From Octopus sinensis (lineage: Eukaryota), in the NCBI RefSeq assembly GCF_006345805.1, contig NC_042997.1, positions 93,496,001-93,560,000 of the forward strand: a stretch of DNA of 64,000 nt. Reading direction: 5' to 3'. The notes beneath the pieces are model-generated. The model searched no databases. It was not told where the DNA came from and worked only from the letters and a program-made list of their open reading frames with translations. This document shows, piece by piece, positions 1 to 64,000 of the stretch. Made by a program: the position numbers and the translations under genes. Position 1 is the stretch's first letter. The number at the start of each line of letters is the position of its first letter.

Positions 1-4
1 ATAA

Positions 5-520
5 CAGTTATGTGACATAACAATTCTTACGGCCGTTTCTACTTCCAATGTCATTCAGTGCCAACAAAAGAATTTCGAAAATAATATTCTTCATCTTCAT
101 AGGATATTCAAACTAGAACATGAAGCTTCATCAGAGGGAATAAAAAAAGCATCCAAAAAGTAAGCAGAAGGAAGAGGGAATAGGAAAGAAAACATGGCCT
201 AGAGAAGAAACCTGGAGGCCTAATATATTAACATCATATAATCTTCCATCGTAGCCTACCAACTTTGAAGCCCTATGATGGAAGATTGTATGATTTTAAT
301 ATGTTAGGCCTCCAGGCTTCTTCTCTAGGCCATGTTTTCTTTCCTATTCCCTCTTCCTTTTGTTTACCTTTGGACGTTTTTATATTTACTCTGATGAATC
401 TTCATGTTCTAGTCCAAATATCTTATGAAGATGAAGAATATTATTTTCGCAATTCTTTCATAGGCACTGACTGGCATAGGAAGCAGAAACAGCTGTAAGA
501 ATTGTTATGTCACATAAATG
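5..520. mobile_element. Foldback / MITE-like element made almost entirely of two ~250-bp inverted arms
   Basis: 8-254 is the reverse complement of 273-517 (about 85-90% identity by eye) with an 18-nt spacer. Confidence 0.8.
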
Positions 521-809
521 AAATCTTATATCATGTTTTGTATTAAATAATATTAAGCTACAGATGTGGTCCGATTGATTTGTTGATTCAAGGTTTTCTC
601 CATTTTCTAATTATTTGAATTTGATTCCTGATAAACTTTCGTTTATTCTGTTGTTACCTGTATTCTATGAGCATAGTGTGCCTACATACCCATGCCCAAA
701 GATAACACAGGTAACTGATACCGATAGTAAATACAGATATTTTATCCCTTAGTCGGCTACTATAACCACTAACTCTGCTTACCTTTTATATATATATATA
801 CACATCCAA

Positions 810-935
810 AAAATGAAGGACAAACACAAAAAAACAACAACACAAGGATGTGGTACACGTAAAGTATTAGCAGACACTCAGGGAAGAAAGGTGGTTTTAC
901 GTTTCAAGCAAAGGTCTTCTTCAGAAACAGGAGAC
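810..935 (-). mobile_element. Penelope-like terminal-repeat relic with a degenerate minimal hammerhead motif
   Basis: Minus strand reads GTTT CTGAAGA AGACCTTTGCTT GAAA CG TA AAAC at 928-894; a related relic lies at 49120-49310. Confidence 0.45.
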
Positions 936-974
936 TCAAATAATATATATAAAATTAAATTCAATATATATATA

Positions 975-1491
975 TCTATATATATAAAACTGTAGTTGTG
1001 TGAGTGTCTGTCTCCTACGATTTAGATTCCTAACTCCTCCCACATTTTGCGGTGCAGTTTAACCAAATTCGGGTATCTTATAGTCGTGATTAATATCGAG
1101 CCCGTCTGGCTATTAGCGCACGTCTACGATGAGTCTACGATTTTTAAAATAATTTAACATCATTTTTTATTCCATTTTAATGCATAATTTTTCGTGTGTT
1201 GATGGCGGCGGAGTTGGCATCCACGCTCAAACACCTGCACCTGTGTTTGCTTCTCCCCCTTCTTCCCTCCCTCGTGAAGCTGTGGGGAAGGGAGTTTAAG
1301 GAAATCAACGTCGTAATGCGTTGTCAAGGAGACCAGCGTTCTTTTAGAACAACGACTTCATGGCTTGAAGACACCAAAACAGAAATGGCTAAGAAAGCCC
1401 GAATTGGCATCTATAAAGGAAGTAACTCTCTAAAAATGCTTATATAGTTATTTCCCTTACAAACCCGAGCAACGCCGGGCGATACTGCTAG
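975..1491 (+). mobile_element. Non-autonomous Helitron-like element, copy 1
   Basis: A|TC 5' end and CTAG|T 3' end, GC hairpin CCCGAGCAACGCCGGG at 1464-1479; homologous copy at 48666-49068. Confidence 0.8.
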
Positions 1492-1760
1492 TATATATAT
1501 ACAAATTGAGATAGGGGTTGTAAATGCAACCCTCCATGGGATAACATATATCCAATATACTGCTAGTGAAGTACCCAACAAAGTTAATACATAAATGTTA
1601 AGGATTGATATTTGATTTAGATGTATTTCTCCATTTTCTTATCTTGTATGTATATATATATATATATATATATATTGTGTATATATATATAGTTACATAT
1701 GTGTGTGTGTGTGTGTGTGTTATTTTTGTTTATTCTATATTCATTTTTGATTTCTTCCAG

Positions 1761-1908
1761 CAATTATATTCCTGGATACTGAAGAGATGGAAGATGAAGA
1801 AAATAGGAGATCAAAGAGAGAAACTAAACCCAAAATTCCAAAACACATAAAATATGAAATACGAATGAATATTGATTATGTACCAATGACTAGAAACCTG
1901 AGAGAACA
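1761..1908 (+). CDS. ABCA exon 1 in window (ECD1)
   Basis: ttccag| and |gtaaga; AIIFLD...[19 protein letters not shown]; phase 1 to 2. Confidence 0.9.
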
Positions 1909-4900
1909 GTAAGAGCATTTGTTTAGATGCAGATTTATATAACATTTTAAGATTTTATTGCAATCATCATCATTCTGATTATAATCACTATCAGTAGCAG
2001 CAACAGCAGCATTGCTTTAATGTTTTGTGGGGAGAGTTTTCTATGATGACATGAGCTAGGTCAGTCTGCTGGATTATATATCTACATCTTCCAAGAATAC
2101 AACAAAAATTATCAAATTTCAATGTTAATATAAACTGAAAATTCACATTGGTGGAAGGTGTCTTTTGGTAAGTACTAATGTTAGTAATGGTTGTCATCAA
2201 CTCTCTGAGAGTAAAATGTGATGCCAACTTAAGGTGTATATTCAATGGTGATTAAGAAAATGCTACTGATAAAGAGGATAACCACCACAAGATGAAAGGT
2301 AATTAAGTATGAAACTATTTGAGATAGCAGAGCTATGAGTGATTTCAAGAGCACTGTTGATACAGTAGACGGGTGTTGTAAAATCAATATTCAAAGAACT
2401 ATGTTTTGAGAACTGACTTAAGATTTGCATACTATTCTATAATTATAAAACAACATTGTGTTTACTGTTTGTCTATTTTTAAAAGAATACCTTAAGAAAT
2501 ATGAAATCTTTTGTAGATACTGGAGGCCTCGTCCAGAAGACAATTTAGCAACTGAAATGAAATATCTTCAAGGATTTATCCAGCTCCAAGATATGATTGA
2601 CAAAGCAATTATTGAGAGTCATATGGAAGAATTTGGAGCCAATGTTAGCATACCTGGAGTTCATTTGAAGCAATTTCCTTACCCCTGTCACATGAAGGAT
2701 GAGTTAGTATTTATTTAGTTTTTTTTTGTTGTCATTATTCAGTTTTTTTTAATATATATCTTAAGACTTTGATGCTTAATGTAAAAGCTGTACTAATAAC
2801 ATATTATAAATCTAAAATCTTCATTCCCTGTATACATGGCTAGATCAAGATAAATACATGAAGATTTCAAATGCTCCGTCAAAGAAAATTAATATTAGAT
2901 CAGTCTTTTTATTTCTTACTTTACAATACCTATTTCTTTACTACCCACAAGGGGCTAAACACAGAGGGGACAAAGAAGGTCAGACAAACAGATTAAGTCG
3001 ATTATATCGACCCCAGTGTGTAACTGGTACTTATTTAATCGACCCCGAAAGGATGAAAGGCAAAGTCAACCTCGGTGGAATTTGAACGCAGAACGTAACG
3101 GCAGACGAAATGCGGCTAGGCATTTCGCCTAGCGTGCTAACGTTTCTGCCAGTTCGCTGCCTTAATACTTTACAATACCAACAAGGAATAAGATCTTTTA
3201 CGCGGATATCAAGTAACATCATTACTAGCCACTTACCTGGCACACCTACCCATATATCCAAAGTTTCTAATTGTATAGAGATAAAAATCTTCAAAATTCT
3301 TCAACAAGTTGTATGTTGTGGTTACCCCCACAAAAAACAGTTCCATGTTGCAATTCAGTTTAAAGCAGCAGAATATCTCAGTTCAAACTGACCTCAAATT
3401 TGAAACTTTTGGAGAGAATTTTGCCATGACAACTGTGCTTTAGGCAAGGTTGCTGGAACAGTTTACTTTCCATTCAGAAGAATGTCAAAAATGTTGCTTC
3501 TTTAGAACCTATTCCTGCAAGTCACTATCTTAGACATTTGCTTTGTGTGAAATTTTTCTTTTCAATCTGAACTATGAATGTAACGAAAAAAAACTGTTTT
3601 CTTTTAGATATCTGCATATTGTCAGTAGCTATTTGCTACCCATCATGATGACTCTGGCTTGGCTGGCATCACTTGGCTTAGGTATACGTAATATTGTACA
3701 AGATCGAGCTGAAGGACAAGAAGAAGTAAGTCATGTTGTTAAATATATTCTATATAAGAGGACTCAGTTAAGTTTCTTATAAAGTAAAATAAGTTTTTTT
3801 ATAAATTAAATTGTCATAAGTATAGCTGTGTCATTAAGCAGTTCACTTCAAAAATGCAGTACATTGGACAAGTGTCTTCTACTATAGCCTCATGTCAATC
3901 AATGCTTTCTGAATGAGTTTGGTAGATAGAAACTGTGTGAAAGTCCATCATATATACGTGGTGGTGAGTTTGTGAGTATGTATATAAGTATCATTGTGTA
4001 TGTGTTAGTTTATTTACATTCTAATTATATAGTGATTCGACAAAAAAAGACTGATAGAAGTACCAAACTTAAAATAAGTACTGAGGTTGATATGACCAAC
4101 TAAACCCTTGATGACAGTAGCCCACCATAACTATAGTCCAATAACTGAAACAAGTATAAGAATAAAAGAATAACACCTTAAAGCAGTGATTCTTAACGTT
4201 TAGCAGTGCATCATGTCACCATATGAGTTTTCTCCCCAATAGTAACAGGGCAGTGGCAGGGAAGACAATTCTAGAGAAAATGCAGTGTGCTAAAGGTTAA
4301 ATATTTCTTCAGATCCCATTTTAGGAGAAGAAACATTTTCCAGATCTTAACCCTATAAAATCTAATTCTGTAGTGCAATATTTTTGGATTAAATGGAAAT
4401 GAATAATGCAACATCACAAAAACAAAATTTCTAGTGACCCTCTTTATATTACTGTTGTCATTAGCTACAAATCAGTTCTGATTGTGCTAAGCTCAAAGGC
4501 TTTCAGGCCATAACCATCGTTCACACATAAAGCATCTAGGGCTTTATACACTTCCTTTTTTTAAGACAGTGGTATGTTATTTTGGAAAGATTTGACCACT
4601 GTTTCAAGCAGGACAAATGTCCACATAGAAGCTTCCTTGTTACCTCAATCAGTTTTGATTTCTCCCATGTCTAACAATTTCGCACACACACACAGACACA
4701 CACATTCACTCAAGGGAGACGTGCATGCCTTACATGATACAGTATGTTTCCCTTTTCCCATGAATAGCCACTTGAAAGGAAAGTATAAAATTAAAGGGTT
4801 ATATTATTCCACTGAAACACGACAGAAATGTATTAACTGCTTCAGATGCTGTTACATTATTCTCTTTTTCTAGTACTCTATCAGTTGACAATAGATTTAA

Positions 4901-7900
4901 TTTCCTTTTAACGATTATTAATTAGTGGCAATCCATGTTACAAGCAAAAGTGAAAAAAAAAACTATTGGTGATATTTGATTTTTTTTAAATCTTTTCCAG
5001 GCATTACGTGTTATGGGAATGTATGGAATCATCAGCTGGCTAGCATGGATGATTTCTACAATGATTATCATGGCTCTAGTGTGCATCGTTGTCATCTTCA
5101 TCCTGCACTTCAGTACCATATTTATATTCAGCAACATACTTCTTATGTTCCTCTATTTCCTTACCTTCTGCTTTTCAACAGTCATGATGTGGTAAGTAAT
5201 ATTTTCTCAGTTTCTAATAACCACCACCACTTCTACTGCTCCTCCTCCTACTACTACCATTATTATAGTTTCAACATATTCATAGTTAATTATGCCAAAA
5301 TTGATCTAAATTAAACCCACCAAAGACCAATATAGACCCAAACCTCTCTGTAGTGGCAGAGATGATTCTGAACAGCTCCTGATTGGAATCACAATAGATG
5401 TATAAGTAAATATACACTATTTTTTCATGTTTCAGTAATTTTCACTATATTCAACTATTTATGAACTGTGTTTGCCACCCCAAGAATCAAAGAATGCAGA
5501 TTTTAAAATCTTCCATCATTAGCCCAAACTTCCCCTAAATAGTTCAACAAACTAGAAATAAAAGATGTAGAAAAATTTACTCAGAATCTAACTGCTTGCC
5601 TAATTTTTCTTTCATTAAATAGTAATGATAAAAGTGAAGTGATTAAAACTTGTAATTACTTACTCAACAACATAATTCTAAATTTGTACCTAAATATATT
5701 GTGTGCTGTATGAAGTCTTAAGAGATATTTACCTCTTTTCTTTTTCTAGTTATATGGTCAGTTCGTTCTTCAGCAATACAACTTTGGCAGTTCTCACTGG
5801 ACTTATCTTCTATTTGCTTTCTTATATTCCATACATTGTTCTACAGTCTCTAAAATTAGAGCTGAGCTTTTACCAAGTATTATTGGTTGTAAGTAAAACT
5901 TAATAATTATCTTGAATATTAGATGAATTTACTGTATATTAGACAAAAGCAATGGCTGTATATTTTTTCAGATATTGTTAGCAACCTTTCCAAAACATTG
6001 TATTATTACTGCAAGTATGGGAAAAACTATTTCAAGAAAACATGTTTCCTATATTTTCAGTGCCTCTCCTCTACAACAGCCTTTAGTTTTGGTTCTCAAT
6101 ACTTATCAAGATACGAAGAACAAATGGTTGGTCTTCAATGGAAAAACATTCATGAAAGTCCAATGGAAGGAGATGAGCTAAGTTTCTCATTTGCATGCAC
6201 CATGATGGCAATTGACAGTTTAATCTATTTTATAATTGGCTGGTACGTCAAAAGCATCATGAAAAGTAAGTTTTATTTAGTTGTCATTATTCTCCTGACT
6301 TTCTGTTCAAAACCCAGATAAACTAACTGCTAATCTGAATGATTCTGTAGAACAATAATGACTCCTTTAAACTATGCAGTTAGTACTCGGATAGTTTACT
6401 ACATCAGCTCCAATATATTATTACTACTTATTTTATCAACTTTAAAAGCATAGAAGGCAATGGTAACTCTTGGGATTTTAGCTAAGATCCCAGAAGGAAA
6501 CTAAATATGTGTTTTGCCTGATAAACTCCTGTTTTTTTTTTGCAAACATACCCTCATCTATAAAATAAACTATATGTTCTTACATTGAAACAAAGCACCA
6601 GACCAGATTTATATAAGATGGGAAGGGAGAACGTTGAAGTTTTAAATCTTTTACTAATATATTAGAACCATAATGGGAGTAAAATGAAAACAACTTATAT
6701 GTGAAATCACATTACAGCATATTTGATTTTATCGCTACATAGTCATACACAACATTTCTAATACATTGTACAGTTATATTATTATAATCAGACTTAGAGT
6801 GTTCTTCCTAGTTTTCCTTTAAAGCAATATGCATAGAGAAGTGTTTATGTTTTATATCTAGTAAAGAAAGTAAAGTTCCTTCCTGAGTCATATAGACTCA
6901 TAGGGCCAGTTTGCCAGTTTCCATGACATATATATTCCCCATCTTGATGTGACACCAGTCTGTCACATGATTACTCGTTTTTGCCAGCTGAGTGGAATGG
7001 AGCAATGTGAAATGAATTGTTTTGCTCAAGAACAAAATGTGTTGCCTGGTCTAGGAATTGAAGCCACAATCTTACAATCATGAGTCCAACACCCTAACTA
7101 CTAAGCTATGCACCTCCACTTTATATATAGCCTTCTAATTTATTATACTTTGCTTGAATTTGCATTAGATTAGATTATATTCAGATTACATCTAATGTTC
7201 TTCTATCTTATGATACCAGACGGTAACTTTAAAAACTTTGAAAAGCATTTCAGTTCCCCAACATAGCTTACTATAGTTGTACCATAGTATCACATGGAAA
7301 GTCACAGAAGTGGCTTTAACTCACTTTCACTAAATAGAGGTGAAGCTATAGAAATTTTGGTTTAGAATCATATAACCTCAGAGGAATTTTGGAGGCCATA
7401 AACACAACACTTACCCCAATATGCTAAACCAATTAAAAAAATTTAATTCTCAAAGTTAATAACAACTTCAATGCAATGAAATACCTACACTCAAGAATCA
7501 AGTATAGTTGGATACTTGGCATATCAAAAGTTGACCCTATATTCTCCAGTCTATTTACTTGTTTAAGGGAAACATTTCTCAAAGAGAATTCTACTAATGT
7601 TAAAATACAATCAACATTACCGGTGGTTAGTTTACAAATTTTAACTTTATTTTGAATTGTTTAGTATTTATTTATTATTATGAGCTTTGTATTCACTATA
7701 CTATGGAAAAATAAGGTATGATCTGGATTAGGATAACTTTTAAGTTATAATTTCGTTGTCTCTCTTTATGATGTAATTTAAGTTACTCTAGCAAATACTA
7801 AAGATACATCAATCTACCATATGATATGCATGTACTACGTTTGTTTGTTTTTCTTGTTTATTTTTGTAAATTCTTTTTTAACTTTTTGCCTACCCATATA

Positions 7901-8556
7901 AATATATATATACATACATGAAAAATGGCAGCCTAATGATGGTATACGTGTAGAAACATATATTGTGATGTATAAATGAAGCCTATGAATAGAGAGAAAG
8001 AGAGAAAGACACACACACATGCATATATATATATACGTAAATATAAGAGAGTTACCGTTAAGTGGTTAACTCTAGTGCTAGAAATAGCTCCTTATTCTAG
8101 TATAGCCACCGAAGTTGTTTCCACAAATGGTTTTTTATGTGCTAGGCCACTTGGTGTTAAACTGATGGTATTATTAAATTAATATCTAATTTTTCACCCT
8201 CATTTATGAATTTATAAATTTAATATACTACACTAAATATTGTGTGCAGTACTCATTTCCACTAAGTCTTACCATGCTTTTTGGCGGGGAAGCTAAATCA
8301 CAACTATGTATGCAATCGATTGGACTGCATGGGTATTTATCGCCCGTGTGGGTCTAATAAATTGTATCGAAAACAAATGCTGCTGATGATTTATAGATAA
8401 ATATGTGAGTATAATTGCATATTATGTTGATAAGCGCAGGAGTGGCTATGTGGTAAGTAGCTTGCTTACCAACCACATGGTTCCGGGTTCAGTCCCACTG
8501 CGTGGCATCTTGGGCAATTTCTCCATTTTTTTATTTTTCTTATACATAAATAGTTT

Positions 8557-8600
<44 letters not shown>

Positions 8601-11600
8601 ATATATACAGACATACAATATATATGGCATTAAGATTAGGAAGGGCATCCAGTTGTAGAAACCATGCCAAATCAAACTGGAGTCTGGTGCAGCCCCTCAG
8701 CTTACCAGCTCTGGTCAAACCGTCCAATCCAGCATGGACAATAGACGTTAAATGATGATGATGATGATATTTATAAATTTCCATATGTTTTTTACTTTGC
8801 AGAGAAGTATGGCATCCCTAAACCATGGTACTTTCCTTTCTACCCAAAATACTGGGGTCTTGAAGGGGCCAACTCTTTGAAGCATTACTCTTCATCTACA
8901 ATTGCACCTGACACATTCTGTAAGTGATTTTTCTCTTGTTTTGTATTTTATGTTTTTGTTCAAATATTGCTTTACAATATTTAATGAAATATCAAGACAA
9001 GAAACTGCTTCTGGATTAGCTAAAATAATATTTTTTAAGTAGAATATTCAGAATGTTCTTGGGATAGTTTAAATTGTTGCAAGTCTCCACCTAGATTTCT
9101 GATTTAGAACTGCAGCCTAATTATATCTCCATAAGAGATATTCCTAACTCCATGAACCTAATTATATCACCATAAAAGACATGAGTACCTACGTAAATGT
9201 TTATTGACCAATCAGTATTGGTTGACATGTAGTAATTAGCAGTGGCATCATTAAAGAAGGTTTTGTAAATTCCCATCAAGTTGTATTTTCAAAGGTTCTA
9301 GAAGCTTTTCTTGTGGTCATAAAACCCTGGAGTATCGATCCCTTGAGCAGAGCCACTTTAAATGATACACAGATCTCTGCTACTTTGTTCCATGAGGAAG
9401 TCTTTATATGGTCACTCAGTATTCTAGAAATAGCAATAGTAGTCAAATCTCTTTTAACTCAAACTCCCATCATTTTAAAATATGATATATTTGACATGAT
9501 GGTCAATATTCCCTGTACATTGGAAGAAGTTGGGGTGAAAATGGCTAAGATAATTTGATCATAGAGCTGTTCAGTTAAGGCTGACTTTGACTCAACAGTA
9601 TCAACTGACAGCACACATTATTCCCTCATCCAAACTTCATCATCCAAGTACATCACATGCCCATACTATGTCAATTTTCTCTTCTGCACACTTCAACTGT
9701 TGTTTAATGTCCAGGTATTCTGTGTTAAATATTAGGTTGTCCAAAAGTTCGTAAACACTTGCGAAAATTGAATTTTTACTTGCCAAGTACGAACAAAAAC
9801 AACAAAAATTATTCCTCAAAATAAAGACCATTATTTTCCAAGACTTTCTACGAACTTTGGGGATAACCTTATACTTGTAAATCTTTTGTTTTCAGAAAAA
9901 TAAAATTTAGTTGAAGTTTTTATTTTGTATAGTAAATTAAATAAATAACTTTAAAATATTTGTCATTGTGTTCTCATTTATAAGATTCCTCGGATGTACT
10001 TTATGAAAACCGTCCTGCAAAAGGACCAGTTGGCATTTCTTTGATGAATTTGTCTAAGAGATATGGTACTGAAACAGCAGTGCAGAATTTATCCCTTAAA
10101 TTTCACAAAGGTGAGATAACAACAATTCTTGGACAAAATGGAGCTGGAAAAACTACAACATTGTAAGTTACATAATTAATCTATATCAAAAGCCCTTTTT
10201 TTTTTATTATTGTTACCATAATGTGAAATCCTACCAGAGTAAAATTTACTATTTTTCTATCTAGGTTTGATAAATGAATATTGTGGATATTAAACAGAGA
10301 TTGATATTTTTAATCAAATATGCAAATACAGACATGAAATCATGTGTAATTAATAAATCATTGGCATCTTTGTACAATGAGTGAAAGATTCCTATCAAGC
10401 TAAAGTTGCATTCTGGTTTCATTTCTCAGATCTGCCTTATTTTTTATTTCTTTATTGCCACACGGGGTTAAACATAGAGGGGACAAACAAGGACAGACAA
10501 AAGGATTAAGTCAATTACATTGACCCCAATGCATAACTGGTACTTATTTCCTCAACCCCGAAAGGATGAACGGCAAAGTCAACCTCTACGGAATTTGAAC
10601 TCAGAATATAACAGCAGACAAAATACCGCTAAGCATTTCGCTCGGTGTGCTAACGATTCTGCTAGCTTGCCGCCCTTATTTGAAACCTTAAAATACTTTA
10701 AAAAATATCAACTCATTGCCACTTCCCATTTCACCACAATAACTCCATAGTTCAGTTGGAAGATATAAACTCATTTTTGCTTTTATATTTAAGCTTCTCG
10801 CCATCCAAACGTGGCTGTTGCCAGCACCACCCCGACTGGCCTCCGTGCCGGTGGCACGTAAAAAGCACCATCCGATCGTGGCCATTTGCACATAAAAAGC
10901 ACCCACTACACTCACAGAGTGGTTGGTGTTAGGAAGGGCATCCAGCCATAGAAACATTGCCAGATCAGACTGGGCCTGGTGCAGCCTTCTGGCTTCCCAG
11001 ACCCCAGTTGAACTGTCCAACCCATGCTAGCATGGAAAGCGGACGCTAAACGATGATGATGATGATGAATTCTTCCAACAAACTATAATCACCAGAAACC
11101 ATTAAATCTTATATGTTTTCTCAATCTTATTGCCCTTCAACTGTACTTTAGATATAAATTTCACACTTCATTAAATGACCATAGTGTTGGGATACCTAAT
11201 TATTCATTTGGTTATTTTAATACTCATTTTTTTTTCATCCCATTTCAGTAATATGCTAACTGGCTTGATGGAGTCAACAACTGGTATTGTAGCATTCTAT
11301 GACTCTGAGAAAGGGAAAAATAATAGTTGGCTTGGCATCTGTCCTCAACAAAATATTTTGTTCGAGTAGTAAGTATAGTTTGCTTCTTTTCATTTTACTT
11401 ATGCTATTGGCTGCTTTCTTGTTCATGATTTTGTACTGTTCTGTTTACCATTATTAAGAAGTACCTTAGTGCAGTAAAACCTATTCCATTTTTTAAATAA
11501 TAGACATATATAGTAATGATCTTTAGCTTATGCACAGAACCCACAAACTATCAGAGAGGATGTCATCAATATGACTGATATAATTACTTATTTTACTGAC

Positions 11601-14600
11601 AGTTTGCTTCTAGTTCTGCTACCAACATCCCCATTGTGTTATTACAAAATTTGTGAACATCTCATATGATAAAAACAGAATTTTCCCGTAAGTTGGGATA
11701 TGAAATTGAATTGCAAATGAGAGTCATCAACTGCCTTATCTGATGTATGATAATGCAGTTATAATGATCCTTATGCTCATTATGGTTCATAAGATCATTA
11801 TCATTATAATCATACAGAGATAAAATATCCAATTTAGAGTTCTTTCAAATAAATCTGTAAGTTAAATAAAACTCAGACTCATTGTAATTCCAAACTATAA
11901 TCCTGTTTAATTCCTTTTATTTACAGCATGACAACAGAAGAACACATCCGATTCTACATCAGTATTAAAACAGGATGGCAGGGAAAGAAATTAGAGAGAG
12001 AAGTTCGCTCGTGAGTTTAGTATTTGTTTTTACCTTTGAATTCAAGGAAATCACTATGTTGTATACTTAATTATTTGATTTCACTAAATTGTTTCATTGT
12101 TTGAACTTGTACTGTGCATTCTCACTGCTTTATTGTTCAACCTTGTTGTATTGCCAGTTGATTCTTCTGACAGTACAATCCCATCTTGGTGCATGATTTG
12201 TTTGATCTGATTACCTATCTGTTGTGTGATCACTGGTGATTATGACTGCTTTCATAGTAATTCACCTGTCATCTTCTAGACAACCCTTTAAAAGTATGAG
12301 TATATGCAATTATGAAGGCTGCTTGTTAGAGGGGTTTTTTTTTTTGGTTTTTGTGTTATTGGTTTTTGCAAATTATTACTGACACTCTCTTAGGGACTTG
12401 TAATTATTTCTCAAAAGGAAAAACAGCTCAAGCTGGATATGAGTTGTAGTATTTACAATGGCTGGCTGAAAGCTGCTACAAATTACAAGCAGACATCCAC
12501 CCTCAATGTTACCACATTACATGGCTTCTTTTAGAGTTTTCTTTCTTAGCCCTTGGCTTTACCAAGAACTAGTCAATGGTTTAACTATACAAGACAATTA
12601 TGCTTAATTCCCTGAGGTATTGTATACCAGCATATCTTTCTGGTTTTATTGTGTATTTAATTACGTAGCCTATCTACAGATAATCTACTTTCTATTGTTT
12701 TATTTCACTGTGCCGTGTTGTTCATCCAATCATTCATTTATTCGATAATGATCGTTAATTTATTCACGCACGTAAGTTCAATGATTATTCAACAAAAGAG
12801 TATAATGGATGTTTGCTTTGATGATGTGATAAAGTCTCTGCAAACCAAGTTCTCAAACTTCTTTCAAATCCATTTCTATTTCCCAAGAATATTAATTTAT
12901 GTTACAAATACTCTTGTGAAAGATAAACTTCATGACCTTCTGTCCTTCACATGAACTTGACAGCTTACATAATTTGCTCTTACCAACTAAAGTGAAAATA
13001 AATACCAATCCCACTTTACATGTAAGAGCTAGAAACCCAATTCCTGCAACTGATGGCCAATTCTAAGTCATGCTGTTTTTATTTTTACTTATGCACCCTT
13101 TTCAAGCCTAGCCAGGCTCATGGGCCTGGTTTCTCGGTTTCTATGGCGTATGTGTCCTCCCCTCCCCTCCCCAGCTGGACGGAACGCCAGTCCATTGCAG
13201 CATTACTCAAGAAACAGGAAGAAAGAGTGAGAGAAAGTTGGGGTGAAAGAGTACAACAAGGGTCGTCATCACCCCCTGCCGGACCTCGTGGAGCTTTAGG
13301 TGTTTTCGCTCAATAAACACACACAACGCCCTGTCTGGGAATCAAAACCGTGATCCGCTGACCGCAAGTCCACTGCCCTAACCACTGGGCCATTACTCCT
13401 CCTAAGTCATGCTGTGCATGACTTAAAATTCATAGACATATTTAATACATGTTTACATCACACAAAATGTATATTGTCACCATTAAGAAAATGAATATTA
13501 ATGTCTTCTTTTTTTCCATTTCCAGTATTCTAAAAGATGTTGATCTCCTACATATGCGTAATACACCTGCAAAACAACTCTCTGGTGGAATGCAAAGACG
13601 TCTCTGTGTGGCTTTAGCATTTGCTGGCAAATCTAGTATTGTTGTTCTTGATGAACCTACAGCTGGTGTAGATCCAAGTGCAAGACGAAGCATCTGGGAC
13701 CTCATTCTTAAATATAAGAATGGTTTGTAGTCTTTCATTTGATCTGTGTGTTAGCATGTGTCAATGTATGTTTGTTGTTGTGTATCAGTATTACTAAGCC
13801 CGCAATTCAGACTTGATTTGTCAGACCTAAGACCAGAGACATTCCATCCATGACCATCTGCCTTTTTTTATACATAATGTATCTAGAACTACATCGTCTA
13901 CCATGTCTTTCTTTTTTAAGGTGGGAGAATGTGAGTTAAGATACATTTTACTTTTATCTTTAGCCGATGGATTGACTAAATCGGAGTTCCTTCATTGGCT
14001 CACTGACCACGTACAGGTTTCTTTATGTGTCAGTATATGAATCTTAGTCAGTCCCATTGTACTATGTATCATGTATCATTGCAAATATCAAATAAATAAA
14101 TAAAATGTTCTTGTTATTAACATACAGAATACCAGTTCTTTTTCTTTTATCTTAAACCAAAGAAAAGAATGCATTTCTCCATCTTACTAACTTGCAACAA
14201 CTCAAACTAAGCATCATCTGTATTAACTTCATGTTCTTCTCTCAGTTTGTTAGTCTAAGAAAATCTAAGTAAGGCTCCATACATTTTGATTCTTCTTCAA
14301 ACTATGAGATTACAAAAAAGTACTTGCATAAAAAATTATTTATATATTTATATATATTTCAAGAGTACTGTAATTTACTTGAAGCATTGTAATGTATAAA
14401 TGACATTAATTCTTTTAAAAAAAGTTTTTTATTAATGAAGGTGAGAAGTTAGACAAAATATTAAGCAAAAGATGTATTACCATACATAGGTTGTTGAATG
14501 CTTCTGTTATATTTGGGGAAAGATTCCCCTTTTCAACTATAAAAAAGAAAATAATCTAAGAGTAATAACACTCGTAAATAACACTAGGAGGGGAGAAGGA

Positions 14601-16335
14601 ACGTAGCACAAGTGAATGGACCTAATATGAGCATGTATCTGTCAGCTACTGAATGACAGCTGGTACTCAAGACAACCATGGGTTCATGGAGATACTTTGG
14701 TTGTCGGCAAGCTGGCAGAAACGTTAGCACATCGGACGAAATGCGTAGCCATATTTCATCTGCCGTTACATTCTGGGTTCAAATTCCGCCAAGGTCGACT
14801 TTGCCTTTCATCCTTTCGAGGTCGATAAATTAAATACCAGTTATGCGCTGGGGTCGATGTAATCGACTTAATTCGTTTGTCTGTCCTTGTTTGTCCCCTC
14901 TATGTTTAGCCCCTTGTGGGTAATAAAGAAACATATATTAAAGACATTTTTAAAAGACTTTACCAACTATGTAATTTATGAACCTTTCCAATCAAATTAA
15001 GTAAGCTATGGAATATCTTCTCTGTTTTTATTTATTAGCATCATCTTGCATATTTTGCCTCCATTGTTTAAAGGATTTTAAAACATTTGTATTTTTTATA
15101 TATATGAATGTATAGAAGTTTATCTATAACTAATCTTTTTTATCTCTTCAGACCGAACAGTGATTATGTCAACACATCACTTGGATGAAGCTGACATTCT
15201 TAGTGACAGAGTTGCTATTCTTCACAAAGGAAAATTACTTTGTTGTGGATCCACGCTGTTCTTGAAAAGACATCTTGGAAAAGGCTATTGCTTATCACTC
15301 GTGAAAAATACACCACCACTTTCCGTATGTATAAATTTTGTATATTTTTGATTTGAATCAGAAATTACAATTCGGATACATTCATTCAGCGTCAAAGTAT
15401 TACTGACTGTAAAAGTTTGGTGAATAGCTGTTGTCATGTGTAGAACTGATTCAGATGCCAGCTGAGTTCATTATGAAGACAGCTCTGCTGCTTTCCCTTG
15501 ACTAGGTAAAGCAAGTAGTTTTCATCTGTCTAGTGTCAGTTATGGAAGAAGATAGTGTGGTGAATGTGATTGAAAGGAGTAATAACAGGCATTTTCCTGT
15601 CCAGTTAACTTTTTCAAGTTCATTTGGAAAGAAAAACGAACGTAGACAAGGAAGTGATAATTCATATGTAAATTCATTGAAAGGTTGATGACAGTTGTGA
15701 ATGTGGCACAAGTGAATGGATCTAATATGAGCATGTATCAGTCAGCTACTGAATGACAACTGGTACTCAAGACAACCATGGGTCCATGGAGATACTTTGG
15801 TTGTCATTAGCCTATATTAAAGACATTTTTAAAAAACTTTACCAACTATGTAAAAATCCAATTGCATTTTATTTTTCATTTCTCATTCAATTTTATGTAA
15901 CCTGTCCTTCATTTATTACAATATGCTCTTCATTTATTACAATAAGATTAATGAACTGGTTTACCATCCAAATAGATGATTTTCAAACTGCATTTTTGTT
16001 GTACTCCAAGAGAACCGTAATAACTCTGGCAAACAAGAGACTCACTATCTAGCTAAGAATTGACTGAATTACAATAGAAAGCATATGCTCTTCCAGCCTT
16101 TAAAATATTTGTTTCTAATAACAAAATAAATGATTGAATATACAACATTTTTCTTCTTAGAAAATTAATTTTAAAAAATATTCATTTCAATTTCTTTGGA
16201 ATAAGTATATATATACAAATATATAATATATATACATGCATATATTGAGAAGTATAATGCTTGAAACTCTTGGCTCTCATTTCACTTATGAACCTTTCCA
16301 ATCAAATAATACACACACACACATACACACACTCA

Positions 16336-16381
<46 letters not shown>

Positions 16382-16931
16382 CACACGCACACACATACAT
16401 ACATATACAAGGGGTTCTGAAGAGTTCCTGACTTTAAGTGTACTGCAAAAGGCCTGGTTGGGGACCCAAACTTCTGAGTTCTTTTACAGGGTTTAGAAAA
16501 ACTGAAGGACTTCTGCAATAAGTGTGTGAATCTGAGAATATGTTCATTAAAATCATATTTAACTGATGCTCCTGTATTTTCTTTTACCCAAAGACAGGAA
16601 CTTTTCAGCATCCCTTCATGTGTGTGTGTGTGTGTGTGTGTGTATACATATATCATAGTGGGGCAGACCAATTTATAGGGTTACCCTGGGTTTCTTGCTC
16701 ATAAGGGATTTAGCCTTACAGTGTATCTTCAGACCCCAAACACTGCCGGATTAAAACTTAGGGTCTCAGTTCAGCAGTGTTTGCGGTCTGAAGATATGCT
16801 GTAAAGCTAAACCCCTTATGAGTGAGAGACTCAGGGTAAACCCATAAACCGACTTACCCCACTATAATATTAACTGCTCTACATCTTAGAATGTGCTTCT
16901 CCTCCAGATTTATGTATTTCTACAAACGATC

Positions 16932-16982
<51 letters not shown>

Positions 16983-19900
16983 ATTAAGTTTGAGGTTTAT
17001 TTGTAACTTGTAACAGGTTTAACTTGCTGCAATTGTTGGATATATTACCATTCTCTTAGCAGATGTAAAAACCATGTTGTTAGGGTTATTTATTTAGAAG
17101 GAATTAACTGCAAAACTAAAGTTAACTTAATTTTCTTTACTAATCTATGAGGCACTAATCAAACAACAATAGTTAGAAATGTCTACAAAATGAATGTATT
17201 CTTCAAATTTCCATTTTTCTTTTCTAGGGTTCTGCAAATTCACTTACAGCAAGTGGTAAGTAATGCTTTCAGATTTTCTTAGCATTTTAGGAAAATGTTT
17301 TACCACTTTATAAAAATCATTAGAGTGTTGAATAGAGTACAAACTGTTTCTGAAGTAAATGAAATGAAGTAAAAGTACTTACTTTGATTAGTATTCCTAT
17401 AAGGCATCTGAGATGTTAATATAATTTAAAATGAAAAGAAAAAATAATAAAAAGAATAGTTTGGTTTACTAGCAATCCAAAATCAGTGTAAGATTGTAAA
17501 TTATTTCTCAGTTTACCAGACTGGTAAAATTTTACCTCTTGAGAATGATACAGACCAGCAAGTAACAGCTGTGATTTAGTTTCAATTCCCAGAAAATTGG
17601 TTTGTTTCTCAATAAAAAAAATACTTTAGTATTGGGACAGGTAGACTGAGCAATAAAGTTATGAAAAAATCAGGTGAACTATCCTACTAAAGAATTAGTA
17701 TCAAGCTACAAGCTACAGTAGCATCGGCCCTTAGTGGTTAGCCACATTTAAGTGGTAAATATACTTCACAATTAGTATCAAGTTTGTGTTGTAAGATCTT
17801 GGGAGTAAAATTCAAAACACAAGTTACCTGCTAGCAGCAACTACCCAGAAAGCAAAGGTTTCCATCTATGGACTTGCCTTTAAAACATAATTTAAAAGAT
17901 AAAGCCATCAGTGATACTTTTATACCAATGGGTCTTGAGATATTTTCATTTCAGAATTAATTTCATAAATGTAAAGAGTTACATTATTGTAATATGAATA
18001 CATATGTCAATCACAAAATAATTATAACATTAAATGAATTGAGAGACCTTTGGGGAATATGCCTTGCTAATTTTATTCCAGAGTTCATAAAATATTTTTT
18101 TTAAATTACATTAATGAAATATATATATATTCCTCTAGATTTTTTCCCTCATTAAAATATTATCAACACTTACTCTGTAAAATAAGGCATGTAAAATCAA
18201 AGACTGTACATACAAAATAAAAATCACTCATTTTCAATTTAGAAAGATAAACAGAAGAGAAATCAGAGCAGTCTAATTTAATTTTCTTTTTGTTAACATA
18301 ACCAATCTGGAATACCAAATTATTTATTATATTATAACTTGTGAAGTATTCATCTGTGTTATATAATATTAAGAATTTAAGTGATATATATATATATATA
18401 AGTTGTACATAGTATTGTAAACATATTCGTAAACATATTCATAAACATTACAATATAAAGTGACACCATACCATAACAATCTTGATTTTAAAGTTTTATA
18501 TGACTAATTGTAGTACATCATACCTGTAATTAAGGTTGCTTCCTTTTTGCTTCCTTTCTTTTTATTTTTCATATATATTATATATGTATATTACAGATTC
18601 TTTTGATGCTCAAAAAACACTGGATTTTATTTCCAAATATATCCCGGGACCTGAAATCTCTGAAAACTTCAGTGAAGAAGCAACTATTCTTTTGCCTGCA
18701 GATGAAAAGATAAGAGGAAACTTCTCTGCTTTCTTTGAAGATTTTGATGACAACCTCAATAAACTTGGAATTAAAAACTATGGCATATCTGACACAACTT
18801 TAGAAGAGGTAATGAAGCACTTTTAGTTAAACAAAATTCTAATCTTGACAACAAAGAATTATAGCATGGCTGGTATTTCATAAATGGTGACGTAGTGACT
18901 ATTTCACTGTTATAATTACCATCACTATCATCACCAGCATCATCATCATCATCATCATCATCATCCTCATCATTATCATCATCACCATCATCATTAGCAG
19001 CACCATCTACAACAACATTATATTATTATAGTCGTCAATATGCCTTTTTCTCTGTTGGTATGGTATTTGTGCATTTCATAACATCACTGGTTTCAATCTT
19101 TTTTGTTATCTCATCTGAGAGACACAACATTTTGAAGCCATAAGATTTCATTCTTTATCTTCTTTTGGTCTTCTTCTGTCCAGCACACAGCATATTTTCA
19201 TACATTTCTCACCTTCCATTCACACCTCATTTTTCTACTATCACAGTTTATCACCTCTGCTGATAGCTTTAATGACTGACCACCTATATTTTCTGCTTTC
19301 CTACATACTGTCTTTGGTGTGAATTAGCATTACACTTCCAACAAATCATATTATTGGTTAATAAAATACATTTGTCCCACTTTCTAGGTGTTCCTCCAAG
19401 CACGTGAACTCTCTAATGCAGGCTTACCAATGACTCCTGAAAACATGAAGTCTACATTACTGGATGATACTAAAATGTCTGCAAGATCTGAAAGTCATCA
19501 GAGTTTAGAGTCCCAAGACATAAATGAATTTAACTCAGGTGAGTTTTCTAATACATTATATCACCCTGTTTTAGTAAATATTATAGCATCATTTTAGAGC
19601 CAGTTTGTAAAACATTCTAGTAATCAACATATGGTAGGGAAGATTAATTTAACACTTTAACTGATATCAACCCATATTAGCATGGAAAGCAGACGTTAAA
19701 CGATGATGATGAATGATACTCTGAAAAGCTGCAAGCTGACAGAATGATTATAACACCAGACAAAATGCATAGCAGTATTTCTTCCAGCTTTATGTTCTGA
19801 GATCAAACTCTGCCAAAGTTAACTTTGCCTTTCATCCTTTTGATGTCAATGAAATAAGTGCCAGTTGTGGTGTATGCGAGAGATTCGAAATAAGGACACC

Positions 19901-20931
19901 TACCTTCTCTTCGCTCGACAGAGACCTCTCAGTGGTAATGGACCCTTCAATGCAGCCCGACCCAAACACTAGAAATAGCAGCTGCTTCTCCCCTACCTTA
20001 ACAAGGTGCTCACATGTCTGACTCCCTCGGTTACCTCGATCGAAAAGGCCCCAATGCTCCCTGCCTGTGGGAGTGTCACTGCTGTCCCTTCCTCTTCCGG
20101 TCAGCCCCAAGTTCCCATCAGCTTCCCAGCTGCTGACGTCATCCCACACCAGTCAACGAGACTCTTACCCTAAAATTTCAAGTCTAGAAAGAATCAATAG
20201 TACTCTGAAAAGTAAATGCATCTACAAGCATCTTGATCTAGAATTGAAGCTCACATCTCCTACTGCCCTGATTAGTACATTAACCTTGCCCGGGAAGTAT
20301 ATTAAATTTTATATTGCCAGAGCATTTCATTAGAATTCAAGTATTACTATACCAGGACATTTTCAGTTATTTTACTGCTAGTATGGCACTATCCCAACAC
20401 TGTAGTAGTTAGTACACTTGCCTAGTCTGCAGAAGGTTATCAGTCATTGTAGTGTTGGATTACCTGTTTACAAATGGATATAAGAATGAATGTGTAGTTG
20501 AGATTTTTTTTTTCAACCACATGGTTTCCAAGTTTACTCACAATATGCAACATCTTGGACAGGTGCCTTCTACCACAATATCAGGTTGCCCATTACCTGG
20601 AGGTGAAATTTAAACCTGAAACTAAGCAGCAGCTTCATCATGACTATCATCATCACTTAATGTCCGTTTTCCATGCTGGCATGAGTTGTACAGTTCAACA
20701 GGAACTGACAAAAGCTGGAGGGCTGTACCAGGTACCAATCATCTGTTTTGGCTTGGTTTCTACAGTTGGATGCTCTTCCTGATGTCAACTACGTAACAGA
20801 GTGTACTGGATGCTTTTTACATGGTACAAGAATAGGTGCTTTTACATGACACTGGCATGGAGTACCAAAGCCTGTCGTATATATATATGTATTTATGTAT
20901 GTATATATGTGTATATATATATATATGTATA

Positions 20932-20989
<58 letters not shown>

Positions 20990-23900
20990 TACATGCATAT
21001 ATGTATATATATGTTTATATATACATGTATGTATGTGTGTGCATATATTCATGCATATGATGTGTGTATGTATTTATTTATCTGCCTGTTTATATATATG
21101 TGTGTGTGTGTGTGTGTATGTATGTTTTTATATATATGCATGTTTATATATATATTTATGTGTATACACACACACACATAAACTTACTTATATATATTTT
21201 TTTATACATATATGTATGAGTATAAATTTCACTAAAGTGAAACAATGAAGGATGCAAACATTGGCAAATTCTTTGGACAAAGAATTCCTTTACCATGTAT
21301 GTTCTACATTGAGTTGGTGACAGTCACTTATCATTTTCACAATGAGAAATGCAATGAACCAGTAATAGTTTCATTAGAAACCTGTGGTTAACAATTCTAT
21401 TTCATTGGTTGCAATTTAATTGTGACCCCCTTCAGTCGTGAATGACCGTGGGATTGCAGCTAGAAAGTTACCCTCTGAGGCACAAGTCTATGCAAGGTTG
21501 TTTATGGATGACCAGCAGTCACCCATGCATACCAGCTTCCCTTCTCCACTCCACCGATGTTATCCGAGGGAAAGGCAAAGGCCAATACAGCTTGGCACCA
21601 GTGACGACGCAGCTTATTTATCAACATGCAAGTGGCTGAGCACTCCACAGACATGTGTACCCTTAACGTAGTTCTCGGGGAGATTTAGCATGATACAGAG
21701 TGTGACAAGGCTGGCCTTTTCAAATACAGGTACAACAGAAACAGGAAGAAAGAGTGAAAGTTATGATGAAAGAGTACAGCAGGGTTCACCACCACCCCTT
21801 GCTGAAGCCTCGTGGAGCTTTAATTGTTTTCACTCAATAAACACTCCCAATGCCCAGTCTGGGAATCGAAACCACGATCCTACGACTGCAAGTCCGCTGC
21901 CCTAACCACTGGGCCATTGCGCCTCCAAAAAATATGGAATACTTCACGAATTTGCATGTCATCCTTGCACAGGAGCCATGCTAATCTTCTCTGCATCGTT
22001 CCAATTTTAGAATATGTACTGCCATAGCTAGTACAGTTGCAATATAATATAAATAAAATAAATGTATACCAATAGTTGTATTTTTTTTAAATCATACAAA
22101 TTATTTATAATGTAAACTTTGATGCATAATTAATCCCCATAATATTTCCAAGATCATTTTTATTTTTCAGCTTTGGACATATCATCAAAAGTGAGCTATG
22201 AATCAAATAATTTTACAGCCTTCCTTACTTTGATTCAAAAACGTGCCAGTCACTACCGACGCAACTGGAAGATGGCTATCTCTGTGATTTTGCTTCCTTG
22301 TATTTTCTTTGCAATGGCTGTTGGCTTTTCCAAAATAGCACCTAAAAATGATTACAAACGTCTCCGTCTTTCCCCTGCATTATACGGACCAAACTCTTAC
22401 ATGTTTTACAAGTAAGTAACTTTGGAACATTAAAATGTTATTCTTACAATCTTAATATTTTTACTTTGTCTTAGGAGCTTCAATAATGAGGAACAAATAG
22501 ATTGATATTCTTTGTCTCCGCAAAAAGAAGGATCAGGGATAGTTTCTTCATCTTTTTACTTGTTTCCGTCATTGAACTCCAGCTATGCTGGGACACCACC
22601 TTGAAGGGTTTTAGCTGAACAAATCGATTCCAGTACTTATGGGTTTTTTTGGGGGGGGGTTAGTCATGGGTTAATTCTGGTACTTATTCTAACAATATCT
22701 TTTGCTGAGCCGTTAAGTTCTGGGGATGTAAACAAACCAGCACTAGTTATCAAGCAGAGGTGAGGTACAAACACAACTTCCACACATGTATTCACACACT
22801 CACACACTCAAACACACACACATGACAGGCTTCCTCGCAGTTTCCATCAACTGAATTCAGTCACAAGGCATTGGTTAGCCTGAAGCTATAGTAGAAGACA
22901 CTTGCCAAAGGTGCTGCATAGTGGAATTGAACTGAAAATCATGTGGATGCAAAACAAAGTGCTTAACCAGACAGCCATGCCAGTGGCAACTTTTTTTTAT
23001 TGTATTAAATATGATTTGTCTAATATCTATATTTTCAGAGATAAAGTGGGTGATTTGTATGGAAAAGATTTACTAAAATGGATCAGTCATTCACCTGGTG
23101 TTGGTACAACATGTATGTCAGACACTGCTTCAAATCTTGAGTATGTATTTTACTAAAATTTAATATATTTCAGTATTCAAAGTTAGCTGCAGCTGCTATT
23201 TGTGAAATGATATTAACTCTAAAACTTAACAATTACTACAGTCAGTTATTATTACATTTTAAAGATATCCTTTTAAAATATCATTCATATGTTCAACAAT
23301 ATTAATTTTATCAATTACTATAGTCACTATTGTTACATTTTAAACATACCCTTTAAAAAATAGCCTTCATATGTTCTTATTCTTTATAATAAATTTAATA
23401 TCATTTCTGAAACATATTTCAGAGAGCCATTTGAATGTAAACCAGCAGAGACAGTTTTCAAAAGACCCAAATATCAGAAAGACCTAATGAACAAAACTGA
23501 AAAATGTGAATGTGAAAATTTCCGGTTCAAATGTTCTAAGTATGCTTCTGGTATCCCACCAACTCAACTACAACTAAACTCAACAGATTTCCTGCAAAAC
23601 CTGAACTCAAAGTCAATGCCAGTCTCAGAGTACCTATTAGAAAGCTACATGAAATTCCGCAAGAAAAGGTATAAATAACTAGATTCTCTTTCTCATTAAG
23701 GTGGAAATTTGTTCTTCCATTTCAATAATTTTCCACAGATATTCCACCAGAAAAATTACTCTTAAACTTGTTTGCATCATCATCGTCATCATCATCATCA
23801 TCGTCGCTGTCATCGTCGTCATCATCATCGTTGTCATCAACTGCAATAGCAGTAGTATAACAGTCATCATAACTGCCATCACCATCATTATGACAACTAA

Positions 23901-25373
23901 CAGAACCATCATAAGTTCAAGCAATTTCATGATGGAAGAGCCATTCCACTGTGGAGTGGTGTCAGTGACCAGGTCACAGCTGTGCAACAAAAATGTTGAC
24001 ACCTCGTGAAATAAATTTAAATTGATTTAACAGATCTGCATATGTTATTCAATGGTTAGAATTACTCCAACAGTGTAACTGCTTCACCTTCAACAGTCTC
24101 AAATAAAGTCACTTGCAAAACAAGTGCAAATGGGCCATTCTTGCATGACATATGTGACAGTGAGTAACACAATCTGTGAAATATGTAAGCTGTAAATCTT
24201 GAACACTTACAAGAATTATATTGATTCCTATTTTAAAACTAAGTCTGACTACCCAGAAAAGTATTAAAAAATATTTATCTGGAATTTCTGTTTAGTGCCT
24301 TTTTAAGAGAATCCAAAAAGAGCAATGTATGTGGTGTTGCACAAAATAAATTTTTTTCTCCTTAAAATATTAACTTCTAATTCTCCTGAATTTCCCCAGA
24401 CAGGCATAAGAAGCCCCACAATATTTATTTACATTGATTTTAAATTTCAAAAAAGCTGAGTTTGCTGACTAACAATATTTGAGGCCTCAATGTTGATTTA
24501 TATGAGTATGACATGCATGACAAAAATGGATGTAATATTTTCTCATCTTCTAAACAGTGTAGATCTGGTGGTAATTATCCCAATATTGATATCTGGCCAG
24601 TCAAAAAGGTATCATTTCAACATACCTTTACAATTATATAATTATTTTCCTGGGTATTCTAAAAGTGGTGGAAAACTTGTTTTGGTTTAACTTTGATGAG
24701 AAATGTACAACTCCAAACTTTGGTAATCTCTTTCTTTTATTTTTATAATAATTTTTATTGATAATGTCTATTTTGATAATTTGTTTATTGTTACAGGTAT
24801 GGTGGATGGACTTATGAAAGAAATAGCAACAACAAAGATAAGAAACAGGTAACAGTGTGGTTCAACAATAAAGGTCATCATTCAATGCCAGCTTTTCTTA
24901 ATGGTTACTCTAATGCAATCCTGAGAACAGAAGTAGCAAGGAACAAGTTTGGGAACCCAGAAGAATATGGTAAACAGGAACTTTCTTTTTACTCTGTTTA
25001 TTTCTCTCTTGATTATGACAGCTGACATTTGTTGCAATGTATTTACATACAACCTGACAATATATGAAGGAGAGCTTGATAGGAATGAATAAATATTGTT
25101 GCATGAGCCACTCTGAGCAAGTCCTTTGTCTTTCAGCCATGTACCATTTATTATAATAATAATCCTTTCTGCTGTAGTCAATTGCATTGGCCCCAGTGCA
25201 TAACTGGTACTTATTTCATCGACCCCGAAAGGATGAAAAGCAAAGTTGACCTCAGCAGAATTTGAACTCTGAATGTAAGGATGGATGAAATGCTGCTTAG
25301 CATTTTGCCCAGAATGCTAACAATTCTGCCAGCTCACCATCTTTCTGATAATGCTAATCATAATAATAATAAT

Positions 25374-25404
<31 letters not shown>

Positions 25405-25416
25405 AGAGGAAGAAGA

Positions 25417-25495
<79 letters not shown>

Positions 25496-28400
25496 CTTGA
25501 GAAAAAATATATGGAGAGAATGTATCAGAAAAATGTAGAGCCTGTGCAACTTGGATTGAAACAGTGGCGCACATTGTGAAAGAATGCCCCAAGCTGACAC
25601 AGGAAGAATATAAGAAATATAGGTATGACCAGGTTGTAAAAGTTTTACACTGGAAACTGTGCTAGAAATGAGGATTTGAAGCTGGTAACACATGGTCAAT
25701 CATCGAGTTGAAAGAGTACTAGAGTTGGAGAAATGTAAGATTTTGTGGGACTTTCCAATTCAAACGGATAAGAAATTAGAAAACAATAGACCAGATATTA
25801 CAGTCATAAATAAGGAGAAGCGAAGTTGCTTACTTATCAACCCATCATACCCATTTGATTCCAGGATCATAGAGAAAGAGGAAAAACACAAATAAGTACA
25901 ATCCCCTAAAGTTTGAAATAGGAAGAATTTGGAGCATGCAAACAGTAAAGGTCATGCCTATAATAATTGGTGCTCTGGGAACAGTAAGCCTAGATATAGA
26001 TAAATGGCTGAGGGAGATTGAAATAGAATGCCTGGTAGAGCCCCTACAGAAGTTTGTGTCTTAACGACAGCAAGGATTATCAGGAGAGTTCTAAGCACTT
26101 GAAAGACTGCTGAAAACTTGTGGATACCTAAGGTTACAGGTAGTAACATGTTACCATCATAATCCCTACTAGGAATAAGACCAAACTTGAGACAAACCAA
26201 AATAATAATAATAATAATCTTTTCTACTAAAGGCACGAGGCCTGAATTGAGTGGGGGGGAAGATGGGGATATGGGGCAAGTCAACTACATCGACTCCAGT
26301 GCATAACTAGTACTTATTTAATCGACCCAAAAAGGCTAATACTAATTATAATAATGGAATGATTTAAAACATTTAATTATTTTATTGAAAATCTACTTGT
26401 ATAATCTATCCTCCAAGCAACATTATTCTCAGAATTTTCCCAGTTGTACCAGCTCAGTCTGTTAACTAGCCCTTTAATTATACTTTTATGGTTTTTAAAT
26501 TGAGGAGGAAATAAAACTAAAACTACAGCAAACTAAGACATTTTAATGACAGAACAACACCATGTTTGAATATAAATTTGTCAGTTTTTGTTGTTTTTTT
26601 TAAGTAGCTTGTATATTTTATGAGACTCATTCTAAAATCATTGTATTTCTATATCTCTAACAGGAATTTCAGCTTTTAACAACCCAATCCAATTGTCAGT
26701 CAGTACTTTGAATGAGGAATCTATGTAAGTGAATGCTCTCTTTTTATTTAGAAAATAGTCTCTGAAATCTCTCAGATGTTCAGATATTGATAGAATATTG
26801 AATAAGTGTTATTACATTTGAAGCTGTGACTAAACTGTCTGTCCACCACTTTCTTGTAGGAACAATAACAATTAAGCTATATATATAAAACTATATTCAT
26901 TACTTGTAAATGAGTGATTTGGCAGTGTGTACTATGCTTTTGTTAAGTATTTTAAGTGCTTTGTAATCACAAGCAGAGAAAGACATTCTTTCAGTCCTTC
27001 AACATTTCACCCAGCAGAACATGAAGGATGACCTGCTGACTGCATTTTCTTTTAGTTATTTTCCTCTAGGCTGCCTTGATGAAAGAGTTTATATCATGGC
27101 TGACTGATTTGCAATCAATAACTTTGACTGGTCAGCTTATTGCTGGTGTAATCATCTCTTTGATGAGTATTCCACAAGCCTCCAGTGATTAGCCTATTGC
27201 TGGTTTTGTTAATCTATTTGAGATGCCTACCTCTTCATCACAAATATCTTGACTGGAGATAAGAACTCCTGACTTCAAAACTAGGTAGAAACATTTTTCA
27301 TGTGATGTTTGCTAACTACTAGATTTTGCCCAAATTCAGTCTACTTATCAAATTTCTAATGAATGTCAAAATAAGATTTTTCTTTTACTTACAAATTTAT
27401 TTCTGTTTACCTGTCACAAACCTCTCCTCAGACATTTTAATTAAATAAATTTAACAGTTGTACTCAAAATATTTTCTATGAAAGTTCTCTCAATATATTT
27501 TGTAATATTATGAAGCAAACATTTCAGATACTTTTCCGATGACTAACTCCACCTTTACATTTTATTGGTTACTTACATAAATTTTACCCTTGAAGAGATA
27601 CTGGCTCTACTTAACCATAGCAACAAGAACAACAGCAATAGAATTTCATTAAAATATTGATTCTTTTTTCTCTCGTAACAATCACAAATATCTTTGAAAT
27701 TATTATGAAGAATATCAAATAATAAATATCAATCACTTAAAATTATTCTTATGAATAATTTTATTACTTTGGTGAATTCATATCAAGTAACAATCTTCTC
27801 TTTTGTATTTCAGTTTATTCCATGCATCTGAGACAGCCATCAGTTTGATTATCTTACTGGCAATTAGCTTTATCCCAGCAGCTTTCAGCATTTATTTGGT
27901 CAAAGAAAATATCAGCTCAGAGAAATACCTATTTATTATAAGTGGGGTGAAAACACCTATCTATTGGATGTCTGCATTCATCTGGGACTTAGTAAGTATT
28001 GCAAGTTGTTTATGCACATTCAGTCACAAAAATACTCATCATTATACATAAATGATTTTATGTACATATGTAAGTGTTTGTGTGTGCGCATGTGTGTGTG
28101 TGCATGTGCAGATGTATGTGCATGCATGCATTTTGTTAAACTTAACAACACTAAAAATATTTAAATCTAATGTTTAATATTCATATTTAATAAAATATCA
28201 ATTTTATTTTATTTAGATCGTGTACTGTCTTTCCTTGATAATAATTGTCATTATTCTGGCTATATTCAAACTGGACAGTTTCTGGATACGAGACAATTTT
28301 TCTGCTACTATTCTTTTAATTTTCTTATTTGGGTGAGTAACCAAACTGGCAACTTTTTGCTGTTTACACATTAATATATAAATATGAGGTTTGCATACAT

Positions 28401-31400
28401 ACATACCTCTACCCTTATCTCTAACCATCAGGTGCTCTCCCCTCACACTTTTATGACCTCCTTCCTCCCTCTTGATCCACTATTCCCACTGTCTCTTACC
28501 TTTTACTCATATACTCCCACCCATCCTTATATAAATGCAGAGTTGTCAGTTGTCATGTATCTTCTCTGTGACAAGACACCTCTGCTTGTCCCTGGTATAA
28601 AATCATCTTTCCACCTTCTTAAATACCCTCCCACCTCACTTAATCTCAAGGGCTTTTCCCTTTCCTCCTTGAATGAGAGTTCCAGCATTTTGAGAGGTAT
28701 GGAACCACCTCCTAGCCACTGTTGTTCCCAGGTCTACTCTGGCGTGAAGTAGTAGCACTTTTTAGGATCCCAGCTATGGGTTAACTAACATGTTAACAAT
28801 AGGAGTGAAGGATCCCTGGTTGTCATTAGAATTTCTTTCTAGGAGAAGGTAAATTGTATGTATGTATGTAAGTACGTACGTCAGTAGGTATGTGTGTATG
28901 CATGTATGTTGTGACAGTGAGATATGGATATGATAAAAATATTATTTCCATGCATCATTCAGAAACTAAATGCTAGTGTTGGTTATTATTTAATCTTGTA
29001 TGAACATACTTATGATCAAAGGCATTCCAACAATGACCATCCCATCATTTTTGTAGTGGTGGATTAGAATACTGTGCACTTGCTGGCAGCAGTAGTTTGC
29101 AATTGTGATGATGGTTATGTCAGAGATTGTTACAGTAGTAAAATATCAACACTCCATTTTGCCCTTTTGTTGGAATACACTGATTTTGTTTCAACTGATT
29201 TTAAAAATAAAAAAGAATTTAGTGATTTAACTTTGTCGTTATTAAGCTGGGGTTTGGAACTTAAGTTAACATGGAATTTTCAATATCAATCACTTTAAAA
29301 CAGGGAGATTGTATCATACAACCAGGGCCAGTTTTAGGCACATTGATATCAAAAAGGTTGTTGTGTTTTGAGTTATTCCTACCTAAAATGTCAAAATCTG
29401 TTCAGTATTTTAATGCTAATTTTAATTTTTATTTCTTTACTTTTTTGCGTAGATGGGCTTCCATACCACTTATGTACACGACAGTAAGCTTCTTCAAAGA
29501 TCCCACTACATCTTATATGATTGTTTTCTGTTTTAATATATTTTCTGGATTGTGCACAAGTGTATGTGTGTTCCTCTTAAGTCTATTCCAAGGCACACAG
29601 GTAAACAGAAAAACGTTATTTTTACATCTAACTAGAGTAGAAATTTTCATTAATTCTTTAAACGTTTAGCATTTAAACTGACCATAACTAGGTCGAATAT
29701 TCTAATTGTTTTATGTTCAAACTGGCCATGCCTAGCTTCTCACACTTACTCTACAATGTCATTGTTAAAATAGTCACATCATCATAATTTTGAAGCTACA
29801 AGATAGTAGATGATTACTTCAAAATAATGTGAATAAATAAGCATTACATTTGACAGAGTAATCTGAATTCTAAAGGGCTAAAAAAATATTTTTATTTAAT
29901 TTCAATTCTAGTATTGCGTCTTTAGATCTGGTACTTTTACAGCTGGATCATTTATTCATTGCCAATATACAATGGAAGTGCAATCTCCTGTTAGATAATC
30001 ATCTCTTAAACAGTATTTCAGTTAATGCAATTATCTTTGTTAATAATTATATTTGAATTTATCTGTATGTGTATTTATTTGCAACACTGCCTTTGCATGT
30101 CAACTATAATATTTTGTTTAGCCAGACCCAGCATTAAGCATGATCAACTCATGTTTTGAAACTGATTTATTATAAAGAATGTGAAGGTGCATGGTTCAGT
30201 GGTTAGAGTATTGGGCTTACAGTCATGAGGTAGTGGATTCGATTCCTGGACCAGGCTGTGTGCTGTGTTCTTGAGAAAGGCACTTTATTTTATGTTGATC
30301 CAGTTCACTCAGCTGTAGAAATGAGTTATGACATCACTGGTGCCAAGCTGTATTGGCCTTTGCCTGTCCCTTAGATAACATCATTAGCATGGACAGGAGA
30401 AACTGGTATGTATGGGTGACTACTGGTCTTCTATAAACAACCTTGTCCAGACTTGTACCTCTGATGGTAATTTTCTAGGTGCAATCCCATGATTATTATA
30501 AAGGGAGTCTTTTACTATAAAGAATACAAGTGTTTCTGACATCGTTTCAGGGAATTCTCTCTTGTGTTGCATGGTATTCATGACAGCCAAGAAGCTAAAA
30601 ATGCATTCACTGTTCTGCAAAGAGAGGATGCCTTGATATGACTATTGGTAATTTTCAGCACCTATTGCATAATGCAAGCATGATTTTCCATGGCAAATTA
30701 GCAGTGAATATGGCCTTTATACAGGTTAAATATGTCCAAAACATATTTGAAATTATCTAAATGTTTGCTTAAACATCTATGTTCTCATATAACTGTTATT
30801 TCTTTGTTTCTTATATTTTCCACTTAACCTCTGCTACTTGGGACAGTTATTTTTAGTACCTCTAAATTTTGAATATAAGATGATAACTTACTCTTGTTTA
30901 TGTTGAGGATTAACAATTTTTATCTCAGACTATTACTTCTTCATCTAGAAATTCATAAATCAGCTTTCCAGAATAGGAAAATTAAATTACCCTCAATAAT
31001 ATCGCTAGAGTTGGAATTCTTTAATACTTTTAAGGGGAAAATATTTAATAAAACTTCCACTTGAATTGATTAAGGCCATAGCATATTTCAAGTTTCAGAT
31101 TACAGCTGTTGCTTATATTTTTAAAAAAATTAACTCTGTTTTTTTTTTGTCTTTCTTTTGTATTATAGGCATTACAGAATGCTTACCAGATATGTAGATA
31201 TGTATTCTTGATCTTCCCACAATTCTCTCTCAGTTATGGATTAGTTTCATTGGGAAACAACCAGCTTCAAACAAGTATTTTTGCTCACTTTGGAATGGAT
31301 GTATATAAAAATCCATTTGAAATGCTGCATTGGCACATTATCTCGTTATTCATTTGTGGAATAGTCTTCTTCCTCATTACCTTATTCTTAGAAACCCGTA

Positions 31401-33242
31401 ACTATTGTACACGAAGGTAAGAATCACTTGTATAAATTTGAATAATATATTCAACACAGAGTTTATTTTTTTGTAGGTCTATATGTTGATTCAAAAACCA
31501 GTCCTGTTGTTTTCAATCAGAATCAATAACAACCAGAGTTTTATCAGATTGAGTAATGAAGTCAACAAAAGTCTGGCCAATTATATAAACATACCCTGGA
31601 TTTTCTAGAAATGATGTCCCCATAGATCTGTCCAACTAGATTTGTTCTGGATAGACCAGATTTAAGAGAGACCAGATTAAAAGAGGCAAACAGACAGGAA
31701 TGAATAATAGATAGAGAGACAATTGACAGACAAGAGAGCACGGAATACAGTCATGTGTTATTCACTATTGAGCCGATGTGCTAAATATTAAGTCTTTGTG
31801 TTAAGGAACCAAGGTGCTAGGTTCCTTAACACAACTTTACTGTTATAATGTGTGCTCTTCCTTGTTGTCATGTCTCATGAATGAACCTTTTTTGGACTGA
31901 ATAGTGACTGGTGACGAGAAATGGGTTCTCTATAAAAATAACAAGCACCAAAGGCAGTGGGTAGGGAAAGGAGAAACACCGGGCTAAAGAAGGTCTTCAC
32001 CCATGTAGGGTGTTGTTATCTGTTTGTGGGATATGAAACGTTTAGTCCACTTTGAACTTTTAATTCCAAACCAGGCAATAACATAGATCTACTGTAAGCA
32101 GTTTGAGCAGCATAAGTCAGCACTAGAAGGAAAACAACCTCCTCTGGTTTCAAGATGGAAAGTGTTCTTCCATCAGGATAATACTCAACCACTTACAATG
32201 AGGATGACATTCCAAAGACTGAAGCAGTTTTAAAGGAAAATGATGCTCCACCCATCATATTCACAAGATATTGCCCCATCAGATTATCAATTATTCCACA
32301 GTCTTCAAAATCATTTGGACGGAAAAAATATGAATTCTGCAGATGAGATCAGAACAGTACTGGAGGAGGATTTTTGTCACAGACAAGTGAATTTTGGAAG
32401 AGGGGCCTTGCAAGTCTACCAGATAGATGGAAGAGCATTGTAGAAAATGAAGGAGAGTGTATATTTTAGATTAAAAAAGAACATTGTTTATCTTAATTTT
32501 GAAAAATGAAAGAAGTATAAAAAAAACCACATTGTTCATATATATAGTTATTTATTTATTTATTTATTTATTCATTCATTTATTGGTGTCTATTCTTATT
32601 AACAGAGATAAAACTACACACTCAAGTATAATGAAGGAAGACGAAGATGTACAGCATGAAAGAATGCGTGTTGAGAAAAATATTGAAAAGCAGGAAAATT
32701 CTATTTCTATCTTGAGACTTACAAAAGTGAGTATTGCATATTTGTTTCTTCAATTATGTTTTCTGCTATTGGTTCATGTCATCATCATCATCATCATCAT
32801 CAACATCATTATCTTCGTTAGAAATCCGTTTTCCATGCTGATGGTTTGACTGGACCTAGTCTGCCAGGGAGGTATCCAAGCTCCATAGTCTATTTGGCAT
32901 GGTTTTTAAGGCTGGATGCTCTTCCTAATACCAACCACTTTACAGAGTGTGATGAGTGCTTTTTCTACATGCTACTAGCATAACTGCACTTTACATGGTA
33001 CCAGCATGAATATGAATGCATCTTACATGACACCAGCACGAGTGCATTTTATGTGGTACCAGCACAAATACATTTTACACATGGCACGTATTGCTTATAA
33101 ATCTTCAGACATGTTATTCAAATACACGTCTTTTATTCAGTAGTCACATTTTATTTTATATATTTTTTTTGTGTATGATTATAGCTACAAAACAAACAAA
33201 TTAAGGCAGTGTGTTTATGATGACAGACTTCAAGTTCTACAA

Positions 33243-33290
<48 letters not shown>

Positions 33291-36200
33291 GAAGGTGAAC
33301 AGCCTTGTGGTTAGAGTGTCGCACTCATGATTGCATGATCATGGTTTCAATTCCCAGATTAGCTGTGCATTGCGTTCTTGAGCAAAATACCTTATTTCAC
33401 ATTGTTCCAGTCCATTCAGCTGTAAATTGGTAACCCTGTAATGAACTGGCATTATGTTCAAAGTGAATGTTGGCCTACTCATAGGGGATGGTGGTGGCAT
33501 CATTTGAATGCTACAAGTGAGGAAGTACAGTGTGGCCAATTGTATATAACAATATCTAATAATTTTCTGTTTTTTATCTTTCTAGATGTATCGACAAGGT
33601 TTAGAAAGGATATTAGCAGTGAACCAGATTTCTCTTGGAATAAAGGAAGGAGAGGTATGATTGTTACCAAAAAGTTATACATAATATCCAACAAATATTG
33701 GGGGGTTTTTTATTCAATCTTAGGCATTTAGCAAAAGTTTGACACTGAACCAACTACATCATGTTTTCTTGTTTGATAGCATTTGAATGCATTCTATCAA
33801 AGAATGGTTTGGAAAAATCCTGATTATTAGTTTTTGTTTTTTGTTCAAAAGTATTAGATAGCTGGAGGTAATACATAAACAGTTTTATTAATTATTGTGA
33901 GAAGAAGCTGTTTCAAGTTGTCCAAAACCAATTGATAGAAATAAACAAGCAGGGTTTAATGCTGATAGTATTTAGTTCAAAATTTTGATGATCAGTGGCA
34001 GAGGAGAAAAATAAGATAAGGAAGGATTGCACACCATTTAGTTGCTAGAGATTTTATTTTCAGAATAGTCTGTAAGTCTATAAATGATTAAGTATGTCTA
34101 TGTGCATTCTCCTTAACTAAATATCAAACAATATGATTTATTTTTAAAGAGAGTATTTTTTCCATGTCTCACCCACCAATTAAAAGTTTACTACATTAGA
34201 ATATAAACTATCCAGTTTTGCTGCATTTGGTTTGGTACTTAACTGTTTTGAGTTCAGATCCCAAATAAAATGCACCTTGGATTTGCTGCCTTCTGTTCTT
34301 AACAAGGCAAATACCAGTAACATACTAACACCAAGTGAATGTTCCGTATTCAGCATGAACAAAATATTTACTTGATGTCTAATATAATAAAAAAGACAGT
34401 CAGAAATGTTACATGTTATGTGCCTTACAATATTTTGCTTCATGCCTTCTACAGAGAATTCAAATCTTGCCAGCATTGACAATCATGCTGAGGAAACTTC
34501 TATGCAGTTGCTTGATCTGCTAGAAATAGCAGACGAATCTCCCCACAGTGTCCAAAGCTCACTCTTTACTCATAGAATTAATGCACCTTACTTTCTAGCA
34601 TACAAGTCAACATAGTACATAGCATAAACATGTCATGTCAACTTTCAAACGTTGTCACTATCTTTTCAATTCTACTGCATTTCACATGGAATTTTTGGTC
34701 TGCTAAAGTAATCATAGTTTATAAATCAGTCCACCTTTCTTCGGTCTGCCCACCTTTCTTATATACCAGATGATATGGTAATCTTAGACATACTATGTTG
34801 AAATAAAGTTAGAATGTATCTGAATGGAATGTCTTTGATCATAGGTGTGTTTAAAAACTGAAGTTCAGTCTAATCAACCATAATCTTCTCTAACAAAATT
34901 GCCTTTCTCTTTTGTCATAAAAAAAAACTAATATTCTTTTCTTGTACATTACTAAACAGTGTTTTGGACTGCTTGGAGTAAACGGAGCTGGAAAGACAAC
35001 TACATTCAAAATACTGACAGGACAACTTTCAGCTTCATCTGGAGATGTTTTCATTAAAGATGAAAGGTTTGTACTTGTCAAATTTATACATTAGCTTGTC
35101 TACCTACTCACTGTATGCTTATGTTAACTAATAAAATTATGGACAGCAGAAGATTAATTCACAAAATGGCTGAGTTGTTTAGAGTTCAGGAAGTGAATCA
35201 GAGGAGATTATAGTATAAGGAAAACTGCTTTGTGAAGGTTCAAACTCTACCAATATCAACTTTTCCTTTCATCTCTTGCCTGCAAGTATTTATTTGGACT
35301 CTTTGTCTTCTGTATTTTTGGATGTGTGTGTGTGTGTGTGTGTGTGCGTGTGTGTATACATGTGATTGTCTCTCACCACCTGACAGTTGTTGTTGGTTTG
35401 TTTATGTCCCCCGTAACCTAGTGGTTCACCAAAGGACACTGACAGAATATCAGACTTAGATGTGTGCTTATGTTTGTCACTCCACCATCACTTGACTGCC
35501 TATAATGGTGTGTTTACATCCCTGTAACTTAACAGTTTGGCAAAAAGAGACCAACAAAATAAGTACTAGGCTTAGTCCTGGGGTTGATTTCTTAGAATAA
35601 AACCCTTTAAAGTGGTGCTCCAGCATGGCTACAGTCAACTGACTGAAACAAGTAAAAGAATAGTATTTTTGTTTGGCATGCCATTTAGAAAGCCTTGCAG
35701 GTTGCTTGTGTCTGATTTAGAAGCTCCCTCTTTGGCATTGGTTGTCCAATTCCTTGTTCGAGTGGCTTGTATTTTTGTGTATATGATGATAAGAATAAGA
35801 ATAATGGAAGTGATAGAGTGGATAATAGCATTTGTAGTAATTGTGGTAGTGTTGTTGCAGTTGTAATCATTGAAGGAAATATGGATGATAATGCTGGAAT
35901 TGATGTATGGGATGATGATAATGCTGGTAATTGAAGCAAAGATGGCAACAAAAACAAATAATTAATTTTGTCTTATTGTTTCTATAAAAACATGTTTAGA
36001 TAATTTATTTTATTTTATGATTTAGTTTATCCAAGAACAAAAGAAATGCTAGAAAACTCATGGGTTACTGCCCACAAGAAGATGCTCTTGATTATTTCTT
36101 AACTGGACGAGAACTGCTGTGGTACCATGCTAGAATCAGGGGTATACCAAAATCAGAAATAAATGCTGTAAGTTATTCATATCGAATTATTATATTTTTT

Positions 36201-39200
36201 TTCATTTGCATCTCTTTTATATTCTGTGTTTGAATCCAGGTTATCATCTTTTCAACATTGAGAAAAAGAGTACCCGTTATAATCTAGAACAGATAGAATT
36301 GATTGTTACCTCCTTAAATGTTGAGGCTTTTTTCGTATGTTCAGAAATCAATAATTCTTTTTCTTTTAATTCCCAATGAAACAATAAGGTAAGATATGAG
36401 AGTTGATCCCAGTTTTCTCTACTCAGAGCAATAGAGAACTTTTCTCCAGTTAGGTTTCCAACCTATTGTTGGATTTGACTATCGGTGGATAAGTGTAAAC
36501 TAACAAAACAAAGAATGTCATTGGCACGTAAAAAGCACCCACTACACTCACGGAGTGGTTGGCGTTAGGAAGGGCATCCAGCTGTAGAAACATTGCCAGA
36601 TAAGACTGGAGCCTGGTGCAGCCTTCTGGCTTCCCAGATCCCCGGTCGAACCGTCCAACCCATGCTAGCATGGAGAACGGACGTTAAACGATGATGATGA
36701 TGATGATGATAATTGAAAAATAGGATAAAACTTTATAAGAATTTATCAAGTAGTTACTGAATTCCATATACCAAAACAATTCTCGATTTGGAATTTGCCT
36801 CTTGGAGAAAACAAACAAAACCCTTACAACAATTGCTAATGATCTCAAAGAGGAAGGGAAATAATTTTTTTTTAATGTGAATTTTTAATATCTTGTAAAT
36901 TAAATAAATTTTGAAGACGTACTTGCATAACAACTGACCTGATCTGAGATCGTGTGATGGAACGAAAACAATTGCAACATGTAAGGTCTTTATAAGCCAT
37001 TTAAGAAACACACAAAAACTGTTAGATTCACTTCAATGTTTAAATTTAATTTGTCAAAATATTTTCGTCACTTTGAGACCGCGACCTGTTCACTGACAAA
37101 ATTCCATGCTGACTGTTAAATAAATTTTATTCAGTTGAATTATTTATTATTAAATAACTATAATGTTTCTTTTGCTTCTAATTAGATTCTCTGCCAATTG
37201 ATAAATACATTAAATCTGGAAAATTGTGCCAACAAATTGATAGGCACTTATAGTGGTGGAATGAAGCGAAAATTGTCCTTTGCTATTGCATTGCTGGGAG
37301 AGCCACCAATAGTACTTCTGGTAAGTAATGATATTTTAATTAATGAATTGAATAGATATCAGATAGAGATGTCAATGACTGATGAAAGCTAGTGATGCTA
37401 ACAACTGACACATTGTGTTTTAAGGAAAATAACTTGATTTATAATAATAATAATAATAATAATGAAATTATTGTATACAGTGCTCAGGTGCACCACAACT
37501 TGTCAGGAAGTGTGTATAAAGTATATGCAGTAATGTACAAATGTCTGGAAAGCAAATAATGTATGAATCAGATACATGCTTGTGTGTGTATGGAGGGGAG
37601 AAAATCAGGTGTAGTGTTGGCGAATCTCAGAAAGGATGGAAGTTTTGAAGAATGCAGTGCTCCGACAACTAACAAATGATGCCGGCAGTTTGTTCCATGC
37701 TTCAGCAACTCTCGGCATGAAAAAATGTTTCCTAAAGTCATGGGAGCTGTGCTGTTTTCTGACTTTGTAAATATGTCCACAGGTGTTAGACGGGTGGAGT
37801 TTGAAAAGGTACTCGGAGTTATTGTTTGTAAGATGGTTAATAATTTTATGGGTGTCTGCCAAGTCAGCTGCCAGACGTCGGAGTTTCAATGTGTCCATGC
37901 CCAGGGAAGTCAGGCGTTCAGAATATGGCAAATGCCTGATGGAGGGTATTCTCTTGGTTGCACGTCACTAAACAGTTTCCAGATGATTATTTAATGTTGT
38001 TGATACGCTGTATGATAGATACATAGGAAAATATGTAGTTGTGGGTGAGATAATATTTGGCGGAGTGTACAGTATGTGTGTGTGTGTGTGTGTGTGTGCG
38101 CTCGTGTGCGAGCATGCTTGAAAGCATGATGCAGTCCCCCAACACATCAGATATTGTCAAATTGAAACTACCCAGCCCATGCAAGCTAGATGTTAAATGG
38201 TGATAATTTTATAGGAGACTACAAACATGGAGTTTAATACCAATCAATGCATGTAGTGTTTATGTCACATTTTGCATTTAACATTGAATTATCACAGTTA
38301 GATCTGTGCCTTTCTCATCCAATACATATGAACTGTCTTGACAATTCTCATGCATGTATGCTTGTATATGTGTATGTCTGACTGTTTGTATCAGTGAATA
38401 CATATACTCTTTTATTGTTTTACTTGTTTCAGTCATTTGACTGTGGCCATGCTGGAACATCGCCTTTAGTCGAGCAAATCGACCCCAGGACTTATTCTTT
38501 GTAAGCCTAGTACTTATTCTATCAGTCTATTTTGCCAAACCGCTAAGTTACGGGGACGTAAACACACCAGCATCAGTTGTCAAGTGATGTTCGGGGGACA
38601 AACACAGACACACAAACATACACACACACACACACACACACAGACACACACACACACACATGTATATATACATATATGTATACATATATACTACAGGCTT
38701 CTTTCAGTTTCCGTCTACCAAATCCACTCACAAGGCTTTGGTTGGCCCGAGGCTATAGTAGAAGACACACGCAGTGGGACTGAACCCAGCACCATTTGGT
38801 TGGTAAGCAAGCTACTTACAACACAGTCACTCCTATGCATATATATTAACTTTAAGGAAGAAAATAAATAAATGAATAAGAAATGGAAATGGCAGGGTCA
38901 TTATTGTTTTTATTTCCACTTACTTTGTAATTCATTTACATATTTGTCTGTTTTGTTAGGATGAACCAACAGCTGGCATGGATCCTGCTGCAAAACGTTT
39001 AGTTTGGAACTGTATCCTTAAAGCAACTAGCAAAGGACAATCAGTGGTCCTAACATCTCACAGGTGAGTACACTTAGAATTCATAACAGTATTGTATTAT
39101 TACATATTACAATTTTCATAATTGTATCATTGCATAGTACAGTAATATAAAGTTTGGATAGATGAAGGTCTGAGTGACCAAGGAAACTAATACAGCTACT

Positions 39201-41746
39201 ATAGTTGTTTAGGAAATTGGATTGATATGGTTTTTATATAAACAGCAAATAATATACTTGCTGCTTCATTTCATTTGCACAATATATTATTTAAGAGGAG
39301 GAGTTATAAAAAATTGATAAAAAGTATGGAGATTTGTTTGGCAATTAGATTTCGAAAAGCATTGCTTTTTAATGACTTCTTGTGAGGTTTAATATAGTTA
39401 AATTTAGTGTAAATCCTCGAGTATAATCTGCATTTTTTTCTCAAAATCTAAAGGTCAAAATCCCTAGTGCATGCTATACATGAGGTTAAAAATGAAAATT
39501 ATTTTCTAAGCAATGTCCGAGTCTCTACTTGCTGTCTGGCAATGTTTATTCAGACACATTTTCTGATGTTGGGCAGAAAAATACCTTAAGCTAAGCCTGA
39601 AAGCAATGAAGTCATAAAAGAATCATCCATAACTTGCAGTAAGCAACAATTATTAAACGTTATTACTGTTATTACTGTTATTTCTTTATTTTCTGCAAAC
39701 AAAATGCACAAAAAAGCTACACGTTTGCATTATGTTATATATACAATAATGATAAAGGACGTTACCGTATACGTTTTTACAAACCAAGGACATTATATAG
39801 ACCTCCTTGACTCAAGTTAAAGAAGGGATGCGTATTATATACAAGGTTTAGGTTTTTCAGAGGTACAGCCCCTAAAAAATCCCCTATGTATTATACTCAA
39901 GGGCGGACTATACTCGAGGATTTACAGTAATTTGTATCAACTTCAATAAGGAATTGAGTGAAGTAAAAACAATAGCAAATCAGAATGAGCATTTCCTTAT
40001 TCTACCAGTAATATCTTGATGATTGCAAATATTTCAAATCAGATTTTCACATATTGACTATTTGTTGAGATTTTTCTCATATTTGTTGTCGCTGGTGTTG
40101 TCATTGTCATTGTTGTCATCATCATTGTCATGATGATGATGATGATGATGTAATGCCCATTTTCCATGCTGGCATAGGTTGGATGGTTTGACAGGATCTG
40201 GTGAGCTGCAGGTCTGTGCCGAACTCCAGTGTCAGCTTTGGCATGGTTTATTGGTATAAATATAAAATGAATTTCTTGCTATTTCTATAACTTTCTAAAT
40301 TAAAGTTTTACTATTGCAATTACTAAATTCTTTTTTTGCAGCATGCAAGAATGTGATGTACTCTGCAACAGGTTGTGTATTATGGTCAATGGACAATTCA
40401 AATGCATTGGCAGTCCTCAACACCTCAAGAACAAGTAAGTGTTGAATAAAATAATTGATATATTGTTATTTCTACCTCTTGAACAGTCCCACTGTGTAGC
40501 ACCTTAGGCAAGTACCTTCTACTATAACCTCAGGTTGACAAAAGCTTTGTGAGTGGATTTGGTGGATGGAAACTGAAAGATGCTTGTCACATATATATAA
40601 ATGAGTAAATATTCAAATGAATATTCATATAGATATTATTATTATTATTATTATTATTATTAGCAGTAAATATATAAATAATTAATCCTTTCTACTATAG
40701 TCTCAAGGCCTGAAAACTAGTCAATTACATCAACTCCAGTACTTAACTGATACTTAATTTATCGACTCTGAAATGATGAAAGGCAAAGTTGATGGCAAAT
40801 ATATAAATAATTAAGATATAAATAAGGAAATAATTTATTCTCAAACACAGAATAATGTTAGTAGAATAGGAACAGGATAAAATATCCATATTTAAAGGAA
40901 AAATTTGTCAGCAGCCAGCCATGAGACTTGAACTCACATCCCTGTGATTATCGGTCAAGTGCTTTACACACACACACACACAGATACCAGTAGACAATTA
41001 TTTATTGGAACACTAAAATCTTTGTAGGGCTAGTTGAGGGAGGAGGAGGGTGTAGTGATTATAGCAGACTGACATGTACTGATAAACTGACACGTCAGTC
41101 TTACCAAATCAATTTTATTAATATAGATTTAAATTTCGTTAATTTAGAATATTTGCATATTTGGCATAATTTGTGGATTACAGTTGTTAATTATTGGATT
41201 TTAGGAATGCATTGTCAGTCAGTATTAATGCTTGTTTGATTTTTATTTTTTTATTTTTATTTTTATTTATTAATTTTTTATTTTTTTTTACAGATTCAGT
41301 AAAGGATATTCATTAAGCATCAACCTAAAAGAAATCTTGTCAGATTCTTCCAATCTTGATAAATATGTGTTTGAAAATTTCCCTGGCTCAGAAAAGAAGG
41401 TAAACTTACCATCCATTTATTTTATATGCCCTTTCTCTTTTAAGTTTGTATGGTGTAATTTGAAGGCGATTTGGTCACAATTTCTAGCTAGTAAAATGAG
41501 TTTGTACAAGCATGTTACTCCTGTTAGTTTCATTTCCTGTAGAAACATATGCTAGTTAACATGGAGCTAGTCTAATTATCTATCAAGTTGAAAGTCAAGT
41601 AAATTGTTAAGATTAATTTTTGCTTCTGAAACTATTTCATATTGCTTCATTTTGGTATGTGCCAACACAATTTTCAGTTGGGTCAGTATATGACAGTAAT
41701 ACATAAAATCTATGCCATAATAAGTTCTTTTAAAAATAATTATTGA

Positions 41747-41777
<31 letters not shown>

Positions 41778-43628
41778 TTCTCTTTCTCTGCATGTATGTG
41801 GCAGGTGTATGGTGTGTGAGTGTGTAGCTATATATAAAACAATAAGCATCACTCTTTTCAAGCCTGTGGTGTATGTGTACCCCCCAGCTGGACCGGACAG
41901 CAGTCCATCGTAGCATTGCTCAAGAAACAGGAAGAGAGAGTGAGAGAAAGTTGTGGTGAAAGAGTACAACAGGGGGCGCCACCACCCCCTGCTGGAGCCT
42001 CATGGAGCTTTTAGGTGTTTTCGCTCAATAACACACACAATGCCCGGTCTGGGAATCGAAATCGTGATCCTATGACCGCAAGTCTGCTGCCCTAACCACT
42101 GAGTCATTGCACCTCCAAAAAATATGGAATGCTGGTAGGATTGTCAACACAGTAGACACAATGCTTAGTGGCATTTCTTTTGGCTCTTTATGTTCTGAAT
42201 TCAAATTCTGCTGTGGTTGATTTTGCCTTTCATCCTTTCAAGGCCAATGAAATAAGTACTAGTTAAGTATTGGTATCAATGAAATCAAATAACCCTCTCA
42301 CCCAAAATGTCAGGCTCTGAGCCTATAGTTAAAATAATTATTTTATATGATGTTATAACGATTTCTACTCTGGAAATGAGCAATATCATAGAGTATATGT
42401 GAGCACTTGATCCTTTCATTTCAAATCTGCTCTTCATTCTCTTAACTGATTGCATTGCTAATTCCTATTGGAAATGAATTTATACTAGAATTGCTTTCTC
42501 TCCACTCTCAAATTTAATAGGACTAAAAAAAAGAACCTATTTGTTAGAAACTGTCAATAACAAAATATGAAGCAAAAAATACAATCTTTTACTGAGTGAC
42601 TCATTTCACATTTATTTGAAATATATAGAGCATTCAACTGAGTAGCTATTTCTTGTTTTGGGGAGTTTAATGTTTTATTTCATATATTTATACTTACTGA
42701 GCATGTAGAATAGCTGTTAACTCTTCTAACACATTTGTATAATTTCAGGATAGTCACAATACTACCCTGCAATACTCTATCCCTAAGAACACTTCTAAGG
42801 TTGCAAATATATTTGAAGTACTGGAAAAAGGAAAGAATCTCTTTGCTATTCAAGATTATGCTGTATCACAAACAACATTAGATATGGTAAGTAAATTAAC
42901 TTATTTAATAAATAACATTATAAATAAAAATCTTAAAAAGATATATTCTTGAAGAAATAACAATTAAAATACTTCTAAATCCAAAATGAATTAAAATAGA
43001 AGTCATACATGTCTATTGAAGATAATGAAATTAAAGTATGTCTCATCAAATATTATTAAGATCTTATAAAGAGATTGGATTGGCAGGGATCATCTGTGTA
43101 TTCAACAAAATGCTTTGCAGTGTTTTTTTATCTCTTTTCATTCCGTGTTCTAGTACTTATATTATAAATTATCAATATGCTGCCGTTTGTTGATATGGAA
43201 GCATTTATTTCCATATGAATGAGAAAACATAGTAATCTTTATAACTTTCACCAAGGTGTTTCATGGTCGGGTTCAAGACCAATTAAGAGCCTTGACAAAG
43301 GGCATTGACAGAGCTGGCATGAGTAAAATATAACAGATTACAAAACAAGCAATTTAATTTAGTTAATTCTCAAAATTTAGTTAATTGTTTGGTTTAACTT
43401 TTAATGAATAATTTTTTTTTTGTTTTTAAATCTTTTTACATGGATTGTTCATTTTGATTTTTCTAGGTCTTTCTGGGTTTTACAAAGGAGCAAACAGATG
43501 GTTTTGTTGACGAAATTGATGAGGAAGACTATCCAGCATATGCATATGACCACAAAGCTTTTAGCCTTGAACCTGAGATGTTATACAGTGATCCAAAGCT
43601 AAAATACACCCAGACTTCTAATTTATAA
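1761..43628 (+). CDS. ABCA12-like: ABCA-subfamily ATP-binding cassette lipid transporter, 3' 34 coding exons (5' end outside the window); ABCA12/ABCA13-like
   Basis: Exons joined by hand at AG/GT sites with consistent phases, 4937 nt ending in TAA. NBD1: [44 protein letters not shown]2: [46 protein letters not shown] hallmarks [68 protein letters not shown] resembles ABCA12 as recalled; orthology needs a phylogeny. Confidence 0.95.
2517..2702 (+). CDS. ABCA exon 2 (ECD1 end)
   Basis: ttgtag| and |gttagt; YWRPRPED...[14 protein letters not shown]...[10 protein letters not shown]; phase 2 to 2. Confidence 0.93.
2931..3165 (-). mobile_element. tRNA-derived SINE (GGCGAGCTGGCAGAA family)
   Basis: 14-bp TSD TACTTTACAATACC at 2917-2930 and 3166-3179; B-box GTTCAAATTCC; many copies in the window. 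Confidence 0.88.
3608..3725 (+). CDS. ABCA exon 3 (TMD1)
   Basis: ttttag| and |gtaagt; [30 protein letters not shown]; phase 2 to 0. Confidence 0.92.
5001..5191 (+). CDS. ABCA exon 4 (TMD1)
   Basis: ttccag| and |gtaagt; [16 protein letters not shown]...; phase 0 to 2. Confidence 0.92.
5750..5888 (+). CDS. ABCA exon 5 (TMD1)
   Basis: ttctag| and |gtaagt; [28 protein letters not shown]; phase 2 to 0. Confidence 0.92.
6061..6265 (+). CDS. ABCA exon 6 (TMD1)
   Basis: tttcag| and |gtaagt; [27 protein letters not shown]...[11 protein letters not shown]; phase 0 to 1. Confidence 0.93.
6876..7117 (-). mobile_element. tRNA-head SINE, core Y (GTTCTTGAGCAA) with tail 1
   Basis: Head GGAGGTGCATAGCTTAGTAGTTAGGG; tail homologous to the 13077-13402 copy. 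Confidence 0.75.
8803..8919 (+). CDS. ABCA exon 7
   Basis: ttgcag| and |gtaagt; [17 protein letters not shown]; phase 1 to 1. Confidence 0.92.
9730..9873. mobile_element. Mariner-type MITE
   Basis: TA-flanked TIRs TTAGGTTGTCCAAAAGTTCGTA and TACGAACTTTGGGGATAACCTTA. Confidence 0.8.
9985..10162 (+). CDS. ABCA exon 8 (NBD1 Walker A)
   Basis: tataag| and |gtaagt; [11 protein letters not shown]...[17 protein letters not shown]; phase 1 to 2. Confidence 0.93.
10443..10674 (-). mobile_element. tRNA-derived SINE (GGCGAGCTGGCAGAA family)
   Basis: Colinear with 2931-3165; short TSD CCTTATTT. Confidence 0.85.
10801..11068 (+). mobile_element. RTE 3'UTR fragment with (GAT)n tail
   Basis: GGCACGTAAAAAGCACC...GGAAGGGCATCCAGC...CATGGAAAGCGGACGCTAAACGATGATGATG. 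Other copies at 8625-8768(+), 36517-36710(+), 20640-20870(-), 32780-33090(-) and 40128-40250(-). Confidence 0.85.
11249..11368 (+). CDS. ABCA exon 9 (NBD1 Q-loop)
   Basis: tttcag| and |gtaagt; NMLTGL...[12 protein letters not shown]; phase 2 to 2. Confidence 0.92.
11927..12010 (+). CDS. ABCA exon 10
   Basis: ttacag| and |gtgagt; [14 protein letters not shown]; phase 2 to 2. Confidence 0.9.
13077..13402 (-). mobile_element. tRNA-head SINE, core X with tail 1, no U6
   Basis: 13-bp TSD TAAGTCATGCTGT at 13064-13076 and 13403-13415; begins GGAGG. Confidence 0.9.
13526..13722 (+). CDS. ABCA exon 11 (NBD1 signature and Walker B)
   Basis: ttccag| and |gtttgt; [15 protein letters not shown]...[25 protein letters not shown]; phase 2 to 1. 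Confidence 0.94.
14706..14932 (+). mobile_element. tRNA-derived SINE (GGCGAGCTGGCAGAA family)
   Basis: Colinear with the other copies; an empty-site paralogue is present at 15706-15860. Confidence 0.88.
15152..15324 (+). CDS. ABCA exon 12 (NBD1 H-loop)
   Basis: cttcag| and |gtatgt; [26 protein letters not shown]; phase 1 to 0. Confidence 0.93.
16406..16620 (+). mobile_element. Mariner-derived MITE retaining the transposase 3' end
   Basis: TIRs CAAGGGGTTCTGAAGAGTTCCTG and CAGGAACTTTTCAGCATCCCTTCA; internal residues resemble a mariner C-terminus (LEKL..CNKCV.L). Confidence 0.7.
16650..16870. mobile_element. Foldback MITE with ~97-bp arms
   Basis: 16650-16746 is the reverse complement of 16774-16870; ends TAGTGGGG / CCCCACTA in a TA-like context. 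Confidence 0.8.
17228..17255 (+). CDS. ABCA exon 13, 28-nt micro-exon
   Basis: Long polypyrimidine tract, ttctag| and |gtaagt; GSANSLTAS; converts phase 0 to the phase 1 needed by exon 14. Confidence 0.75.
18597..18808 (+). CDS. ABCA exon 14 (regulatory domain 1)
   Basis: ttacag| and |gtaatg; ...[15 protein letters not shown]; phase 1 to 0. Confidence 0.93.
19388..19538 (+). CDS. ABCA exon 15
   Basis: ttctag| and |gtgagt; VFLQAREL...; phase 0 to 1. Confidence 0.9.
21421..21926 (-). mobile_element. tRNA-head SINE, core X with tail 2 (3' partner of the U6 chimera)
   Basis: Head GGAGGCGCAATGGCCCAGTGGTTAGGG...GGTTTCGATTCCC; tail shared with 30183-30495. Confidence 0.9.
21927..22034 (-). pseudogene. 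RNU6: Full-length U6 snRNA retrocopy
   Basis: Minus strand reads GTACTAGCTATGGCAGTACATATTCTAAAATTGGAACGATGCAGAGAAGATTAGCATGGCTCCTGTGCAAGGATGACATGCAAATTCGTGAAGTATTCCATATTTTTT. ACAGAGA box is mutated to GCAGAGA, CpG sites are decayed, and the copy lies inside a TSD. Confidence 0.95.
22171..22411 (+). CDS. ABCA exon 16 (TMD2 first helix)
   Basis: tttcag| and |gtaagt; [14 protein letters not shown]...ILLPCIFF...LRLSPALYG; phase 1 to 2. Confidence 0.92.
23039..23140 (+). CDS. ABCA exon 17 (ECD2)
   Basis: tttcag| and |gtatgt; SPGVGTTCM; phase 2 to 2. Confidence 0.88.
23423..23668 (+). CDS. ABCA exon 18 (ECD2)
   Basis: tttcag| and |gtataa; [10 protein letters not shown]...DFLQNLN...SEYLL; phase 2 to 2. 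Confidence 0.9.
24797..24969 (+). CDS. ABCA exon 19 (ECD2)
   Basis: ttacag| and |gtaaac; RYGGW...[24 protein letters not shown]; phase 2 to 1. Confidence 0.93.
25150..25340 (-). mobile_element. tRNA-derived SINE (same family), degenerate
   Basis: Shared core ATCGACCCCGAAAGGATGAAA. Further partial copies near 19715-20190, 26200-26335, 40660-40800, 42128-42350, 44610-44740 and 45085-45300. Confidence 0.75.
25497..26200 (+). mobile_element. 3' fragment of an RLE-type non-LTR retrotransposon (R4/Dong-like), degraded
   Basis: CRAC...[10 protein letters not shown] zinc knuckle, [11 protein letters not shown] and [10 protein letters not shown]...NRPDI motifs; ends in (AAT)n. Confidence 0.8.
26664..26724 (+). 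CDS. ABCA exon 20
   Basis: taacag| and |gtaagt; [12 protein letters not shown]; phase 1 to 2. Confidence 0.88.
27814..27991 (+). CDS. ABCA exon 21 (TMD2)
   Basis: tttcag| and |gtaagt; [14 protein letters not shown]...[17 protein letters not shown]; phase 2 to 0. Confidence 0.93.
28217..28332 (+). CDS. ABCA exon 22 (TMD2)
   Basis: atttag| and |gtgagt; [17 protein letters not shown]...ILLIFLFG; phase 0 to 2. Confidence 0.9.
29453..29600 (+). CDS. ABCA exon 23 (TMD2)
   Basis: gcgtag| and |gtaaac; [21 protein letters not shown]; phase 2 to 0. Confidence 0.92.
30183..30495 (+). mobile_element. tRNA-head SINE, core Y with tail 2
   Basis: Head GAAGGTGCATGGTTCAGTGGTTAGAG; tail CACTGGTGCCAAGCTGTATTGGCCTTTGCC as in the 21421 copy. 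Another core-Y copy lies at 33290-33500. Confidence 0.8.
31169..31416 (+). CDS. ABCA exon 24 (TMD2)
   Basis: ttatag| and |gtaaga; [13 protein letters not shown]...; phase 0 to 2. Confidence 0.92.
31860..32470 (+). mobile_element. Degraded mariner transposase remnant
   Basis: [14 protein letters not shown] and [23 protein letters not shown] motifs, with stops and frameshifts. Confidence 0.88.
32606..32726 (+). CDS. ABCA exon 25
   Basis: taacag| and |gtgagt; [12 protein letters not shown]...LRLTK; phase 2 to 0. Confidence 0.92.
33586..33654 (+). CDS. ABCA exon 26
   Basis: ttctag| and |gtatga; [23 protein letters not shown]; phase 0 to 0. Confidence 0.92.
34960..35066 (+). CDS. ABCA exon 27 (NBD2 Walker A)
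   Basis: aaacag| and |gtttgt; [21 protein letters not shown]; phase 0 to 2. Confidence 0.94.
36026..36167 (+). CDS. ABCA exon 28 (NBD2 Q-loop)
   Basis: atttag| and |gtaagt; [20 protein letters not shown]...ARIRGIP; phase 2 to 0. Confidence 0.93.
37186..37320 (+). CDS. ABCA exon 29 (NBD2 signature)
   Basis: aattag| and |gtaagt; [24 protein letters not shown]; phase 0 to 0. Confidence 0.93.
37440..37980 (-). mobile_element. 5'-truncated CR1-type LINE 3' end
   Basis: YSERL..LG..TLKLRRL..DL...KI and [17 protein letters not shown]; (ATT)n tail. Confidence 0.88.
38405..38838 (-). mobile_element. Full-length bipartite SINE (tRNA head, internal microsatellite, body, CCAGCATGGCC...GAAACAAGTAAAA tail)
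   Basis: Head GCATAGGAGTGACTGTGTTGTAAGTAGC, B-box GGTTCAGTCCC. Related pieces at 3822-4170, 8435-8520, 22540-22985, 35290-35665, 40490-40600 and 53250-53760. Confidence 0.85.
38960..39063 (+). CDS. ABCA exon 30 (NBD2 Walker B)
   Basis: tgttag| and |gtgagt; [16 protein letters not shown]...SVVLTSH; phase 0 to 2. Confidence 0.94.
40342..40434 (+). CDS. ABCA exon 31
   Basis: ttgcag| and |gtaagt; [30 protein letters not shown]; phase 2 to 2. Confidence 0.94.
41294..41399 (+). CDS. ABCA exon 32
   Basis: ttacag| and |gtaaac; FSKGYSL...FENFPGS; phase 2 to 0. Confidence 0.92.
41842..42116 (-). mobile_element. tRNA-head SINE, core X with tail 1, preceded by a U6 3'-end remnant (42117-42133)
   Basis: Colinear with 13077-13402; upstream on the minus strand is AGCATTCCATATTTTTT. 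Confidence 0.85.
42749..42886 (+). CDS. ABCA exon 33 (regulatory domain 2)
   Basis: tttcag| and |gtaagt; LQYSIP...[13 protein letters not shown]; phase 0 to 0. Confidence 0.93.
43467..43628 (+). CDS. ABCA terminal coding exon
   Basis: ttctag|; [11 protein letters not shown]...TSNL then TAA at 43626-43628. Confidence 0.92.
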   Translation, partial: VFLGFTKEQTDGFVDEIDEEDYPAYAYDHKAFSLEPEMLYSDPKLKYTQTSNL

Positions 43629-44572
43629 GAAAAACTTCACTTTAAATAATATTTCTTTTATTGGCTTTATACTATTTCCATTTTCTTTTCTTAAAATATT
43701 TCAAGATACATCAAAGGAGTAGAAAACAAAAATTGCCTCCTGTGATAACTATACAAATAACATATTCTAAGTTTTCAACTAATAGAACTTTTCTCTCAGA
43801 ACATTCAGTAAGCAGATTTGTTAGCATTATCTCAATAATGGTTGTATGAGTGCCAAAAAAAAAAAGCACTAAGGTAAACTCACTGTGTGTTTATGTTTCA
43901 ACCTTGTAACAATATTACTTCTGTCATATCACTGATGTCATTAACATCACACAAATTCATTTCCCTATGGGTTTCAGACCTGATGCCTATCTAAAAAAGA
44001 AAAAGAATAGATATCTAAGCTATACAACTATTGTTTTGCTGTGATTTCTCTCACTTACTGAATTAACAGAAATTAATTGAATCTACAGTACAATCATCAT
44101 TAACTCTTTGCATGATTTGTTCTGCTTTCTATCCAAACTACTTATCATTAAAATACCTTAAGAGAGATAATAATTTTATAAAAACTAACTGGTGTGTTTA
44201 GACCATTTTTTTTACTCCCATTTTCTCAAAAGCAAAAAAAAAATTTAAGATATTTTCAAAATTTTCCTAATGAAAGATAAAATGGTAATAAGGACATTAA
44301 CAGAACAATGAGAAGACCAAGTTGTTGTAGGAATATCTCTTCCATTTCTTTGACTGTATCTGTAAGTTAAAGATCAACTGAGTAAAATGTGTAAATATAT
44401 CCCTAATACTTCCTAAAAATCTAAAGAATTCTTTCTTGTAATATATAACCATATGAAGCTCAACTAATTGGCAAAATCAGTTTAAAATTGTTGTTGTTAT
44501 TTATTATTATCATTATCAATTTCTTTATATAAATATATATTAACAAATAGATAAGCCATTATTATTATTATA

Positions 44573-44605
<33 letters not shown>

Positions 44606-45039
44606 GTGTTGAACTGACAAGAACTAAAGTAACAAATGATACCTTCTAGTACTTTAGTTCGTTCCTCTACATTCTAAGTTCAAGTCCCTCCGGTGACAAA
44701 TTTTGCTTTCTTCCTTCCAGCCCAATAATAGAACTATTAGCATATAAGTACACTGTACTTCTTCAATATAAATTAGTATTCAATCAGTATATCACCAATA
44801 ATATTTTTTTACTTTAGTTATGCCCCTTTATATAATTAAATAACCTAGATTCATACAGTATTTCATTATTTCTCTTTTACATTCTATTATATCCCACTGG
44901 GGCCCAGCTTTCCCTTTCATCCTTCCAGGGTTTATAGAAATAAAATATTTGTACTGCAGTTCATTTAATCAACTAACACTTCCCACTAAGTATGTGACCC
45001 TGTGCTTATGCTAAAAATCATTATTATTATTGTCATTGC

Positions 45040-45086
<47 letters not shown>

Positions 45087-45765
45087 GGCAGCAATTTGGT
45101 AGAATTAGAATCGTTACCATGCCAGGGAAAATGCTGAGCAGTGTTTCATCCATCTTTACACTCTTAGTTCAAATTCCGCCAAGGCTGACTTCGCCTTTCA
45201 TCTTTTAGTGGGTTGATAAAACTGAGTACTGTGGTCGATATAATTAACTTGCCCCATCGCTTAAAACTTCAGGCCTTTTGCTTATAGTAGAAAAGATTTT
45301 TTTTATTATTATTTTTATTAAACCTTATTTGCAGATTACTGCTTATTAAATAAGATATAATCAAAGGTATAGATATAAACCTTACACACAGACACACACA
45401 CACACAAATTCCATGCACATACTTATACAGATATGAAAACATCAATGCTGCACAAATACTCACATACTTACACATACATACTATAATTTCTCCTCATCCA
45501 TATAAAGATTTTCATAATTTTTTTTACACATTTTTCTTTTTTGTTATCACTTGTATCATTCCTTTTCTTTTGGATATACTCCTCAGGTAGCATTTGATTG
45601 AATTTAATCTTTATTAGTTTCAAGTTTAATATTTTAATTAAAAAATACAAGCTCAATTAATAAAATTAACAAATTGATTTGATTTTTACTTTGAAACAAC
45701 TTGTAACATGTCTAAAGAAATCACATAAAACAAAAGTGAAATGATTCTGATTATTATTATTATTA

Positions 45766-45806
<41 letters not shown>

Positions 45807-48665
45807 CAATATATATTTTTACAAAAAGTACACTTTGGTTTTTGTTTTTTTTTTATATGCGTGTTGAATAAGTTTGTATAAGTTATGTATGATGAGAATG
45901 AAGTAGGCTGCAGAAATATACAAGAGTGGTCAAATTACCAAAGATGTCACATTTAGCAGAACAAAATATATTTAATTAACTAAAAAACATTATAGTTTTC
46001 TAAATAATGCTGCAGCATTAAATTTGAAACACTCTGGTTAAAATTTGAACTGGCTCTTATAAATTTTGAACCTCATAAAACACAGCATGCTATACAAACA
46101 AGCTCATCTAATAAGAGTCATGAAACTTGTAGTAGCTTGCATTTAAATTCTCTCTATATCAAATATATATATATATTTATGTATATATAAGGGTCAATAA
46201 TTTCTGCTAGCAGAAATGACACTGTGCCAAAGAGAGCATTCAAAACTAAATGCAAAATTATTAAGTGAAATTTCCTCCTTTTTTTTTTTCTGCTTCTGAA
46301 TTTGATATTGCTTAACATTGGTTGTAATACCACACAGACATTTTAACTCAAATCTAACCATATTCTTTGTGAGTTTCTCTATTAAATCACAGAAATTCAC
46401 TAATATATATATATATAATTATAACAGCTTTGTTCTGTTAAAGGTTCACAATATGAAGCTTTGAAGAGATCAGTAAAGATGCTTTTATGTAAAAATCATC
46501 ATACATTGCCTTACATTGTCCAGCTGAATCAATGCAATTTCTAAAAGAACTGATAATTCTTTATATTTTCATACAAAAATCTATGGGTCAACTGCATATT
46601 TTTATTGTTTACTTTGAAATAAATCCTTGTTTTTTTTTTAAACATAAATTGTTGTCTGCTTTATTTGATAAATTATAAACAAAAACAATCTTATTGCAAT
46701 CAATTTCACCCAAAATAACAAACTATAATGTAGAAGAAACAAAGTAACAAAGTCAGTGAGGCACTAATAACAGGTCTTGAGTTTGAAAATTAATACATAC
46801 TTAGTTCTATAAAAGTTCACCTTGTTCTTGTTGCAGCTGTGCCTGTATGTGTTGGTGCTGATATTGCTACTATTGTTGTTGGTGATGGTGATGCTGCTAC
46901 TGTTGTTTTTGTTCTCATCACCACTGTTGTTGTTACTGCTGTATACTGTTGTAGTGAAAATTCTAGTGTCTTTTATTATTTATTTTTTTAATAAGAGAAT
47001 GCTCTTAAGTGGCCTTCTGCACTACACATGTCCATCTGCTCTCAACTGCAACATACAGCTCCACTCCATTGGGCAGATTAATAAGTTCTGTGATCATTTT
47101 CACATCCTCCAGTTGATCCCAAATCAAAATTTCTTTTGCATTGAGAAGTATGCCAATGCTCTCCAAAGTAACACAAGCCAAAATTCACCTGATGCCCAAC
47201 CCAAGTGGAACTCTATCTTAATGCAACAAGTCCTTCTTAAATATGTTGAGTAGAGAGTGAGTTCCATGTTGCATATGGACACTTTGAAGTACTTTGGCAT
47301 AAGGGCTTCACTCTTGAAGAGGACTTCCACCTGGGCATGTGTTGCTGCTTCTTGGCACTGGACTTTTGCCAACACACAATGATACACCACTGTCTTCCAG
47401 ACAGCTGTGGCCAAAACCACAGCTAGGCTGGCAACTTGTACTCTCTGCCCAGTTATCTTCACAAGCCATATCACCTGCGTTAGGCACACTTCCTTGTCAA
47501 TTAGGGAAAGTGAAAAGTATTGTTTTGATTTCATCACTATTCCTACAAAAGATTACTTGCCTATAGAGTCCCCCTTACCACTTACTTTGTCATTTTTATT
47601 CTTGTTATTCCTGCTGTTTTTGTCATTTCTGTTGCTATCATCATAGTCGTCGTTGTTTCCTTCACTTTTGTATTTATTGCTACTGATACCGTTGTTGCTT
47701 GTAATGTTAAAAACCTTGTACTTAATTGTTGTCATTACATTTGCTGTTATTGTTGTAGCAGTTTATGCTATTGTTCCTGTTATTGTTGTTATAGTGCAAA
47801 TGTTCTCTCATAAAACTGGTACTTTCATGAGAAAATTTTCCTCCAACCACTTTGTTGAATATGACAATTTGTGTTACTACCACCATAATTCTAAATGAAA
47901 AAAAATAACACCTGCATTTTCGAGTAAAGTCTGGCAGTTTCCCTCTTCACCCAGTGAAGCAGGAGTCCTCATTTAAAATTTTAACCAAAATGTACAACAA
48001 TAAACATTATTTTCAACAAAATTTTGCAAATCTTTGAAAGCTGGTACAATATACATTTCAACTGTAGTAGCTATATTGATCATAGGAATCATTTGAGGAA
48101 TACTGATGTGCCTATCTTTCTATATTACATCAATGGTCATTCTGACATTAATAAAGGAGATAATATTAGTAATAACAACACAATAATACCAAATCAAGTA
48201 CCAGGCTTTGTTCACTTTATATAAATACTAGTTTAACTATTGATAGGAAATATAACACTAATAGTACTGACAGTAAATGTTGTTTAATATGAGATAAAAA
48301 ATAATGCCTCTGTAGAATTCCTGGTACATCTATCCTGTATGGTCATTGCTAGAGACATAGCATAGTATATAAATGTATTGTGCATTATACACAACAGAAT
48401 TCTACTAATATTTATATAGATGCATCGATTGACTTTAAGAGACAATTTCTATCCTATCTTCACTTGTTTGCTTCAGTAATACACTAAACTTCCACTTCAT
48501 GAGCTAATCACATAGCCATCTTAACAATAACATTCCCTATAATATTACTTGGTCCATTATTAAAATGAAAGACCCAGTCAGAGCGGCAGGCAGATCTGCA
48601 TGCAATCTCCGTTGCACAGAGTTTGTCAATATCTTAAAGGAAAGTTCTTACTGTCTTCTCAACCA

Positions 48666-49068
48666 CTATATATATATATATATAAAAGTGAGGTTGTGTG
48701 CTGTCTGTCTCCTACGATTTAGATTCCTAACTACTCCCACATTTTGCGGTGCAGTTTAACCAAAACCGGGTATCTTATAGTCGTGATTCATATCGAGCCC
48801 TTCTGGGTATTAGCGCACATCTACGATGAGTCTACGATTTTAAAAAAATTTACCATCAATTTTTCCCATTTTAATGCATTTTTGGCATATATAAGGGAAG
48901 TAACTCTCTAAAAATTTATTATTAAATCTCAGAACGTCAAAAGCTACAGTAACCCCCCCCCCCTTTGTGGTTAGCCATATTGAGATGGCTATTATACTTT
49001 ACATCTCTAAAAATGCTTATATAGTTATTTCCCTTACAAACCCGAGCAACGCCGGGCGATACTGCTAG
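48666..49068 (+). mobile_element. Non-autonomous Helitron-like element, copy 2
   Basis: Same 5' segment and the same hairpin-CTAG|T 3' end as 975-1491. Confidence 0.8.
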
Positions 49069-49320
49069 TATATATATATATATATATATATAGATAGATA
49101 GAGAGAGAGAGAGAGAGATAGTGAGAATTTACCAAAACAAAAACAAGACGAAGACAGGTGTGTAAACAACAAACAGATGTATTAGTTTAATGCTCAGGAA
49201 GTGAGGTTTTTTACATTTTGAGCCTACACTCTTCAACAGAAAGAAACACAGAAATATGAAGAGAGAGAAAATAAAATAGGTTTAGTGGCTAGTGATCTAT
49301 CATGGCGAATATATATATAT

Positions 49321-50570
49321 TAATAAGTAGGAAGGCAGATAAATCACAAATCCCTTCAGGTAGATGGTCCTGCTCGATCTGTAGAAAAGGCATAGGTAGA
49401 AACTCAATAAGATGTACCCGGTGTAAGCTATGGACACATAAGAGGTGCAGCAATATCAAAGAAAGGCTAACTGGGAAGATAGTATTTGTGTGTGGCAAAT
49501 TCTCAGGGATAATAAACACTGAAAATATGCTGAAAACAGCTTCCGTCACATGCCAGGAGAAAAACTAGGAGTAGTTGATAGTTTCCATTACCTAGGGGAC
49601 CAAGTCAGTAGCAGGGCTGGATGCTCTGAGAGTGTAGCTGCTAGAATAAGAATACTCTGAGCAAAGTTCAGAGAGCTCCTACCTCTGCTGATGACAAAGG
49701 GCCTCTCGCTCAGAGTAAAAGGTAGACTGTATGACACGTGTGCGAACAGCCATACTACATGCAGTGAAACATGAGCCATGACTGCTGAAGACATGAGTAA
49801 GCTTTCAAGAAATGAAGCTAGTATCCTCCACTGGATATGTAATGTCAGTGTGCATACACGACAGAGTGTAAGTACCTTGAGAGAAAAGTTGGACACAAAG
49901 AGCATCAGATGTGGTGTGCAAGAGAGACAACTGCACTGGTATGGTCATGTGTTGCATATGGATGAGGATAGCTGTGTGGAAAAGTGTCACACCTTGGCAG
50001 TAAAGGAACCTATGGAAGAGGTAGACCCAGGAAGACCTGGGATGAAGTGGAGAAGCACAACCTTTGAACATTGGGCCTCATGGAGGTGATAACATGTGAC
50101 CTTTAGAGATATGCTGTGCTTGAGAAGACCCAGCAAACCAAGTGAGACCATAACCATGGCCTACGCCAGTGCAGCATAACTGGCCCATTTAAGAGTACCC
50201 TTCAATCTTGGGCAATAAACTGTAAAGACCAATTGAGTCAAGTGAAGCCATTGTCGTGGCCAATGCCAGCACCACCTGATTGGCACTCGTAACGGTGGCA
50301 CATAAAAAGCACTATTTGAGCATGATCAATGCCAGTGCCGGCTGACTGGTCCCATGCTAGTGGCATGTAAAAAGCACCATTCAACTAACTGACCTTTATG
50401 CTGGTGGCATGTAAAAAGCACCCACTACACTCTTGGAATGGTTGGTGTTAGAAAGAGAATCCAGCTGTAGAAACTTTGAGCCTGGTGCTGCCTTCTGGCT
50501 TGCCAGCCCTCAGTCAAACTGTCCAGCCCATGCCAGCATAGAAAGCAGATGTTAAACAACAATGACAATG
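49321..50570 (+). mobile_element. 5'-truncated, degraded RTE-clade LINE (RT C-terminus with PHD-like finger, plus 3'UTR)
   Basis: WSCSICRKGIGRNSIRCTRCKLWTHKRC; RLYDTCVR...TAEDM.KL.RNEASILHWIC...RQLHWYGHV; 3'UTR shared with the short RTE fragments. Confidence 0.88.
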
Positions 50571-50619
50571 ATAATATACAGTGCTGTGTTTAAATTTGAC
50601 AATTTTTTATGTCTTCTTT

Positions 50620-51290
50620 GTTCAGGGGCAGCTTGATGTATTGGTGAACAGTCAATGGTGTTGGAAAGCATAAAGATTAAAGTTATAGTTGAGAAAACGT
50701 TAGCTGACATGGAGGACTGGAAGCCATCTAAATATTGGAATAGAGTTACCTGTATCATAATGATTTGCACCAGGTGCCAAAATACTAACACCATGACTGC
50801 CATTCAATGCCCTGTGAATGCTGTAAAGAAGGCCTTAAGACATGACATAGATATTATGAAAACCAAGCCCCTCCAAATTATGATGGTCTTTGAGTGTGTC
50901 TCCAATGAAGACGACATCATTCTACTCCACATCTTTGAACAAGGCTTTAGACTTAATTCAGACAGTTATGTGAAGCTGCTGCAGAGGGTTGCTGTTGGAA
51001 AGCCAAATATGAAATAGCAGGACTTGTTCTTTGTCACTTCTCCAGAAAAAGTCAGAAATGGTTATCAAATAATTTCTACAATTTTGCTTGCCTCAATTTC
51101 TTCCAATTGCAATCCCATGGATTACTATGTGTAGAGTACATTTGTGACAGCAACTGCTCTTCCTGCAACACCAAGGCTGAGCCAGAGACTAAGGTCAAGG
51201 AGGTAGTCAAATGTCTTCCTTGGGACACAGTAAACTGTTTCAAAAAATGATGTCTGATAAGGTAAATGAACAATAATAATTTCATTTCAT
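50620..51290 (+). mobile_element. Degraded Tc1/mariner (maT/DD37D-like) transposase remnant
   Basis: MKTKPLQIMMVF...FEQGFRLNSDSYVK and SNCNPMDYYV resemble the maT catalytic region (WPPNSPDCNPLDYYVW-type motif). Confidence 0.6.
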
Positions 51291-51446
51291 TTCATTGCCT
51301 ATTACATATATTCTATTTATTGCATATCTATATATGTGGTATAGAATAAAAAATGTTTGTTTAGTGAAGTGAACATGACATCAATTTGAATTTCTCTTTT
51401 CAATTATCACATATTTATACATACATACACACATAACCACACACAC

Positions 51447-51481
<35 letters not shown>

Positions 51482-51483
<2 letters not shown>

Positions 51484-51624
51484 AAATAAAATAGGACAAC
51501 AAAGTCAAGGCAGTGTGAAATTTTTAGGACATTTATAAAGAGAAAGATAGTAAGACTACCTTTCTCTTTATAAATGTCCTAGAAATTTCACGCTGCCTTG
51601 ACTTTGTTTTCTCATTTTATTTAA
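51482..51624. repeat. Near-perfect 143-bp palindrome (70-bp arms, 3-nt loop)
   Basis: TTAAATAAAATAGG...GATAGT aag ACTACC...ATTTTATTTAA. Confidence 0.85.
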
Positions 51625-51761
51625 CATATACATGCTCACACGTGACCACCATTAGACTCCTCACTCATACTATTATCGAACCAAGAGTCTAACTACGGTC
51701 CTTCTGTAGCACTTACATGGCTTTACCTGCCGTTTTGGGTCTTCTGGATACCAAAACCTCT

Positions 51762-51798
51762 CCTAGCTGTCCGGATGTTTTGCGTTCTTGTTCCATTT

Positions 51799-51844
<46 letters not shown>

Positions 51845-52619
51845 ATAAAGCGGTGTATGTACACTTTGCTCTTTTATATGTAAGCACACATTTTTCTAAA
51901 TCTTGTATGACTGTATTTCTGACTATCAGCCCTATCATGCTTATTCATTCATTCCACTTTTCGTTCTTTCGTTGTCCCCCTCTCATATTTCTTTGCCTTC
52001 TCTTCTTACTCACTTTCCCTCCACTTTTCACTTCACTGTGTCCCTGTTCTTTTTTCTCATCCCTTCTTAATTCTTCTGTCCCTCTGCTTATACTTCTCTC
52101 TCTTCTCTTCCCACATGACCATGCGGTCAGCCTAGCCTGTTCTTTCTTTTTTGGTCTGATCGCCGTCTGTGCAACATCGATATTCTTCCCTGTGTTTGTG
52201 AAATTTTTGTATCTCTGCCATAAGGCTTCATTTCCACATGCGCCAGCTTAATTCAATCCATCCTTAGTCAAAAGACACCTGTTGTTATGTCCTGTTATTA
52301 TTGCTATTGTATTTATTATTGTATTTATATTTGTGTAACTTTGTCCATTTTTTTCCGTCCTTGTTTTTGTATACATTCATTGCTTTCTTCCAAGGAATCT
52401 AATGCTCTTAACTTAGTTTTTCCTTGGGCTGGCCAGATTGGAGCAATCTCAAAAATAATCAACCAAAATGGTGAGGATAATCTGGTGCTTGACTAAGGAT
52501 AGAGGGCGTCGAATGACCCATCTTTGTTTTCTTTGTATCGTCTATCTGGATGTTTTGTTATCCCTTTTTGTATCACCTAGCTGTCCGGATGTTTTGCGTT
52601 CTTGTCCCATTTTGTATTT

Positions 52620-52686
<67 letters not shown>

Positions 52687-52690
52687 TGAG
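51762..52690 (+). repeat. Unclassified element bounded by ~44-bp direct repeats, each followed by (TA)n
   Basis: CCTAGCTGTCCGGATGTTTTGCGTTCTTGT.CCATTTTGT at 51762 and 52576. Confidence 0.7.
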
Positions 52691-54537
52691 TAACAAAGTG
52701 GTACAGGTGTCAATTCATTGCAGCCGTTTCTAATGACTTCTTTAATTGATTAATGAGAACATTACATCATTGCAAAAAAACATTTTCTTTGAATTCATGA
52801 TCTTCAAACATAAAGGACAGTTCAATTTATTCAACATAGTTAACAAATTCATGGAGTAAAAATATTTACATTGATTCTGCTAACATTCAGTTGCAGAATG
52901 AACACATCAGAAAAGTGTATATTTGGTCAGACCTGACCAGGGATTTTAGGATTATTTGAGTTTATAGTAGAGAGAGGAGATAATTGACCCAAGTGACCCA
53001 GTTATCGAAACTTCCAGCAATAGAGGAAAGATTGGCTCTGATCGGCTGGCTTTTTATCTCAAATAAGTTGTTTATGTGTACTGGTCAGTGATGAGAGAAG
53101 CAATTAATGCCAGGCCAGTCAACTAAATTATCAAAAGTGATGGGACTATATGTTGGCTTAATCTTTGCAAAATGGAAAAGGCATAGGGAAGTAATAATGG
53201 AGTGATTAATGGGAAGGGGATGATTGAGAGAAGTAAGAGACATACATAAGACAGACTTCTTTCAGTTTCCCCCTACCAAATTCACTCACAAGGTTTGGCT
53301 TTGGTCAGTGCAGGGCTATATCTGAAGACACTTGCTCAAGGTGCAATGCAGTGGGACTGAACATGAAACCACATGATTGGGAAGCAAACTTCTTACCACA
53401 CAGCAATACCTGCACATCTCTCTCTCTTCCTCTCTCTCTCTCTCTCTCTGTGAGAGTGTGAGTGTGTGTGTATATATAAATATCTATATGCACACATACA
53501 TTTATACTCACAACCACTTGCATGGATAATGATGTTGATGATGACATATGTTCATATATGTGTGTGTATTTTTGCATTCTGTTTATGCTATACTGGATCA
53601 TAAAGATGGCTAATATTGTTAATAGTGTATCCTTTGGTATGCAAAAACTGAACAGTTTGAAATTTGACAAATAAAGATTGTGGGGTCAATATGTTCAACC
53701 AAACTTTTGAGATGGTGCTTTAGCATGACCACAATCCAATGACTAAAACCAGTTATGTAAAAGTAAACAAAAAAAATTTTTTTATGAATTCTTTATCTTA
53801 TAAAATATATTTATTTTTCTATATCAACAATAGTTGAAATACAACAACAGCTTTGAGATATTTTCTCTGTTGACAACTTTTTAGTGAATAGCTTTTCAAA
53901 TACATTAAAAAGTTCCAAGCTCACTTTATACATGAGTGTTTTTATCAATAGAAAAGTTCTAATAATTTTTTAGTTTTTAATTTCAGAACATATCAACTCT
54001 GTGAATCATTTTTAATCAATGTTTATCATAATTCAGTAATTACTTCAGAAAATTTCTATAACTAAAAAGACAATTTACATTTTAGAACTTCTCTGAAAAA
54101 AAGCTATGATGGCATTTGCACATTCTTTTGATTGCCACCTCTCAACTAAAAGCTTTCTCTCGTTTTCTTCAACACGGTACAGTAACTCCTTCTCGTTATT
54201 TCGACAGAGAACTTTAGAGAACTTCATACTCTGCAAAAATAAAGTAGATTTTGATCAGAAAATCATAAACAAAAATGGAAAAAAAATCTGAAAACAAAAA
54301 CAAATGAAAGCATGGTATATTTTCATTTTACATTTTGCTGTATCAATGTGTTAGCTTAGCTGATGAGAGTTTCAGGGTTTGTATCTCACTGCAGGGTTTG
54401 TATCTCACTATGACACTGACAAAAACACAAAATTTTCATTGGTTCAATTAAGCTTATGTCTGAATAGGTATTATGGATGCTTTGCTGTTGTTTAATCCCA
54501 GGACAGCCCTGATCAAGACTTATGATTATGGATGGTT

Positions 54538-55744
54538 ATACAAAACTCAGGTGAAAAATTCATAGGCTGAGATACTCTCATGGACATAATTCACCCTTGT
54601 GGTCCACACACTTCTACCTATTCAGACATAAGCTTTATTGAACTAACTGGTGATGCAGTTCTTGGATCCTGTTGGTGGAGAAGTTTTCATCCTGTTGGTC
54701 AAAAAAATCATTAACAGCAGATATATCACCTTCACTACAACACTAGTTCCTAGCCAACTGTTGAGGAACAGATGATAGTCAGATGGAACCAAATCAGGAG
54801 AATGGGGAGGATGATCAACCAGTTCAAAGCCACAGACATGCACAGCAGCCACTGAAACCAAGGACTTGCATATTGGAGCATTGTCCCAATTAAACAAGAC
54901 ACCTTTTGTCAGCTTTCCTGAGCATTTGGTCTTGATAGCCTTTCATAACAGCCTCAGCAAGTTAGTATAGCAATCTCCATTGATGGCATGGCCCTTTTGA
55001 AAATAGTCAATAAACACAATACCTTTTGCATCTCAAACCATGGCCTTCTTTGGAACAGGTGAGGAGTGAGGTTTCCACTGCATGGATTGCCTCATCCTGG
55101 CTTAGGAAACATTCAAGGAAACCAGCTGGATCTGCCTGAAACAATGTCAGATTTTCTTATGATTTGGTCAGCCTGATGTGCTTTTGAACAGGTGTCAGAA
55201 GACATGGCACCTACCAAGCAGAAACCTTCATCATGCCAAGTTCACTGTGCAGAATATTCTCAAATCTCTCACAGGATATGCTAACAGCATTGGCTATTTG
55301 ATTTATAATTGCCTATCACCCATCACCATATGGTGAACACAATTAATGTTTTCCTCAGTGGTAGCAGTTACAGAACATTCGGACCTCAGGTTATCTTCAT
55401 GACTTCTCTTTCCCTCCCAAATTTAACTACACGCCTTTGCACTGTTGATAAAGCTGGAGTGTCATACCCTAATGTAGTAACCATGTCAGCATGAATTTCC
55501 TTGAGGGCTAAACTCTTTTTCTGCAGGCACTTGATAACACCACGATGCCAAATTTTGTCAATTTTCAAGAGAAATTGCTACTAGTTACTTTTGAAGTTTT
55601 CTTTGAACAGTCACATGTCAGACTACCAAGAAAGAAACAATGCATTTATGAATAAGGAGAGTTGAAATTAATGCATACAAGATTTCACAGCTCTAGCATC
55701 ACTCCTTCATAGTCAGGCTATGAACTTTTCAGTTCACCCTCATA
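54538..55744 (-). mobile_element. Near full-length degraded mariner element (~1.2 kb)
   Basis: N-terminal HTH (RGVIKCLQKK...IHADM), DNAP and HPPHSPDLVPSDYHLF motifs; degenerate TIRs at 54538-54570 and 55713-55744. Confidence 0.88.
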
Positions 55745-56490
55745 ATTCACAGCCACATTTCCTTTTTGTCTGGATTTCCTTTTTATCATTGTCTTGTGAG
55801 AGAATGTGTGTGTGTGTGTGTGTGAGTGTGTGTGTGCATGTACGTGTATGTATGTGTGCGTGTGTGTATGTGTGTTCGCACACACATATATTAATATATA
55901 CTAATAATAATTAAATAAATGTACATATCTAAATTATCATTAAAAATTATAAATTCAAATTTAACACTCAATAGTTATAAAGAATACAATAATATTTCTT
56001 AAATAAAAAAGTTTACTTATCTCTCGAAAAGCGTGTCATTAACTAAAACAATGAGTGAATGAATTATCCTATGTTTACCGTTAACATGGAAAATTCAATG
56101 AAGCATTACCAGGGTAGCAAATTCACATCAGAAACACGCTTGAAGCGACCTATCCACAGGTAGAAACTCCGAGTTAATGAGCAGTAATTTGTGTGTTATA
56201 GATGAATAAATAAATAAATGGAGTTGAACGAAGATGTTAATAAAATTCCTTTACTTTCGACATATGTTTCGAAGACAACATGGTTTTATTCCAAAGGAAT
56301 AAACGGTGTAAGATGCAATCTTCTCGCCCTCTCTCGCTTTCCTTCCCTGCCTCTCTCTCACCCTCTCTCTCTTTCCCCAAAACAGTCTTCTTTTCCTCTC
56401 TCTCACCCTCCCTTCCTCACAATCTCTTCCTCTCTCCTCCCTTCTCCCTTTTTCCCTCACAGCTTCTCTCTCTCTCCCCGCTACAACGGA

Positions 56491-57444
56491 ATGGACAACA
56501 TGCAAAAATTAGAGGTAAATGCAAACACTGGCATCAACAAAAGCCAGCGTAACTGGACGAAAGTAGAGCTGGAAGTTTTCATCAGAGGATGGAGCTCGGC
56601 CGACAGATCGCAACCAACTAAAAACATAGCGGCGACCCTGAAAAGCCATGGCTTTATGAGGACGTTGGCGCAAGTAGAGAGGAAGAAAAGAGAAGTCGAA
56701 AGGGCCTACACTCTCATTGCACCACACATGGCTTTGCTAAGCCAAGACCTCAAGGTGGACAAAGACAAAGAGAGAGAGATGGAAACAGGAAACACCAACC
56801 ACAGAGTGTCAACAAATGACACGCCCACTGCCACAGTCGAAGAAGGCAAGCAGGGCAAACAACAGATAGGCGGCGATGGGGAAACGGAAAATAACCACCC
56901 GGATGAAAATACCTATGCAGAAAGGAACCAGTGGACAACCGTCCAACGGAGGAAGAGAAAACAGAGAGGAACTGGGGACAAGAAAACCCAGATAACATGC
57001 AAATTCTTCCGGAATGGAACCTGCTGGCATGGAGAAACAGGGGAAGGATGCAGGTTCGCTCATCCCAGGCCCTATGGAAATTGCATCAAACCCACTCGAC
57101 CAAAATGCCTTAACCAAAACCAAGACTGAAACCAAAACCAGAACAAATACAAGCTGCCCCAGAAATATGCAGACATAGTGCGTAATGCCCCAACAAGGAG
57201 AAGGCGCACATTTGCAGAGGAAATGCAGACGGCGGCAGCAGAACAAAGAAATTTTGTGGAAATAGCAGAGAAAATTGTGGGACAACTGGCCTGGATACAT
57301 CGTCTTCAGAGCCAGGGGCACTCACAACAGCACTCAAGACCACCACAATCAAGGGACCCAGGGTGGCCACCGCTGACACCAGCCCAGGTGCCACACTGTC
57401 AGCCTTTATTGACACCCCAAATATCTCACCAGTGCTTCTGCTGA
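56491..57444 (+). pseudogene. LINE ORF1: Myb/SANT-like domain plus CCCH zinc finger, one in-frame TGA at 57127-57129
   Basis: ATG at 56491; WTKVELEVFIRGW...IAATLKSHGFMRTLAQVERKKREVERAY; CKFFRNGTCWHGETGEGCRFAH; the frame continues after the TGA into the 57178-57444 ORF. Confidence 0.75.
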
Positions 57445-60325
57445 ATGTCAGAGGTCTGGTGAAACCCACTAATATGAGTAAAATTCCTTACCTTAGGGAC
57501 TTAAGCACAAGCAACCATGCAATATGCATAGCGCTGACTGAAACACACCTGTCAAGCAGTATAGCAGATGCAGAAATACACGTACCAAAGTATACTGTTT
57601 TTCGGTCAGACAGGAAGGAAAGAACTCATGGTGGGGTTGCCCTGTACGTCCGTGAAGATGTCACACCCATAGTACTGTTGACACACTCAAACTCAGTCTG
57701 TGACACACTGATAGTACACATGAAACAACCGAAAATAGTAATATGTGTCACATATCGGCCACCAGACACCCCTAGTCATGAAGGAGTGTTTGAAGATAGC
57801 CTCAGAAGAATAGAAGAAGTCCTGGACAAACTGGACCAGGGTAACACCATTCTACTGCTGGGAGATTTTAACCTTCCGAAAGTCAAATGGCCAGATGGCC
57901 ATCTCCTCCCTGGAATGACATCACTTGAACAGAGACAGACAGAGTCCTTGTTGGCTCTCACACGCAAGTTTTTCATGGAACAAGCAGTGCTTCGGCCAAC
58001 AAGAGGTGAGAATGTCTTGGACCTCTGTTTCACAAGCAACCCGATGCTCATCCACAACATAATGGTAACACCAACAATTCTCTCAGATCACAACTTAGTA
58101 GAGGTAATGATATATGGTATGAGAGAGTTAGTTGAGACGCAGCCATTAGAAAATACCACAGGCCTATCCAGTCTAAACTTCCATAAAGCAAACTGGAAGA
58201 AGATCAACGAAGAGATCCGAAAACATGACTGGAGTGACTTCATCACCACACAAGACACCAACACACATTTCCAACATTTCATGACAACAATACAGAACAT
58301 ATGCCATAAGTTTGTCCCGGAGAAAAAAGCCAGCGGGCATAGGAACGTTATTCCCAGAGACAGGAAAATACTTATGAGGCGAAGAGCTAAGCTCTCGAAG
58401 CAACTGAATGCACGGCAGAGAAACAATGAGGGACTCCACCTGAAACTTTTTGAAACGGAAACTGCACTCAAACTTTCCTATGAGAAGGAGAGGGCAGAGA
58501 GAGAAGCCAGGGCCATAGAGAATATTAAAACAAACCCTAAAGCCTTCTTTAAATTTGCGAAAGAAACCACCTCGGTACACTGCAAGATTGGCCCACTCTT
58601 TGATAAAAAGGGCTCTCTAACTGAGGACCCCCAAGGGATAAGTGAAATACTAAAGGAACAGTATAAAAGTGTGTTCACATCCCCTCTGGGGCACATGCAA
58701 ATCACAAACCCAGAAGTTTTCTTTGATGCCACAACACTCCAAAACCAAACAACAACCATCGACCACATAGACAAAACAGAGAGGGATGTAATATCTGCCA
58801 TAGAAGAAATGAGAATAAACTCAGCTGCTGGACCAGATGGATTCCCAGCAGTCCTCCTAAAAACATGCAGGCATGCCCTAGCGGGACCACTGAAGAAGCT
58901 CTTCAGTGGTTCCTTGGCTAACGGTAAACTGCCCAGGGCGCTAAAAGAAGGCACCATATGCCCTATCCACAAAGGAGGGAGTAGAGCAGAGGCCAAAAAC
59001 TACAGGCCAGTCTCCCTGACGTCACACATAAGTAAGGTCATGGAACGAATCATCAGAAAAAAACTGATCACGTTCCTCGAAGAAACTAACCGTCTCACTG
59101 ACACACAGCATGGCTTTCGCCCAGGAAGAAGCTGCCTTACGCAGCTGTTACAACACTACGACTGGGTACTGAAACAACTACTGGATCGCTCACAGGTGGA
59201 TGTGGTATATCTCGACTTTGCGAAGGCCTTTGATAAAGTCGACCACGGAGTGATATGTCACAAATTACTCAGACTCGGCATAACAGGAAAAGTAGGTGAG
59301 TGGATACATGACTTCCTGAAGGACAGAAGCCAGATGGTTGCAGCCAATGGAGCCCTCTCGGGAAAGACACCAATAGCAAGCGGGGTGCCACAGGGCACAG
59401 TCTTGGGACCCTTGCTGTTTTTGGTGGCGCTCTCTGACATGCCCTTGGTAGCACAAACAACATCCCTCACTAGCTATGCTGATGACACAAAGGTAGCACA
59501 GGCAATCTAAAACCCAGCTGATGCTGACCTTTTACAACAAGATCTGGATGCCATATACAAATGGGCTGAAGACAACAACATGCAATTTAATGCTGGTAAA
59601 TTTCAAGCCTTACAATATCAAGCTGTAAACACATATACATTACAACACAACTATACTGGTCCAGGAGGGATCGAAATCCCAGTATCGAAATCAATACAGG
59701 ACCTGGGGATAGACATGAGTGACGATGCATCTTTTTCTTCACACATCGCGAAGGTGGCGACAATGTGCAGCCGACTCACTGGCTGGATCCTGAGGACATT
59801 CCGGACAAGAGACTGCGAGACCATGTTGACACTATGGAGGACATTTGTCCTAAGCCGCCTGGACTACTGCTCCCAACTGTGGTCACCGCATAGTGTCAAA
59901 CTAACCACAGAGCTTGAGACAATCCAAAGACATTTCACCAAGAGGATTTCCACCATGAAAGAAAAGAACTATGGGAGAGGCTTAGGGAACTCAATTTGTA
60001 CTCCTTGGAACGAAGACGAGAGAGATATGCAGTGATATACATATGGAAAATCCTGGAGGGACTAGCACCAAATTTTGGAATTGAGAGCTGTTCCAATCCC
60101 CATACAGGACGTCACTGTGTGGTGCCAAAGGTCCCGTCTTCCACATCCAGGGTAAGGAGCAGATACTGTAATAGCCTGGGGTTCAGGGGCCCTCAGCTGT
60201 TCAACAAACTGCCAAGAAAACTAAGAGATCTACATGATGCGGATGTGAACATTTTCAAAAAACATCTAGACAAGCTGCTTTCAGGATCCCAGATGAACCC
60301 ACTGCAAGGTACGAAGGTAACCTAA
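57363..60325 (+). pseudogene. LINE ORF2 (endonuclease and reverse transcriptase)
   Basis: 715 aa open to an in-frame TAA at 59508-59510, resumes in the same frame, then frameshifts near 59970 and 60290. Confidence 0.9.
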
Positions 60326-60450
60326 GGGCAGCAGCTACAAACTCTCTCTAGATCAGTGGCCAGCCACGGCAAACTGGACTTAGAGAGGGTAGCAACAAGG
60401 GCGGTGCCCCAGCATGGCCTCAGCCGGATGGCTGAAACAAGTAAAAGAGT

Positions 60451-60457
60451 ATATATG

Positions 60458-60522
<65 letters not shown>

Positions 60523-60525
60523 ATG

Positions 60526-60571
<46 letters not shown>

Positions 60572-60576
60572 GTATG

Positions 60577-60641
<65 letters not shown>

Positions 60642-60880
60642 ATATATAATATATATATATATATATATGTATGTATATGTATATATATATGTATGTATAT
60701 ATATATATATGTATGTATATATGTATATATATATGTATGTATATATGTATATATATATGTATATATATGTATGTATATATGTATATATATTGTATATATA
60801 TATGTATATATATATAATATATATGTAATATATATATATATATGTATATATATATTATATATATATATATGTATATATAT
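60451..60880. repeat. Long compound (TA)n/(TATG)n microsatellite
   Basis: Direct inspection. Similar tracts at 20876-21225 and 52620-52685; (AAT)(AAG)(AG) at 25345-25496; (TG)n at 33244-33288. Confidence 0.95.
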
Positions 60881-60883
60881 ATT

Positions 60884-61750
60884 CTAGATGTTCAGTAATT
60901 TCTGTCGCAGAAAATTCCCTACGTATTAACTTAAAACCTGTTGTTCCTTCGTCGTTATTCCTTTCCCCAAAGATACCCTAAATTCCCTACGAAATATTTT
61001 CTCTCTCTCTTATTTATATTACGTTCTTCTCGAACCCCGAAGTTCCTAGATGTTCAGTAATTTCTGTTGCAGAAAATTCCCTACATATTAACTTAAAATC
61101 TGTTGTTCCTTCGTTGTTATTCCTTTCCCCAAAGATTCCCTAAATTCCCTACAAAATATTTTCTCTCTCTCTCTCTCTCTCTTATTTATATTACATTCTT
61201 CTCGAACCCCGAAGTTTCTAGATGTTCAGTAATTTCTGTTGCAGAAAATTCCTTACGAATTAAACCTGTTGTTCCTTAGCTTTCTCTCTCTCTTTCTTCC
61301 CCCCTCTCTCTTTCCTCATGCTGCCACCTGATAATCCCCCCCCCCAATCCCTAACTCTTTATAAAGCAGTGTTCGATTTATCTCGTCCCTCTTCTCGATT
61401 CTACATCTTGCTGACAAAACACTGACTCGAAAAATGACCAGCTAAGCGAATTTAACTTACAACCTGTCATTCATATTCATTTTTTAAGCGTTGATTCGTA
61501 ACTCTAAATCCCGTTTCTCTATTTATTTCGCCATCTTGTATGCATGGCTTCCTGTCTGTCATGCATTTTAAATTCCTCCTTTAATTTCAGTGTCATCCCG
61601 TTATTATTCCATTCCCAGAATTCACTACAATATTCTCTCTCTCTCCTATTTATATTATGTTTTACTCGAACCCCGAAGTTCTAGATGTTCAGTAATTTCT
61701 GTCGCAGAAAATTCCTACGTATTAACTTAAACCTGTTGTTCTTCGAGGTG
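60884..61750 (+). repeat. ~162-bp minisatellite, four complete or partial units
   Basis: CTAGATGTTCAGTAATTTCTGT starts at 60884, 61046, 61218 and 61681. Confidence 0.85.
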
Positions 61751-61919
61751 AACCCGCCTCCCACCCAATCAGCAGAACCGGAAGTTTCTGTTTTCTATCT
61801 TTCTTGACCCCCCCCCCGCACCCCTATGTAGGGTTTATTGTGATCATATAGCGCAAAAACTGTGAAATTATGCAGGTTGTAGTCTAGAGTCAGTATGATA
61901 TCTGGCAATGCAAGCTTTC

Positions 61920-64000
61920 TTTTCAGGTACATAACACCGCTGTCCCTCATCCCAGGGTCTCAGAGGCCCACACCTCCCACACCCTCAGGGTGGGCACCCT
62001 CAACGTTGGCACATTGAAAGGTAGGTCTGGCGAGATAGTCGAGATGCTTGAACGGAGACGTGTTGATGTATGTTGTATGCAAGAAATAAGGTGGAGAGGA
62101 GGATCTGCTAGGGTCCTCACAGGCAAGGAACACAGGTACAAGATTTTCTGGGCGGGGAACACTGATGGGGTTGGTGGCGTGGGTATACTTATCGCTGAGA
62201 AATGGATAGATAGAGTAATTGAGGTAATCAGAGTAAGTGACAGAATACTTAAGATTAGAATAGTGCTTCATAATAGATTAGCAACCATTATATCAGCCAT
62301 GGCTACCCGCCATGGACAGAAAGACAGTTTCTATGACACCCTACTGCAGACCACCTCATGACAACGACAGGGACCTTCTCTTTGTGGCTGGTGATTTCAA
62401 TGGGCATGTTGGACGACATGCTGGGGGCTTCCATGGCGTACATGGAGGCTACGGTTATGGTTCCCGCAACGAGGAGGGAACCAGGCTGCTGGAGTTCTGT
62501 GATGCGAATAGTCTTATGGTCTGCAACACTAACTTCAGGAAACCAACAAGCCACCTGGTCACCTACCGATCGGGCCGGCATACTAGCCAAATCGACTACA
62601 TCCTTGCCAGAAAAAGTGAAAGATGGCTGCTTATAAATGCCAAAACCTTCCCAGGCGAAGAATGCACCCCACAACATAGACTGGTAGTTAGTGACTTTAG
62701 GATCAGGACTAAGAGGGCGACTAGAAGACGACCAACATGGAGAAGAAGGGTCTGGAAGCTTAAAGACCCTGCGAATGGACAGAGATTTAGAGATGTTACT
62801 TGAAGCCTTTGACGAAGTGGAAGGGGGTATAGCTACACATGGGGTAGAAGACAACTGGACGTTTCTGAGGGACAACCTGCTGAAAGCCGCTGACCAGATC
62901 TGTGGCTGGTGCAAAGTCCCCTTAAGACCCAAAATAACGTGGTGGTGGAACAATATTGTTGACAGGGCTATTAGACAAAAGAAACAGGCTTGGAAGGCCT
63001 GGAAGAACGGTGGTAGCAGGGAAGGGTATCAGACTGCCAGAAGGGAAGCTAGGAGACAGGTCTATCTAGCCAGAGGGGAAGCAGATAAGAGAAATTTGCC
63101 AATGTCCTGCGCCGTGAGGATGAAAGACTTGAGGTATTTCGTGTTGCAAGACAGTGTGTGAGAGAGAATCGTGATGTGGTAGGAGAGAAATGTGTTCGCA
63201 TGGAGGATGGTTCACTTGCGCTAAATGAGGATGCAAAGAGAGAAGCTTGGAGACGCCACTATGAAAGGTTGCTGATAATGAGGAAAATGAATGGGATAAG
63301 AGAGAGTCTGCCGAATGTTGACCCTACAGAGGGACCAGCTATCCGAGTTGATAGTTCCGTGGTAGCTAAGGCAATTAGAAGCATGAAGACAGGGAAAGCC
63401 CCAGGCCCATCAGGATTACTGCAGAGATGCTCAAAATATCTGGCAGTGTCGGCTATAACCTAGTCACCGTATAGTCAACCAGGTGATACACGAAGGAGTC
63501 ATACCCAATGACTGGTGCAGCAGCATACTAGTCAACTGCTACAAAGGTAAAGGTGATGCCCTAGATACAAATAATTACAGAGGTATCAAGCTGTTGGATC
63601 AAGTAATGAAGGTTACGGAGAGGGTCATAGCCCAACTAATTAGAGAGAGAGTTAGTTTAGATGAGATGCAGTTTGGGTTCGTGCCAGGGAAAAGTACCAC
63701 TGATGCTATATTCCTGGTAAGGCAGCTGCAGGAGAAATACCTAGCCAAAGATAAGCCCCTGTACCTGGCTTTTGTTGACATGGAGAAAGCTTTTGATAGG
63801 GTCCCCCGATCCCTTATTGGTGGTCAATGAGGAAAACTAGGGATAGATGAATGGCTGGTGAGGACTGTGCAAGCCATGTACAGAGATGCCGTAAGTAAGG
63901 TTAGGGTTGGCAACATGTACACAGAAGAATTCAAAGTAGAGGTTGGGGTCCACCAGGGTTCAGTACTCAGCCCCCTCCTATTTATCATAGTGCTCCAGGC
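61920..64000 (+). mobile_element. RTE-clade LINE, 5' part (APE and RT start), multiply frameshifted, runs off the window
   Basis: VGTLNVGTLKGRSGE...QEIRW, GDFNGHVG, SQIDYIL, QHRLVV, GKAPGP, NYRGIKLL, QFGFVPGKSTTDAIF, FVDMEKAFDRVPR, VGVHQGSVLSPLLF. Confidence 0.93.

Follow-up and report, generated by a model that had tools for sequence, protein, structure and literature searches.

The minus strand of the 64-kb stretch of octopus DNA analysed here (hereafter the window) carries a U6 snRNA copy fused to a SINE within a single target-site duplication (TSD), at positions 21408-22048. We consider it likely, with a probability of about 0.7, that this composite of ~614 nt (U6 and SINE together) is a chimeric retrocopy formed in one event of target-primed reverse transcription, in which the reverse transcriptase (RT) would have switched template to U6.

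The U6 part (21927-22034, minus strand) is full length. The match to the Rfam model RF00026 extends from window position 22034 to 21928 on the minus strand and covers model positions 1-105 (103.7 bits, gathering score 44, E 7e-26), and it is the sole match at gathering level within the 64 kb of the window. The copy has a variant 5′ stem-loop (GTACTAGCTATGGCAGTAC), a GCAGAGA box and a terminal run of six T, and its end, ...CCATATTTTTT, directly adjoins the G of GGAGGCGCAATGG, with which the SINE starts (joint GGAGGCGCAATGGCCCAGTGGTTAGGG). Both the Rfam match and the sequence at the joint thus agree with the preliminary description of this DNA, made from the letters alone, which had a complete U6 running straight into a SINE.

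The whole composite is bracketed by two TSD copies in the same minus-strand reading, ATTATATTGCAAC on the 5′ side (22048-22036) and ATTAAATTGCAAC on the 3′ side (21420-21408), which agree in 12 of 13 bases. When 20,000 site pairs of the same spacing were drawn at random from this window, a match of at least 13 with at most one mismatch was seen in 0.14%, mostly at microsatellites; the near-perfect duplication of 13 bp noted earlier is confirmed by these figures. One extra T (22035, minus strand) stands between the 5′ TSD copy and base 1 of U6. This T may have been added without a template, or it may represent the −1 base of the U6 gene: the genes of the tandem U6 array described below also carry a T at −1, and other chimeras have 0-4 extra nucleotides between TSD and U6 start.

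The SINE part (21421-21926, minus strand) belongs to a family with elements of 506-510 nt and ends in GGGGGTCACA with no A-tail. When the genome was searched with its last 236 nt, the best 40 of 4556 first-look candidates were 88-91% identical, and all 40 matches stopped at query positions 220-227, which corresponds to window position 21421 within a few bases. Full-length copies matching positions 1-506 were fetched for 21 genomic loci; they share both ends, starting with GGAGGCGCAATGG and finishing with ...GGGGGTCACA at the base equivalent to 21421, and some members of the family have a short (ACA)n or (A)n thereafter. As both of its ends equal the family ends, the window SINE is a full-length member, and the 3′ TSD copy directly adjoins the family-wide SINE 3′ end. 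Ordinary SINE copies have TSDs of their own of 11-14 bp (loci L066, L072, L073, L083 and L085), a range into which the 13 bp found here fall, so that the duplication around the composite is typical of the family. We are dealing, then, with a dispersed multi-copy SINE family with defined ends and its own TSDs.

At the 5′ side, the bases before GGAGG are usually GT among 42 copies (G in 30 and T in 37 of them), and hence the window SINE is 1-2 nt short of the commonest 5′ end of its family. The earlier statement that the SINE proper starts at GGAGG holds for the U6-free copy at 13077-13402, where the TSD adjoins GGAGG, but not for the majority of those 42 copies. The TSD of that U6-free copy (TAAGTCATGCTGT) is real, as had been described; the copy shares only the first ~194-215 nt with the window SINE and has another body and tail. 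The element at 13077-13402 is a shorter sister subfamily.

The head of the SINE (21851-21922, minus strand) is tRNA-like, with a box A-like (TGGCCCAGTGG) and a box B-like (GGTTTCGATTCC) motif. Against RF00005 it reaches 16.8 bits (E 1.5), where the gathering score is 29. With a relaxed threshold ARAGORN folded the family consensus into a tRNA-like Arg/Ala structure, while at default settings it found no tRNA in the window, and for that reason the derivation of the head from a tRNA is tentative. A LINE with the ...GGGGGTCACA tail was not found: the best 40 matches of the 3′ 236 nt were all SINE copies, and nothing LINE-like with this tail was present in the DNA examined.

The source of the U6 part can be narrowed down. 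A tandem array of at least 27 U6 copies is located at C1:141.83-141.96 Mb, on the same chromosome and 48 Mb from the locus. Near −30 the array genes share a conserved TATATAT, and their 5′ stem-loop is a variant, GTACTAGCTACGGCGGTAC followed by ATATTC, with a UACG loop in place of UUCG and a U-G pair in place of U-A, which keeps the fold. Exactly this stem-loop is found in the window U6, which, to judge by sequence, derives from the variant U6 of the tandem array. Two further U6 gene types, GTACTTGCTTCGGCAGTAC and GTATTGCTTCGGCAATAC with an upstream TATA box, were identified, and both are present in chimeras, which altogether contain three U6 gene variants.

The promoter of U6 is external and lies upstream, and a retrocopy comes without it. 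A functional U6 gene is expected to combine an intact ACAGAGA box with an upstream type-3 Pol III promoter; the window U6 has GCAGAGA, and what lies upstream of it bears no relation to the promoter of the array genes. Because U6 needs the upstream promoter that is left behind at retrotransposition, the window copy was dead on arrival. The locus shows no sign of function and is a decaying pseudogene.

U6 chimeras are frequent in this genome, that of Octopus sinensis, and number some two hundred. Two complementary patterns for the U6 3′ end (GAAGYRTTCCATATTTTT, then 16 N, then H or G) retrieved 184 + 114 = 298 U6 3′ ends matching one 18-mer, and the reversed-pattern control retrieved 0. Among the 200 ends listed of these 298, 27 are array genes and 173 are non-array. 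The latter were classed by regular expressions from the 17 nt that follow the T-run, and the resulting counts are approximate: in about 118 of the 173 listed ends (~68%) a repeat begins within 12 nt after U6, and about 55 are unclassified. Partners among the 173 are SINE family C (~59), a tail module (40), and families D (10), E (3), G (2), A (2) and B (2), with ...ATAGGCGCAGGAGTGGCTG as the sequence mark of family C and GGCGGTGC[C/T]CCAGCATGGCC... as that of the tail module, which is ~50 nt long. The defining arrangement, a 5′ U6 whose oligo(U) end connects to a retroelement of like orientation, is thus present in the window and at about 118 other listed loci.

The joints themselves vary. With U6 plus SINE C as the query, 40 of 40 scored matches span the joint (92-99% identity), and 19 exact U6-C joints have variable linkers (AGG, AAGG, ATAGG, CTAGG, AATAGG and others). 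A 101-nt query centred on the window joint found the same SINE head elsewhere after TTTTTT-AAGT-GGAGG, TTTTT-CAGT-GGAGG, TTTCCA-GATGCGC and TTTTTT-GA-GGAGG, and also a related head, GAAGGCGCATGG, joined to U6. Within the window, 20 kb from the first chimera, there is a second one, which retains 17 nt of U6 (42133-42117). The possibility, raised in the preliminary description, that the junction occurs only here applies to the exact string, which is present twice, both times in the window, but not to U6-SINE joints as a class, which occupy more than 100 loci.

Every chimera that was checked has a TSD of its own, and differing TSDs flank the composites at L004 (13/14 positions identical), L006 (12/12), L013 (10/11), L019 (10/11), L021 (13/14) and L025 (14/14). 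The TSD-backed chimeras carry four or more kinds of 3′ tail, from which it follows that more than one LINE system has made U6 chimeras. Taken together, the variable joints, partners, U6 genes and TSDs argue that the chimeras formed repeatedly and independently.

Where the partner begins is informative. Families A (GT+GGAGG), C (ATA+GGCGCAGG) and D (AA+GGCGG) start at the family 5′ end, and partners truncated at the 5′ side include family G and the tail module. The origin of the tail module is apparent in the window itself, which contains a LINE at 56218-60449 (plus strand) with an open frame of 774 aa encoding an APE endonuclease and an RT (PF03372, PF14529 and PF00078); no clade name could be obtained for it from database names. 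Its 3′ end (60400-60449) consists of the module GGCGGTGCCCCAGCATGGCC-TCAGCCGGATGGCTG-AAACAAGTAAAAGAG, followed by (TA)n, and the same module forms the tail of SINE families C and G. The module is predicted to fold into two hairpins, the second of which exists in three variants with the stem kept (CAGTCAAATGACTG, CAGCTCATTAGCTG and CAGCCGGATGGCTG). Some U6 joints read AACAAGGGCGGTGCC, the upstream bases of the window LINE itself. Given that the module is the LINE 3′ end and has two predicted hairpins, the commonest short chimeras would represent U6 joined just past the RT-recognition module of a LINE/SINE of the stringent type. They resemble the platypus chimeras with short L2 partners (PMC4476161).

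The following course of events would account for the window composite. A LINE-encoded endonuclease/RT may have nicked an AT-rich target, GTTGCAAT[T/A]TAAT, within an older repeat; the RT would then have primed on the 506-nt SINE RNA, run along it until all but the last 1-2 nt at the 5′ side were copied, moved on to the 3′ oligo(U) of a U6 snRNA from the C1 array and copied this RNA to its first base. Joining of the ~614-nt cDNA to the upstream target end would have produced the 13-bp TSD and the one extra T. It is by inference that we assign the RT, the copying order and an origin of the joint by template switching instead of ligation. The idea that the RT finishes the SINE RNA and then jumps to the oligo(U) of U6 had already been put forward in the preliminary description, and it fits the genome-wide pattern: the partners mostly start at a native 5′ end, as predicted by run-off followed by an end-to-end template jump, and the number of extra nucleotides between U6 and the partner 5′ end is variable (0-7).

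The chief competitor, which we rate as improbable though deserving serious attention, places the fusion at the RNA level: an RtcB-type ligase would join mature U6, with its 2′,3′-cyclic phosphate, to a SINE RNA with a 5′-OH, and the ligated RNA would be retrotransposed by means of the SINE tail. Such ligation has been shown for human U6/L1 (Moldovan 2019, PMC6789731). The DNA product would be identical, with one TSD and U6 at the 5′ end, and many joints have exactly five T before the partner, the length of mature U6; the T-run at the window joint, 5-6 T, is likewise expected from mature U6 with a 2′,3′-cyclic phosphate. Pol III transcripts of SINEs are expected to have a 5′-triphosphate. RtcB, however, requires a 5′-OH, that is, a cleaved RNA, and the majority of partners begin with a native Pol III SINE 5′ end. 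Runs of at least 7-8 T at some joints, where the gene encodes six, and 5′-truncated U6 copies such as the 17-nt remnant in the window fit the behaviour of an RT. These points are short of decisive; native SINE 5′ ends with a few extra bases, long T-runs and truncated U6 make us lean towards template switching.

A single integration of U6 and SINE is strongly supported, as was claimed from the outset. There is one TSD, around the composite, and none at the U6/SINE joint or for either part alone. Compared with a tandem-array gene, the U6 part has 8 differences over 108 positions (7.4%); six are CpG transitions, and one changed the ACAGAGA box to GCAGAGA. For the SINE part, comparison with the family consensus gives 36 differences over 506 positions (7.1%), and these near-equal divergences imply that the two halves are of the same age. 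An empty-site query, in which the two flanks were joined with a single TSD copy (junction at 200/201), was also searched against the genome. Besides two self-matches it found seven paralogous places with 70-78% identity, contiguous across the junction (query spans 129-218, 115-216, 57-215, 91-228, 128-220, 127-214 and 99-216). According to the alignment coordinates, subject and query lengths differ by a few bases at most, which means that the target is present once in these sites. The insertion target therein is, in all likelihood, an older dispersed repeat, the paralogues of which serve as empty sites.

Two independent insertions, either of the SINE into the T-run of an older U6 copy or of U6 at the 5′ edge of the SINE, are very hard to reconcile with these data. 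T-rich sites are often favoured by LINE endonucleases, and Doucet 2015 (PMC4476161) names two insertions as a formal alternative for some chimeras. Against this stand the equal age of the halves and the one 12/13 TSD that spans both of them, with neither having its own; in addition, the ATTAAATTGCAAC that follows the SINE is no repeat of the U6 end, the sequence that follows U6 is no repeat of the flank that precedes it, and more than 100 loci have the same head-to-tail order, always in the same orientation.

Just as remote is the reading of the window copy as one of many from an amplifying U6-headed master element similar to SINEU. SINEs with snRNA heads do exist (Kojima 2015, PMC4494074), and the identical joint TTCCATATTTTTTGGAGG is found twice in the window; we rejected this candidate nonetheless, as only six exact joints of a U6 tail with an A/B head occur genome-wide, in five different forms, so that many copies with one joint and their own TSDs were not found, and as the two window copies with the same joint belong to different SINE subfamilies and have no common flanks. 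Moreover, with its external promoter, U6 would not bring along the means of its own transcription in a retrocopy. Local duplication or gene conversion was also considered for the two identical joints and rejected, since there is no flank homology and the second head has the variants of the short subfamily.

The octopus composites belong to a known type of chimera, here found in a new phylum and genome-wide, and are not a new kind. U6-SINE chimeras inside TSDs, made by LINEs of the stringent type, have been published for platypus (Mon-1) and Anolis (AnolisSINE2) as ‘Group IV’ snRNA copies, and template switching was the explanation given for U6/L1, U6-L2, U6-RTE, U6-Mon-1 and U6-AnolisSINE2 (Doucet 2015, PMC4476161). 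The supposition that a U6-SINE chimera was novel therefore has to be restricted: it stands for cephalopods and molluscs, in which we found no report, and falls for U6-SINE chimeras in general. Full-text searching of the literature turned up no U6 chimera from a cephalopod, a mollusc or any other invertebrate, and in the A. fangsiao genome paper the text matched only ‘snRNA-seq’.

Octopus chimeras share with U6-Mon-1 and U6-AnolisSINE2 the 5′ position of U6, the fusion through the U-tail, the common orientation, the one TSD and the involvement of several LINE clades per genome. They differ in number, with about 118 among the 173 listed ends in octopus, where platypus has 40 and Anolis 16, and in completeness: U6 is often full length in octopus and TSDs reach 11-14 bp, whereas in platypus U6 is mostly 5′-truncated and TSDs are 1-9 bp (PMC4476161). 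The host, moreover, is a mollusc and not a vertebrate. The body of octopus family C is presumably MIR/CORE-like, an assumption that we base on its CORE motif. Among octopus SINEs, OR2 has been listed as a CORE-SINE (PMC4758252). If CORE-like, family C would be a direct analogue of Mon-1.

The chimeric U6/L1 retrogenes of mammals (Buzdin 2002/2003 and Garcia-Perez 2007, as cited in PMC4476161) are, as far as that account describes them, similar in having a full-length U6 joined through its oligo(U), one TSD and a recurrent, independent origin; in the same account the partner is usually a variably 5′-truncated L1 with poly(A), in contrast to the full-length SINE of the window, which has a specific tail and no A-tail. 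The ligated U6/L1 molecules (PMC6789731) give the same DNA product and need a 5′-OH on the partner, whereas the octopus partners mostly have native 5′ ends. In SINEU, with U1 and U2 heads (PMC4494074), an snRNA is likewise joined to a SINE body, but SINEU has amplified with a fixed joint, while the octopus U6 chimeras are unamplified and have an external promoter. The bipartite and tripartite chimeric retrogenes of Magnaporthe (Gogvadze 2007, PMC2104539) are also comparable, as template jumps of a LINE RT fused small RNAs to LINE/SINE sequences; those chimeras are fungal and have another small RNA, not U6, on the 5′ side.

For the octopus genome these results mean that most ‘U6 genes’ that automatic annotation would yield are pseudogene chimeras, and that the functional U6 genes appear to be those of the chromosome-1 array, with a few more scattered elsewhere. 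The chimeras mark active LINE/SINE systems and the behaviour of their RTs, namely run-off at the 5′ end, jumps past 3′ hairpins and truncation within U6, and they bear on the question of template switching versus RNA ligation. They also extend U6 chimeric retrocopies from vertebrates, with analogues in fungi, to a mollusc, in which they are frequent. More tentatively, and with considerable doubt on our part, octopus may be the first invertebrate with U6 chimeric retrocopies on a scale similar to that of mammals and with at least 3-4 LINE/SINE tail classes, most of the joints being placed at native SINE 5′ ends or directly past a two-hairpin LINE 3′ module. If this is true, the octopus joints, with 5′-triphosphate partner ends, would be hard to explain by RtcB ligation, and end-to-end jumping onto U6 would be an ancestral and general property of APE-type LINE RTs across Bilateria and not a peculiarity of L1 or of vertebrates.

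A second U6-SINE chimera is present in the window (42133-41860), on the same strand (minus) as the first and 20.2 kb apart from it. Its U6 part comprises only the last 17 nt (AGCATTCCATATTTTTT, 42133-42117), fused to GGAGGTGCAATG…, which belongs to the short SINE subfamily, a sister of the long family found in the first chimera. A truncated SINE of family D, in antisense orientation, adjoins the second chimera, for which no clear target-site duplication (TSD) was found. The joint string is identical in both window chimeras and, genome-wide, is present only at these two loci. No flank homology was detected between the two, and the SINE head variants of the second chimera are those of a different subfamily from the first. 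We read the second chimera as an event independent of the first; the closeness of the two is probably a coincidence.

As for the U6 part, a tandem array of U6 genes was identified outside the window on the same chromosome (G000:C1:141834616-141960833 of the Octopus sinensis genome, loci L039-L058). At least 27 genes make up the array, spaced at periods of roughly 1.1, 1.4 and 2.5 kb. These genes possess a variant 5' stem-loop with a UACG tetraloop and a U-G pair, and a TATA-like element is conserved upstream of them. The U6 parts of the chimeras likely come mainly from this array.

Other arrangements of U6 were found elsewhere in the genome. In each of four inverted partial U6 dimers (G000:C3:123687615-123687757, C6:2149681-2149822, C6:23487372-23487524 and C3:80537826-80537994), the 3' part of U6 in antisense orientation, from position 107 back to about 55-66, is joined head-to-head with sense U6 spanning about position 8-9 to 107. 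At the first three of these loci, where the flanks were compared, the palindrome reaches into the flanking sequence (7-17 nt checked). The dimers resemble products of snap-back or hairpin synthesis and may have arisen in this way. Six U6 3' ends (G000:C1:192676067, C2:60762159, C3:80175912, C3:80537977, C3:80537809 and C10:47052168) have in common the non-SINE sequence CTGAAAT[G/A][T/C]TTTTTAT on their 3' side, and could represent another dispersed U6 gene family or U6 inside a larger repeat.

The window also contains a LINE on the plus strand (56218-60449) that has two frames, one ORF1-like (303 aa) and the other APE+RT (774 aa). The final 50 nt of the LINE constitute a two-hairpin module, followed on the 3' side by a (TA)n tract. 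The same module forms the 3' end of SINE families C and G and is the partner of U6 in about 40 of the chimeras listed by the genome pattern search. In the three variants compared, the stem of hairpin 2 is kept through compensatory changes.

Apart from the chimeras, an ordinary short-subfamily SINE lies on the minus strand of the window (13077-13402, TSD TAAGTCATGCTGT), and an isolated SINE fragment on the plus strand (30319-30497) matches positions 312-490 of the long-family body. A second head type (family B; loci L005 and L007) also carries this SINE body of ~300 nt, demonstrating that modules are shuffled among these SINEs. Furthermore, two loci carry U6 with the same SINE head as the first window chimera but on other tails, namely L002 (G000:C20:5072645), whose 3' end is a poly(A) run of ~30 nt, and L003 (G000:C1:195879799), with the hairpin-module tail and an A-rich end; one SINE head family thus occurs on several tail types.
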